A stretch of DNA of 63,597 nt, the filler included. It is 5 parts of 5 records of this genome, joined end to end, with 100 filler letters (N's around TTAATTAATTAA, not from the genome) between each part and the next. Parts side by side here need not be neighbours in the genome. Positions count along the whole stretch, not along the records: positions 41,505 to 49,563 come from SRR2962707_1165; 4 more parts are not named here. One strand, given 5' to 3'. The notes beneath the pieces were generated by a model that worked only from the letters and a program-made list of their open reading frames with translations, ran no database searches and had not been told where the DNA came from. How positions within the stretch are numbered: position 1 is the stretch's first letter; each line of letters starts with the position of its first letter. A program made the position numbers and the translations under genes. This document shows positions 1 through 63,597 of this stretch, one piece after another.

Positions 1-93
1 ACACACACACACACACACACATGCACACACGCACACACACACACCAAGGCTCAACAAAATCCACCAGCACTCCACAACGCAAACACACACACA
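1..93. repeat. (CA)n microsatellite tracts at contig start
   Basis: Interrupted acacac runs at 1-44 and 83-93. Confidence 0.9.
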
Positions 94-546
94 CGACTCT
101 CACTCCTTCGCATTCCTTCTCTCACTGACCAGCGAAAACAACGGCGAAAACTGCGCAAGAACAAGGGATGCGCGTGCTGTCGCGCGTGCCAAAACCAAAC
201 GACAGCGCACAGTCACGCTTTGAAAGGGCTGGAGTCTGACGCGATCGACAGCAGTGGCGGAGGGCTCGTCGGCAACGGAGTTGCATCTTCGGGTGTCTCG
301 TCTCTGCTCGCTGGTGGGAACGACGGAACAGGCGGCGAAAGGGGGCGGGAAGCATCCAGCTCACCGCTTTAGAAGGAAGTTGAGGGACGTACAATTGAGC
401 AGTTGGTTCGATTCTTGGTTCAGATTTTTTGCGTCTCACTCATCACGTACACGTAGGGCTACCAGTGACCCCCGGTTTGTTATGCTGCGGTGAGGGGCTT
501 GGTGTGTGCCAAAGCGCCGTCCGCAAGCGGCAGAGGTCTTTGCACC

Positions 547-3117
547 ATGAGTCTCCTTGACAAGAAGATTGAGCGCGTGCTGGCGATGAAGACGGACTCG
601 CCTGAAATGCACAATGCAATGGCTGCGCTGTCTACGTTTTACGGATCGAAAGGAAACACGCTGGAGGCCCGGCGGTCCCTGCGCGTGGACCTGGAAGGGC
701 GGTCGTTGTCGCTGGCCCAGGATTTTGTGGCTCAGTTTTCAGAGTTTCAAAACAGTTTGGAGGCGGTCGAAGAAACGGTCAAGGACATGAAATCAAAATG
801 TGCAGCCCTTTACGATGAAATTGATTCTACTGAAAAGGCGACGGCCACTTTCCTGCAGCGCACGAAAGATCTGAACTCCGTGCGGGACACGCAGAAGAAA
901 AGCATGGAGAGCCTGCGCTCTTTCATTATGAAGTTCAAGTTGTCGGATGCCGAAATTCAGACTCTGTTAGATGCTCCGCTTTCGCGTACTTCATTGAAGA
1001 AATTTCTGGACACTCTGTCGCAGCTTGAAGATATGAAACACCACTGCTCGAAACTATTGGCGATGTCGCCCAACAATACGTTCATAGTGCCAGCAAGCGA
1101 GGGAACTGCCCAAGGCGAGCACAATTTCGATCACACCCCGATGGAAATATTCAACGCAGTGTCGCAGTTCTACGAGCAGGGTTACGCTCGTCTGTTTCAA
1201 TGGTTATCTTCCGAGTGTGCGCAATGCTTCGACAACCCGCGCCCATCCGTTGATCGAGCGCTGTTGGAGGCGTTTCACAAATTTAGCTCGCAGCCAACGT
1301 ACCTGCATCACATTGAAGATGTCGTGGTCGCAGCCCGTAGCCACGCCGTCGCGGAAGCTTTTTCTTCGGCCCTAAACGAAGGTGGACCCAACGGGGTCCC
1401 GCCACGGATGGAAGACCAATCGGCAACACCTGTTCGATTTGTAAATGATTTGCTCGCTTGGTGCCACCAAGCGATTGCTGGCGAGAAGGAGCTCTACTCG
1501 TCCATGTTTGATCAGAGCCATGCAACAGAGGCGAAAACTGTCAGCCCTGGAGTGAACATACCAAATAGTCCGGATTCGGACCCCCCGAGGAGCCCACGTT
1601 TTGCGGCCATTTTTGAAGGCTTGGCAACTGTCGTTGGCCGCCGTTTGGATCGTGTTCTGAAAGAGTTTTCCGTTCACGATGTCGTGTCCGCGTTTCGTTT
1701 ATGGAAGCTATTTGGTTTTTATGCGGAAATGACAAGGGACTTATTACGATTAAGTCGAAGAACGCGTATGCCCAAGAAAATGGCAAGCGATGGTGCAGAG
1801 GCTTCCAGCGAGCAGCCAGGTGCGAGCGCACAGAACGTTTCTCCCATGGATCCTTTGAGTGATGCGCTTTTTGAAGCGGAGCGGCACGCGAGAATTACTT
1901 TTATGGGTCTGGCGCGTCAGCGCGGAGACGCCATGCTCGACAACATTGCGACGGCACCGGCAAGCCTCAGTGTCTCCTCTGTTGTGCAGTCTAGTCTGGG
2001 AGATCTTAAGCAGATTCTTGATCAGGAGGCTGGTTCGCTGACAAGCAGCAGCAGTTACAACAATAGCGAATCCAGTGAAGCACGTGCCGGCAACAGCAGC
2101 GGCACTGTTGGTAGCAGCCGAGATTTTGACGTGGTTTTAGATCTTTTTCTTCACCCAATGCTTCGCACGTCGCTCCGAAGCGCCAAGGTATATTTAGTCG
2201 TGCATGTTTGAGTCTCGTTTTGTTTCTTTCAACTGCGACTGACCATGCAGGCATGTTGTTGCGCATCTGTAGAGCCTCGACACGACCCATACAGCCCTAT
2301 TCATGGTGAATAACGCTCACGCAATGAGGCTTGCTCTCCTGCCATATCCTTTTGCGCAAAAATGGGTGGTATGAGTGCCTTTAGCATAGATGTGCATGTC
2401 ATGTTTGAGCTCTGTTGTTAGCAAAATCGCCCCTCCACCGTGCGGTGACAGTCACGTGTCAATGATGGTGACATTGGGACAGGAACGGGTCACCCATGAG
2501 AGGGATTCGTGGCAACAATTATTGGTTGTTGAGTTGGCCGGCTCCGTCATTGCTCAGTGCAATTTGACGGATTTCTTGAAGCAGTGCCGTTCAATTACCC
2601 ATGAACCGCAACAGTCAGGTTCAGGTACGTTCTCCCCTTCCTCCGTTCCCCCATCCGTCTCTTTCATTGTCGATTGTCGGGGAGCTTGTGGGAGCTGACG
2701 TGATGTGTTCCGCTTCCTTGCGTTCTAGAAGAACCTTCGAGCTCAGCCCAGCAGAACTTGCCGTTGCTCGCAAGTCACACGGACGCAACAACACTGCAGC
2801 GGCAAATGAAGCAGTTCTACAACGCCTTGTTCTCACTGACAGTTCCAATCCTCCAGCATGTGGTGGACCTCTCGCTGCGAGGAGAAACTCAACAGGTAAG
2901 CCTTGCGGTTGTGAAACTGTGCTAAGGCTGTCGTCGGGATCAGGTTTGCTTCGAAGGCTGCGTCTGTTGTGGATTGTTGCAGGCTGTTTACGCGACGCTT
3001 GTTGAAGCACACTCGACTATTTATTCAGCCGTATCCAACACAGAAATTTCAGGGTATGCTAAACCTTCCGACATTTTGCTTCATACGCCATCACAAATTG
3101 AGGTGCTGCTGAAGTAG
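547..3117 (+). CDS. COG6: Conserved oligomeric Golgi complex subunit 6 (5 exons)
   Basis: ATG 547 MSLLDKKIERVL..NTLEARRSLRVDLE; PVRFVNDLLAWCHQAIAGEKE; GT-AG introns near 2188-2272, 2369-2482, 2625-2728, 2896-2982; C-terminus GYAKPSDILLHTPSQIEVLLK* is typical of COG6. Confidence 0.9.
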
Positions 3118-3274
3118 TTGCCCCAAGCTTTCGTTTTTATAACTATCTATCTTATCGTACACACTACTTTTATGCAACATACAAACGTACATGACATACA
3201 ACACCTTACATACATTCAGGCTGAGCTTGCATGACGAGGCATCCATCCACTGAACACCTCGACGGCAACACCTT

Positions 3275-3907
3275 TCACTCCACGGTCTGAATATCGACGG
3301 ACATCTGAGTCAGCGATCCGAAGAAAATCTTTTGCCCGTCCACCAAGGGAATGGGCGTCATTGCGACCAGTTCTGTGCCATCTACAGTCGTTCCATTGGT
3401 GCTCCCACGATCTTCGAGGAAGAGACCTTTTCCTCGGATAAGGACAATTTCTGCATGAGTTGTGGACACGGAGTCGTCTTTCGATAGGCTGACACCACTC
3501 TTGACGTACTTGGCTGCCTTGGAACGGCCAATGAAAATGCTCACGGACTTAGACTTGTCGCGCTTGGCTCGACCACGACCCTTCCCAGGGGCCGACAATT
3601 TCAGTGTCCGAACCCACGAAGTTCCAGCATAAGGGCCCTCAATAGCTTGGAGAGTCACTTGGTACGTCGTTTCCTGCTCACCCATCCCGGCTGCGGCGAG
3701 CATTGCATTTTTCAAACGGTTGAACTCTGCTTGGATCATTTGGATCTTTTCGTTCGTGTGCGAACGAACTTTGTTCTCAAGCTGTTCAAACTCGCGCTGC
3801 AGGTGCTCCTCGACGGTCATATCATCGGAGGGTGCCTTGCTGGTCTTGCGCACTTTTCGCACAGTTGTCTCAACATCATTGCTCTTCTCAACCAATGCGC
3901 TCGACAT
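3275..3907 (-). CDS. N-terminal helix + C-terminal FHA domain protein (Survivin/BORI-type CPC subunit candidate)
   Basis: FHA motifs IFIGRS, DDSVSTTHAEI, LEDRGSTNGT; N-terminal helix DDMTVEEHLQREFEQLENKVRSHTNEKIQMIQAEF; ATG at 3907. Confidence 0.8.
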   Translation of the reverse strand: MSSALVEKSNDVETTVRKVRKTSKAPSDDMTVEEHLQREFEQLENKVRSHTNEKIQMIQAEFNRLKNAMLAAAGMGEQETTYQVTLQAIEGPYAGTSWVRTLKLSAPGKGRGRAKRDKSKSVSIFIGRSKAAKYVKSGVSLSKDDSVSTTHAEIVLIRGKGLFLEDRGSTNGTTVDGTELVAMTPIPLVDGQKIFFGSLTQMSVDIQTVE

Positions 3908-4174
3908 GGTTGGCGGTGGGCAGGTCACTTCTTGAAACAAAGAAAAACCACAACAACAACAAATACCAACAATGGCCAGCGTTTTTCCCACGACAAATCT
4001 TTGCCCCAAAACTGACGGCAGCAAAATTTCGAGGTATCGGCCACTCTACCGCTTCTTAAAGCGATGCGCACTTTGACACACGTCTAACTTTGCGGAGCCC
4101 GCGCAGCCAAAAAGCTGTGAAGTGGGCGACATGAGCAGCGACTTCCACGCGCGAATGTGTGCGTGTGCGTTTTT

Positions 4175-4247
4175 GAGTGAGTGAGTGAGTGAGGGCGAAA
4201 GTGAGAGAGTGAGGGAAGGGAAGTGAGTAAGTGAGTGAACGTGAGCG
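4175..4247 (-). promoter_or_regulatory. TCACTC/TCAC repeat cluster upstream of FHA gene, putative core promoter/initiator
   Basis: Plus strand gagtgagtgagtgagtgag...gtgagagagtgag...gtgagtaagtgagtgaacgtgag; motif recurs upstream of other genes. Confidence 0.4.
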
Positions 4248-4817
4248 GTTTGTGAGAAAATCCTCAACCGTCACTCTTTGGCGCTGCTCAATGTAAAATT
4301 CGTTAAAACACTGATTCTTACACTAGTAAATGGTAATAAATCCACAATTTAACAAAAGCTGAAATTTACTAAAAAATAGTGGATGAAAATACCCTGCTGG
4401 TGATCTGAAGTGGGCAGTTTCAAATTCGGTCATATTGTACTGTACTTTTCAAAAAACGCAAGCTCGTGCTTCCTTGTTGCTGTGGTCGCCCCTCGGCAGC
4501 CGTGAATGACAACAAGAGTGGCGCGTGATGGTTGTTGCATTGCCTTCATTGATTTTGGGGACCTTTTGCATGTCATTGGCGCCCGCTCGGTGCCGCCAAA
4601 GCGGGCAACCAACCCATTTTGTCTGTGTAGCATCCGTGGCCCGGGCAGATCGTGATGCATAAACAAGATGGAAGAGCCCGCAGTTGTCGTGCTCCAGAAG
4701 CTCGCTGCACGCACCACGATGAATGCATTACGGCGTGCATCGTTGCCAAGGAAGTTATTCATGCGTGCGGTGAACGAATTTGTTGACCAAGGCATTGCCG
4801 CCAGCGCTGGTAGCAGC

Positions 4818-6441
4818 TTACTCTTCCGAAGAAATGTTGCAGGCGTCTTTTTCGACGCGAGAATTGCGTTCACTCTTCAATTTTGCCTTCAGGAGGGCGA
4901 GGAAGAGCCTCTGCTGTCTTCTTTTGGCAAGCTGTTTCCTAGTGCGGGAACAACAAGAATAGTGAAAGGCGCATGCAGATATTACTCAGGTATTCATAAA
5001 AAATGTACCACCGCAAAGGAAACTTACCGGCGTTGTTCTCGAGTGCGCTCAAGCAACACCTTCAACCGAAAGCAGAAGGATGACAGTCACCACAGAAAGT
5101 TGAAAATAAACAAATTCAAAGAAACTCACTGCAACGAAGTTTACTCACATGCAAAGCACGAAGTCGAACACCATTGCATCGCATCACATCACAAGGAGGC
5201 AGTGCAGGGCCTTCTACGTTGGTTTCTAATTGCCTTGAAGTCGCTACGTTCGACTCGTCGGAATATTGTGATGGAGCGCTTGGCAAATAAGCGGCAGTGT
5301 TTAAGAGCCGCTCGTCATGCCCGCGCACCAGTAGGGGGAATGAGATGCGAGTTTTATGTCGCGGAAACGCCACCCGATGTGGGAGGGCACTAATTGAACC
5401 TTTCGTAAGCAAATGAATGTACTCGCCGACGAATACGATCACGTCTCGCTTTGGTACATACATCGTTTCAATCGGAATCCACCTGCATCGCACCCAGATT
5501 GTTAAGAACGGGTGGAACGGCCGAAACTCTTCATGTGTGCCCAATACGAACGATATTCACCTGTCTTTCACGAGCAGCTCGAGACCAGGTTCATCAGAAA
5601 CCACTCCACACGTGACAAATGTTGTATCTGTGTGCTCCCCGAAAGCCACAGTGGCGCTCGGCGCAGTTGCTCCGAGGGCAGGTGCAACCTCTGGTTGCGT
5701 ACGAGCTTCAGACTCCCTAACCTCCCCAGCATTTGGGGTGTACTTGCATATTCTCATCACGCTTGTTGTCAGAGCAGATCGCAACTGCGTCGTATGAGCC
5801 TCAGTGGCTGGCACAGGGGCTCTATTTGCAACTTTTTTCAGCTGAGGCTGTGCTGCAGTCGGTGGCTCAAGAAGATCTGTGAAAAAACCCGCAGGAAGGC
5901 CAAGATAGAACGCCAAAATACGAAGCACTGCTGCTCCAGTTGCTTCTAACAGGGAATGAAGCGCTCCAACTGCCTCATTAAAACCTGAAACGGGACCATG
6001 TTCAGAAGGTAGTCCTGTTCCCTCTGCTGGAGCTTCGTCACAGGCACCAATAGTAGGAACTATTATCTTCCGTCCGTCGGGTGGGCAACTGTAACTGCGT
6101 GCTTCAATAAATTCGCGACTTCCGGAATCTTTGTACCCAATGGGACAACCCCCTTCTAATGATTGCTTGTCGGTTGTGAGCGGAGCAAGATGCTGCTTCG
6201 TTTCAGCGTCAAGTTCAAAGAAATCTGAAGCAGCCTTCTGGGCTGCCCCAACGATACGCGCTGCTGTCTCAGGGTGTCGAATAACAAGATACCCCTCGCG
6301 GCGAAGCTGCTCACAAAGTTGGAGCACCAAGCCTTTGCATTGCCCTCCCTCCGAGCCATTTCCCAATGCCACAGAGCACTGGAGGACGGCTTCAGCTTCA
6401 AACACTGGCCCCTGGTCGCGCGGTTGCCCCTCCACAGACAT
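4818..6441 (-). CDS. 2-oxoglutarate/Fe(II)-dependent oxygenase, isopenicillin N synthase-like (about 4 exons)
   Basis: LRREGYLVI, FFELDAETK, HTDTTFVT (HxD), spliced exon VFVGEY..LPHRV..RISFP; final exons and stop at 4818 less certain. Confidence 0.8.
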
Positions 6442-8130
6442 GACCGCAGCAGCACAACCACCGCAAAACCAGACTAAACAATGGAAATAAAGAGACGCTT
6501 GCCTCGACGTTTTCGTTAGGCTTTTTTTTTTCACTTCCTCGCCATGTAGACCCTGCCTTCGTGCACAACAACCAACCCATCTTCTCGAGCCCCGCAGCAA
6601 CTTCGAAAGGAAACCTGCGGCTCATCATCGTCCCCACAATCCAATCCGGACGAAAGAACACAGCAAACACGATGGGAAAAGAAAAGCGACGACGCACACA
6701 GACAAGTCAACTAGACTGAAAACTGAAAACTTGTCGAAAACTTGAAAACTTGAAACCTTGAAACTTACTTGAAAAGCAAAGAAGAATTACCGGTGTGACC
6801 GCAAAACGAAAAAAGCGGCAGAGGTGAGGCTTGTTGTTTCTGTTACCCCTGCACCAGCCACTAGCTTGCTCACTCCACAGGAAAAACAATTTCTCAAAGG
6901 GGAGGAACGCCTGTACTTCTGGCTCAAATTCAAACTTCTCGCGACATTCTAAAAGATCAGTCCACTAGGGACCAAAGTGGGACTCTTCACAAACACAGGC
7001 GACCCCACAGAAAAGAACACTTTTCAATACGACTCTACTGGGCATGAAGGCGGAGCGGTGGGGTTTCGAAGCTCTCTTTTACGTGAATCCGGTCGCAATC
7101 ACAAGCCAGTAGCGAGTTATCCGTTTGATTCACCGCTGTCCGTAGTTCGCAGCAGCTGAGTGAGCAGTCGCTGGCAGCGAAAGCGCTGGCGAGCGGAAAG
7201 CAGCACGTTATGTGAAAACAGCTCATTAAGACACGCACACCTCCGCCCACTACGCCTGCGTGTGAGAGTGCCCCAGAAGTTGTGAAGTTAAATCACACTA
7301 TTTTCAATTTCACTTAAAACCTTTATCATTTTACGCTGTGATAGTATCACGACAGTATGAAATACGTTGTACTGAAAGCTTAATTCTTCACTTGCTCCTC
7401 CACTTCAACGTGTCATCTACGGTCGAAACTCCTTCAAGTGAATACGCGTAAGAAAGTCACTTTCCAACAGTTTTTTTACGAGGACGAACGGTAGCACGCT
7501 GTAGAACCTCAGCTTTTTTCCATAAACACTGAAAACTGAACGCACTCTCTCCTCAACAACACACTCTCCCTCGCTCACTCGCTCACTCAGCACTCGAGGC
7601 GCATCGTCTGTCCTCCTGGTCCACTTAGTCTGGTCAGAGACTTCGCTCGAAGTGCGTCGTTTGTGACCACCACCATCACGACGATCAGCGGGCAGCAGGT
7701 TGGGTTTTTCTGAAACCAGCGCTCACACCTGCCCGCCGAAAGCTGGCTGCTGAAGGTGCAGTCAGTCGTTGTAAAGGATCCTGGTGAGGGCGAGCGGCGA
7801 TGCGCTCACGTACTAGGTTGCAGCATGGCCTCGGAATCGAGGGTCATATTTTCCTTTTCGTTTTTTTTTTCGAGCAAGCACGTTAGTGCGAGTTCGTGGG
7901 GGGGTGCTGTTGCTCCACTTTTTTGTTGGCTCTTTCTTGTGCTTGTCTGGTTCCGTCGCTGCTTCTCTTATTCTTGCAGTGATCGAGCGCCTTTCTCTGC
8001 TTGTGTTCTTGCCTGGTTCTGCCAGAGCTGCGTTGGCCACGGCACGGCCTGTTTGGTCGTCATGTGAGTGGCGCTTCGCTTTGGCCGTCACGGAGGCACT
8101 GCCGTGGTCGAGTTCTCGAGCACTTGCAGC

Positions 8131-11100
8131 ATGGTGACCCGTCCAAACTCAGCCAGCGGCACAGTTCGGATTTGCATTGCTGTAAGTTGGGTGTGGTTGT
8201 CCGTGATCAGCGCAGCGTCCGTGTTCGAGTCGCTTGAACGCCCGTCCTTGCTTACGCACCTGAGTTTCGACGAGTACGAACCGTCAAGCCCATTCTCAGT
8301 TGCAGGTGGAGTTTTCGCTCCAGAGGTCAATGTTTCCAGTAACGTACTGCGGGATGAAAATGGACACTCGGGTGCTGCCCTCTTCTGCCGTGCCGACGCA
8401 TCGATGGATCTACCAGTTGGCGTTGGACCTTTAGCAATGCCCACAGTGACTTTCGGTGCATGGGTCAAGCCGACAGCAGCTGTACCCAAAGGCTCATACA
8501 ACCCTGTTTTGCTGGGCACTAGCAGCATCACTGGCGCGACTGGCCGATCCATATTTCTTGTTGACGTGGACAATACCCACCACTGGGCGGTCAGTGTTGG
8601 TCCAAGATCCTCTGATGTCGCCATTGTCGAAGAAGCTCCCCTACGGGTTGGAGAATGGCATCTTGTCGCCGCCCAATACGACTCAGCAGCAAGTGTCGTT
8701 GGGCTTTTCGTTGATGGAGAGTTGTTTACCTTGGCGACAACGGATGTTCTGGCTGAAACAAATAATCTTGCGATTTGCCACGGTGGCGTTGGAAGTCAAC
8801 ACTCGTCATTCTATGGCGACGTGGACGACTTTTTCATCTTTAGTGAGTGGCTCAGCCTTAGTTCCCTCGACTTTTTGTATGAAGGCACTGCAGTAGAACC
8901 CGCTGGTCCAGCTGCGGGAAGTGCGGGGTATGCGCTGCGTTTTGACACCAGCTATGTTACAGTTCCCCTCTCCAATAATCTCGCTCAAGGCAGGTTCCCG
9001 GGAACTACAATGCTTTGGCTCAAGCCAATGGACGTCACCACGGGATCTCTGCGATGCGTCTTGCAGTTCGAAGCACCGCAAACGCGCGTATTGTTGCGCC
9101 TTTTGGCCGAAAGCCCACATTCTGGGACAGAAACTCTGCAAGTTGACTCGGTTCGCTTCAGGGTTATTCTCTCGTCCGGCTTGAGTGGGGCGACAATTTT
9201 TGATTGGAAGCCGTCACATTTGGTGGCCGCAGGCTCATGGACGAACCTCGCTCTTGTGTTTGATGAATTCCACGACACATTTGCACTCTTTGTTAACGGG
9301 AGTCTCCAAGGATCGTTAAATCTTTCTGGTAGCGCTGCTTTCCAAGCAGTGAAACTGCCCACTCATGTCTTTGGGGATCTGACGATTGGGGCCCAGACCG
9401 ACGAATGGGGCGTTCGGCCGCGGGGAGCCTTTTTCGTGGGCGAAGTCGACGAAGTTGCTTTGTATTCTGCCGCGTTGACCGATGAGTATATCGGGCGCAC
9501 GTATCAGTCTTCACGCTCTCTTGCGGATGAGTTCTCAGGCGAATGTCTGGGGTATTGGCGCTTCAATGAGGGCTGCGGGATGAGCTCCGTGAACGGCATT
9601 GCGGGACAAAGCTCATCGCAGGCCCAGCTTGACCCAGGCATGTTTCTGGAGCCCAACTCCGAAGTTTGGGTAATTGCAGGCACACCCATCGATCTTGAAC
9701 AGAGCGTTGGAGCATCTTCAGAGTTGCTTTTCTTCCTCAATGGCTCCCAATGCATCGCTGACCCACAATCATTCCACTTTGAAATAGTCTCGGTGCCCAG
9801 TGTCGGCTCAGTTCACACTGTCGACGAGACGGCTGTCCTCCGTGCTGGGGCTACGCTGCTTCCAGGGGACACATTGGGTCAGTTTGAAGCCGCTATCTAT
9901 CTGCCCGACCCATCGCTCGAAAGCAGTTACACTACTCAATTTAGCTTTCGCACGATTTCCCTCGATGGAACCGGGTCGTCGATAGCCATTGTCACAATAT
10001 TGGTGCAGGCTGAGCAAGATGTACTACCACAGTTTTCAATGGACGACACTGTAATGACAATCGAAGGCTATGCTGTCAGTGACACGGATGTTGCAGAAGG
10101 GACCAACACCATTGATATGTCGGTCGGTATTGAGTCAGACTCTCTCGAAACAACTCTGAAGCTGGGATCGTCTCGAGGTCTAAATTTTGCAGATGGCAGC
10201 AAAGCGGAATCCGTCTCCGGTGCTCGAACGCAGCTCCAGTTCTACGGCCCGCCAGAGTCTGTTTCATCCGCTCTCGACCGCATAGAATTGTCAATGGCTG
10301 CAGCGCAAGGACAGACAATAATTTCTGTGACAGCGAATGACATGGGAGTCCCGAACGACGCCGTTTCCGATTCTGTACAGCTCAGCGTCTCCTTGCGCTC
10401 CGGTGGTGGACCTGTTCTGTCCTCACTTGAGCCGAGTGCTGGCTCTCCAGCAGGCGGCTACTACGTCAGCGTTTTTGGCGAAAATTTCGGACAGATGGAT
10501 CTCACATGCGTGTTCGGAGATAGCGTATCAACACCTGCAGTCTTGGTCTCAAATTCCAAACTCCAGTGTTTAGTGCCTAGCATTTCAATGTTCCCCAACA
10601 CCAGTTCACTTTTAGAGTTGTCCTTGGTGGTTCGCAGCGAAAGCGCCTTCGAAAGCAATTCCCTCAGGGTGCAATTTTACGACGAGTTTTCGGTTGACGG
10701 CGTTTTCCCATCACTGGGCCCTGTGTCGGGAGGAACAGAAGTTGTGGTGTCTGGCTCGGGATTCTATCCCTCTATGCCAATTCAGTGCCGCTTCAAAGGC
10801 TCAGCAATTACCGTTTCTGCGCTTTTTGTCAACTTTCACCGCGTAGTTTGCGTGAGCCCAGTTGTGTTGGTTGCTGCAGACTCCACCTTATTTCTGACAG
10901 GCAATGGCGTTCATTTTTCGGATGCCAACACGTCGGCTCCATTCCTATTCCACGAAGATTTTTCTGTGGGCTGGATCACCCCGGGCTTTGTGCCAGCCTT
11001 CCAACCATCGAATGTGACAGTAATTGGCCACAATTTCATCGATTCTGGTGCGTTGAGCTGTGTGTTTGGGAACCAGGTTGTTACTGCACGATACGTCTCG

Positions 11101-13626
11101 AAATCTATCGCCACGTGTGCGGTGCCTGTCGATAGCATCGCCGAAGGCACAATCGAAGTTTCCATGTCAAGCAACAGTGGTGTAGATCGCTCCCCACAAA
11201 CTCTAACCCTGACGGTTTTTTCGGATCCTACGCTCTATAGTCTTGCACCCAAGGCAGGTTTTACAACCGGCGCGACACCGCTGGTATTTTCAGGGAAAGA
11301 TTTGCCGAATGTGGGTGAGCTTCGCTGTCGTTTCTTCATTGGCACAGAACAGGTATTCGCATCGGCCACCTATGTCAACGAAGACACTATTTCATGCCTC
11401 ACACCCAGCGTCAGCAAGCCGCAACAGGCAACTGTGGACTTGGTCGTCACTGCCACGGGGCAAAGTTACTGCTTACGTTCTTTTTCGTTTGCGTATATTC
11501 AGCGTTTTGGCGTTGACTCAGTGTCCCCCTCCACCGGACCCAGTAGCGGGGGTACGCATATTGTGGTGAAAGGCAACGACTTCGTGTCGACAGGGTTATT
11601 TTGTGGGTTCACCAGCGATGCTAACAGCTCAATGTCCATTGTGACGGAGGCCACCTTTGTCACATCGAACATTGTGAAATGTATCTCGCCTGCCGTACCC
11701 ACTGAAAGTGCGGCAACGTACACACTTCGCGTTGGCCTCAATGGTGTTGACTGGTCGCCTTCGAGCCAAACTTTTCGTTATGACCTCCCCATATCAGAAT
11801 TCTCAATGTCACCCAATCGAGGTCCTGCTAGTCAATACACGACGGCCATCATCTCGGCAGACTTTACCGAACAGCCAGAATTCCTGGTGGCAACCGTTGG
11901 TTCTGCAAAAGTGCCGTGTGTTCGCAGGTCCAGTTCCGATGCTGAATGTGTGATACCGCCGAGCAACTGTGCTGGAGACGTGGATGTGTCGATTTCCACA
12001 AACGGTCAGCAGTTTTCGCTTGTGTCTGCCGTGTTCTCCTACTACGATGGCCTCTCAGTTGCAAGCGTGTCCCCCGGACAGACATGGTTGGGCATTGAAG
12101 AGCGATTGGTGCTTGAATCTGACAACTTGTGGTCGCCAAGTGCAATCTATGTCTGCCGCATGTCCTCAACCATGGACGTTTTTGAGATTTCTGCACAGTT
12201 TGAGTCAGCATCAAAGCTTGCCTTCAATTTTACGGGGCGATATGCTGGACGGTACAACATCTTGTTATCAGCGAACAGTGGGGTGAATTTCGAGGTGACT
12301 GGGTTTTCGATCGAGATTCTTGAGCCTCCAAGCACAATATCGATTGCTCCTTCAATAGGCTCAACCACCGGCGGTACTTCATTGCACATTTCCGGCACAA
12401 ACTTCGACTTTCGTATTTTCTCTCACTGTGTGTTTGTCGGGAATTTTCTGAGCGACATCGTGGCAGTTGATCAAGCGTCTGCCAACAGTGTGGCTTGTTC
12501 ATCGCCCACTTCCCCGCAAGGTGGAAATGTACAAGTGTACCTTTCCACGAATGGGGTTGACCTAACGCCAAGTTCTTCTGCTCCCACTTTCCTTTTCGTT
12601 TCGCTTCCACCAATCCTGAAGATTGCTCCTGCATCTGGTTCCATCAGCGGCGGAACGTCCGTCGCGGTTGAGATCAGCTCGACGCAATTGCTCTCGGACT
12701 CACCTGTTTGCTTGTTCGGTTCTGAAGAAGTTCAAGGTTGGACCCAAAATGAAACACATGTGCTGTGCACATCGCCCTCCCTGGTCGACTCAGTGAGTTC
12801 AGATGGCTCTGTGTCCGTTCCGGTCTCAATTCGCATCAACGAGCAAGACAGCTTTCCAAGCTCAGAAATGTTCCAAGTGTTTCCCCCGCCACGCATTTTC
12901 GCGGTTACCCCGAAGGTCATTGCTTCAAACGACACCAACACGATTGTTGTGTCAGGGGCCAACTTCGTGGTTGGGGCCAATGCCCACTGTGCATTTGATC
13001 GCTTTGTGATGGAGGCGACTGTGCTGTCGTCGTCGGAGCTGACTTGCCGAGTCCCCCCACAGCTGTATTTACAACACGAGCAGACATCTTTCCGCGCGAT
13101 TGAAGTTGACGTGACTTTCAACGTTGTGGATTTCACAGCAACACCACTGACGTTGTTCTTTTCATCACCGGTTGGTGTGACTGCTGTTCTCCCATCCAGT
13201 GGCCCCTTGGATGGGGGTACTCCTATCACTCTAGTTGGGCACGCGTTCCAAGCTCTTCAGGTGTATTCGTGCAGATTTTCTGTACTTGGCGAATCGGTCG
13301 AAGATTCCGTTGAAATTGATGTTGGGGCCACGTTTGTGACGTCAGGAGCATTGCAATGCAAAACGCCCACTGTGCCGTCGAGCTCAACAATTGCAGACAT
13401 TCACATTTTACAAAACGATGTCGCCATTTCAGATCAATCGGCGAAGTTCCTGTTCTCTCCGCGCCCAGTCGTAGCAGAGATACAACCAGCCAGTGGAGCA
13501 ACATTTGGAGGAACAAAAGTGCATGTCGCTGGCAACGGCTTCTTGCAGTCTGAATTCTTGCACTGCGTTTTCGATGGCCTTCGTGTCGCAATCACGGAGT
13601 TCATTAGCGACAGCGAAGTTGTATGC
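8131..13626 (+). CDS. Giant secreted/surface protein: 2 LamG/concanavalin-like domains, Ig-like linker, at least 12 IPT/TIG repeats; 3' truncated
   Basis: Hydrophobic N-terminus ICIAVSWVWLSVISAAS; LamG motifs GEWHLVAAQYD..LFVDG..FYGDVDD and WTNLALVFD..LFVNG..FVGEVDEV; repeated P.I.SV.PS.GP..GGT.V.V.G.NF units; ORF runs into linker. Confidence 0.85.
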
Positions 13627-13726
13627 NNNNNNNNNNNNNNNNNNNNNNNNNNNNNNNNNNNNNNNNNNNNTTAATTAATTAANNNNNNNNNNNNNNNNNN
13701 NNNNNNNNNNNNNNNNNNNNNNNNNN
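13627..13726. other. Artificial contig linker
   Basis: N44-TTAATTAATTAA-N44, stops in all six frames. Confidence 0.99.
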
Positions 13727-13811
13727 GACCCGCTTTATGCGGGTCATCCACGTCTTTCTTTGTTGGAAGGCCGCAAAGACGTGGATGGTCCGGACAAGCC
13801 GGGCCATGACG
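13727..13811. repeat. Rhizobiales-type REP/BIME-like palindromic element (left end cut)
   Basis: gacccgc-tttat-gcgggtc; atccacgtcttt...aaagacgtggat; atggtccgg-acaag-ccgggccatgac. Confidence 0.75.
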
Positions 13812-13866
13812 ACAACGAATAAAGACATTCAAACGTGGCCGCACATGACTCTCGGGAGGAAACACA

Positions 13867-16113
13867 ATGGGTGACGACATGGACATCGGTGGCGGATCGT
13901 CCTCCGCCGTTCAGGATTTCTTGAAGGAGACGAGCCTCTATCTCTCGCCCGATCCCGAGATCATGAACAATCACGGTCTCGAGCCGCGCACCGCCTATGA
14001 GGACCAGTGCATCGGCAAGGAAAACGATCCCGTCCGTCTGGAAATTGTCCGCGAGCGCATCCTTGCCGGCGTCAACGAATCCTACGAGATGCTGGAAAAC
14101 ATGGGCGCGGCGCCCGGCGCGAAGTGGGGCGACTGCGTTTCCGCCGTCTACACGGCCTCCGGCGATCTCTCGCTCGCAAGCTCCGGCGGCGTGGTCATCT
14201 TCTGCAATCTCGTTCAGTACCCGATCAAGTTCGTCAACAAGTACTGGACCGGCGATCCGACCGTCGGCATCAAGGAAGGCGATGTCTTCATCGTCAACGA
14301 TGCCCGCTACGGTCAGGCGCACAACACCGACCAGTCCATGATGATGCCCGTCTTCCACGAAGGGCGGATCGTCGCCTGGGCGGGCGCCACGGTGCATGAA
14401 GGCGAGAACGGCGCCATCGAGCCGGGCGGCATGCCCTCGCTCGCCGAGCAGGTCTGGGACGAAGGGCTGAAGATGTCGCCCTTCAAAGTCGCCGAGAACT
14501 ACAAGCTGAAGCGCGACCTCGTCACCTTCCTTCAGAACTCCGTGCGCGAGCCGAAGCTGCAATACGCGGACATGAAGGTGAAGATGTATGTCTGCCGCCG
14601 CATCGAAACGCGCATCCACGAAGCTATCGCCGAATACGGCGTCGAGGCCGTCGTTGCCGCGCTCCGCATGAACCTCGAGGACACGGATGCCGAAGTCCGC
14701 CGCCGTCTGCTCGAATGGCCGGACGGCACCACGCGTCATGCCTGGTGGACAGACGGCACGTTGCGCGAAAACGTCCAGATCAAGATCAATCTCGCGCTGA
14801 CGAAGAAAGGCGATGAGATCACCTTCGACTATCGCGGATCGAGCCCCGAATTCACCAACCGGTCGAACAACAGCCTCGACATCACGGTGAAGGGCATGCT
14901 CGCCCAGCTTTTCCTCACCTTCATCTGGCCGGACATTCCCCGCAATCAGGGTGTGCTCGCACCGGTGAATTTCATCTTCGACAACCCCTCGGTTCTCAAG
15001 CCCGCCTTCGGTACGCCGAATGCGCAATCCATGATGACGGTCTTCACCGCATGGAGCGCTGGCCAGGTCTGCGCGATGAAGTTCCTCTATTCCAACCCGC
15101 ACAAATACACGCGGGTGCTCGCGCCCTGGTTCAACATGATCAACACCTTCCTCTTTGGCGGGCTCACGCAGCATGGCGAAATGGTCGGTAACGTCTGCGC
15201 CGACATCAACGGCATGGGCGGCGGCGCGCTGGCGGATCGCGATGGCGAGCATGGCTGCTCGCCGATCTTCGCCACCATGTCGGACATCGGTGAGCAGGAA
15301 TTCATCGAAGAGGAAATGCCCTTCATCCAGATCGTCTCGAAGAAGATGATGAAGGACAATCAGGGCTTCGGCCGCCAGCGCGGCGGCATGGGCTACCAGA
15401 TGGTGCTGGCCATGCGCGACAGCCCCGCCTTCGGCTTCATGCTGACGGCCATGGGCGCCAAGTTCCCGAATATTCCGGGCCTCTTCGGCGGCTATGGCTG
15501 CCCGACTTACCCGCTGTCCCGCGTGTCGGGCGTCGATGTCTTCGAAATCCTGAAGAGCGATCCGGGCTCCTTCCGCTATTCGATCGAGGAGTTGATGAAC
15601 GAGCGGCCTTTCAAGGATGCGAAGTATTCAACCCACCCGATGACGCTCGGCTACACGCTGGCGAAGCGCGGCGAGCTCTACATGATCGCGCAAGGAACCG
15701 GCGGCGGCTTCGGCGATCCGCTGGACCGCAAACCCGAAGACGTGATCCGCGATCTCGACGAAGACCTGATCACGCATGATGTCGCCTGGCGCATCTACCG
15801 TGTCGTCTACGACAACGAAACCCTCCATGTCGATGAACAGGCGACGGAGGAGGCGCGCGAGAGCATGCGCCGCGAGCGCATCGCGAAGAGCAAGCCCTTC
15901 GACGCCTTCTGCGCGGAGTGGGTGAAGGATAGGCCGACGGGCAAGGTGCCTTACTACGGCTCCTGGGACGACAGCAGCATGGTCCATACCGGCTCGCCCG
16001 ACACGGTCCAGCCTGCGGCGAACATCAACCCGCCCGTCGTCATGGCCCATCCGCTTCAGGTGAAGATCGACAAGCTCGAAGCCGAGCTTGCCGCTTCCCG
16101 CAAGAAAGCCTGA
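13867..16113 (+). CDS. Hydantoinase B/oxoprolinase family protein, acetone/acetophenone carboxylase metal-binding subunit-like
   Basis: RBS ggagga; GDVFIVNDARYGQAHNTD, ATVHEGENG, QGFGRQRGG, GGGFGDPLDR; correspond to acetone carboxylase alpha-subunit motifs HPCD and THV. Confidence 0.9.
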   Translation: MGDDMDIGGGSSSAVQDFLKETSLYLSPDPEIMNNHGLEPRTAYEDQCIGKENDPVRLEIVRERILAGVNESYEMLENMGAAPGAKWGDCVSAVYTASGDLSLASSGGVVIFCNLVQYPIKFVNKYWTGDPTVGIKEGDVFIVNDARYGQAHNTDQSMMMPVFHEGRIVAWAGATVHEGENGAIEPGGMPSLAEQVWDEGLKMSPFKVAENYKLKRDLVTFLQNSVREPKLQYADMKVKMYVCRRIETRIHEAIAEYGVEAVVAALRMNLEDTDAEVRRRLLEWPDGTTRHAWWTDGTLRENVQIKINLALTKKGDEITFDYRGSSPEFTNRSNNSLDITVKGMLAQLFLTFIWPDIPRNQGVLAPVNFIFDNPSVLKPAFGTPNAQSMMTVFTAWSAGQVCAMKFLYSNPHKYTRVLAPWFNMINTFLFGGLTQHGEMVGNVCADINGMGGGALADRDGEHGCSPIFATMSDIGEQEFIEEEMPFIQIVSKKMMKDNQGFGRQRGGMGYQMVLAMRDSPAFGFMLTAMGAKFPNIPGLFGGYGCPTYPLSRVSGVDVFEILKSDPGSFRYSIEELMNERPFKDAKYSTHPMTLGYTLAKRGELYMIAQGTGGGFGDPLDRKPEDVIRDLDEDLITHDVAWRIYRVVYDNETLHVDEQATEEARESMRRERIAKSKPFDAFCAEWVKDRPTGKVPYYGSWDDSSMVHTGSPDTVQPAANINPPVVMAHPLQVKIDKLEAELAASRKKA

Positions 16114-16117
16114 TGTA

Positions 16118-16885
16118 ATGGCCGCTGCGCTGCCGCCGCTCTGGATAGATGGCTACGCCTTCGGCCGGCAGGTCTTGCGCGGCAGCGAGGAGCCCTGGAA
16201 GACGCCGGATGATTTCGGCTTCTTCCTGCGCGACCTCTCGCAGCTCCTCTCGCTCGATCTCGCCGAGATTCCGGTCCTGCCCGCGATCCTCGCCTGGGGC
16301 GAAATGGAAGGCGTCGCACTGGCTTCCCTCGGAGCCGATGGCATGGAGCGGCTGCTGGCGGATACGCGGCTCCGCGTCCATCTGAAGCGCGGGATCGAAA
16401 CGGCGGCGGGCGCGCTCGGCTCCCGTCCGCTGGCGCTCTCGCTCCCCGGCCCCGGCGCGCTCGCCGCGCTCTGCATGGCCCCCGGCGAAACAGACGAAGA
16501 CGCACTGGACGACCTTGCGCTCTCGCTCGCCGATCTCCTGCGCGCTCTCTTCCGTCCCGGTCTCGTTGCCTTCCGCTTCGCCGAGAGCGATCCCGGCGCG
16601 CTCGAGTTCTTCGATCCCCTCACCAATGTCGCCCGCCATTACGAGGCGGCCTCCGTCCTTGTGCTGACGGGTGATGCGTCTGCCTCCGCCGGTGACGCCT
16701 CCGGGTTCGATTGCGTGTTCAGCGAAGGCGAGGGCGGCGACGGTCTCGTTCTCCCTGCCGCCATTTGGGATGGGGCGTCGTTCGTCTCGATGTCCGACAA
16801 TCGCGCATTCACGGAAGTGCCGGCGGACATGGTTCCTGAAACCGTGCTCGCGAGGCTCAGGCAACTGAGCGGTCAGGCAGCCTGA
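16118..16885 (+). CDS. Hypothetical protein co-transcribed with the carboxylase subunit (possible degenerate URO-D/TIM-barrel accessory protein)
   Basis: Starts 4 nt after the upstream stop; GC-rich codon usage; LWIDGYAFG..PW, PLALSLPGP; fold is inference only. Confidence 0.7.
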   Translation: MAAALPPLWIDGYAFGRQVLRGSEEPWKTPDDFGFFLRDLSQLLSLDLAEIPVLPAILAWGEMEGVALASLGADGMERLLADTRLRVHLKRGIETAAGALGSRPLALSLPGPGALAALCMAPGETDEDALDDLALSLADLLRALFRPGLVAFRFAESDPGALEFFDPLTNVARHYEAASVLVLTGDASASAGDASGFDCVFSEGEGGDGLVLPAAIWDGASFVSMSDNRAFTEVPADMVPETVLARLRQLSGQAA

Positions 16886-16926
16886 ATTCCTCCTAGGGAG
16901 ACGATCCCTCCACTCCCGGATGACTT

Positions 16927-16960
16927 GGCTGCTCTCTGGAAACAGAGAGCAGCCTTTTTT
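16927..16960 (+). terminator. Rho-independent terminator
   Basis: GGCTGCTCTCTG-GAAA-CAGAGAGCAGCC followed by T6. Confidence 0.9.
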
Positions 16961-17088
16961 CCGCCCGTCTGCGCGCGCCCGGCCCCCCTTTTGTGTAGTT
17001 TCGCCAATCCACCGCACACGGAATACTTCGCACGCTTTCGAGCGATACCCCCGCGGGGAGCGCTCCCTCCGCCTCCTCGCAGCACTTC

Positions 17089-17120
17089 AGCCGCCTCGCC
17101 TCGCGCGGGGCGGCTTTTTT
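17089..17120 (+). terminator. Second Rho-independent terminator with no ORF upstream
   Basis: agccgcctcgc-ctcgc-gcggggcggct followed by T-run. Confidence 0.75.
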
Positions 17121-17314
17121 CTTTTGCCAAACAAAATACGCAGTCGTTATCTGGGGAGGAGCGAGAGGCAAGGCGCAGACTTGTCCGCGGGTCATTCGCG
17201 GCCAAAACCGGGGACAACTGTCCGCGCGAGGGGAGGGGATAACCCTTCGCCTCGCACCGCAACATCGCCACAAAACGCTTTATGACGTTTCAGTGACAGT
17301 TCGATGACAGTCGC

Positions 17315-19309
17315 TTAAGCAGCGGCCGTTTTATACTCGGTCTGCGTCTCCGCGAAGCGCACAAAATAGTCGATCGCCGACGGGTTTGCCATCGCATCCC
17401 GGCTCGCCGCCTTCTCCAGCGCCACCCCGAGCAGGATCTTGCGCACCGGCACTTCCATCTTCTTTCCCGTCAGCGTGTAAGGCACCGCCTCAACTTCATA
17501 AATGCGATCCGGCACATGGCGTGGCGAATATTTTTCGCGCAACGCCTTGTTGATTTTCGCTTTTACTTCGTCGGTAAGCGTCGCGCCTTCCGCCATCGTG
17601 ACGAACAGCGGCATGAAGAAATTGCCGCGAGGCAAGTCGAGGTTCACGATGATCGAATCCTCGATCTCCTCAAGCCCTTCTATCGTCCGGTAAATCTCAG
17701 CCGTTCCGATGCGCACGCCATACCTGTTCAGCGTCGAATCCGAACGCCCCATGATGAAGCAACCACCGCGATCATTGACCTTGAAATAGTCGCCGTGCCG
17801 CCAGTGACCCTCATACGTATCGAAATAGCTGTCGTGATAGAGATGCCCGCCTTCATCGTTCCAGAAGTAGAGCGGCATCGACGGCATCGGTTTGCTCACC
17901 ACAAGCTCGCCGACTTCGCCGATGACGGCGATTCCCTCTTCGTCGAAGGCATTCACATCGACGCCGAGGCAGCGCGTCTGGATTTCACCCGCATGCACCG
18001 GCAGCGTCGGCATGCCGCCGACAAAGGCAGAAGCGACGTCCGTTCCGCCGCTCTGCGACGTCACCCAGATGTCTGATTGAAGGTTGTCGAAGCACCATTC
18101 CATATGCTCGGGCATTACCGGCGAACCGCCGAGCAGGATGCTCTTCATCTTCGACATGTCGAAGAGTTTGTTGGGGCGTATGCCTGCTTTCATCTGTCCG
18201 TTGAGGAAAGTCGGGCTCGCACCGAAAAGCGTCATGCCCGTTTCCGCCGCAAGCTCCCACAACCGGTCAGCTTTCGGCACCATCGGATTGCCGTCGTAAA
18301 GCACCACGGCCGAGCCCGCGACAAGGCCCGACAGCAGGATGTTCCACATCACCCAGCCCGTCGTCGTGAAGTAGAACATGCAGGAGTCTGGCTTCAGGTT
18401 CAGATGGAAATGCGTGAACTTCAGCGCCTCCAAAAGAACCCCGCCATGCCCATGCACAAACGGCTTCGGCAGTCCCGTCGTCCCCGACGAATAGACGATC
18501 CAGAGCGGGTGATCGAATGCCGTATCCTCGAATTCGAAATCCTCCGCGTCGTCGCGCTCAAGCAGCGACTGCCAGGCAATCGCATGCGCCGTCACCGGCT
18601 CGTCGCTGTACTCGTCGGACGATCCCTTCACATGCACCACATGTTCGAGCGAGGGCAGGGCATCCGCCATCGCGCGCACTTCCGTCCGCCGGTCGAAATC
18701 CTTGCCCCCGTAGCGATAGCTGTCCGCCGCGAACAAGAGTTTCGGCGTGATCTGTCCAAACCGGTCGATCACGCTCGCGGAACCGAAATCCGGCGAGCAG
18801 CTCGACCAGACCGCGCCGATGCTCGCCGTCGCGAAGAACGCGACAGCGGCTTCCGGGACATTCGGCATATAGGAAACGACGCGGTCTCCCGGCTTGATGC
18901 CGAGTTCCCGAAGCGCCGTCGCCACCTTGAAAACCTGGCTCCGCAATTCGTCCCAACTGATCTTGCGCGCTGTGCCTTCTTCGCCCGCAGCATAGATCGC
19001 GGTCTTCCCGCCATCGCCTTTCGAAAGCAGCGTGCGGATATAGTTCACGCGCGCGCCGCAGAACCATTCGGTCCCCGGCATTTCGGGATGCCGCATCACG
19101 CACTCATAGGGCGTGGAGGACTCCACGTCGAAATACTGCCAGATCGCCTCCCAGAAACCGGCAATGTCCTCCGCCGACCAGCGCCGCACATCCTCATAGT
19201 TTTTGAAGCCGTGCCCCCTGCCGTTCAGCCATTCCGTGAAAGCGGTAATGTTCGCATCCGCCACCATCGCGCTCGACGGCGTCCAGAGCAGGTCTCCCAT
19301 ATTGGCCAA
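17315..19309 (-). CDS. Acetoacetate-CoA ligase
   Basis: AMP-binding HPLWIVYSSGTTGLPK, SGGTDV, GEIQ, WRHGD, GRSDSTLN, PYTLTGKKMEVPVRK; start TTG 19309 with RBS ggagag (or ATG 19300). Confidence 0.92.
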   Translation of the reverse strand: MANMGDLLWTPSSAMVADANITAFTEWLNGRGHGFKNYEDVRRWSAEDIAGFWEAIWQYFDVESSTPYECVMRHPEMPGTEWFCGARVNYIRTLLSKGDGGKTAIYAAGEEGTARKISWDELRSQVFKVATALRELGIKPGDRVVSYMPNVPEAAVAFFATASIGAVWSSCSPDFGSASVIDRFGQITPKLLFAADSYRYGGKDFDRRTEVRAMADALPSLEHVVHVKGSSDEYSDEPVTAHAIAWQSLLERDDAEDFEFEDTAFDHPLWIVYSSGTTGLPKPFVHGHGGVLLEALKFTHFHLNLKPDSCMFYFTTTGWVMWNILLSGLVAGSAVVLYDGNPMVPKADRLWELAAETGMTLFGASPTFLNGQMKAGIRPNKLFDMSKMKSILLGGSPVMPEHMEWCFDNLQSDIWVTSQSGGTDVASAFVGGMPTLPVHAGEIQTRCLGVDVNAFDEEGIAVIGEVGELVVSKPMPSMPLYFWNDEGGHLYHDSYFDTYEGHWRHGDYFKVNDRGGCFIMGRSDSTLNRYGVRIGTAEIYRTIEGLEEIEDSIIVNLDLPRGNFFMPLFVTMAEGATLTDEVKAKINKALREKYSPRHVPDRIYEVEAVPYTLTGKKMEVPVRKILLGVALEKAASRDAMANPSAIDYFVRFAETQTEYKTAAA

Positions 19310-19783
19310 AGCGTTCTCTCCCTCATGCCTGCCGCTTCTTGTTGGCCGCAATCCTAGGGAGCGCACACCCCTCTCATCCCCACCCGTTCGGGCGGCGGTT
19401 ATTGCCGCCGCCCTCTCCGATTGGGAGCTCCGTCCGCCCCTTTCGTGTAATTCCGCGCCTTTCCGTGCACGCGCAAAGTGTGCATCGGGGTGGAGTGGCG
19501 TCGATGTCGTGATGCGCTGCAACACGTTCGGAGGCGTGCCGAAAATACCGCTGCTTCCGTGATGTTTTTGGTGAAGACCGTACCGCCATCCTTTAGGGCG
19601 GGGTGCATCCGGGCACCGTCACTCACCATCCCTGCAACGGTCCGGATTCGCGTTTGCGAAACGAACAGGGCCGGACGGGCGAGGGAACGGGAGAGGTTGC
19701 CCCGACACATTGGGAAGCTGCGGTGCGCGTGAGTTTGCGTGTCGCGGCCGGTGTGCCGGGCGCTGTATCGGGGGAGTGCCTGG

Positions 19784-22279
19784 GTGGAAAGGCTGAGTAC
19801 GCGAATTGCCAGAGCCATGATGGCTCATCGCTGGCTGTCGCTGTTTATTCTGGTTGCGGTAACCGTTTTCTTCGGCATGCAGCTCCGGAACGTAGAGCTG
19901 CGCACGATCTTCAGCGATCTGCTGCCGAGTACGCATCCTTTCGTTCAGACCTACAAGGACCACCCGAATTTCGGTAATCCGCTCACCGTCACCGTGATGA
20001 TCAAGCGCACGGACGGCGCGGACATCTACAACGCCGAGACGCTGCAGAAGGTCTGGGACCTGACGCGCGACATCGACCTCGCACCGGCGGTGGACCACGA
20101 CCAGATTCTTTCCGTCGCCACAGAGAAGGCGCGCTACTCGGAAGCAACGCCGAACGGCATCGACTCCCGCCCGATCATGGGTGATCACGCGCCGCGCACA
20201 GCAGAAGAGATCGAGGAATTTCGCAGCCGTCTCCTGAAGTCGCCGAACGTGCGCAACTTCATGGTTTCGGAAGATGAGACCGCAACGCTCATCACCGCAA
20301 CCTTCATCGAGCGCCTGCTCGATTATGGCGTGACCTTCGAATATCTCGATACCCTCGTAAAGGACGCCCGCGACGGCACACACGAAGTCCACATAGCAGG
20401 GCAGCCCGTTCTCACTGGCTGGGTCTATTTCTACGAATTGGAGATGCTCGGCATCTTCGCCGTCACCGGTCTCGCGCTTCTCGTCGCGCTCATTCTCTAC
20501 ATGCGCAACGTGGTCGGCGTCGTCGCGCCGCTGGTGACGAGCATCGTTGCCGCGATTTGGGGCTTTGGTTTTGTCGGCTGGCTGGGTCAGCCGATCGAAC
20601 CGCTCATCATGGTGGTGCCGCTCCTGCTGGTTGCGCGTTCCTTCAGCCATTGCGTGCAGTTCATCGAGCGCTACTACGAAGTCCTGCATCACGTGAAGAA
20701 CCGCCGCCGCGCGGCGGAAATCTCGCTCAGCGTCATGATGGTGCCGGGCGTGCTCGGTATCACGACCGATGCCCTCGGTCTCCTTCTCATCGGTGTCGCC
20801 CCGATCCCGGCCATGGAGCGGTTCGCGCTGTTCTGCGGCTTCTGGGCGATGATGCTCGTTCCGACGAATGTGTTGCTCACGCCACTTCTCATCATGCTGC
20901 TGCCGGAGCCGCGCAACGTGAAGCGCATAGTCGGTGCAGGTGAAGACCAGCAGCGCTTCAGCGGCATCAGACTTCTCCTCCGCGCAATCGGCCGCCTTTC
21001 CATTGGACGGACATCGGTGCTGACCGCGATTGTTGTCGGGACGCTGGCTGTTTTCAGCTTCGGAAAGGTTCTGGACATTCAGGTCGGCAATCCCGTGGAG
21101 GGCAGCAATCTCCTCTGGGAAGATTCCGAGTTCAACACCGCTGTCTCTAAAATCAACAGTCATTTCCCCGGCCTGAACACGCTTGAAATCGTCTTCGAGT
21201 CGAAGTCGCCGGACAGCCTCGACCGCGTCGTGCGCAAGGCCGAAACGGCGCTCACCATGCAGCGACTCCAGCACATGCTGGAAAGCCAGCCAAACCCGCC
21301 CGAGGCGTCGTTGTCCTTCGCCGACTACCTGCCCGAAGCGAACCGTCTGTTCAGTGGCGGCAATCCGAAATGGGCGCCGCTCGATCACGATGACGCTGCG
21401 GTGAGCGCGGCTGCCGGCGCTCTCATGGTGGGAACGGGACCGAAGGCCTTCCTTCACGTCTCTGATTTCGAGCAGCGCAACGGCACGGTGTCGCTCTGGT
21501 ACAAGGACAACAAGCAGGAGACGGTCGATGAGGCGCTGCACCAGGCGCGCGCCGCTCTTGCGATCATCGGCACGGAATTCGACGATTTCCGCGTCCGTCT
21601 CGGCAGCGGCACGATAGCGCTGCAGCAGTCGATCAACGACACGGTCGACCTATACCAGTGGGTTATTCTCGGCCTGCTCAATGCCGTCATTCTCATAACC
21701 TGCAGCATCGCCTATCGCTCGGTCGTCGCCGGTATCCTGCTGCTGATCCCGGTCAATCTGTCGAACCTCTTTCTCGGTGCGGTGATGACCGAAATGGGGA
21801 TTGGGCTCGACGTGAATACGCTGCCCATTGCCGCCATCGGCGTCGGCATCGGTATCGACTACGGCATCTATCTGCTGAGCCGCATTTATGAGGAATACCA
21901 GCTCCGCAATGACATGGCGAAAGCGATCCTCACTGCCGTGACGACAACGGGCAAAGCCATTTTCTTCACGGCGACAATCGTGCTGATCGGCATCCTGCCC
22001 TGGTATTTCCTCTCGGCGCTGAAGTTCCTCGCCGATATGGGGCTGCTGCTGGTGATGGTCATGCTCATCAACATGGTCATTGCGCTCATCGTGGTGCCGC
22101 TTCTGGTCTGGCTGATCCGGCCCCGCTTTATCGAATCCAAGGAATTGATGGTCAGCGAGGGCATCGATCTAGCCGCTCTCGCGGCCGAAGAGAACGACGA
22201 GATGCTCCGCAAGAAAGCCGCGGAGAATGCGAAACACCCGAAAAACGAAATGATCGAAGTGGCCCCGGTCCGGACGTAA
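19784..22279 (+). CDS. RND/MMPL family transporter
   Basis: Two repeats of periplasmic loop plus TM bundle; IGVGIGIDYGIYLLSRI, TTGKAIFFTA; GTG start with RBS ggggag. Confidence 0.9.
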   Translation: MERLSTRIARAMMAHRWLSLFILVAVTVFFGMQLRNVELRTIFSDLLPSTHPFVQTYKDHPNFGNPLTVTVMIKRTDGADIYNAETLQKVWDLTRDIDLAPAVDHDQILSVATEKARYSEATPNGIDSRPIMGDHAPRTAEEIEEFRSRLLKSPNVRNFMVSEDETATLITATFIERLLDYGVTFEYLDTLVKDARDGTHEVHIAGQPVLTGWVYFYELEMLGIFAVTGLALLVALILYMRNVVGVVAPLVTSIVAAIWGFGFVGWLGQPIEPLIMVVPLLLVARSFSHCVQFIERYYEVLHHVKNRRRAAEISLSVMMVPGVLGITTDALGLLLIGVAPIPAMERFALFCGFWAMMLVPTNVLLTPLLIMLLPEPRNVKRIVGAGEDQQRFSGIRLLLRAIGRLSIGRTSVLTAIVVGTLAVFSFGKVLDIQVGNPVEGSNLLWEDSEFNTAVSKINSHFPGLNTLEIVFESKSPDSLDRVVRKAETALTMQRLQHMLESQPNPPEASLSFADYLPEANRLFSGGNPKWAPLDHDDAAVSAAAGALMVGTGPKAFLHVSDFEQRNGTVSLWYKDNKQETVDEALHQARAALAIIGTEFDDFRVRLGSGTIALQQSINDTVDLYQWVILGLLNAVILITCSIAYRSVVAGILLLIPVNLSNLFLGAVMTEMGIGLDVNTLPIAAIGVGIGIDYGIYLLSRIYEEYQLRNDMAKAILTAVTTTGKAIFFTATIVLIGILPWYFLSALKFLADMGLLLVMVMLINMVIALIVVPLLVWLIRPRFIESKELMVSEGIDLAALAAEENDEMLRKKAAENAKHPKNEMIEVAPVRT

Positions 22280-22319
22280 ATCGCCGGAGGGTTCCTGTCC
22301 TGTTGGGAGGAGGAAGGAA

Positions 22320-23699
22320 ATGCGAATTCGGAAATACGACAAAGACTTTACGCGGAGGGCTTTTCTCGAAAAGTCACTGAAGGGCGTGGCCGCAGCGGGT
22401 GTTCTTACGCCGCTCTGGCCGGAGATTGCGCGCTCGGGAACGATCGACAAGGTCTATCCCGACGCGCTTCTCTCGATCGAGCTCTACACGAAAGGGCAGG
22501 TCAAGCCGGGCGATGTCATTACGGCCGACAATGTCGAAGTCGTGAAGGATCTGCTCGACCCCATCGCCTATCGACAGGTGAAGGAGATGGGCCGCCGCAT
22601 CAATATCGTCGAAACGACGACCGATGTGACGAAGCTCTATCCTCACGAATATATGGAGGCGACGATCCGTAACGCGGGTCGTGCGAAATTCGATGCCAAC
22701 GGCAACATCGTCACCGACGAAGGCAAGCCGTGGATCGGGGGCAATCCGTTCCCCGATGCGAAGACGGGCGAAGAAGCCTTCGCGAACCTCACCATGTCCT
22801 GGGGACGGCACGACGAATCCGTCTACGCTGTTCGCGACTGGGACATCTCGCCCGATGGCAATCTGTCCTACCAGTACGACTTCATCTGGGCAGAGCAGAA
22901 CACTGTCGGCCTCGTGAACAAGCCTTCTCCCTATCTCGCGGGAGAAGAAGACAAGCTGCGTTATCAGGCCGTTTGGTTCACATCACCGACAGATGCCAAA
23001 GGCACCGCGTTCCTCAACACCTGGTACTACGACCAGCGTGAGTTCCCGGACCTGCTCGGCTATCTGCCGGCCTTCAAGCGCGTCCGCAACTTTCCGACCA
23101 ATCAGCGCTTCGAACCGCTCGTCCCCGGCATCACGATCTTCCTGTCGGACGCCTGGGCGGCCGGCGACCCGATGCTCACCTGGGGTAACTACAAGGTGAT
23201 CGGAACCAAGCCGCATCTCGGCGCGGTCTCGGGCAACTGGACGGGCAAGAGCAACCCGAACTGGGAGCGCGAGGTTCACGGCGGCCCGAACGGGCAAACC
23301 TTCTTCGAGGACTACAAGGAACTCGTGCCGGAAGTGCTCGTCGTCGAAGCGGAACCGATCGGGTACCCGCGTGCGCCGGTCAGCAAGAAGCGCGTCTATA
23401 TCGACGTGCGCAACATGATGTTCGTCTCGTACCTGACCTACGACCGTCGCGGCGAAATCTGGAAATCCTTCGAACCGGCATTCAGCCAGTACAAGGATGG
23501 CGACACCGCCTACATGGACGGCAATCACCCGCTGTGGTCATGGACACATGTTCACAGCCATGACGTCCAGACCAACCGCATGAGCCGTTTCGTGCAGGCG
23601 AAGAAGATCACCGGCGGCTTCGGGCCCGAATACAACATCGGACCGAGCATCTACGACAAATACCTGACGGCGCAGGCGATCCGCCGTTTCGGCACATAA
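22320..23699 (+). CDS. DUF1329 family periplasmic protein (AupB/LolA-like), Tat signal
   Basis: FTRRAFLEK twin-arginine motif; ITADN, GGNPFPD, YLPAFKRVR, SKKRVYID, YDRRGEIWK. Confidence 0.85.
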   Translation: MRIRKYDKDFTRRAFLEKSLKGVAAAGVLTPLWPEIARSGTIDKVYPDALLSIELYTKGQVKPGDVITADNVEVVKDLLDPIAYRQVKEMGRRINIVETTTDVTKLYPHEYMEATIRNAGRAKFDANGNIVTDEGKPWIGGNPFPDAKTGEEAFANLTMSWGRHDESVYAVRDWDISPDGNLSYQYDFIWAEQNTVGLVNKPSPYLAGEEDKLRYQAVWFTSPTDAKGTAFLNTWYYDQREFPDLLGYLPAFKRVRNFPTNQRFEPLVPGITIFLSDAWAAGDPMLTWGNYKVIGTKPHLGAVSGNWTGKSNPNWEREVHGGPNGQTFFEDYKELVPEVLVVEAEPIGYPRAPVSKKRVYIDVRNMMFVSYLTYDRRGEIWKSFEPAFSQYKDGDTAYMDGNHPLWSWTHVHSHDVQTNRMSRFVQAKKITGGFGPEYNIGPSIYDKYLTAQAIRRFGT

Positions 23700-23755
23700 G
23701 GGCAAGCGCGGGAGTGCGGCTTGCGTGCCGTGCTCCCGTTGGCTTCGGGGGAAAT

Positions 23756-24697
23756 ATGCTGAGAAAAACTGCCATAGCGGTGCTCTTCGTCGTCTTGTTG
23801 CCGTCCGCGCTCGCGGCGGCGGCAAACGATTTGTCTCTGCGCCACACGGGCACGCCGCATGACGCGCTTTTCGACATCGAGTTCGATGGCTCCTACGGCA
23901 TTGCCATTGGTAGCGGCGGTTCGGTGCTGACGAGCGAAGACAGCGGCCTGACTTGGAAGCAGGACCGGCGGCCGGAAACAGAACTCTCGCTACTGGGCGT
24001 GGCCGTCGACGGTGGCCGCCGCTTCATTGTCGGTCAGTCCGGCGAGATATTTCGCTCCGGCGATGGTGCGTGGACAAAGCTGGAAAGCGGCACCGACGCC
24101 CGTCTTTTTCAGGTTGCCCTCGGCTCGGATGGCCTTGTCGCCGTCGTTGGCGGCTTCGGCACCATCCTGATCTCGCAGGACGATGGCGCGAGCTGGACCT
24201 CTCCCGACCTCGACTGGATGGAAATTCTCGACGACTACGTCGAACCTCATCTCTATGCGGTTCGCGTTGCCGGGAATGTCGTCCTCGTCGCGGGAGAGTT
24301 CGGCCTCGTCGTTCGCTCCGAAGATCGCGGGGCGACATGGTCTGTGGTGCACAGGGGCGAGGAATCGATTTTCGCCTTCGCCTTCGGGGAGGGCGGGCAG
24401 GGCCTCGCGGTCGGCCAGACAGGGCTCGTCATGAGCACGCTGGATGGCGGGCGGTCGTGGCGCAAGCACGAATCTCTCGGCGAAACAAATCTGCTTGGTA
24501 TCTGGCGGTCAGGCGCGCGCGCCTTCGCTGTCGGCATTCGCGGCAGCTACGCGAGCAACGATGGCGGGCAAAACTGGAAGCCCGTGAATCGCAGCGACAT
24601 CGAAACCGGATGGTATCAGGCGGTCGCCTCGTCGGCGGCCCGCGACAAGCCGGTGCTTGTCGGTCATCGCGGAAGAATTCTGGAAATGGATGAGTGA
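23756..24697 (+). CDS. YCF48/BNR-repeat beta-propeller protein
   Basis: Signal peptide; Asp-box repeats SEDSGLTW, SQDDGASW, SEDRGATW, TLDGGRSW, SNDGGQNW. Confidence 0.9.
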   Translation: MLRKTAIAVLFVVLLPSALAAAANDLSLRHTGTPHDALFDIEFDGSYGIAIGSGGSVLTSEDSGLTWKQDRRPETELSLLGVAVDGGRRFIVGQSGEIFRSGDGAWTKLESGTDARLFQVALGSDGLVAVVGGFGTILISQDDGASWTSPDLDWMEILDDYVEPHLYAVRVAGNVVLVAGEFGLVVRSEDRGATWSVVHRGEESIFAFAFGEGGQGLAVGQTGLVMSTLDGGRSWRKHESLGETNLLGIWRSGARAFAVGIRGSYASNDGGQNWKPVNRSDIETGWYQAVASSAARDKPVLVGHRGRILEMDE

Positions 24698-24756
24698 GCC
24701 GAAGGGGCTCGGAACTGATTGCAACCCGTCACGGGTTATCCAAGGGAGGGGAGAAC

Positions 24757-26511
24757 ATGTCTCGTACTAGTATCGGGATTGGAAGGGGGCTTTTCGCGGG
24801 CATCGCTTTTGCCGCGATAGCAGTTGCGACCGGCGCTGAGGCGGCGGACTACAACGTACAGGGCTTTATCCGCCAGGAACCAGCGATCAAGCTGACTGAC
24901 GAAGAGAATCCGTACAATCAGCAAGGCAACATCTACAACGGTGTGGCCGTTACGCAGGACTCGACACTGCTCGCCGGTGGCGTCACGACGACGACACGGC
25001 CCATCGACCGCGCCGACAACACGTTCAATTTGATGGCAACGCGTCTCGAAGTCGACTTCCAGGCGAACTTCAACGAGAACTGGAACGGCTTCGCGCGCTT
25101 CCGCGGCTATTTCCAGCCGGACGTCTTCGACGGATACGGCGATCCGGAATTTTTTGAGACCGATCTTTGGAGCGGTGGCCGGGGCACCTTCCTCGAAGCC
25201 AACGGCCGGAACTACATGGTCGATCTGCCGGCCCTCTATCTCGACTATTCGGAAGGCCCGTTCTGGCTGCGTATGGGCAACCAGCAGATTGCATGGGGCG
25301 AGTCGCTCTTCTTCCGTGTGCTGGACGTCCCGAACGGCCTAGACCTGCGCCGTCATCTTCTGCTCGATCTTGTGGCAGAAGAATTCGCGGACGAGCGTGT
25401 CGCGGCACCGGGTATTCGCGGTTCCTACCGCGTGACAAACGACATCGAGATCGAAGCGTTCACACAACTCTTCAGCCCGTCGGTGCTCGCCAATCCGGAC
25501 ACGCCCTATAACGTGATCCCGTCGCAGTTCACGATCCATCAGCAGGAAGGTTTCGACGACGCCGAATGGTCTTCGAACGTCGGTGGCCGTGTGCAGGCGC
25601 AGTTCGGCGATCTCGCCGTGCAGGCGATAGCCGTCAACCGCCGCAACCCGGATGGTGTTTTCCACTGGACGGATTCGCGTGCGGGCATTCTTTCCGGCAC
25701 ACCTTTCTCCATGAGCAGAACGGGTGTCCACTCCGCACAGGAATGGTTCACCTATGCGGGCATGGCGCGTTTGGACGGCTTCGCCGGGTTCAACACTGCC
25801 ATTCGCGAATTCCAGCCTGCGACGGGTGGTCTTGGTGCGGTAGAACTGCCAAATCAGACGCTGGTTGCTGCGGAACTCGATCTCTTCTTCCAGGGCCTTG
25901 GCCCGCTTCGCGGCCACATCGCGCGCGTCTACCCGCGCGAAAGCATCCTCGGCCTCGGCGCGAACTACGTCGTGAACGCAGGCTCCGGTTCCTTCTTCGA
26001 CCAGCTCGTCATCCGAAGCGAACTGACATGGACCCCGGACAAGGTCTTCACAAGCCCGGACCTGAGCCGCAGCCACATTGAAGAGGATGAATACGTCGCC
26101 TCGCTCGTCTTCGAGAAGTATCACCGCTTCTCGCAGGAGTTTCCGGCGACGTTCATGGTGCTGCAGTACCTCTTCAAGTCGGAAAGCGACATGTTCGGCC
26201 GCCACCTCGACGGCATGGGCGCAACCGGTGCGCGGGCAAGCGGCCTGCCGACCGGCGAAGACTCGTTCAACGCGGTCGCCTTCGCCTTGCAGCAGCCGTT
26301 CCCGAATCTGATCTGGCGTGCGGATTTCTCCGTTCTCTACGACCTGAACGGCGGCGCGCTGGTCCAGCCGGGCCTCAAGTGGAAGCCGAACGAGGCTTGG
26401 ACGGCGGAAGTCTTCGCCAACGTCACGCTCTCGGACGGTGGCAATGACGACATCGTGGATACGATCGACTGGGCAGACGAACTGACATTCCGCATTACCT
26501 ATCAGTTCTGA
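24757..26511 (+). CDS. DUF1302 family outer-membrane beta-barrel (AupA-like)
   Basis: Signal peptide ending AEA; LRMGNQQIAWGE; C-terminal barrel signature FRITYQF; gene context. Confidence 0.85.
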   Translation: MSRTSIGIGRGLFAGIAFAAIAVATGAEAADYNVQGFIRQEPAIKLTDEENPYNQQGNIYNGVAVTQDSTLLAGGVTTTTRPIDRADNTFNLMATRLEVDFQANFNENWNGFARFRGYFQPDVFDGYGDPEFFETDLWSGGRGTFLEANGRNYMVDLPALYLDYSEGPFWLRMGNQQIAWGESLFFRVLDVPNGLDLRRHLLLDLVAEEFADERVAAPGIRGSYRVTNDIEIEAFTQLFSPSVLANPDTPYNVIPSQFTIHQQEGFDDAEWSSNVGGRVQAQFGDLAVQAIAVNRRNPDGVFHWTDSRAGILSGTPFSMSRTGVHSAQEWFTYAGMARLDGFAGFNTAIREFQPATGGLGAVELPNQTLVAAELDLFFQGLGPLRGHIARVYPRESILGLGANYVVNAGSGSFFDQLVIRSELTWTPDKVFTSPDLSRSHIEEDEYVASLVFEKYHRFSQEFPATFMVLQYLFKSESDMFGRHLDGMGATGARASGLPTGEDSFNAVAFALQQPFPNLIWRADFSVLYDLNGGALVQPGLKWKPNEAWTAEVFANVTLSDGGNDDIVDTIDWADELTFRITYQF

Positions 26512-26657
26512 ACCCCGTCGTCGTTCTTCCGCCCGGAAGCCGGTGCCGGCTGCACAAAGCCATTTCGAAACGTGGCGCTTGTGTATCCCCAAAGCACGCA
26601 TCGGCTTCCGGGCGGACCTCGCTTCGGCGGACCGAAAGGCAATTGACGGAGAGAACC

Positions 26658-28034
26658 GTGCATATCCGGCGCTTCACGCATGACTATTCGCGCCGCCTGT
26701 TCCTGCAGCGGCTCGCCTCCGGTGTGGTGAGCCTCGGCGTTACAGCTCCGCTCTGGCATACGCTGGCGGCCCATGGCGACGCCTCCCGCGCCTATCCCGA
26801 CGAACTCCTCTCCATCGAGGCCTATACCAAGGGGGCGGTCTCCACCGGCGACCGCATCACCGCGGACAATGTCGATCTGGTGAAGGACCTCCTCGATCCG
26901 ATCCGATACCGCCAAATAAAGGAGATGGGGCGCGTATTGGAAATCGTCGCGCCGACCACCGACCTGATGGCGTTGAGCCCGTGGGAGTATCTGGAAGCGA
27001 CATTGCGCAACAAGGGCAAGGCGCGCTTCGACAAGACCGGCAACGTCGTCACCCTCGACGGCGAACCATGGATCGGCGGCAATCCCTTTCCCGATCCCCA
27101 AAGTGCACTGGAAATTTTCGCGGCCCTCACGCTGAGCTGGGGACGGCACGACGTTTCGGTCTATGCCACGCGCGAATACGATCTCGCCCCCGATGGCGTC
27201 GTCGATTACACATATGAATCTGTCTGGGCGGAGCTGGCGCCTGTCGGTCGCGTCGTCGTGGAGCCCAAGCCTTATTGGCCGGAGTTCAAGGACAAGCTCC
27301 GCTTTCAGTCGATTGCCTTCACCTATCCGAATGAAGAGAAGGGGACGTCGTTTCTCAATATCTGGCCCTACGACCAGAACGAGTTTCCTGAACTCTACGG
27401 ATACCTGCCTGCCTTCAAGCGCATCCGGCGCTTTCCGACGAACCAGCGTTTTGAGCCGCTGATCGCAGGCTCGACCATGTATCTCTCGGACGCATGGGCC
27501 GCCGGCGATCCGCTTCACACCTGGGGGAATTACAAACTGGTGCATCAGGGGCCTGCGCTCGCCGCCTTGTCCGATGGCTGGGAGCCCGCACACCCGAACT
27601 GGGAGCACAAGACACATGGCGGTGCGAACGGCGTCAGCTTCTGGGATACGAAGGTTCAGCTCGTGCCCGAGGCGCTGGTCGTGGAGGCGGAGCCCGTTCG
27701 CTTTGCGCGCGCGCCCGTCGGAAAGAAGCGCGTCTGGTTCGACGCCCGCACCATGCTGCCCTTCGTCATGGTGTCCTTCGACCGGAACGGCGAAGTCTTC
27801 CGCTCCTTCGACGGCGCTTTTTCTCAGTACAAGAAGGGCGGGGAGGCCGTCATGGACGGCGCGCATCCCTATTGGTCATGGACGCATGTCCACGCGCACA
27901 ATATCCAGACGAACCGGATCACGCGGCTCGAGCAGGTGAAGCGCATCACCGGTGGCCACACGATGATGGTCAACGACCAGTCGGCCTATGATCGCTACCT
28001 GACGACGACGGCGCTCCGCCGTTTCGGCATGTAG
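26658..28034 (+). CDS. Second DUF1329 family protein, Tat signal
   Basis: YSRRLFLQR; colinear paralogue of 22320..23699 (PWIGGNPFPD, FPTNQRFEPL, WSWTHVH). Confidence 0.85.
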   Translation: MHIRRFTHDYSRRLFLQRLASGVVSLGVTAPLWHTLAAHGDASRAYPDELLSIEAYTKGAVSTGDRITADNVDLVKDLLDPIRYRQIKEMGRVLEIVAPTTDLMALSPWEYLEATLRNKGKARFDKTGNVVTLDGEPWIGGNPFPDPQSALEIFAALTLSWGRHDVSVYATREYDLAPDGVVDYTYESVWAELAPVGRVVVEPKPYWPEFKDKLRFQSIAFTYPNEEKGTSFLNIWPYDQNEFPELYGYLPAFKRIRRFPTNQRFEPLIAGSTMYLSDAWAAGDPLHTWGNYKLVHQGPALAALSDGWEPAHPNWEHKTHGGANGVSFWDTKVQLVPEALVVEAEPVRFARAPVGKKRVWFDARTMLPFVMVSFDRNGEVFRSFDGAFSQYKKGGEAVMDGAHPYWSWTHVHAHNIQTNRITRLEQVKRITGGHTMMVNDQSAYDRYLTTTALRRFGM

Positions 28035-28042
28035 CCGGTCGA

Positions 28043-29173
28043 TTATTCTCCGGGTTCGACCCTGAGCACGCTGCCGCCCTCGCCATCGGTCACGATATAG
28101 AGGTAGCCGTCCGGCCCCGTCCGCACATCGCGGATACGCTTGCCGAGATCGCCGAAGAGTTCTTCCTGGCCCACCGGTTCGCCGTTCTCCATGTCGACCC
28201 GGCGGACATGCTCTCCGGCCAGGGCACCGACGAAGAGATCGCCGTCCCATTGCGGAAACGCACTGCCGCGATAAAGCGTGAAGCCTGCGGGTGCAATCGA
28301 AGGCGTCCAGTGGAGCAGGGGCTGCTCCATGCCCTCATATTCCGTGTAGGGCGAAATCCGCGCGCCGGAATAGTCGATGCCCCAGGTGATGACGGGCCAG
28401 CCGTAATTCTTGCCCGCCTCGATGACGTTGATTTCGTCGCCGCCCTGCGCGCCATGCTCATGTTCATAGACGCGGCCCGACGCTTCATCATAGAGCAGGC
28501 CTTGTTCGTTCCGGTGGCCATAGCTCCAGATTTCCGGCCGCGCGCCTTCCTGCCCGATGAAGGGATTGTCGTCCGGCGCGTTTCCGTTCCGGTCGATGCG
28601 GATGATCTTGCCGAGATGCGAGTCGCGCTTCTGCGCTTCCTCGCGGTAGTCGAAACCGTCGCCAATCGTCACCAGCAGCGTGCCGTCCGGCAGGAATGTC
28701 ATGCGTCCGCCATAATGGACGGGCGTGTCCTTCGTCGGCGTCGCATCGAAAATGACCTTCAGGTCGCTGAGCGTCGCGCCGTCGAAATGCGCCCGCGTCA
28801 CCCGCGTGCCGTTGCTGTCTGGATTGCCATGCGCGTAGGAGAGATAAACGAAGCTGTTCTCCTCGAAATCGGGATCGAGAATCACATCGAACAGGCCACC
28901 CTGGCTTTCGAAATAGACCGGCGGTACGCCCCCCACGGGGTCGCCTGCCAGTTCGCCGTCGCGGACGACACGGATATGGCCGGAAAGCTCGACCACCAGC
29001 ACCGACCCATCGGGCATGAAGGTGAGGCTCCACGGATGATCCAGTCCTTCTGCCACCGGAACGACAGTGTAGGCCGGTTTTTCCTGCGCCAGCGCATGGC
29101 CGCCTGTCGCAATGAGTGAAACCGCGATTGCTGCCCTTGTCAGCGCCCGCATCCGCCGTGCCCGTTTCGCCAT
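28043..29173 (-). CDS. PQQ-dependent aldose sugar dehydrogenase (YliI/Asd family)
   Basis: GLDHPWSL, QGGLFDV, HYGGR, WSYGHRNEQG, EHGAQGGDEIN, RIRDVRTGPDG. Confidence 0.92.
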   Translation of the reverse strand: MAKRARRMRALTRAAIAVSLIATGGHALAQEKPAYTVVPVAEGLDHPWSLTFMPDGSVLVVELSGHIRVVRDGELAGDPVGGVPPVYFESQGGLFDVILDPDFEENSFVYLSYAHGNPDSNGTRVTRAHFDGATLSDLKVIFDATPTKDTPVHYGGRMTFLPDGTLLVTIGDGFDYREEAQKRDSHLGKIIRIDRNGNAPDDNPFIGQEGARPEIWSYGHRNEQGLLYDEASGRVYEHEHGAQGGDEINVIEAGKNYGWPVITWGIDYSGARISPYTEYEGMEQPLLHWTPSIAPAGFTLYRGSAFPQWDGDLFVGALAGEHVRRVDMENGEPVGQEELFGDLGKRIRDVRTGPDGYLYIVTDGEGGSVLRVEPGE

Positions 29174-29248
29174 TGGCTGTTTCCCGTCCCGTCTGGTGAT
29201 ATTTTATGCAATCATACCGCTAGAACGCGGACGAAAGAAATCGTGAGG

Positions 29249-29695
29249 ATGGAAATGGGCATTATCAGGGTCGTTCTGGCCTTTGTTCTGGCGGTTGTAG
29301 TGACCACGGTGCTGGGCGCCGTTGCCCATACGCAATTCGTCCTCGGACGGCTTGCGGATCTGGGCGTTGCTGTTCCTTTCTCCGAGCGTCTCTCCATGAC
29401 GCTGCACGACATCGCGGGCATGGGCCCCATGTTCGGTGCCATCATCGGGCTCGGCTTCCTGGTCGCGATGGCGGCGGGGGCGCTTGTCTTCTGGTTCGCA
29501 GGCGTTCAGCGCATGCTGGTCTATGCCGTCGCAGGTGCCGTCGCGGTCGCTGCCGCTCTCACCCTGATGGGCGTGGTCTACGACATCACACCGATAGCGG
29601 GCGCCCGCTCGACAGCCGGTTTCATCGCCCAGATGGTCGCCGGTGCGCTTGGCGGCCTCGTCTTCGCGCGTGTCTCCGCGCCGCAGGCCGCCTAG
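29249..29695 (+). CDS. Small multi-pass membrane protein, unknown function
   Basis: About four hydrophobic segments; divergent from the PQQ dehydrogenase. Confidence 0.7.
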   Translation: MEMGIIRVVLAFVLAVVVTTVLGAVAHTQFVLGRLADLGVAVPFSERLSMTLHDIAGMGPMFGAIIGLGFLVAMAAGALVFWFAGVQRMLVYAVAGAVAVAAALTLMGVVYDITPIAGARSTAGFIAQMVAGALGGLVFARVSAPQAA

Positions 29696-29987
29696 GCCAC
29701 ACATCCGCCCGGCTCTCTCCGGAGTGAACCGGGCGGCGTTGCCGCTATGACCGCCGCTCGACTGCCTCTTCCGGCATCATCTCGCTCGTCTCGGCATCAT
29801 TTTTCGAAATGACGTGGACTTCCGCACCACCCGGACGATTGTTTGCGCTCCCCGGACCGCCTTCCCAGTTGCCATATCGCGGCAATCCGTGCAGCCTTCG
29901 GGGTGTGTGCTGGGGCCCTGCTGCTGAAAGGCGGCTCGTCCCATCCGGATTACCCAGCAGTTCCACTTCCCGGCGGATCGAGGGAAA

Positions 29988-30500
29988 TTGCCGAAAGCTG
30001 CACGAGTTTATATTCGGTATGTCGATGCGGTGAACGGGTTTGTCGGCCGCATCGTGATGTATCTGATTTTCGTGATGATCGGGGTGATGCTCTATGCATC
30101 CTTCTCCCGGACGATGCTCGGCATGCCGATCAACTGGGCCATGGAAATGGGCCAGTTCCTGCTCGCCGCTTACTACCTGCTCGGCGGCGGCTATTCCCTT
30201 CAGATCAATGCGCATGTGCGGATGGACCTGCTCTATGGTCGCCTGACCCCGCGCAAGATGGCTTTCACCGATACGATCACGGCGTTTTGTCTGATATTCT
30301 ATCTCACGACGTTGCTCATCGGCGGCATCTCCAGCACCGAGTACGCCATCACGTACCAGCAGGTGAACTACACCTCCTGGGCGCCGCTTCTCTGGCCGAT
30401 TAAATCCATCATGACGCTCGGCATCTTTCTGATGCTGCTGCAGGCCATCGCGATTTTCTTCAAGGATCTCGCTCGCCTGCGCGGTGAGGAAGTCGCATGA
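29988..30500 (+). CDS. dctQ: TRAP transporter small permease
   Basis: WAMEMGQF, HVRMDLLY; about 4 TMs. Confidence 0.9.
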   Translation: MPKAARVYIRYVDAVNGFVGRIVMYLIFVMIGVMLYASFSRTMLGMPINWAMEMGQFLLAAYYLLGGGYSLQINAHVRMDLLYGRLTPRKMAFTDTITAFCLIFYLTTLLIGGISSTEYAITYQQVNYTSWAPLLWPIKSIMTLGIFLMLLQAIAIFFKDLARLRGEEVA

Positions 30501-31822
30501 GCTACGAGCTGATCACGTTGCTCATGTTCTCGTCGCTGATGGTGATGCTGCTCACCGGCCAGCGTGTGTTCGGCGCCATCGGTTTTGTTGCGGCAGGCGC
30601 CGCGCTCTGGCTCTGGGGCGACGGCGCCGTCGAGATGCCTTTCAACGCTACCTTCCAGGTTCTTAACTGGTATCCGCTGCTCACGCTGCCGCTCTTCATC
30701 TTCATGGGCTACATGATGGCGGAGTCGGGGATCGCAAACGATCTCTACCGCATGTTCCATGTCTGGATGGGCCGCGTGCGCGGTGGCCTCGCACTCGGCA
30801 CGATCTTTCTCATGGTCATTATATCGGCGATGAACGGCCTCTCCGTCGCCGGTATGGCGATCGGTGCGAGCGTTGCGCTGCCGGAGCTTCTGCGCCGCGG
30901 CTATGACAAGGTCATGGTCACCGGCGTCATTCAAGCGGGCAGTTCGCTCGGCATTCTCATTCCGCCAAGCGTCGTTCTCGTGCTCTACGCCATGATTGCG
31001 CGGCAGCCCGTGCTGCAGCTCTGGCTCGCGGGTGTTGTTCCCGGCCTCATCATGGCGACACTCTTCGCCATCTACATTTATATCCGCTGCCGCCGCAATC
31101 CGGCCCTCGGTCCCGCCTTGTCGGAAGAGGAACTCGCGGAGATCACATGGGGCGAGAAGCTCCGGCTGCTTCGCGCGGGCATCATTCCCTTCCTCATCTT
31201 CGGCACCATGATGGGCCTCTTCGTGACCGGCATCACGAGCCTCGTCGAAAGCTCCGCCGTCGGTGCAACGGGCGCCGTCGTCGCCGCCGCGGTGAAGCGC
31301 CGCCTGACCTTCAAGGTGATCGACGACACGATGCGGCAGACGCTCGCCATCAGCTGCATGTTCATGTTCATCATTCTCGCCGCGCTCTGCTTCGGCGCCG
31401 TCTATGACGGGCTGGGCGCAAAAAACGCGATAAGGGTTCTGTTCCTGGAAACCTGGGATCTCGGCCCGTGGGAAATCCTCATCATGATGATGGTTTCCTT
31501 CGTCCTTCTCGGCATGTTCCTAGATGACACGGCCATGCTGGTCATCGTCGCGCCGCTCTACATCCCGCTCGTGATTTCTCTCGGCTTCGATCCGATCTGG
31601 TTCGGCATCCTTTATGTCATCACCTGCCAGATCGCCTACATAACCCCGCCATTTGGCTACAATTTGTTCCTGATGCGGGCCATGGCGCCGCCCGAGATAA
31701 CGCTTGTCGATATCTATCGCTCAATCGTACCGTTCGTAGGGATCATGATCTTGACCATCATTATTGTGATGGCATTCCCGCAGCTAACCCTCTGGTTGCC
31801 CAACTACCAATTCGGGCGATAG
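30497..31822 (+). CDS. dctM: TRAP transporter large permease
   Basis: LPLFIFMG, SSLGILIPPS, ITPPFGYNLF; ATGA overlap with dctQ. Confidence 0.93.
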   Translation: MSYELITLLMFSSLMVMLLTGQRVFGAIGFVAAGAALWLWGDGAVEMPFNATFQVLNWYPLLTLPLFIFMGYMMAESGIANDLYRMFHVWMGRVRGGLALGTIFLMVIISAMNGLSVAGMAIGASVALPELLRRGYDKVMVTGVIQAGSSLGILIPPSVVLVLYAMIARQPVLQLWLAGVVPGLIMATLFAIYIYIRCRRNPALGPALSEEELAEITWGEKLRLLRAGIIPFLIFGTMMGLFVTGITSLVESSAVGATGAVVAAAVKRRLTFKVIDDTMRQTLAISCMFMFIILAALCFGAVYDGLGAKNAIRVLFLETWDLGPWEILIMMMVSFVLLGMFLDDTAMLVIVAPLYIPLVISLGFDPIWFGILYVITCQIAYITPPFGYNLFLMRAMAPPEITLVDIYRSIVPFVGIMILTIIIVMAFPQLTLWLPNYQFGR

Positions 31823-31935
31823 GAGGTGAGGCGGCAAGTAATCGAGCGGCAGTACCTGTTTTCTTTGTGAGAGGGCCGGGTCTGGCATTGGGGCTGGATC
31901 GACCCGAAACAATCTAGAGAAGAAGGAGCCATCTG

Positions 31936-33003
31936 ATGAGTGACCGTCCGGATATCAACAAACGCGACTTTCTGAAAAAGGCGGGTCTCGGCGCCGCCGC
32001 GGTGGGCGCGTCCACGCTTGCGGCACCGAACATCGTGCGCGCTCAATCGCCGATCAAATGGCGTCTGCAGACCTATGCCGGCGCCTCTCTCGCCGAACAC
32101 GTCATCAAGCCGTCCATCGATGCCTTCAACACGGCGGCGAACGGCGAAATGGTGATTGAGCTCTACACCGCCGACCAGCTTGTGCCGCAGGGTGAACTTT
32201 TCCGCGCCGTGCAGAACGGCACCATCGACGCCGCGCAGAGCGACGACGACAGCATGGCCGCGCCGATCGACGTGTCGGTCTTCGGTGCCTACTTCCCCTT
32301 CGCCTCGCGCTACAGCCTCGATGTCCCCGTCCTGTGGGAGTGGTATGGCCTTCGCGAAATCTGGGAAGAAGCCTACGCCGAAGTGCCGGGCGTGACCTGG
32401 CTCAGCACGGGCTCCTGGGACCCCTGCAACTTCGTGACAACGAAGCCGATCCGCTCGCTCGAAGACCTGAAGGGCCTGCGTGTCTTCACCTTCCCGACGG
32501 GCGGCAAGTTCCTTGAGCGTTTCGGCGTCGTGCCCGTCACGCTTCCCTGGGAAGACATCGAAGTCGCCATCCAGACAAACGAACTCGACGGCGTTGCCTG
32601 GTGCGGCGCGACCGAGACCTACACGGTCGGTTGGGCGGACATCAACAAGTACTACCTGACCAACAACATCTCGGGTGCCTGGGCCGGCTCGTACATCGCC
32701 AATACCGAGAAGTGGGAAGCGCTGCCAGAGCACCTGAAGCAGCTCTTCAAGTTCTCGATGGACAGCTCGCACTACTATCGCCAGCACTGGTACTGGTGGG
32801 GCGAGGCGCATTACCGCGCGACCGGCGGCAAGCTCGAACTGACCACCATTCCCGAATCCGAATGGCAGGCGGTGGAAGACGAAGCGCTCAAGTTCTGGGA
32901 TGAGATTGCCCAGAAGAGCGAGCGCAACGCCAAGGTCGTGAAGATTCTGAAGGAATATCAGGAGACGATGCGCAAGGCCGGTGCACCTTACCGCTACGGC
33001 TGA
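31936..33003 (+). CDS. dctP: TRAP substrate-binding protein (TakP/keto-acid-binding-like), Tat-like signal
   Basis: NKRDFLKK..LAAPNIVRAQ, KWRLQT, LEDLKGLRV. Confidence 0.88.
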   Translation: MSDRPDINKRDFLKKAGLGAAAVGASTLAAPNIVRAQSPIKWRLQTYAGASLAEHVIKPSIDAFNTAANGEMVIELYTADQLVPQGELFRAVQNGTIDAAQSDDDSMAAPIDVSVFGAYFPFASRYSLDVPVLWEWYGLREIWEEAYAEVPGVTWLSTGSWDPCNFVTTKPIRSLEDLKGLRVFTFPTGGKFLERFGVVPVTLPWEDIEVAIQTNELDGVAWCGATETYTVGWADINKYYLTNNISGAWAGSYIANTEKWEALPEHLKQLFKFSMDSSHYYRQHWYWWGEAHYRATGGKLELTTIPESEWQAVEDEALKFWDEIAQKSERNAKVVKILKEYQETMRKAGAPYRYG

Positions 33004-33027
33004 TCCAGATTCTCTTCACACGCACAG

Positions 33028-33058
33028 GAGGGCTCCGCTGCAAGGCGGGGCCCTTTTG
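33028..33058 (+). terminator. Rho-independent terminator after dctP
   Basis: gagggctccgc-tgcaag-gcggggcccttttg. Confidence 0.65.
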
Positions 33059-33142
33059 CTTTCCAGGCGGGAACCTGTGCGGGGCAGTCCGCGTTATTCT
33101 TTATCCGCTCGATTGGCGGTGTCGAACGAAAGGGCGCCGAAA

Positions 33143-33631
33143 ATGAACAAAGCAACGAGAAGGACAGGTGGCGCTCTCCTCCTTGGCGCGATGTTGGTCC
33201 TGCTCCAGTCATGCGACGACTATCCTCGCGACCCGGAAGGAACACTGGACCGCGTGCGTGGCGGCACCCTGCGCGCGGGTATCGTCGAGAATCCGCCTTG
33301 GGCTCGCCGGGACGGTAAAGAACCGGAAGGCATCGAGGTTCGCCTTGTCGAGCGGCTGGCTCAATCTCTCGACGCCGAAGTGAAATGGTCCGATGCGACC
33401 GGTCCTCGCGCAGTCGAAGAACTTGAGGAAAGGCGGCTCGACATTCTCGTTGGCGGATTGACGCAAGACGATCCCTGGCTCGCCAAACTGGGGGTAACGC
33501 GTGCATATCTTCCAGGCCGCACACATGTCGTCGCTGTACCCTCCGGCGAAAACGCATGGCTGATCACAGTCGACAGCTTCTTCTCCGCGTACGGCCCTGA
33601 GCTCGTCGGCACAGAGGAGGTCCGCCCGTGA
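33143..33631 (+). CDS. Short lipoprotein with family-3 substrate-binding domain
   Basis: Lipobox LLQSC; YPRDPEGTLDRVRGGTLRAG..NPPW; only about 162 aa. Confidence 0.8.
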   Translation: MNKATRRTGGALLLGAMLVLLQSCDDYPRDPEGTLDRVRGGTLRAGIVENPPWARRDGKEPEGIEVRLVERLAQSLDAEVKWSDATGPRAVEELEERRLDILVGGLTQDDPWLAKLGVTRAYLPGRTHVVAVPSGENAWLITVDSFFSAYGPELVGTEEVRP

Positions 33632-34575
33632 GGATGCGCGAGGCCTATGTCTGGCCGGAAGAAAAAGCAAAGCTTCGCCATCGCGCCATAAGGCTCGAAT
33701 GGGCCACGCTGGCCGCAATGACGAGTGTCATTGTCGTTCTCTATTTCGTTCTCGGAAATTCGCAGGCGATGCGCACTGCCTGGACGGAGGACATTCTCGG
33801 TCTGGTACCGGCGTCCGCCTATCTCGTCGCCGTGTCTTTTGAGCGTCGCGGTCCGACAAGTCGTTTTCCCATGGGCTTTTATCGCTCGGTGTCCATTGCC
33901 TATCTCATCGGCGCGACGGCAACGCTCCTTGTTGGTCTTTATTTGCTGGCCGACAACGCCGTCAAACTCGTGAGGCTTGAGCATCCGTCGATCGGTTTGA
34001 TGACTGTCGCGGGATATGAGGTGTGGAGCGGTTGGGTGATGATGGTGGCGCTCCTCTACAGCATCCTGCCGCCCGTTATCCTCGGCCGTCTCAAGCTTCC
34101 CGTCGCGCGAGAGATTCACGACAAGCCGCTGATGGCCGACGCCAGTATGCAGAAGGCCGACTGGATGACGGGCCTTGGCGCCATTCTCGGCATAGCGGGC
34201 GTTGGCCTCGGTTTCTGGTGGGCGGATGCGGCGGTGGCGCTGTTCATTTCTCTCAGCGTCATTCATGACGGCGCGCGGCACGTCTGGCGCGCGTTCGGAG
34301 ATTTAGCGGATCGCATTCCCCATACCGTCAACCGCGACGCGATCCATCCGGCGATTGAAGTCGCCCGCGAAGCTGCCGCCGGTGTTGCGGGCGTCGAAAG
34401 AGTAATGGTGAAGTTCCGCGAAGAAGGGCACCTGCTCACAGGTGTCGTCTATGTCGAACTGGCAGAGGCGGGCAACGTCATCGAACGCCTCGAACAGGTT
34501 CGCCAAGCGGTGATAGAGAGCGACTGGCGCCTGTACGACATTTCGATTGTCCCGCTGCCGCGCGGAGAAATCTGA
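33628..34575 (+). CDS. Cation diffusion facilitator family transporter
   Basis: About six TMs, [23 protein letters not shown]-terminal dimerisation domain; GTGA overlap with upstream gene. Confidence 0.8.
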
Positions 34576-34607
34576 CGCCGCGTCCGCCTTGCGCTTTTCG
34601 ATCCGCT

Positions 34608-34639
34608 TTGACAGGTAGTAAATCCCAATTATCATTTAC
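34608..34639 (+). promoter_or_regulatory. Sigma70 promoter of BVMO with overlapping palindromic operator
   Basis: TTGACA(34608)-N16-TATCAT(34630); inverted repeat GTAAAT-N10-ATTTAC at 34618-34639. Confidence 0.65.
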
Positions 34640-34703
34640 GAAAAGCGGGACATCCCGCACCATCCGCGCATCGGAATGCGGAACGGCGGCGAAGGAGAGA
34701 AAC

Positions 34704-36515
34704 ATGGCGAACCAGGCAAACGCGGCGAACGGCGACGAACTCGGTTTCGATCCGGAAGCCCTCAAGGAAAAATATCGCGCCGAGCGCAACAAGCGGCTGC
34801 GCAAGGACGGCAACGAACAGTATGTCGAGATTGCGGGTCAGTTCGCGCATTACCTGGAAGACCCCTATGTCGAGCCGGGCTTCACGCGCGCGCCACTTAC
34901 CGATGAGGTCGACGTCGTCGTGGTCGGCGGTGGCTTCGGTGGTCTCCTCGCTGGCGCGCGTCTGCGCGAAGCAGGCGTCGAACGTGTCCGCATGATCGAA
35001 AAGGGCGGAGACTTTGGCGGCACCTGGTATTGGAACCGTTATCCCGGCGCTGCCTGCGACATCGAATCCTACATCTACCTGCCGCTGCTCGAAGAGATCG
35101 GTTACATCCCCGTCGAGAAATATTCGAAGGCGGCCGAGATTCTCGAACACAGCCGCGCCATCGGCCGACATTTCGGTCTCTATGACGATGCGCTCTTCCA
35201 GACCGAGGTGCAGGAAATGCGCTGGGACGAGGAAACGGCGCGCTGGATCGTTCACACCAATCGCGGCGATGCCATTTGCGCGCGCTTCGTCGTGACCGCA
35301 AGCGGCCCGCTCCACCGTCCGAAGCTCCCCGGCATTCCGGGTGTCGAAAGCTTCAAGGGCCATTCCTTCCACACCAGCCGCTGGGACTACGGCTATACGG
35401 GCGGGGATTGCAATGGCGGCCTCGAAAAGCTGAAAGACAAGCGCGTCGGCATCATCGGTACAGGCGCGACGGCGGTGCAATGCGTGCCGCATCTTGGCGC
35501 TTATGCGAAGGAGCTTTATGTCTTCCAGCGCACACCGTCCTCGATCGACGTGCGCAACAACCAGCCGACCGATCCCCAATGGATGAAGAGCCTGGAGCCC
35601 GGCTGGCAGCAACACCGGATGGATAATTTCAACACGCTCGTATCCGGCGGCTATCAGGAAGAGGACCTCGTCAATGACGGCTGGACCGACATCATCGGCA
35701 ATCTGCTTGTCATGGCGCGCAAGAACCCGGACGGGCTTGCACCGGACAAAATAGGAGAGATCGTCCAGCTTGCCGACTTCAAGAAGATGGAGTCGATCCG
35801 CAAACGCGTGGAAGAGGTCGTAGGGGACGAGAAGAAGGCCGAGGCGCTCAAGCCCTGGTACAACCAGTTCTGCAAGCGCCCCTGTTTCCACGACGAATAT
35901 CTCCAGACCTTCAATCGTCCAAATGTCCACCTCATCGACACGCAGGGCAGGGGCGTTGAGCGCATCACCGAAAATGCCATCGTCGCGAACGGCGAAGAGT
36001 TCGAGATCGATTGCCTGATTTACGCCACGGGCTTTGAGGTCGGCACCGGCTATACGCGCCGCGCAGGATTTGAAATCCATGGTCGCGACGGCCTCTCGCT
36101 CACGGAGAAGTGGAAGGACGGCGTCTCGTCCCTTCACGGGATGCACACGCGCGGCTTCCCCAATTGCTTCGTCGTCTCGAACGCGCAAGCCGGCTTCACC
36201 GCCAACTACCCGCACATGCTGAACGAGCAGTCGAAGCACCTGTCCTACATCGTAAGGCAATGCGTCGACCGTCAGGCGCGTGTGGTTGAAGCCTCGCAAG
36301 AAGCCGAAGAAGCCTGGGTGGACGAGATCATGAAGGTCGCCGTCTTCAACCGGCGTTATCTCGAAGAATGCACGCCCGGCTACTACAACAACGAAGGCCA
36401 GCCCTCTGAAGCCGCCATCCGCAATGGCTTCTACGGCGGCGGCTCCGTCGCTTTCATCAAAATCCTGGAAGACTGGCGCGCCGACAACAGCCTTCCGGGA
36501 CTGGAACTGAGCTGA
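34704..36515 (+). CDS. Baeyer-Villiger monooxygenase
   Basis: GGGFGG and GTGATA Rossmann motifs, [15 protein letters not shown], fingerprint [12 protein letters not shown]. Confidence 0.95.
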
Positions 36516-36601
36516 GTCTCCCCGGCCCCCAAGCGGGTTGCATGAGCGCGTATTGCCTTGCACTGTTCGTCTCCAGAAGAAGAAACCTCGGGGAGGGCGA
36601 C

Positions 36602-37441
36602 ATGGCTTTGGATGTTTTCGTGGATGGACTGGCCTTTGCTGAAGGCCTGCGCTGGCGTGACGGACAGTTGTGGTTTTCCGACATGCACGACGACAGCGTC
36701 TGGCGTGTCTCGGAAGACGGGACACGCCATCGCGTCTGCGAGGTCCTTGGCCGCCCGTCCGGTTTGGGTTGGCTTCCCGGCGGCGAACTGCTGATTGTTT
36801 CCATGCTCGACCGCAAGATCCTGAAGCTCGGAACCGATGAAAGGCTGACCGACTACGCCGACCTTTCGGCCGTCACACCGCGCCGAACCAACGACATGAT
36901 CGTGGACGGCAAGGGACGCGCCTATGTCGGCAATTTCGGTTTTGATTTTGACGAGAACGAACCTCAAGCCACGACGCCGCTGGCACTGGTGACACCGGAC
37001 GGTCAGGTCTCGGCTGCCGGAAAAGACCTCCTGTTTCCAAACGGCATGGTGATTACAGCAGATGGTTCCACGCTCATCGTGGCGGAAACCTTTGCCGGAT
37101 GCCTCACCGCGTTCGATATCGGCGACAACGGCACTCTCTCGAACAAGCGCGTTTGGGCTGCCCTGAAAGACGGCGCGATTCCCGATGGCATTTGCATCGA
37201 CGCGGAGGATGCCGTCTGGGTGGCGTCGCCCACCACCGGCGATTGTCTGCGCATCAAGGAAGGCGGCGAGGTGACGGACCGCATCGCAACCGGGCGTCAG
37301 GCCATCGCCTGTGCCCTCGGCGGGAGCGAAGGCGACACCCTCTACATCGCCACGGCGGAATCTGTTGTGCGCGAAGAATGCCGGGAGGCACGCAGCGGGC
37401 GCATCGAAACGCAGCGTGTCGCTGTGCCTGCGGGCAGATAA
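36602..37441 (+). CDS. SMP-30/gluconolactonase family protein
   Basis: FAEGLRW, NDMIVD..GRAYVG, FPNGM, PDGICIDAE. Confidence 0.92.
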   Translation: MALDVFVDGLAFAEGLRWRDGQLWFSDMHDDSVWRVSEDGTRHRVCEVLGRPSGLGWLPGGELLIVSMLDRKILKLGTDERLTDYADLSAVTPRRTNDMIVDGKGRAYVGNFGFDFDENEPQATTPLALVTPDGQVSAAGKDLLFPNGMVITADGSTLIVAETFAGCLTAFDIGDNGTLSNKRVWAALKDGAIPDGICIDAEDAVWVASPTTGDCLRIKEGGEVTDRIATGRQAIACALGGSEGDTLYIATAESVVREECREARSGRIETQRVAVPAGR

Positions 37442-37501
37442 ATGACGGTGTTTGCATCCGGTTTCTGCGCGCCGCGGACCTCGACCGGTGCCGAAGGAAG
37501 T

Positions 37502-37575
37502 TGGCTGGGGGACTAGGATTCGAACCTAGATAGGCAGAGTCAGAGTCTGCAGTCCTACCATTAGACGATCCCCCA
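37502..37575 (-). tRNA. tRNA-Gln (anticodon CTG)
   Basis: TGGGGGATCGTCTAATGGTAGGACTGCAGACTCTGACTCTGCCTATCTAGGTTCGAATCCTAGTCCCCCAGCCA; cloverleaf, TTC loop, encoded CCA. Confidence 0.97.
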
Positions 37576-37651
37576 AAGCGCTTGATCCGGCCCGGGTTTC
37601 CGCCGCTTGAAGCCGAATCCGAAGCACAGCGCACCTTGGTTGCGCGCGCGG

Positions 37652-37680
37652 AAACTAATCGCCGGTCCCTCTTTCGTCAA
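37652..37680 (-). promoter_or_regulatory. Sigma70 promoter for tRNA-Gln
   Basis: TTGACG-N17-TAGTTT on the minus strand followed by GC-rich sequence. Confidence 0.55.
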
Positions 37681-37821
37681 CTCTTTGACGCATTGAGCTT
37701 TGCCGCCCCTCCTTTACCGGGCGGCTCAGCCTGCTACACTCCACACAACTGAAAAATAAGGGGAATCCGGTCCGAAGCGCGGCCAGCCATCTGGCCTGGC
37801 GCTTCCCGGGTCTGAAATATA

Positions 37822-39117
37822 GTGCACCATGAAGGTGACGGCGGCGTGAGCGGCCCGGATGGGCCCGCTGCCGCCGAACAAGGGGTGCGAGAGCGCCCGC
37901 AGTCGATGGCCCGCTCTTCCGCCGAGGCGGAGGGTGAGGAGCCGCGCGGCGATAGTTCCGAAAAGCCGAAATCCAAAAGAGCGAAACGCCGCCGTGGCCG
38001 CCGTGGCAAGGGCGGCGGGAGTGCGCCGGAGGCGAAACCCGTCGCGCCAAAACGCGAAGAACCCCGGCCCCCGCAGCCGGACAAGCTCTATGCCGCGCTC
38101 GATCTCGGCACCAACAATTGCCGCCTGCTCATCGCGCGCCGCGCGCCCGAAGGCTTCAAGGTCGTGGATGCCTATTCCCGCATCGTCCGGCTCGGCGAGG
38201 GGCTCGCCCGTAGCGGCGAACTCGGCGATGCCGCCATGGCGCGCGCCGTCGATGCGCTGCGCATCTGCGCGGAGAAGATGAGACGTCGCGGCGTGACGCG
38301 CGCACGCACCATCGCCACGGCGGCCTGCCGCACCGCCACCAACGGCGAGGAATTCATCGCCCGCGTGAAAATGGAAACCGGCCTCCAGCTCGAAATCGTC
38401 TCGACGGAAGACGAAGCCCGCCTCGCCGTCGCGGGCTGCGCCCCGCTTCTCGACAGCGAATGCACCTCGGCTCTCGTCTTCGATATCGGGGGCGGCTCGA
38501 CGGAATTGATCTGGGTCCGCCTCGAGAAAGACGGCACCGGCAAGTGCCGCCCCGTCATCGGCGACTGGGTCTCGCTTCCCTGCGGCGTGGTCACGCTAGC
38601 GGAGCGCCATGGCGGCGTCGACGTGCCGGGCGATGTCTATCGCCGCATGGTGGCCGAAGTGGCCGACCGGCTTGTCCCCTTTCTCGACAGGCTTAAGCAG
38701 GGCAATACGCGCGAAGGAAACTTCCACCTGCTCGGCACCTCCGGCACGGTCACGACCATTGCCGGCGTCCATCTCGGCCTCGAGCGCTATGACCGCATGC
38801 GCGTCGACGGCATCTGGATTTCACCGGTCGATGTTCGCCATGTCACACGTTCGCTACTCGAAATGGATTATACCCGTCGTGCCGCCCATCCTTGCGTGGG
38901 GCAGGAGCGGGCGGACCTCGTGCTGGCGGGTTGTGCCATCTTCGAAGCGATTTCGGATGCCTGGCCTGCGGATCGCCTCCGCGTCGCCGACAGGGGCTTG
39001 CGTGAAGGCATATTGATGTCGCTCATGGAGGCCGATGCCGCGCGCCGCCGCCGCCGTCGCCGCCACCGCAAGACGAGGCGCGGTCCCGGCACCCCTGTAC
39101 CGGCTGGAGTGGCCTGA
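37822..39117 (+). CDS. ppx: Ppx/GppA family phosphatase (start uncertain)
   Basis: [38 protein letters not shown]. Confidence 0.92.
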
Positions 39118-39119
39118 CC

Positions 39120-39866
39120 ATGGCAAAAAGCGGCAAGAGTGGCGGCAAAGGATCGGTGAGCGGCGGCACGCGCGCGCTCAAGGTGCGCGTGAAGACCGCC
39201 CGCAAGCGCACCAACTCCTCGGCGCGCTGGCTGCAGCGCCAGTTGAACGACCCCTATGTCCACGCGGCGAAGCGCGAGGGCTACCGGTCTCGCGCCGCGT
39301 TCAAGCTTGCCGAAATCGACGACAAGTTCCGCGTGCTGAAGCCGGGCGCCCGCGTGGTGGATCTCGGCTGCGCGCCGGGAGGCTGGTGCCAGATTGCGGT
39401 CACCCGCGTGAAAGCGAATGGACATTCGCCGCACGCGGGCCGCGTCATCGGCCTCGACTATCTGGAAACGGAGCCCGTGCCGGGCGCGACGATCCTCCAG
39501 CTCGATTTTCTGGACGAGGGAGCCGACGACAAGGTGAAGGAGTTGCTGGCGGGGGAGGCGGACCTCGTCCTCTCCGACATGGCGGCTCCCACCACGGGCC
39601 ACAAACAGACCGACCACATGCGCATCATGCATCTCTGCGAGGTGGCGGCGCATTTCGCGGTCGAGGTTCTGGCGCCCGGCGGCGCCTTCCTCGCCAAGGT
39701 TCTGCGTGGCGGCACGGAAAACGAACTGCTGACCTTGCTCAAGCAGCACTTCAACACGGTGCGCCACGTAAAACCGGACGCGAGCCGCGCCGATTCGGCG
39801 GAGATGTATGTGCTCGCCCAAGGCTTTAAGGGGCGCTCTGAAAGTGAAACCGAAGAGGCCTCGTGA
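39120..39866 (+). CDS. rlmE: 23S rRNA Um2552 methyltransferase
   Basis: [47 protein letters not shown]. Confidence 0.96.
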
Positions 39867-39942
39867 ATATTTCGCGGCCGCGTCATCCTGTCCTTTGCTT
39901 TCCCGTATATAGGTGTTAAAAGCCAGCGCCAACACACGATAG

Positions 39943-41404
<1,462 letters not shown>

Positions 41405-41504
41405 NNNNNNNNNNNNNNNNNNNNNNNNNNNNNNNNNNNNNNNNNNNNTTAATTAATTAANNNNNNNNNNNNNNNNNNNNNNNNNNNNNNNNNNNNNNNN
41501 NNNN
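41405..41504. other. Artificial contig linker
   Basis: N44-TTAATTAATTAA-N44. Confidence 0.99.
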
Positions 41505-41821
41505 AAGACTCACGACTCGGGTTAACCAAGAAGACTCACGTAGACTCAGAGCCTTTTCCTTTTCTTTATGAGTTCGTTCGTGCTTTGTTTTGGCTGTTCG
41601 GTGTGGAATAATCCGCCGGGCATCCGCGCGTAGCCGAAGGACAGTTTGTGTGCTGTGCCCTTGTGTTGTATTTCTTTTTTCATTCCCTTTTTTTCTGTTT
41701 TTTTCCGTGTATCTTGTGACTTTACGTACGCATCTGTGGGGTGCGCCCGCTCGTTCCTCTTTCTGCCCGGATCCCGGGTTGACGCAGCAGCGACAGAGCA
41801 TCTCGCACGCCTCGGACCAAG

Positions 41822-44800
41822 ATGGCGGAAAAGACCCCACAACAAAACTGCGAGGAGTTCCGCAAGGTACTTCACAAGCTGGAACGTCTCACTCTCGGCA
41901 GCAACGCGCTGAACGTGTCCGCGAACGAGCGTAACCTCGCAGTTGGATACGACCCGTTCAACGGGAACGCCACTGTGACGGAGTACCGTGAAGTCCCTGC
42001 TTTGCTGGAAGGTTCCCCCACACAGTTGGACAACCTTCAAAAATGGACCGACTTTATGGTTCAGTCTGATCGCGTACTGCAGCGAGGCAAGGACCTTTGC
42101 GTATTTCTGTACACGTTCCGCGGGCTCTCAGCCACTTTACCCGTTGCCCCGAATGCGTCGATCGACCTTGATCGAGACGCCACGCAGGAAGAGAAGGACG
42201 CAGCGGCCGACGCGCGTCGAGCCGCAGCAAGAGATGCCAAGATTGTGAAGGAAAACAATTTTGCCATTCTTGAGCCATATATGTGCCGACTGCGCGATCT
42301 GCAGGATTTCAACACAGACCTAGGGGACGTGCTCCACATGTTCCTGGCTAATTACACATTATTCACTTCGGACAACAAACGGGAGGTCGTGCCATCGCAG
42401 ATCAAGGAGCGGGCCGTGCAACTCGTGGACGTTCTTGTGCAGCTGGACAATCTCAAAGATATGAAGGCCTCCATCCTCAACGATTTTTCGCTGTTCAAGC
42501 GGTGCCTCAAGGGCATTGAGGACGATACCGATCCTGTCAAAGTGGAGGAATACAATGGAATGGTCAAGAAACTCAGTCTTTTTCTTGCTGACCCTTCGAA
42601 CCCCAAGAGCATCATGTTTCATAAAACACGCCAGAAAGTACAGAGCGTACAAGACTACGACATCCCACTGGTTACGCTCTGCGAGTTCAGTCGCAAGCGG
42701 ATCAAGCATGATCTTTACCTCACCTCCGACGAAATGCACATGTACCTTCGCGTGATTCCGCACCTCTTCTTGCTAATCGACGAGCATCAAACAGAAAACC
42801 AAGAGCTGTCAGGCAGTACTGCTGTCAATATTTTCAAGCACAAGAAGCTCAACACCTCCGATTACAAAGTCATCTGCAAAGAGTATCCGGTTGTGCCCCT
42901 GTTCCGCGACATGAGCGTCAATTTGATCGAGATTCTCAAACGGTGCTACCACTTTCCGCCAGGAAGCGAGCACAAGTGGAAGTGTGAGCAAGACCCAAAT
43001 GGGCGCGACATTATGCCATCCGAATACAATCTGGAGAGACACTGGGCAAGAACTCGCGAACAGTACGATGAGTTTGTCGCCACCTGGCTCAACTTTATGA
43101 AGACTATCCACCTGAAAATTGAACAGGTGCGTGTATGTGCGCGTGCATGCATGTGTGCATGTATGTGTGCCAGCCACTTACAACCTATTCTGCGCCATGT
43201 CTCGCGTGGGTGCCCACCGCTTATTCATGGAACAGAATGCCACATTTGAAAAGATTGCACTGGACCCCTTGACGCAAGAAACTGGCTCCATAACCGTCGG
43301 GCAGCGCCTCTCTGAAGTCGTTCTTCGCGGCATGCGACTCTTAAGTGTGTGGTCGACGCGAATAAAAAACCACATCACCTGGAAATACACCCACCCCCAG
43401 GACAGCTCGAGAACACCGCCGGAGGAACGCGACCGCTACCAAGCGTACTGTGATGCGGTCAAGAATAACCTCAGCCGCGTCGAGTTAACAGTGTTGACCG
43501 ACACCATCGTTGTTACAAAGTCACTCGCATCGCTGATGCTACGCGAGGAAGGCACAGTCGTTGCGGTCTTGGCCGCCACAATGTACCGCGACATCCAGAG
43601 CTTCAACCAAATTGCGCTACGGCACCCACTGTTTTTCGCGCAATCTAAAAAAAGGCAACAGACACTGGGACTTCTCGAGGCGCTGCGCGACACCATGGCA
43701 GACTGGCCAACAGGAACAAAGCCCTCAAACCAGGTCAAGTACCTTGATCCCAAGAAGTCCGGAGTTGGAAATTTGCTCAAAAGGGTTGTAACCCCGACCG
43801 AAACTCAGTTGTACGTGTATCGCAGTTTAATGGACCACCTTGTTGATGAGAATTCCGAAGCCATGAACTCGGGCGGCGTGTTTACGGCGCGTGACATTTC
43901 GAAGGAAGCAGAACAGCTTGTCATCGCGCACCAGCAACGGGCATTTTTCTACCCTTACTTATTGGGATTCAGCCGCTGCATCGACAGCTTCAAAGACATG
44001 GGCGATCTTTTGTTCCGAGAGTACGTGGTGTATTGTTTCCCTTCGTCATAAAGTGATGCGCGTGCTCACACGCTGTTGGCCACCATTGATACACTATCTG
44101 GCACTCGTTTTGACTGGCGTTTTGTATTTGTGTTCCTTCCCCTTCCGAATGCAGGTATTACCTTGAAGTCACCCGATGCGTTCAGTTTCCTCTCCGTCTT
44201 TCACTTCCGTGGATCCTAGTGGATCACATTCTCTCGCGGCGAGCACATGTCACGACAGTGGACGACATGTTGATGGTGCTCGACATCTACAACGACGCTG
44301 CAAATCGAGTGTTGTATCGAATGAAAAAACAATTTATGTTCAACGAGATTGAGGCCGAAGTCCAAATCGTCTTTGCAGAGCTGGTTCTTCGGCTGGCTGA
44401 TGATGCTTATGCGTATCACAAAGACCGGGCGGCGTACGACGCCTTGCCAAAGGAGCAGAAAGTGCTCCTTGCAAAAAAAGGGAAAACTGCTGTACCCACG
44501 GTTGTGCGCCATTTTGAAGTGATGTTGGCGCAGCGCAACATCGAACTCCTTGGTCGAAGCGTCGACTTGAATGGGATCCTGTCAAAGAAAATCCAAACCT
44601 ATGTTGTCGAGGACTTGAAAGGCATTGTGGAGCGCTTTGAGGTTTCTCGACTCACAGAGGTTGTTGAAATCGACGTGCTGTTAAAAATCTTGCGCGCCAC
44701 GCATGCAAACCTTGTCGCTGCAGGCTTGCAGCTAGACAACTTCCAAGACATCTACAATCGCAGTGTTCAGCGATTAGGGTCGTTCTCGTTTTTGGACTCT

Positions 44801-46843
44801 GTCGTTCTGCGAGTTCAAGACGCAATGTTTTCGGACCTTACAGTGTGGTTCGCCTTCAATGAAACTTCACAACAATTTGTCGTTACGGACGATGATGCTG
44901 CTCAAGAGTTTCAATGGGACGAGAAAAAACCTCGGGCTAAGCAGCCGTTCTTCCTGTTTGGCTCTGGCCCGCTCAACCCCAGCGCGTCAGAAAATCGGCT
45001 CACAAAGCAATTTGCCAGAGCGCACGAGCGTTGGCTACGCCCGTTCAAGGATTTCTTTGGCGCGGAGCATTGCCGTGCAATCATCAACATTGTCGGGTTG
45101 GCCCAACTCCCGATTGTGATTCGGTCGTGCGAGCAGAGACTCCATGAGTGCATCGACGAAACACTGTACGATTTTGTGGATATGCTCGGCAACAAGCCCG
45201 ACGACAGCGGCGAGTCTGAAGGGGGAGTGAAGGGGTTCCCTATTTGGCAGTTGCCCAAGACGGACACCACGGTCATGATGTCCTCAGAGTTCAACTTCAT
45301 GCGGCTGGAAACCAATGCCTTAGCTGTGCTGAACCGGTGGAATGAGCTGAATTTGATCGTTGTAATGCAGACCTTCCGTGAAGTTGGCAACATCATCGCA
45401 TTGTTGCGTCTCTTGCAGAGCGAGCTCGACTCGGAAGAATTGCATATGTACATGCTGTCCGCTCCGTTTTTGCAGCGGCCTGCTGGCGCCCCCGAACCAA
45501 CTGCGATTGAAACATCTCTGAACGTCCATGCTGACGATACCACCATCCTCGAAAGCGCTTGCGATGACGTGCTGAAACAATTCAAAGTTTCGCCTGTGGG
45601 AACGATGGGCCCTCATATTGGTTATCTTGGAAGGCTGTGCGAGAACGCTGTCAATGCGTACGCCCCGTTGGATCAAAATGCCTTGATATTGCGGCCTATT
45701 CTTGACGAGCTTTCTGCGCTGTTGAGTACCAAAGATTACGACCATTGGCACGGCGATGTCGTTGGCAACCCGAACGCGAGAATGGCCATGGATGCTCGAC
45801 CCCAACGCCAGTTTCATCGCATTTGGGCAATGATGTCATTCTTATATTGCATGCAGCCTTTGCCCGAGATGGCTATGAAGGTGTCGTCTTTTAACAGCAA
45901 GTTTGGAGATGGGTTCTTGTGGGGTGGTCTGACTATCCTGCACCTGCTGGGACAGCGCCAGCGCTTCGATATCCTCAATCTGTCAAAGTTCTTGCTGGAT
46001 CTCAAAGAGTTCGAAGACGGCTGCCAAGACCCTGACCGTGTGCGTAAAGATGGATCTCAAGTGCAGGTTACGGTCGGCGGAAACGAAGCAACGCCGGTTG
46101 AGCATATTCAAGATCAGATTCGTGGGTTTTACGCGCGGTCATATGCGCTGCTGCAAACGTCCAATCACATATTGGACTCTCTGGAGGCGGACATCCCGCC
46201 ACCGGACATGTCTGCCGCCGTCCGTTTCCATCCTGACGGATCCATCATCGCGGCAGATGGTGTGAAAGTGGCCCCAACAACGGGTCGGCGATCTTCCGTG
46301 GCCGCACCATCACCATCCAGCACGAAACAAGCATCTTCACCGGAGCCAAACGTGTCTTCGGCTCCATCGCCCAAGCTGCCTCCTGCGCCAAAGCCTGTTG
46401 TACCAGTGGCCCCCAAGCCCATTGTGCCGGTGGCTCCAAAGCCCATGAGCGCGCCTGTGCCAAAGCCTCCACCCACGCATGCGCCGCCTGTTCCAAAACA
46501 GCCAGCACCGCCAAAGCCCAAATCTAACGCTCCACCAGTGCCGAAGACACACGCCCCGCCAGTTCCCAAACAGCCGGCTCCGCCGGCCCCGAAGACGCAC
46601 GCCCCGCCAGTGCCGAAGCAACCAGCACCGCCGAAACCAGCGGCTCCAAAACCGCCGGAGAAACCTGCTGTTTACAGAAAGGCTAAGCACAAGTACAAGG
46701 CGGTCGATGACGACGAGTTGTCTTTCAAGAAGGGAGACTCAATCAAGATCATTGGACCAGCAGAGGACGAGGGATGGCTCATTGGTGAAATTGATGGGAA
46801 ACAAGGCTTGCTCCCAGAAAACTATCTTCGGCCAGCCCCGTAA
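41822..46843 (+). CDS. CYFIP: CYFIP/Sra1/PIR121 homologue with C-terminal proline-rich region and SH3 domain (3 exons, about 1590 aa)
   Basis: LDNLKDMKASILNDFSLFKR; spliced [74 protein letters not shown]; introns 43127-43235 and 44021-44154 restore frame; SH3 DELSFKKGD..EGWLIG..GLLPENY. Confidence 0.92.
46368..46668 (+). repeat. Coding tandem repeats PKPVVPVAP and THAPPVPKQPAPP
   Basis: THAPPVPKQPAPP occurs three times and PVAPKP twice in the translation. Confidence 0.9.
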
Positions 46844-46976
46844 ACGAACGTAGAAATCTTTGAGATCCACTGTTCGCGGGGCAGCTCGGCCACTCGTGTC
46901 AGTGATTTCATCAATGAAACAGTGAGGCATCTCATCATTTTTTTATCAATTTTATAACACAAAAAATAATCACTCA

Positions 46977-47020
46977 AGTTGAAGAACGCGATACAAGCAG
47001 TTGAAGAACGCAATACAAGC
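46977..47020. repeat. 22-nt tandem duplication between convergent 3' ends
   Basis: agttgaagaacgcgatacaagc / agttgaagaacgcaatacaagc. Confidence 0.85.
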
Positions 47021-47027
47021 ACTGCAC

Positions 47028-49281
47028 TCAGCCCTTGTTATTAAAGCCGAGTTGCTTCTTCCATGCCCTTTCCTCTTTCTCGAAACGCAGTTTGTCAGCT
47101 TCATACATCTCAACGAATGGCTGCGTTCAACATGGCAACATGCAACGAAACAATCAGCAACAGCCACAGCACACCACTTTTTTTGGATTGCCAACGACAG
47201 ACAACGTGGAAAAGTCTGCACTTACTGCGCGCTCCTCTGCCGTCAACTTTTGCCATTTCACTCCAAGTGCTCGAGCAACGTCTGTAAAGCCAAGGTCTGG
47301 GTGGGCGTCACGGATTGCTTGCCGGGTTTGTAACGTGAAGAAAAGGTATGCTGATGTTGGGCGTTTAGGTCGGGCCAGCTTTTTCACGGCTGGCTGCTGC
47401 CCACGCTTCAGCGCCGTCGCTGCATTTTTCGGGTCGGAGTCTCCAGTTTTCCCATCAGCGGTTTCCTTGTTGAGCGACTGGCCAAATGACTTCGTTTGCA
47501 ATACAATGAGACGCTGAACCTGCGCTTCGTAGGATGCGCGTTGGCGCGCGTGAAGTACCATGAGCTCACGTTTTTCAGCCTCCCCTACATTTTTCCACAT
47601 TTTTCCAAGTATTTTCGACATTCCTGCGAACGACACATCTACAGGCGCAAAGAGACGTTCTGTGAGTTGCAGCTTAGCAAGAACCATGCGTGCATTCGCC
47701 AACAACGGGAACGAACTCGGGTTCTTTCGCCGGACTTCATCGCGATGATTCGCTGAGAACAACAAAAACAGCGACGTTGGCATTTTGGGGAAGCTAAACC
47801 CATTGCCGGTTTCTGTTTTCTGCCCTTGCTTGGACTGTTTCAGCCTCTTGTCGCTCTTCAGAGACGCTTCTGCGCCCGCGCTAGACGCTTTCAATTTTGA
47901 TGCCTTGCGTTTGATCGGCTTCGAGGCAGGTGCCGTTGCCATTGCTGCGGGTTGTTTCGTGCCAGATTGCTTGCTGATCTTACTCCGAGCGGGCATGTGC
48001 GTGGCGTTCGGCTGGTCCTCAGAATGGCGCACGACACTTTTCTTTCTGCCTGACATATTCAACAGCATTTGACTGCTCTGCGCGTCCTCCTGTTGCGGAG
48101 GCGCTGAGCTACCGTGGCTTTGTTGTGCCTGAGCACTTTCAGCAGAGTGCTGGTGGTGCTGGTGGTGCTGGTGGTACTGAAGCTGCTGGGGCTGATGGTG
48201 GCGCTGATGCTGTTGGTGCTGCTGGTGCTGCAGAAGCGAAAGTAGATGCATCTGCCGCTGCTGCTGCTGCTGCTGTAAACGAAGTATGTGCCAATGCTGC
48301 TGCTGTTGCTGCTGTTGTTGCAAATGCTGGTAGTAAAGAAAATGGTGTGACATGCCGCGTTGCTGGTGCTCGTATAGTGTTGGCGACGCAAACGCTGGGT
48401 GCCCAACGTGCCCCGATTCAGGCATATGGCTTGTGTCGGCACCATTGCCTACATCGCCTACATGTGCAGCCACCCCAAACGAGTTGTCAGGATTGGGTTT
48501 GACGTCGCATGACGAAGAGGATGAGACTTTCGTCTCACGCTGTCGTTCATCGTGGTGTGGACCCAAGTGCCGTAATTTGGCAAGTTGGTCCGCAATCATA
48601 CGAGTTTGCTCTGGCTGCTGGCTGCCACCGGCATTGCGTTCAGTAGTATCGCCGGCAGTTTCAGCTGATTCTCCTGAGCGCTGAGCCGATTGGGATGTTT
48701 GCAAGCGCTTGCCCACGTCCACAAAAAGTGACGCCCCCGAAGTGTTCACTGCGTTTGCACGCGCAAGGCTTTGCATCTGCGCCTGTTTCAGTACCAGTCA
48801 TATTCAACCAATGAAAGCAATCGAGCCAAACGTTAGTTCCGTGAATGGGTGGAGAAAACAAGCTAAACACTGAGACAACACGGCTTGCCTGAAGAGCGTT
48901 GCGCTGCATTAGCTGCAACTGAAGCTGCTGCTGCTGCTGCATAAAATATGCGTAATGATGTGGCAAGTGGCCGTTACTGGACACGCTGCTTTGATAGGAC
49001 GAAACTGGTTGCGGGAAAAACGTAGAGCTTGGATGTCGAAAACTCTGTGGGTTTGTTGGCACACTGTCGTGACCGTGCGGTCCGCTCTGAGCCACACCCT
49101 CCGAAGGGTAGCCGTGAAGATTCGAAGGATTCGGATAGCCTTGTTGTTGCTGCCGTTGGGAGACGTTGAGCTGCGGTTGTGCTGCACTCGTGTCCGAGTG
49201 CAGTTCTTGGCGTCCTTCCTTCGTGGTACTTGTGCCAGCGACATTCGGATGTTCCCCATTGCCGCTGTACTCGGATGGCAT
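47028..49281 (-). CDS. Two-HMG-box protein with polyQ/H N-terminal region (start uncertain)
   Basis: PKMPTSLFLLFSANHR..SKILGKMWK and PKRPTSAYLFF..VARALGVKWQKL..PFVEMYEADKLRF; introns about 48783-48888, 47639-47716, 47121-47225. Confidence 0.85.
48147..48330 (-). repeat. CAG/CAC trinucleotide tracts encoding polyQ/QH
   Basis: Plus-strand tgc/tgg runs. Confidence 0.9.
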
Positions 49282-49563
49282 CGGGCAGCTTTGAATGGTT
49301 CTGTTGTGGTCCCTCTGCAGTTCCTGTGTTGGGCAACTTGCAGGGGTCAGCTCTGCATGCCTCCGGGTCCAACGAGGCAAGCCGCAGTAGGTACAGCCAG
49401 GGCGTGCGGTGGGTGACGCTGAACCTACTACTGCTGCCAATTGCACACGGCCTGTTCGACAGAGAGTTGGACGGGTTGAATGGGCTCACGAGAAAAACAA
49501 CGTTACTTTTTGTGTGCAAGACTATATTGCGAGTCCATCCATCCATCCGTCCGTCCGTCCGTC

Positions 49564-49663
49564 NNNNNNNNNNNNNNNNNNNNNNNNNNNNNNNNNNNNN
49601 NNNNNNNTTAATTAATTAANNNNNNNNNNNNNNNNNNNNNNNNNNNNNNNNNNNNNNNNNNNN
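49564..49663. other. Artificial contig linker flanked by (TCCA/TCCG)n and (CCTT)n microsatellites
   Basis: N44-TTAATTAATTAA-N44. Confidence 0.99.
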
Positions 49664-49796
49664 CCTTCCTTCCTTCCTTCCTTCCTTCCGTCCCCTGACC
49701 ACGCCGGGCATACAAGTTCGAACCAGTCGTACGAAAAAGTCAGCTGAAAAAAGTGAATTCTCTTGTCTACTCCGGCTGCATTCTTGAGAGACCAGG

Positions 49797-52627
49797 ATGT
49801 CGGGGATCATTGCCACCTGCGGGACGAAGGTGGAGACGTGGAACTTGAATGGCTCCGAAATCGAGCAGCTGTCTTCCACGACGCCGCACGTGGGGCGCGT
49901 GAACGTGGTGCAGTGGAACCACAACAACCAGGTCCTTGCGGCGGGCGGTGCGGACGGATTCATCACACTCAACCACTTCAAAGGGCAGCTTCTTGGAAAG
50001 TTGCCCACGCCAAAAGACGAGGAGTTTGCTGACGAGCGATTCAATGTGCAGTCGCTGAGTCTCAGTGTCGGTCCGTTCCTGCAGTTTTCAGTAATTGCTC
50101 TGTTGTCCACGTGTCACCCTTCTTCACTGTGAAAGATGTTCTTGGGTGTTCACGCGACGGGTGGATGGATTTTTTCCTGGATCCCGATCTGTTTGATTGC
50201 TTCAACAGGTTCTCGGTACCTCTGCTCTGGAGGTCGAGACCAACTGGTGAAGGTGTGGGATCTCAAGACACAACGCCTCATTCGCAAATTCGAATCGCAC
50301 ACTGGAGTGGTCACGGCTGTATCGTTCAACAGAAAAGTGCGTGATTTTCCCGGCCGCTATGTTCACGATTATCCCTTACATTGGCAGCTGCTCACGATTT
50401 TGTCCCCATTGTCTTTCACTGCGCAACAATTTTCGAACAGGATTCTGTTATTGCATCTGCCGACCTGAAGGGCCAAATAATGGCCCACAGCGTTGCCAGT
50501 GGCGACAAAGTATGGCACCTGAGTGCTATTGACAAGGTACTCGACTGCTTGATGTCAAGTACTGCGTGTGTTGTGCATAGTCCGCACGCGATTGAGAGCA
50601 CTCCGTGCCTTTTTCATCTGGTTATGCGTTGATTCTTTGGGTGTTTATGCCGGTGCTGGCTGCATCACAATAGGCCGGTCAATCAATCGGCGTGAGCCAC
50701 TTGAGCTACTCCCCATTCGTGCCATCGCGTCTCGCCACTTCGTGCGTCGAGGGTTCAGTGCAGGTTTGGGATGTTGCGACCGGAGTTCAAAGCTGCAATT
50801 TTCCGGCTGCTCACACTGCTGCGACATCGTCACTTTTCTTCAGCCCCGTGAACCAAGTTTGTATACTGGTGCCTTTTGCGATAGTGAGCTCATTTTGAAA
50901 CCTGCCCACCCTGTCAAGAGCCCCGGTTCATTTGATGATTTTGCCGTTGCATTGTTTGTAGCTTCTCCTAGTTTCGACGGGGCTGGACCACAAAGTCAAC
51001 TTTTTCGACAGTCATGACTCAAAAAATGTCATGGCATTGTCCGCTCCGCAACCGCTGACGGCAGGAACCTTCTTGGTTCGTTTTGAAACGTTCCTTCTTT
51101 CCTCGTGATATGGCCGTTGTCTGCTGCCACTTTCGCACAGAACTTGACAAAAAGGGCTGCGAATGTGTCCGAATCGCAGCAAGACGGCACCACCGTTGTT
51201 GTAGGAACTCGGTCTGGCGCATTGTACATGTACGATTTGAGAAAGCCTAACACGATCAAGGCGACGCATTTGCTAGGTGCGTTATTGACAAAAACTCCTT
51301 GCCTCTTGATCGCGTGGCTTCAACTCACCCTTGTCCATGACCATTTGTTCATGTAACTTCATTTTCTGTGCAGGGCCTGCGAACGAAATTGCGTTCATCG
51401 CACGTCAAAGTAAAGTCAAGTATGTGGCTCCTATTTCACTCATTGTTTGTGTTTCCAACATGACGCTTGATGCGCATGCAGTTGTGTTTGCTTCGTTGTA
51501 TTGATCACGTGTATACTGTGCACGTCATCATAATAGAGCAAAAAGCAAGAAGACAGTGGGCGGACGGGGCAGTGGGTCACGTGCCACGACGCCCAAGAGC
51601 TCCGGATCGGGAACGCTCGCTTCGAAGCTCGTTGATTCGTCAAGCAAAGTGATTGTTGGACCGAGCAGTGCAGATGTTCCCAGCAGCCGAGTTGCGACTA
51701 GTGGGAGGGTTGCTGGTACTCGGGTCAAAAGACCCAAGTCAACCGCCAATACTCCACGTGGAGATGCAGATGTCACCTCCAAGCGCCGCATCAGCAAAGG
51801 GGGGAATAGCAGAGCTGCCGGCACCACGAAAGCACCTTCTTCATCCACGCCTGCTGATGCTGGCTCTAAAAAGACCGCAGAGGTATCGACGAAACGCGAC
51901 ACCAAGGCAGTCCCTCAGGCTCACAGTGCTGACAAAGCAATCAAGTCAAAGGAAGCCGCGAAACCGGCGAAGGCAGCAAAGCCACAAAGCGAACAACCTG
52001 CATCCAAAGCCACGCAGGCGCTCAATGGCAGCACCCCTTCGAATTCAGCGGGCCCTGAACATACAGTTGGCGCGGTTAAGAAGACCAAGACACCATCTCC
52101 ACCAGCAGGGGCCGCATCGTCTGGGCCACAAAGCATTGCTGCCGGGAGCATGCGTGGGCTTGATCCAACTTTTTGGTCAGCCGACCACACTGCTGGCAAG
52201 CAGCTGTCGTTCGCTTCAGCCGAGGCCATTTTGGACCAAGTGAGTTTTTGCGTCTGCTCGCAATTTCAGTTTTTATCGTTGACAACATCAATACCTTGCT
52301 TGTGGCTCGACTTGAGATTTTTTTAAATTTGTGTTTCAGATGGAGGAGGATAAGGAAGAACTTCGAGACGAAATTCGTCAATTGCATCTGGAGATGCTAC
52401 GACAATTCCAGCTCCAGCAGGTGCGCCAGCCAAGACTGTGAAGCACTAGACCTTGAAATGAGTTGCGTGCTGGGTTGTCGTCAATCCTATTTGCTGTTTG
52501 TTTATGTGTATTTTCCCAGGCTGAAAGCACCAAGCAGATGCAGGGCATGATGACACGAATGCAGGAACTGTTTCAAGAAAATCGGACCCTTCGTGAAGAA
52601 AATGCGCGCTTGAAATCGGTATACTAG
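49797..52627 (+). CDS. NEDD1: NEDD1/GCP-WD gamma-tubulin complex targeting protein (multi-exon)
   Basis: WD40 repeats (VQWNHNNQVLA, SRYLCSGG..VKVWDLK, STGLDHKVNFFD, YDLRK), low-complexity linker, C-terminal coiled coil EIRQLHLEMLRQFQLQQ..LREENARLKSVY*. Confidence 0.88.
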
Positions 52628-52745
52628 GATGACGTGAGTTGATGTGACGAGATCTGTAAAATAAAGGCGCCCCCTTCAATTTACGATGGGCTTACTTCAG
52701 TGCGGCAGAACGCCATTATGAACACTTGGGTACGACACATTTGCT

Positions 52746-55700
52746 TCAGTGCAGTAGAACGGCATGGCTTCCATTGCAAGCGTGAGGGCGAGAGCCACAT
52801 GCCACGAGAATGTTGTGCAAATTTTCGACGAGATCTTGGTACCTATGACGAGAACACAAGATTTTGGACAGTGTTATCAAATTCCAGCGCCTTGCATGAG
52901 GTTCAACAACAATAAGTGCCGTTTCATGCTTTGTCCACCAACCCAGCATCACTCGCAACGTTCGTGTGATCTGCGTGCCATGTCACGGGAACTGGCTCAT
53001 CCGTGTGAAGGTAGCTTCGAGTCGGCCCCCGAAGAAACGACAATCAACAAATTGGTATGCACACTTTACGATACAGATATCACGCTTTTACGGTACAACC
53101 ACATTCGACAACATTCAACGCGACAACAACAAAAAGGCACTGACAGTTCGTTGGCGATCAGGTGAGAGAAATTGGAGACGCCGGTGACATTGTTGTGGTG
53201 AACCCACTCCGTGTATCGATACGTGTCAGTACCTGCAATAACAGTTTGGCCATTACAAAACACCCAACTCGCCAATCGACGAGCGACAACTGGCGCACCA
53301 ACTCACGCATGGTGTAGCCCATCACTGTGCTTCCGTGGGTGCCACGGACATCTCTGCGCAGGTATCTGCAAACCCCAAAAGACATGTCGCAAAGTAAGCA
53401 TCAAGTGCGGCGAGTGTCAAAGGTCACCAATACAAGAAATTTGTGAAGACCACCTACTGGCTAAATGCCCACTGCCGTGAAAACTGCGATGCTGCAGGCG
53501 CAGTTGCGGGCACCAAATCTAAAGCGTCAATGGAAGCGTTAAACAGTGTCATGAGGCTGAATCCTTCAGTACACGTTGATGTGGTCCTTGAAGAGTGCAG
53601 ATCGGTGGGACATGTCGCAACAGCACTTGCGCCCAGTGTGGCAGCCTCAACGAGAGTGGGGAATATGTCCACCTCTTCGACCAGCGCAGCGGAGCGCCCA
53701 GGTTGGAAATTTGGAACAGATATCATGAGCTTGTCCGGTATTTACGTTGAGACAACACAACGACTGAGTTACGAAGAACGTGGGGTGAACGGCATCGCAA
53801 ATGCACCGTCAGTTTAGCAAGTCACAATAGCGACTCACCGGAATTCGAGTGGCGTGCTCAAAGTTGGTTTGCTTGGCCCACTCATCGTTGTCACCAAGCG
53901 CATATCTAGGAACATGATTGCAAGATTAATGACCTGTTCTGTGGGACATTCCACCATCATGCTGCCTAGTGTTACTCAGAGGTACTTACCCATGATCTCC
54001 CCAAAGACAAATAATGGTGTTGTTTGCAAAAGCCGATGCATCAAGAGCGTCGAGAACGCGTCCAATGTTTGCGTCAGTAAAAGACAACGCGCTCCAATAC
54101 CTGGTGCATGGCACGCCACGACGTGAGTCATACTCCGTGTCCGAAATTCCTGAGTGAAATTTGCCGGAAGCACACCAGTAGCAGGACTCACGCGCGGCGT
54201 AACTCTTTGGCCTTCCAGTCAGGAACCTAGGGCAATGGATCCCCACCAAAATCCACGGCCACATTAAACGACAATGCAGGAATCATATAGCGCTTGGCTG
54301 AGGCAGCTCGCAAAACGCAGCAGCGCTGAAAATTCATATCTTGGGACAACAAAAGTACCTCCGTCGTGTTGTCGTACGGAGTGTGGTGTGACATGTTTTG
54401 CCAAACTTCAGCGCAAAGGTCAATGTACTGGCAGGAGAGAGGTTCGTCTGCGCGTTTGGGGGTCGCCCATTCACGCAACACATTTTGAAGCGCCTATCAC
54501 AATCAATAAGAGCAAAAAATCAGCGAGGTCCGTTGCTTCACGCGATGCAGTGCCACACAAGCCAAAGTGCCAAGATTGAACACAAACAACGTCGGGCACA
54601 TTGGTGGGAATAAATCGGTCCGGTGCGACTGTAATGGAATCCTCCGGATAAAAGTCCCAGTACTTTTTGGGGGCGTACCACGGCACGTGGGGCTTGTGGA
54701 ACCCCACCGCCTTATGCCGGCGAAGGTAAAACAGCCAACCAATCGTACCAGGTGAATATTTTGCATGTCACACAGGCCCAATCAGACACAGACAGCTACA
54801 ATTGAAGCTGCAATGTAGAGTTGAGACATACCAAGAAAAATGGCCGGCCCACTGCTTCAGGGATCGAACCAGCGGTCATGTTGTTCAGATACTCGACAGC
54901 GTGCTAAGAGACAACACAGCCATTCACACGTTATCAAGCTCGTAAATGCTGGCACATCACACGCACGACCACCGCAATTTGAACACAATGGATGCGTGTT
55001 GAAAGCGCGTTCACGGCTGTGCCAAGTACAACCTGCGCGATCTTTCCTTCGGCCATTTCGAGATCGTCCAAATCGTAGGCATACCATGACGGATGTGCCT
55101 TTGACCCATTGTACATCGGCGGTGGGTCTGCTGGAGGCTCCCAGATTCCAGTCGCGGGGTTGGTGGTGCTTGGCGTCCATGAATGCTAAACGCCAAAAAA
55201 AAATGAATGCTCAGGGTTGCAAGCCACGAACGTTGGTGCATTCACGCATGACATTCTACATTTGATTCGGTAGCCAAACATCAGCAAGCAGACCTTCATT
55301 GCCATGCATTTCAATTGTCACAGTAACCGAGATGTGCAGCTCCTTCCTTCCTCCCCCCTCCCCCCTCCTTCCTTGCTCCCTTCTTTTTGGGGCAAACGCA
55401 CCTTGTAATCCTGGTTAGCAGTAGGATGCCCTTCATGGAATACCTTCCCCATGCCGACCGTGAACCACCCGCTCTCCTTGAAAAACTGTGGCAGCGTAGT
55501 GGCATTGGGCATCCCGCACCCAGCGGAGCAGTCAGCAGCGTGACAGCTGCCCCCACACGTCCGAAACCACTGCGTGACGTCGATCTCCCAGTTCATTGTA
55601 GTATCGGGTCGTCGAGAGGTGAGCAGGGCGGTGCGGCTGGGCATGCAGAGCGCCACCGAGACGTAGGCTCTCTCAAACAACACGGAGCGGTCAGCAAGGC

Positions 55701-56004
55701 GCTGCAAGTTGGGGGTGTGCATGTGTGCATACCCGTAAGGCGTCATTTCGGGGCGCATGTCGTCGATGGCGATCATCAGAATGTTGTGGTAGTTCTCGTT
55801 GTTGGCGTTGGCAACAACGTCTCGACCCTTCCTCGCCGCTGCAACTGGAGCAGCGACAGCTGCGGCGCCCCGTGACGGTGACAGGGCCGTCTCGGGCAGC
55901 TGCTGCGTCGATGAATCATCAGCTGATCGGGCCAGGGAGGAGGCGCAGAGCAACAGCAAAATAAAAATAGGAGCGAGAGAGCTGCGGCCCACCCTCATCA
56001 TCAT
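52746..56004 (-). CDS. Iduronate-2-sulfatase-like (S1 family) secreted/lysosomal sulfatase, many exons
   Basis: Signal peptide; [24 protein letters not shown] (CxPSR); [39 protein letters not shown]. Confidence 0.92.
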
Positions 56005-56047
56005 CGTGGAACAACGTGTTCTTGGGAGCTTGTTTCAGTTGCCCTCT

Positions 56048-56095
56048 TCGTTGTTGTTGTTGTTGGTTGTTGGTGTTGTTGTTGTTGTTGTTGTT
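56048..56095. repeat. (GTT)n microsatellite at contig end
   Basis: ttgttgttg run. Confidence 0.9.
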
Positions 56096-56195
56096 NNNNN
56101 NNNNNNNNNNNNNNNNNNNNNNNNNNNNNNNNNNNNNNNTTAATTAATTAANNNNNNNNNNNNNNNNNNNNNNNNNNNNNNNNNNNNNNNNNNNN
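56096..56195. other. Artificial contig linker followed by (GA)n
   Basis: N44-TTAATTAATTAA-N44. Confidence 0.99.
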
Positions 56196-56286
56196 AGAGA
56201 GAGAGAGAGTGAGAGAGAGAGCGAGGTCAACTATTTTTACCGTTTTATAAAGCCAGAAAAATACCGGTGGCGCCAGGCACGCATAC

Positions 56287-56326
56287 TGATTGGTCAACTT
56301 TGTTTTCGCGGATTTTGATTGGTCAA
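56287..56326. promoter_or_regulatory. Paired CCAAT-box-like elements
   Basis: tgattggtcaa at 56287 and 56316. Confidence 0.4.
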
Positions 56327-56926
56327 ACCCATCATCGTGCCGCCAACCAAGCGGCTGAGGATGGTGGATGGCGAACTACGACAACTCAAACGACTCCAAG
56401 CAAACAACCAAGACTCGCTTGCCACGCGAACATATTCGCTCCGGTGTGTCTTCTCCAGAGTGGTTGCAGACACTGCGAAGCGACAAGCTTCAGCGCCAGG
56501 GAGAGCTGGCGCTCTTACGCGTCGGCGCGTGTGTCACGTGTCGCGGCTTTTGGTGGACTGGCGGGGAACATCACAGTGCGAAGAAGAACGTGCCCACGTT
56601 CGCGAACACGTGAGCAGGCAAGTTGCTGCTGGGTGCATTTGCTGCGAGATGAAGACGCAGGCATGGTATGAAGCCTTCGTGCTGACAACGCCTGGCATGC
56701 TTAACGGCGGTCTTGCATTCGACATCTCACACGACAGCCTTACACGCTGAACGCGGGGCATGGACCTCGCGACCGGGGCTCGACTTCTCCAAAGGCTTTG
56801 AGCTCGAGACAGCGGTGCACCGCTTTTTTTGTGAGAAGAAGTTCGACTTTTCCAAAAACAGGTCAAACCCCGGACAACAAGTTCAGTGGCTTGCGAAGAG
56901 CTGGCACAGGCGCTTTCGGCAGCCCA

Positions 56927-59313
56927 ATGAAGTTCGCGTGGGGGCTGCCACTGCTTGTGGGACTTGTGAGCGGAGCGGCACTTCCTTACCAAGCTGTCAA
57001 CGTGCCTTCAACGCCGTCGAGAACCCGGCCGCGCGGGGGAGCACCTCAACAGCAACGCTATTCAATTGAAACTGTGCACCTGTATAATGAACTGTTTGAG
57101 GCGGGGCGCAAGCAGCTCGACAACGACAATCCCAAAGGCGCACTTTCCCACTTTCAGAAAGCAGCTTCCCTGGCACCTGATAACTCCAATGCCCACGCAA
57201 ACGTTGGAGTTTGCTTAATGCGGCTTGGGCGAACAGAAGATGCAATCGAGGCATTTGAGCAATCTGAAAGGCAAGACCCTCGACAGAAGGTTGCCGTGCT
57301 TAAGCGCGCACAGCTGCTTGACGAGCTCGGACGAACGCAAGAAGCGCAGCAGGGGTTCAAGCAGCTTATGCAACTCGACCCCTCCGATCCATGGCCGTAT
57401 TACCACCTTGCAGAGTATGCCACTGCGGCTACTGACCCAAGGGAAAAGAAGAAGGCTCCTGAGCTCTATGAACAGTGTGTAAGCCGATTCCAGGCAAGGC
57501 TCCAACAGATGACTCTGCCAGCTCAATCCAAGCAGAGGGGGCACTTTCTTGAGACCAAGGCAAAATGTCTCATGAAATTGGACCGTGTGAACGAAGCGCT
57601 TTCGGAACTAAATGCTGCGATCAAGTTTGGGAACAATTTTGCACACATCACGAAGGCGGATTTTCTTGGCTCACAAGATCGGATGCTGGACGCGGCCGAA
57701 GAGTACAACAAGGCTCGTGAAAAATGTGGGCAACTGTATTGTGCAACGCAAGAGACAAACTCAGCAGATTACTGACAAAGATCACCCTGACTTTCTGCAG
57801 GCCATTGAGACTTTAGGTGCGACACTGCAATTGCACATTGCTCTGGGGGGAGTATATTTTGCAGTGGCAAAGCCGTTTACTGCCAATGAGCAATCCAGTG
57901 GTGCCACAAAGCGACTTCATCACCTCAGTTCGGAAGAAAAGCAAGCATACCTACGAAAATCCATCGAGCAATTTGACCTCGCTCTCGCAGTCGACTCCAA
58001 CCATGGCAAGGCATTGTGGAGCAAGGTGTGTTTCCTGCCGCTAACAGCGCACCTGTATTGCAAAATTGTGCGACATCACAAGTTGAAGAATTTTCCGGTG
58101 CGCGAAGGGCAAGGCTTTACTGGCGCTTGGCGAGCATGAAAGCGCACAAGCAACTTTCGAAACTGGCGCTGCTGTGGGTGCTTGGCCCAACAAGTGGCAG
58201 CATCTTTCACCGGAGACGATTGCTGGGGTGGATCGCTACGATCCAAGCATCAAGTCTCGGTTCGAAAAATTTGGGCGCAATTTCCAGAAATGTTGTCAGA
58301 GGTTTCATTTGCAGCGTGTATTGTTTTTCAACCCTCGATAACCTTCGCTTGCAGACCGAACTGGACTGGTGATCCCATTGTTGAAGCAGCCGTTGCAAAG
58401 TTGCAGCAGAACTTTCAAATAATTTTGACAGAGCTTAAAAGATCACTCCCCGACTACAACCCTGCCGTTGCAAACAAGGACAGCGATAGCCTGTGGAGCA
58501 ACAAGAACAGCGCCGACCTGGTGGACCGAGGAAACTGGATGATGCTGTGCGTTCGAGCCGTCAAACATTGTTCTGCCATGCACCATTGTTCAAACTACAG
58601 AAAAAATGCTTGAGCTGCTCTTGGTGTTTTATGTTTCAGCTATATGCGCCAGGCTCATCGCCGCAGCATCGGCTGTGAAATCATGCCCAGAACTTGCCGA
58701 ATCGTTGAAGACATGGAGCGACAGGGACTGCTTGGTGTTTCAAAGTTTCCCGTCGACGACGAGCTTGCGGTAGGCTCAGGGCTTGTGCGCCTTCGTTTGA
58801 GGCATTGCAGCTCAATTTCTCGAAACCGAACGTTTGGTTTTTCAATGTTTACGAACAGGCCCTTGGAGAGTCACACACGATTTTCTTCAGCGGACTGCGG
58901 GGCGACACACATGTGACAGCACACTGCGGACCTCATAATCGTAGAATGCGAATTCTCTTCCCCATGATAATTCCAGATGGGTTCGTAGTTGGCTGCTCGC
59001 CTCAGATCCCCGGAAGTAGACTATTTCATCACGTGAAAATTCCTGAACTGCGTTTTGACAGGGGCAACTACACGATGCGTCTCACGGACGAATACCTTCA
59101 TTATGAGCCAGGGAAGGCCATTGTTTTCGATGACAGTTTCCAACATGAGGTGCGAATGCCTTGGCCACAGCCGAAAGCACTCACGACGAATCGCGCTGCT
59201 CATCGTGAGTGCATTTTGCTTTGTGTTGAAAGGTTTGGGCGCAGGCCCCTCCAGGCTCCAATGAGCCGAGGGTCATACTGATCCTGGACGTTGTTCATCC
59301 AGCACTCAGGTGA
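56927..59313 (+). CDS. Secreted TPR protein with aspartyl/asparaginyl beta-hydroxylase domain (about 8 exons)
   Basis: Signal peptide MKFAWGLPLLVGLVSGA; TPRs; THVTAHCGPHNRRMR, FDDSFQHEVW, RVILILDVVHP. Confidence 0.88.
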
Positions 59314-59399
59314 ACTTGCACACCGGACGCGCGTGCAGTGTGTGTACGCATGTGTACAATGTAATTTATTCACGTTCGCTCCTTCAATCCATGCGTGAT

Positions 59400-63247
<3,848 letters not shown>

Positions 63248-63573
63248 CGCAGCTGGTTTGAGTTCCTTTTTGTTCTCGTTTGCTTGGCAACGCAAAGACG
63301 AGGAGTAGCAACAGGAGGAGGAGGAGGAGGAGGAGCTGCGACGGTGCTGCCTGGTCCGGAAACTCCGCGACTTGTTCCCTTGTTTTGAGTTTGAGTGGCT
63401 TCGCAAGTTGGGAAACCAAGGCAAAGTGCGAGCAACCACTGACGCCCTACAGTCACTCCCAACGCAACAAACGCAAAAGGAAAAGCAAACGCAAAAACAA
63501 AGCCAGAACAAAGCCAAAGCGCTGTCGTCCGCCCACCAAGCTCTCACTCCAAGAGCAAGATCCACTGCTCACA

Positions 63574-63597
63574 ACACACACACACACACACACACAC
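63574..63597. repeat. (CA)n microsatellite at window end
   Basis: acacac run. Confidence 0.9.

Follow-up and report, generated by a model that had tools for sequence, protein, structure and literature searches.

Within the SCAR/WAVE complex, Rac is bound by the CYFIP subunit, which in the usual description acts as the large structured Rac sensor, with WAVE and Abi supplying the disordered Pro-rich regions and animal Abi supplying the SH3 domain. At the locus studied here, a CYFIP has both a Pro-rich region and an SH3 domain of its own. The window (the whole stretch of DNA that was analysed, 63,597 nt) comprises five separate contigs with N44-TTAATTAATTAA-N44 spacers between them, and one of the joined contigs is bacterial. 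The CYFIP gene lies on a contig of 8059 nt (41505-49563), and no WAVE-complex subunit was detected among the 11 ORFs, a part of those present, that were scanned on the other four contigs.

The original prediction described one exon, free of stops and introns, from 41822 to 46843. This does not hold for the full span, which contains two GT-AG introns, but it does hold for exon 3, where the frame is uninterrupted from the C-terminal half of CYFIP through the SH3 domain to a TAA stop at 46841-46843. In our model the gene has three exons on the + strand (41822-43126, 43236-44020 and 44155-46843; all features below are on the same strand) and encodes a product of 1592 aa, in which a CYRI-like Rac1-binding domain is followed by a near-complete FragX_IP domain, a Pro-rich tail and the SH3 domain. 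Exon 1 spans 435 codons, and its ATG start is kept (MAEKTP...) in L002, a seawater-metagenome contig of 9413 nt on which a single ORF without introns encodes 1611 aa, with the domains in the same order. Intron 1 (43127-43235, 109 nt, GT..AG, phase 0) was placed solely by gapless alignment to L002. An alternative intron 1 (43131-43173, 43 nt) also keeps the frame open, yet it would add 21 residues that are absent from L002, and the former was preferred for this reason. The junction of intron 2 (44021-44154, 134 nt, GTACGT..CAG, phase 2) is supported by P0157, a protein with a eukprot label and the 'ORF type:complete' style of a transcript-derived sequence, which reads straight across it. P0157 begins inside exon 2, downstream of intron 1, and is an exact substring of the spliced model, with intron 2 removed, covering residues 536-1592 of 1592 through the stop; its precomputed Pfam domains are SH3 and FragX_IP. 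The proposal that CYFIP, Pro-rich repeats and SH3 share one frame is upheld by P0157, which carries all three, and by their conservation in L002. Over the residues that P0157 covers, we conclude that the extension is transcribed within the CYFIP frame.

The body of the protein has the domains of a CYFIP. A CYRIA-B_Rac1-bd domain was found in exon 1 (Pfam 3.4e-9, 36.8 bits against a cut-off of 23.1; residues 123-320, about 42188-42781), and FragX_IP extends across exons 2 and 3 (43275-46024, profile positions 36-856 of 886). The exon 2 match (1.9e-43, profile 36-281) and the exon 3 match (4.7e-103, profile 283-856 of 886, exon-3 residues 1-623) both lie far above the Pfam cut-off of 23.3 bits. 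Human CYFIP1 (3P8C chain A), which was matched twice in a search of PDB sequences (3p8c_A, 4.5e-16 and 5e-56), shares the CYRI-like Rac1-binding domain, FragX_IP and a Lys-Arg pair: in the alignment to 3p8c_A the residues corresponding to human K189-R190 are conserved ('...SLFKRCL' vs human '...SAYKRAA'). In human CYFIP1, R190 has a role in Rac1 binding. Animal and amoebozoan CYFIPs are about 25-30% identical to the studied protein. The segment after the core (46025-46279), which comprises a helix (fragment residues 2-27 in the AF2 model) and the stretch ...SLEADIPPPDMSAAVRFHPDGS, corresponds to the ordinary CYFIP C-terminus; in many homologues that terminus lies near an 'FHPP'-type motif, with xFHPP at this place in the tails of other CYFIPs. 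The segment is 62% identical to L002. We take the gene to be the CYFIP/Sra1/PIR121 of a marine heterotrophic protist. What an ordinary CYFIP lacks is the remainder, about 190 extra C-terminal residues made up of basic Pro-rich repeats and the SH3 domain.

The added Pro-rich tail (46280-46669, 130 aa) is 38% Pro and 12% Lys, with a pI of about 11, 18 Lys+Arg vs 2 Asp+Glu, and no run of at least five prolines. It is predicted to be disordered, with no secondary structure in the AF2 model and a pLDDT of 30-70. Within it lies an array of xxAPPxPK octads (46475-46642; model positions 1473-1513 for the motif counts), and the THAPPVPK/QPAPPxPK repeats that had been noted ahead of the SH3 proved real: there are six exact APPxPK units at a strict 8-residue spacing and a seventh, degenerate unit, with periods of 24 and 48 nt reported by TRF. 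The tail as a whole is 53% identical to that of L002, which has eight APPxPK units, and the array is its best-conserved part (75% identity, with the A-P-P-x-P-K columns invariant). The consensus SH3 ligands are class I, [RK]xxPxxP, and class II, PxxPx[RK]. As the tail contains no class I site and one class II site, alongside 12 PxxP[RK] sites, the repeats are not textbook SH3 ligands.

The C-terminal SH3 domain (46670-46840) agrees with the canonical SH3 originally placed at about 46673-46840, as three Pfam models score above their cut-offs: SH3_9 (8.8e-13, 48.3 bits, cut-off 30), SH3_1 (1e-10, 41.4 bits, cut-off 22.9) and SH3_2 (2.1e-9, 37.4 bits, cut-off 21.8), over exon-3 residues 842-893 (about 46679-46834). 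A search against PDB sequences gave 290 matches at E<=1e-3, headed by the N-terminal SH3 of Grb2 (3e-19); the best matches were to Grb2, drk, Crk, myosin IB and CD2AP, the last two at about 1e-10 (myosin IB 2e-10 to 5e-9), and no Abi chain was seen among the best 60 of the 290. In the Grb2 alignment, AKHKY stands opposite AKYDF, the DDELSF, Trp and P.NY elements are present, and the RT-loop is acidic (DDDE). W44, P57, N59 and Y60 and the acidic RT-loop are invariant in L002, where the SH3 is 63% identical overall; the first aromatic position of the ALYDY motif is His in the studied SH3 and Trp in L002. AF2 folds the domain as four beta strands with a pLDDT of 87-90. Taken with this model, the alignments indicate that the SH3 is canonical, with its predicted ligand-binding face present.

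Across 1582 aligned residues the studied protein and that of L002 are 71.7% identical. Against a pS of 0.84, which is saturated, pN was 0.17 in the CYFIP part, rising to 0.26 in the SH3 and 0.36 in the tail (the tail taken by itself has pN 0.36 and pS 0.74). The same protein as in L002 is encoded on a different contig, L001, which ends within the tail. L002 is the one relative with a complete C-terminus, as P0007, P0158, P0099 and P0114 are cut short. This comparison indicates that selection has maintained the tail and SH3 in another species as well, an uncultured relative.

How unusual is this arrangement? Of the CYFIP cluster representatives, 115 extend to the C-terminal end, and an SH3 domain was found on none of these; among 34 homologues of close length it was seen in P0157 only. 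None of 35 long-tailed CYFIP representatives carries an extra Pfam domain, and the 1920-aa CYFIP of the stramenopile Tribonema minus (P0183) has no SH3. P0183 was the sole return when longer proteins were searched with the CYFIP part, in an index that lacks at least the 1611-aa protein of the L002 type; the same search with the last 700 aa was dominated by Pro-rich and SH3 words and gave multi-SH3 animal proteins and no CYFIP. The ESM Atlas gave no usable match. The architecture is thus not already common, and a CYFIP with a PxxP-Lys repeat array and an SH3, kept in two species, is a rare arrangement on the strength of these comparisons. The protein has nevertheless been present, unremarked, in a public proteome set. 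In the accessible text of the literature searched, we found neither a CYFIP-SH3 nor a CYFIP-WW protein described, nor the wider pattern of Pro-rich and WW tails on protist CYFIPs. In the article text of PMC12614181, the words CYFIP, WAVE, SCAR, SH3 and pseudopod are absent and 'actin' appears once, in the reference list.

Tails without SH3 domains are less rare. To attribute Pro-rich segments to Abi and WAVE only, as the original premise did, is incomplete, since 16 of the 115 representatives, about one in seven, are protist CYFIPs with Pro-rich tails and no SH3. Several of these (P0013, P0010, P0019, P0047, P0101 and P0008, the last named Balamuthia mandrillaris by its source) share with the studied protein a long low-complexity Pro-rich C-terminal tail, although theirs consist of FH1-like polyproline runs (PPPPP+) and end without a folded domain, unlike the APPxPK octads and terminal SH3 seen here. 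One further CYFIP, P0164 from a Logan contig, also ends in a proline-recognition module, but in this case it is a WW domain (3e-10, residues 1328-1357 of 1358) with no Pro-rich repeat array ahead of it. As P0164 is only 27% identical to the studied protein, its WW domain is an independent addition.

A functional parallel is the C-terminal half of metazoan Abi1/2, where a disordered Pro-rich stretch likewise leads to a C-terminal SH3 on a WAVE-complex subunit, although that module sits on a different subunit from the one studied here. The comparison is an apt one: according to Davidson & Insall 2013 (PMC3984289), Abi acquired its SH3 recently and has it in metazoans only, and the CYFIP SH3 would therefore be an independent gain by the complex, outside animals and on another subunit. 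The function of Abi1/2, as adaptor and in tuning of the complex, may be analogous (PMC3984289). The likeness does not extend to homology, as no exon matches the Abi family in Pfam at E<=0.01, including its WAVE-binding helix and homeodomain-homology region; given also that the tail is of low complexity, we regard the resemblance as functional analogy only. Long-tailed myosin I, whose tail comprises a Gly/Pro/Ala-rich TH2 region and an SH3, offers a second parallel, with its basic Pro/Ala-rich stretch ahead of an SH3 and with myosin IB ranking high in the PDB search. Pfam matched neither a myosin head nor TH1 in the studied protein, and this likeness is limited to composition and a generic SH3. 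The labels 'Abi-like' and 'myosin-I-tail-like', first given to the module, can thus be kept as analogies but not as statements of descent, as Pfam gives neither Abi nor myosin-I homology.

By analogy with the polyproline tail and SH3 of animal Abi, we hold with moderate confidence that the CYFIP body works in a WAVE-type complex and that the appended module is a built-in Abi-like adaptor. The body would still dock Rac and reside in such a complex, membership of which we assume; the rewired WAVE complex first suggested for this protist is conjectural. The SH3 may capture partners bearing PxxP motifs, among them SCAR/WAVE or Abi (through their Pro-rich region) or further regulators, and the lysine-flanked PxxP units could serve as docking sites for SH3 domains, whether their own (in cis or in trans) or those of other proteins. 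Being polybasic, these units may have a preference for acidic membranes as well. Overall, complexes would gain valency and cluster where actin is assembled. Against this reading, a tail can function without an SH3, as the polyproline tails of other protist CYFIPs end without one. SH3 shuffling is common in eukaryotes. Should the present module cluster or gate the complex, it would offer a compact natural system for the study of valency and SH3-PxxP tuning of Arp2/3 activation. It also opens a way into the regulation of actin in marine heterotrophic stramenopiles, a little-studied group.

The main function of the module could instead be a self-association switch, in which the SH3 binds its own APPxPK units, with autoinhibition resulting in cis and multivalent assemblies or condensates in trans. 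The repeats do adjoin the SH3, both are conserved in two species (with six and eight units at 8-residue spacing), and identity to L002 is higher in the array (75%) than in the SH3 (63%). Acidic SH3 RT-loops suit lysine-flanked PxxP motifs, and the RT-loop here is acidic. However, the motifs depart from the class I and class II consensus, and the AF2 fragment gives no sign of a docked segment, with the repeats at a uniform pLDDT of 60-70 in an output without contacts. Self-association is an unlikely main function.

It is rather improbable that the tail is mainly a polybasic Pro-rich extension binding membrane or actin machinery, with the SH3 a minor lineage-specific add-on for an unrelated partner in, for example, endocytic or myosin-I-type pathways. 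The 16 of 115 representatives with Pro-rich tails and no SH3 point in this direction, as do the charge and pI of the tail and the high rank of myosin IB and CD2AP among PDB SH3s. Unlike the other protist tails, however, this one is without a run of at least five prolines, which makes FH1-like profilin binding less likely, and the purifying selection on the SH3 (pN 0.26 vs pS 0.84) argues that it is not a neutral add-on.

More speculatively, this lineage of marine heterotrophic flagellates may have transferred the 'proline tail + proline reader' to the Rac sensor, such that the seven or so octads and the SH3 of one CYFIP bind those of neighbouring complexes and assemble a multivalent membrane lattice of Rac-activated complexes. 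This lattice would take over the role that the Abi tail and SH3-bearing clustering proteins have in animals, with Abi possibly reduced or lost; we think it a long shot. Were it true, the C-terminus of CYFIP, taking P0164 and the polyproline-tailed CYFIPs into account, would be a place where evolution has repeatedly tuned the valency of the WAVE complex.

An artefact, either a misassembly or a CYFIP and a small Pro-rich SH3 neighbour gene read as one, is brought to mind by the shortness of the contig (8059 nt) and by a stretch that joins contigs including a bacterial one, but it is very improbable and largely refuted, as the frame recurs in P0157 (whose spliced ORF comes from separate data) and in L002 (an independent contig of a different species), the L001 frame too runs into the tail, and there is no stop codon between CYFIP core and SH3 in either species. 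Pfam finds an HMG box in neighbour ORFs of both the studied gene and L002; BLASTP between these two HMG-box ORFs was not significant, and synteny with L002 is suggested by domain content and position only.

The CYFIP gene is modelled as three exons (41822-43126, 43236-44020 and 44155-46843, ending in a TAA stop) separated by two GT-AG introns of 109 nt (43127-43235) and 134 nt (44021-44154), and the spliced model of 4779 nt encodes 1592 aa with no internal stops. The original prediction of a single open frame across 41822-46843 therefore does not hold as stated, but the last exon does run unbroken from the C-terminal half of CYFIP, by way of a Ser/Pro linker and the proline repeats, to an SH3 domain. 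In Pfam searches exon 1 matches a CYRI-like Rac1-binding domain (3.4e-9) and exons 2 and 3 together match the FragX_IP core (1.9e-43 and 4.7e-103, over profile positions 36-856 of 886), while the extreme C-terminus is matched by three SH3 models, all exceeding their curated cut-offs (SH3_9, 8.8e-13). The alignment also shows that a Lys-Arg pair is kept at the position of human K189-R190, a pair with a presumed role in Rac binding.

The 85 residues that follow the core (46025-46279) end in ...AVRFHPDGS and are 62% identical to those of an orthologue on the seawater metagenome contig L002. Since many other CYFIPs have xFHPP equally far past the core, this segment is the ordinary CYFIP C-terminus, and the addition proper begins at about 46280. 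Its first part is a tail of 130 residues with no predicted secondary structure (AF2), composed of 38% Pro, 15% Ala and 12% Lys, and containing no run of five prolines. The distal half of the tail is an array of octads of the form xxAPPxPK, such as THAPPVPK and QPAPPKPK, with six exact APPxPK units at strict 8-residue spacing and a degenerate seventh; the L002 array has eight. No other part of the tail is conserved as well as this array, which is 75% identical to that of L002 and has invariant A-P-P-x-P-K columns. The SH3 domain itself (approximately 46670-46840, from Pfam and AF2) is modelled as a β domain with pLDDT 87-90, and is most similar to the N-terminal SH3 of Grb2 (3e-19) and to the SH3 domains of drk, Crk, myosin IB and CD2AP. 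It retains an acidic RT loop, and the binding-face Trp, Pro and Asn-Tyr residues are present and unchanged in L002.

By analogy with animal Abi, which has a polyproline tail and an SH3 of its own, we propose that the tail and SH3 would most likely serve as a built-in adaptor of the WAVE complex, with a CYFIP body that would bind Rac, as expected from family knowledge and the retained Lys-Arg pair, and that is assumed to sit in a complex with Nap1, SCAR/WAVE, Abi and HSPC300. Davidson & Insall (2013, PMC3984289) describe the Abi SH3 as a recent, metazoan-only acquisition and the polyproline tail of Abi as a part that tunes the complex without being essential to it; on that account, an SH3 carried by the CYFIP of a stramenopile-type protist would be an independent gain, on another subunit, of a module of the same type. 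As stramenopiles have one WAVE or else one WASH, according to Kollmar et al. (2012, PMC3298513), a WAVE complex in the host lineage is plausible, not certain.

Two other workings were weighed against the built-in adaptor. The SH3 may bind its own repeats, either in cis as autoinhibition or in trans as a lattice. The tail holds 12 PxxP sites directly followed by Lys, which do not follow the class I or class II consensus of SH3 ligands; a search for these two forms found no class I site and one class II site. We regard self-binding as doubtful. Alternatively, the tail could be mainly a polybasic element for membrane or actin machinery, with the SH3 reserved for an unrelated partner. Its 18 basic and 2 acidic residues (pI ~11) are the relevant composition here; this reading seems unlikely to us, and the data do not discriminate between it and self-binding.

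The database protein P0157, which comes from another data source, is an exact substring of the spliced model (residues 536-1592) with the same last residue. Its coverage starts at residue 536 and reads straight across the intron 2 junction, and its precomputed Pfam content is SH3 and FragX_IP. It bears a eukprot label in the ‘ORF type:complete’ style, which we take to be the format for ORFs called on assembled transcripts. In addition, L002 (9413 nt) encodes the orthologue as one ORF of 1611 aa (767-5602), with none of the short introns seen in the window gene, the same MAEKTP start and domain order, and an SH3 at residues 1555-1605. A second metagenome contig, L001, encodes the same protein and ends within the tail. 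Across the 1582 residues that align between the window and L002 proteins, identity is 71.7%; by region it is 69-77% within the CYFIP body, 65% for the SH3 and 53% for the tail. With synonymous sites saturated (pS 0.84), non-synonymous differences stand at 0.17 in CYFIP, 0.26 in the SH3 and 0.36 in the tail, so the added module is, judging from these substitution patterns, under purifying selection. Because the exact match to P0157, the L002 and L001 orthologues, and the pattern of identity and selection are three independent lines of evidence, a misjoin or two-gene read-through is very unlikely as the source of the frame, and we give an artefact of any kind only the slimmest chance. At the level of sequence, these data establish a real fusion, a protein of the CYFIP family whose tail and SH3 are conserved and transcribed.

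When the exon 3 protein (895 aa) was compared by HMMER with all of 1.84 billion cluster representatives, 2882 matched at E≤1e-3, and the best 150 of them were analysed. CYFIP homology was found in 148, the remaining two (P0057 and P0112) being multi-SH3 proteins, and 33 of the 148 were left out as truncated. Using the window SH3 as query, we find an SH3 on none of the 115 CYFIP representatives that reach the C-terminal end among the best 150 of 2882 matches. No added Pfam domain was detected (E limits 1e-4 or 1e-3) in the 35 representatives whose sequence continues for 105 residues or more past the core. Among 34 near-length homologues, precomputed Pfam content includes SH3 only for P0157, and the one homologue above 1567 aa that the protein search returned, a Tribonema minus CYFIP of 1920 aa, has no SH3. 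The few close relatives, P0158 (69% identity), P0007 (61%), P0099 (75%) and P0114 (76%), are fragments that all end before the tail; L002 is the sole close relative with a complete C-terminal end, and it carries the SH3. In short, the original observation stands once the gene model is corrected, and its interpretation finds support in part: the combination of CYFIP, proline-rich tail and SH3 is real, conserved and rare, while a rewired WAVE complex and self-binding are hypotheses.

Proline-rich tails as such, defined as at least 20% Pro past the ordinary C-terminus, occur in 16 of the 115 representatives (best 150 of 2882), mostly as polyproline runs that are often FH1-like. Examples are P0013, P0010, P0019, P0045, P0047, P0101, P0063, P0025 and P0008, the last from Balamuthia mandrillaris by its source name. 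A distant CYFIP from a Logan contig, P0164 (1358 aa, 27% identical), has a WW domain at its very C-terminus (3e-10, residues 1328-1357), a second and independent case in which a proline-recognition module was joined to the end of CYFIP. Given the 16 proline-rich tails and the WW domain of P0164, the CYFIP C-terminus seems to be a recurrent place for proline-rich additions, where a proline-recognition domain was gained twice. The literature searched contained no description of proline-rich CYFIP tails or of a CYFIP-SH3 or CYFIP-WW protein, and a text search of a 2025 paper on the suspected host genus found no mention of CYFIP, WAVE, SCAR or SH3 (PMC12614181). CYFIP-SH3 indicates an overlooked diversity of CYFIP tails and offers a concrete, testable case, predicted from sequence, of convergent SH3 addition to the WAVE complex. 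SH3 domains are often shuffled between proteins, and the function of this one is a prediction. A different kind of C-terminus is seen in the homologue P0062, where a short polyproline stretch is followed by His-rich repeats of the HHRHLWEE type that could be a frame read-through or a genuine repeat.

The five contigs of the window are joined by N44-TTAATTAATTAA-N44 spacers (13627-13726, 41405-41504, 49564-49663 and 56096-56195), and neighbourhood across these points is meaningless. The CYFIP-SH3 gene lies on an 8059-nt contig (41505-49563). Next to it, tail-to-tail on the opposite strand, is a gene for an HMG-box protein (47157-48797, minus strand), an arrangement also seen on L002 (6297-7787, minus strand); the two HMG-box ORFs show no significant likeness outside the box by BLASTP. 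The segment 13727-41404 is a bacterial contig inside the protist assembly, with a GC content of ~0.61 versus ~0.51 elsewhere, and is dense in long ORFs of bacterial families (MMPL, DUF1302, flavin monooxygenase-like). The host may belong to a small marine heterotrophic stramenopile genus, as the source label of P0157 suggests. The adjoining contigs encode ordinary eukaryotic proteins, including COG6, MCM and TPR proteins and a giant TIG-repeat protein; an open frame of 1868 aa (8068-13671, plus strand) carries 11 IPT/TIG repeats and two Laminin_G_3 (ConA-like) domains, and its product is a putative large surface or adhesion protein.
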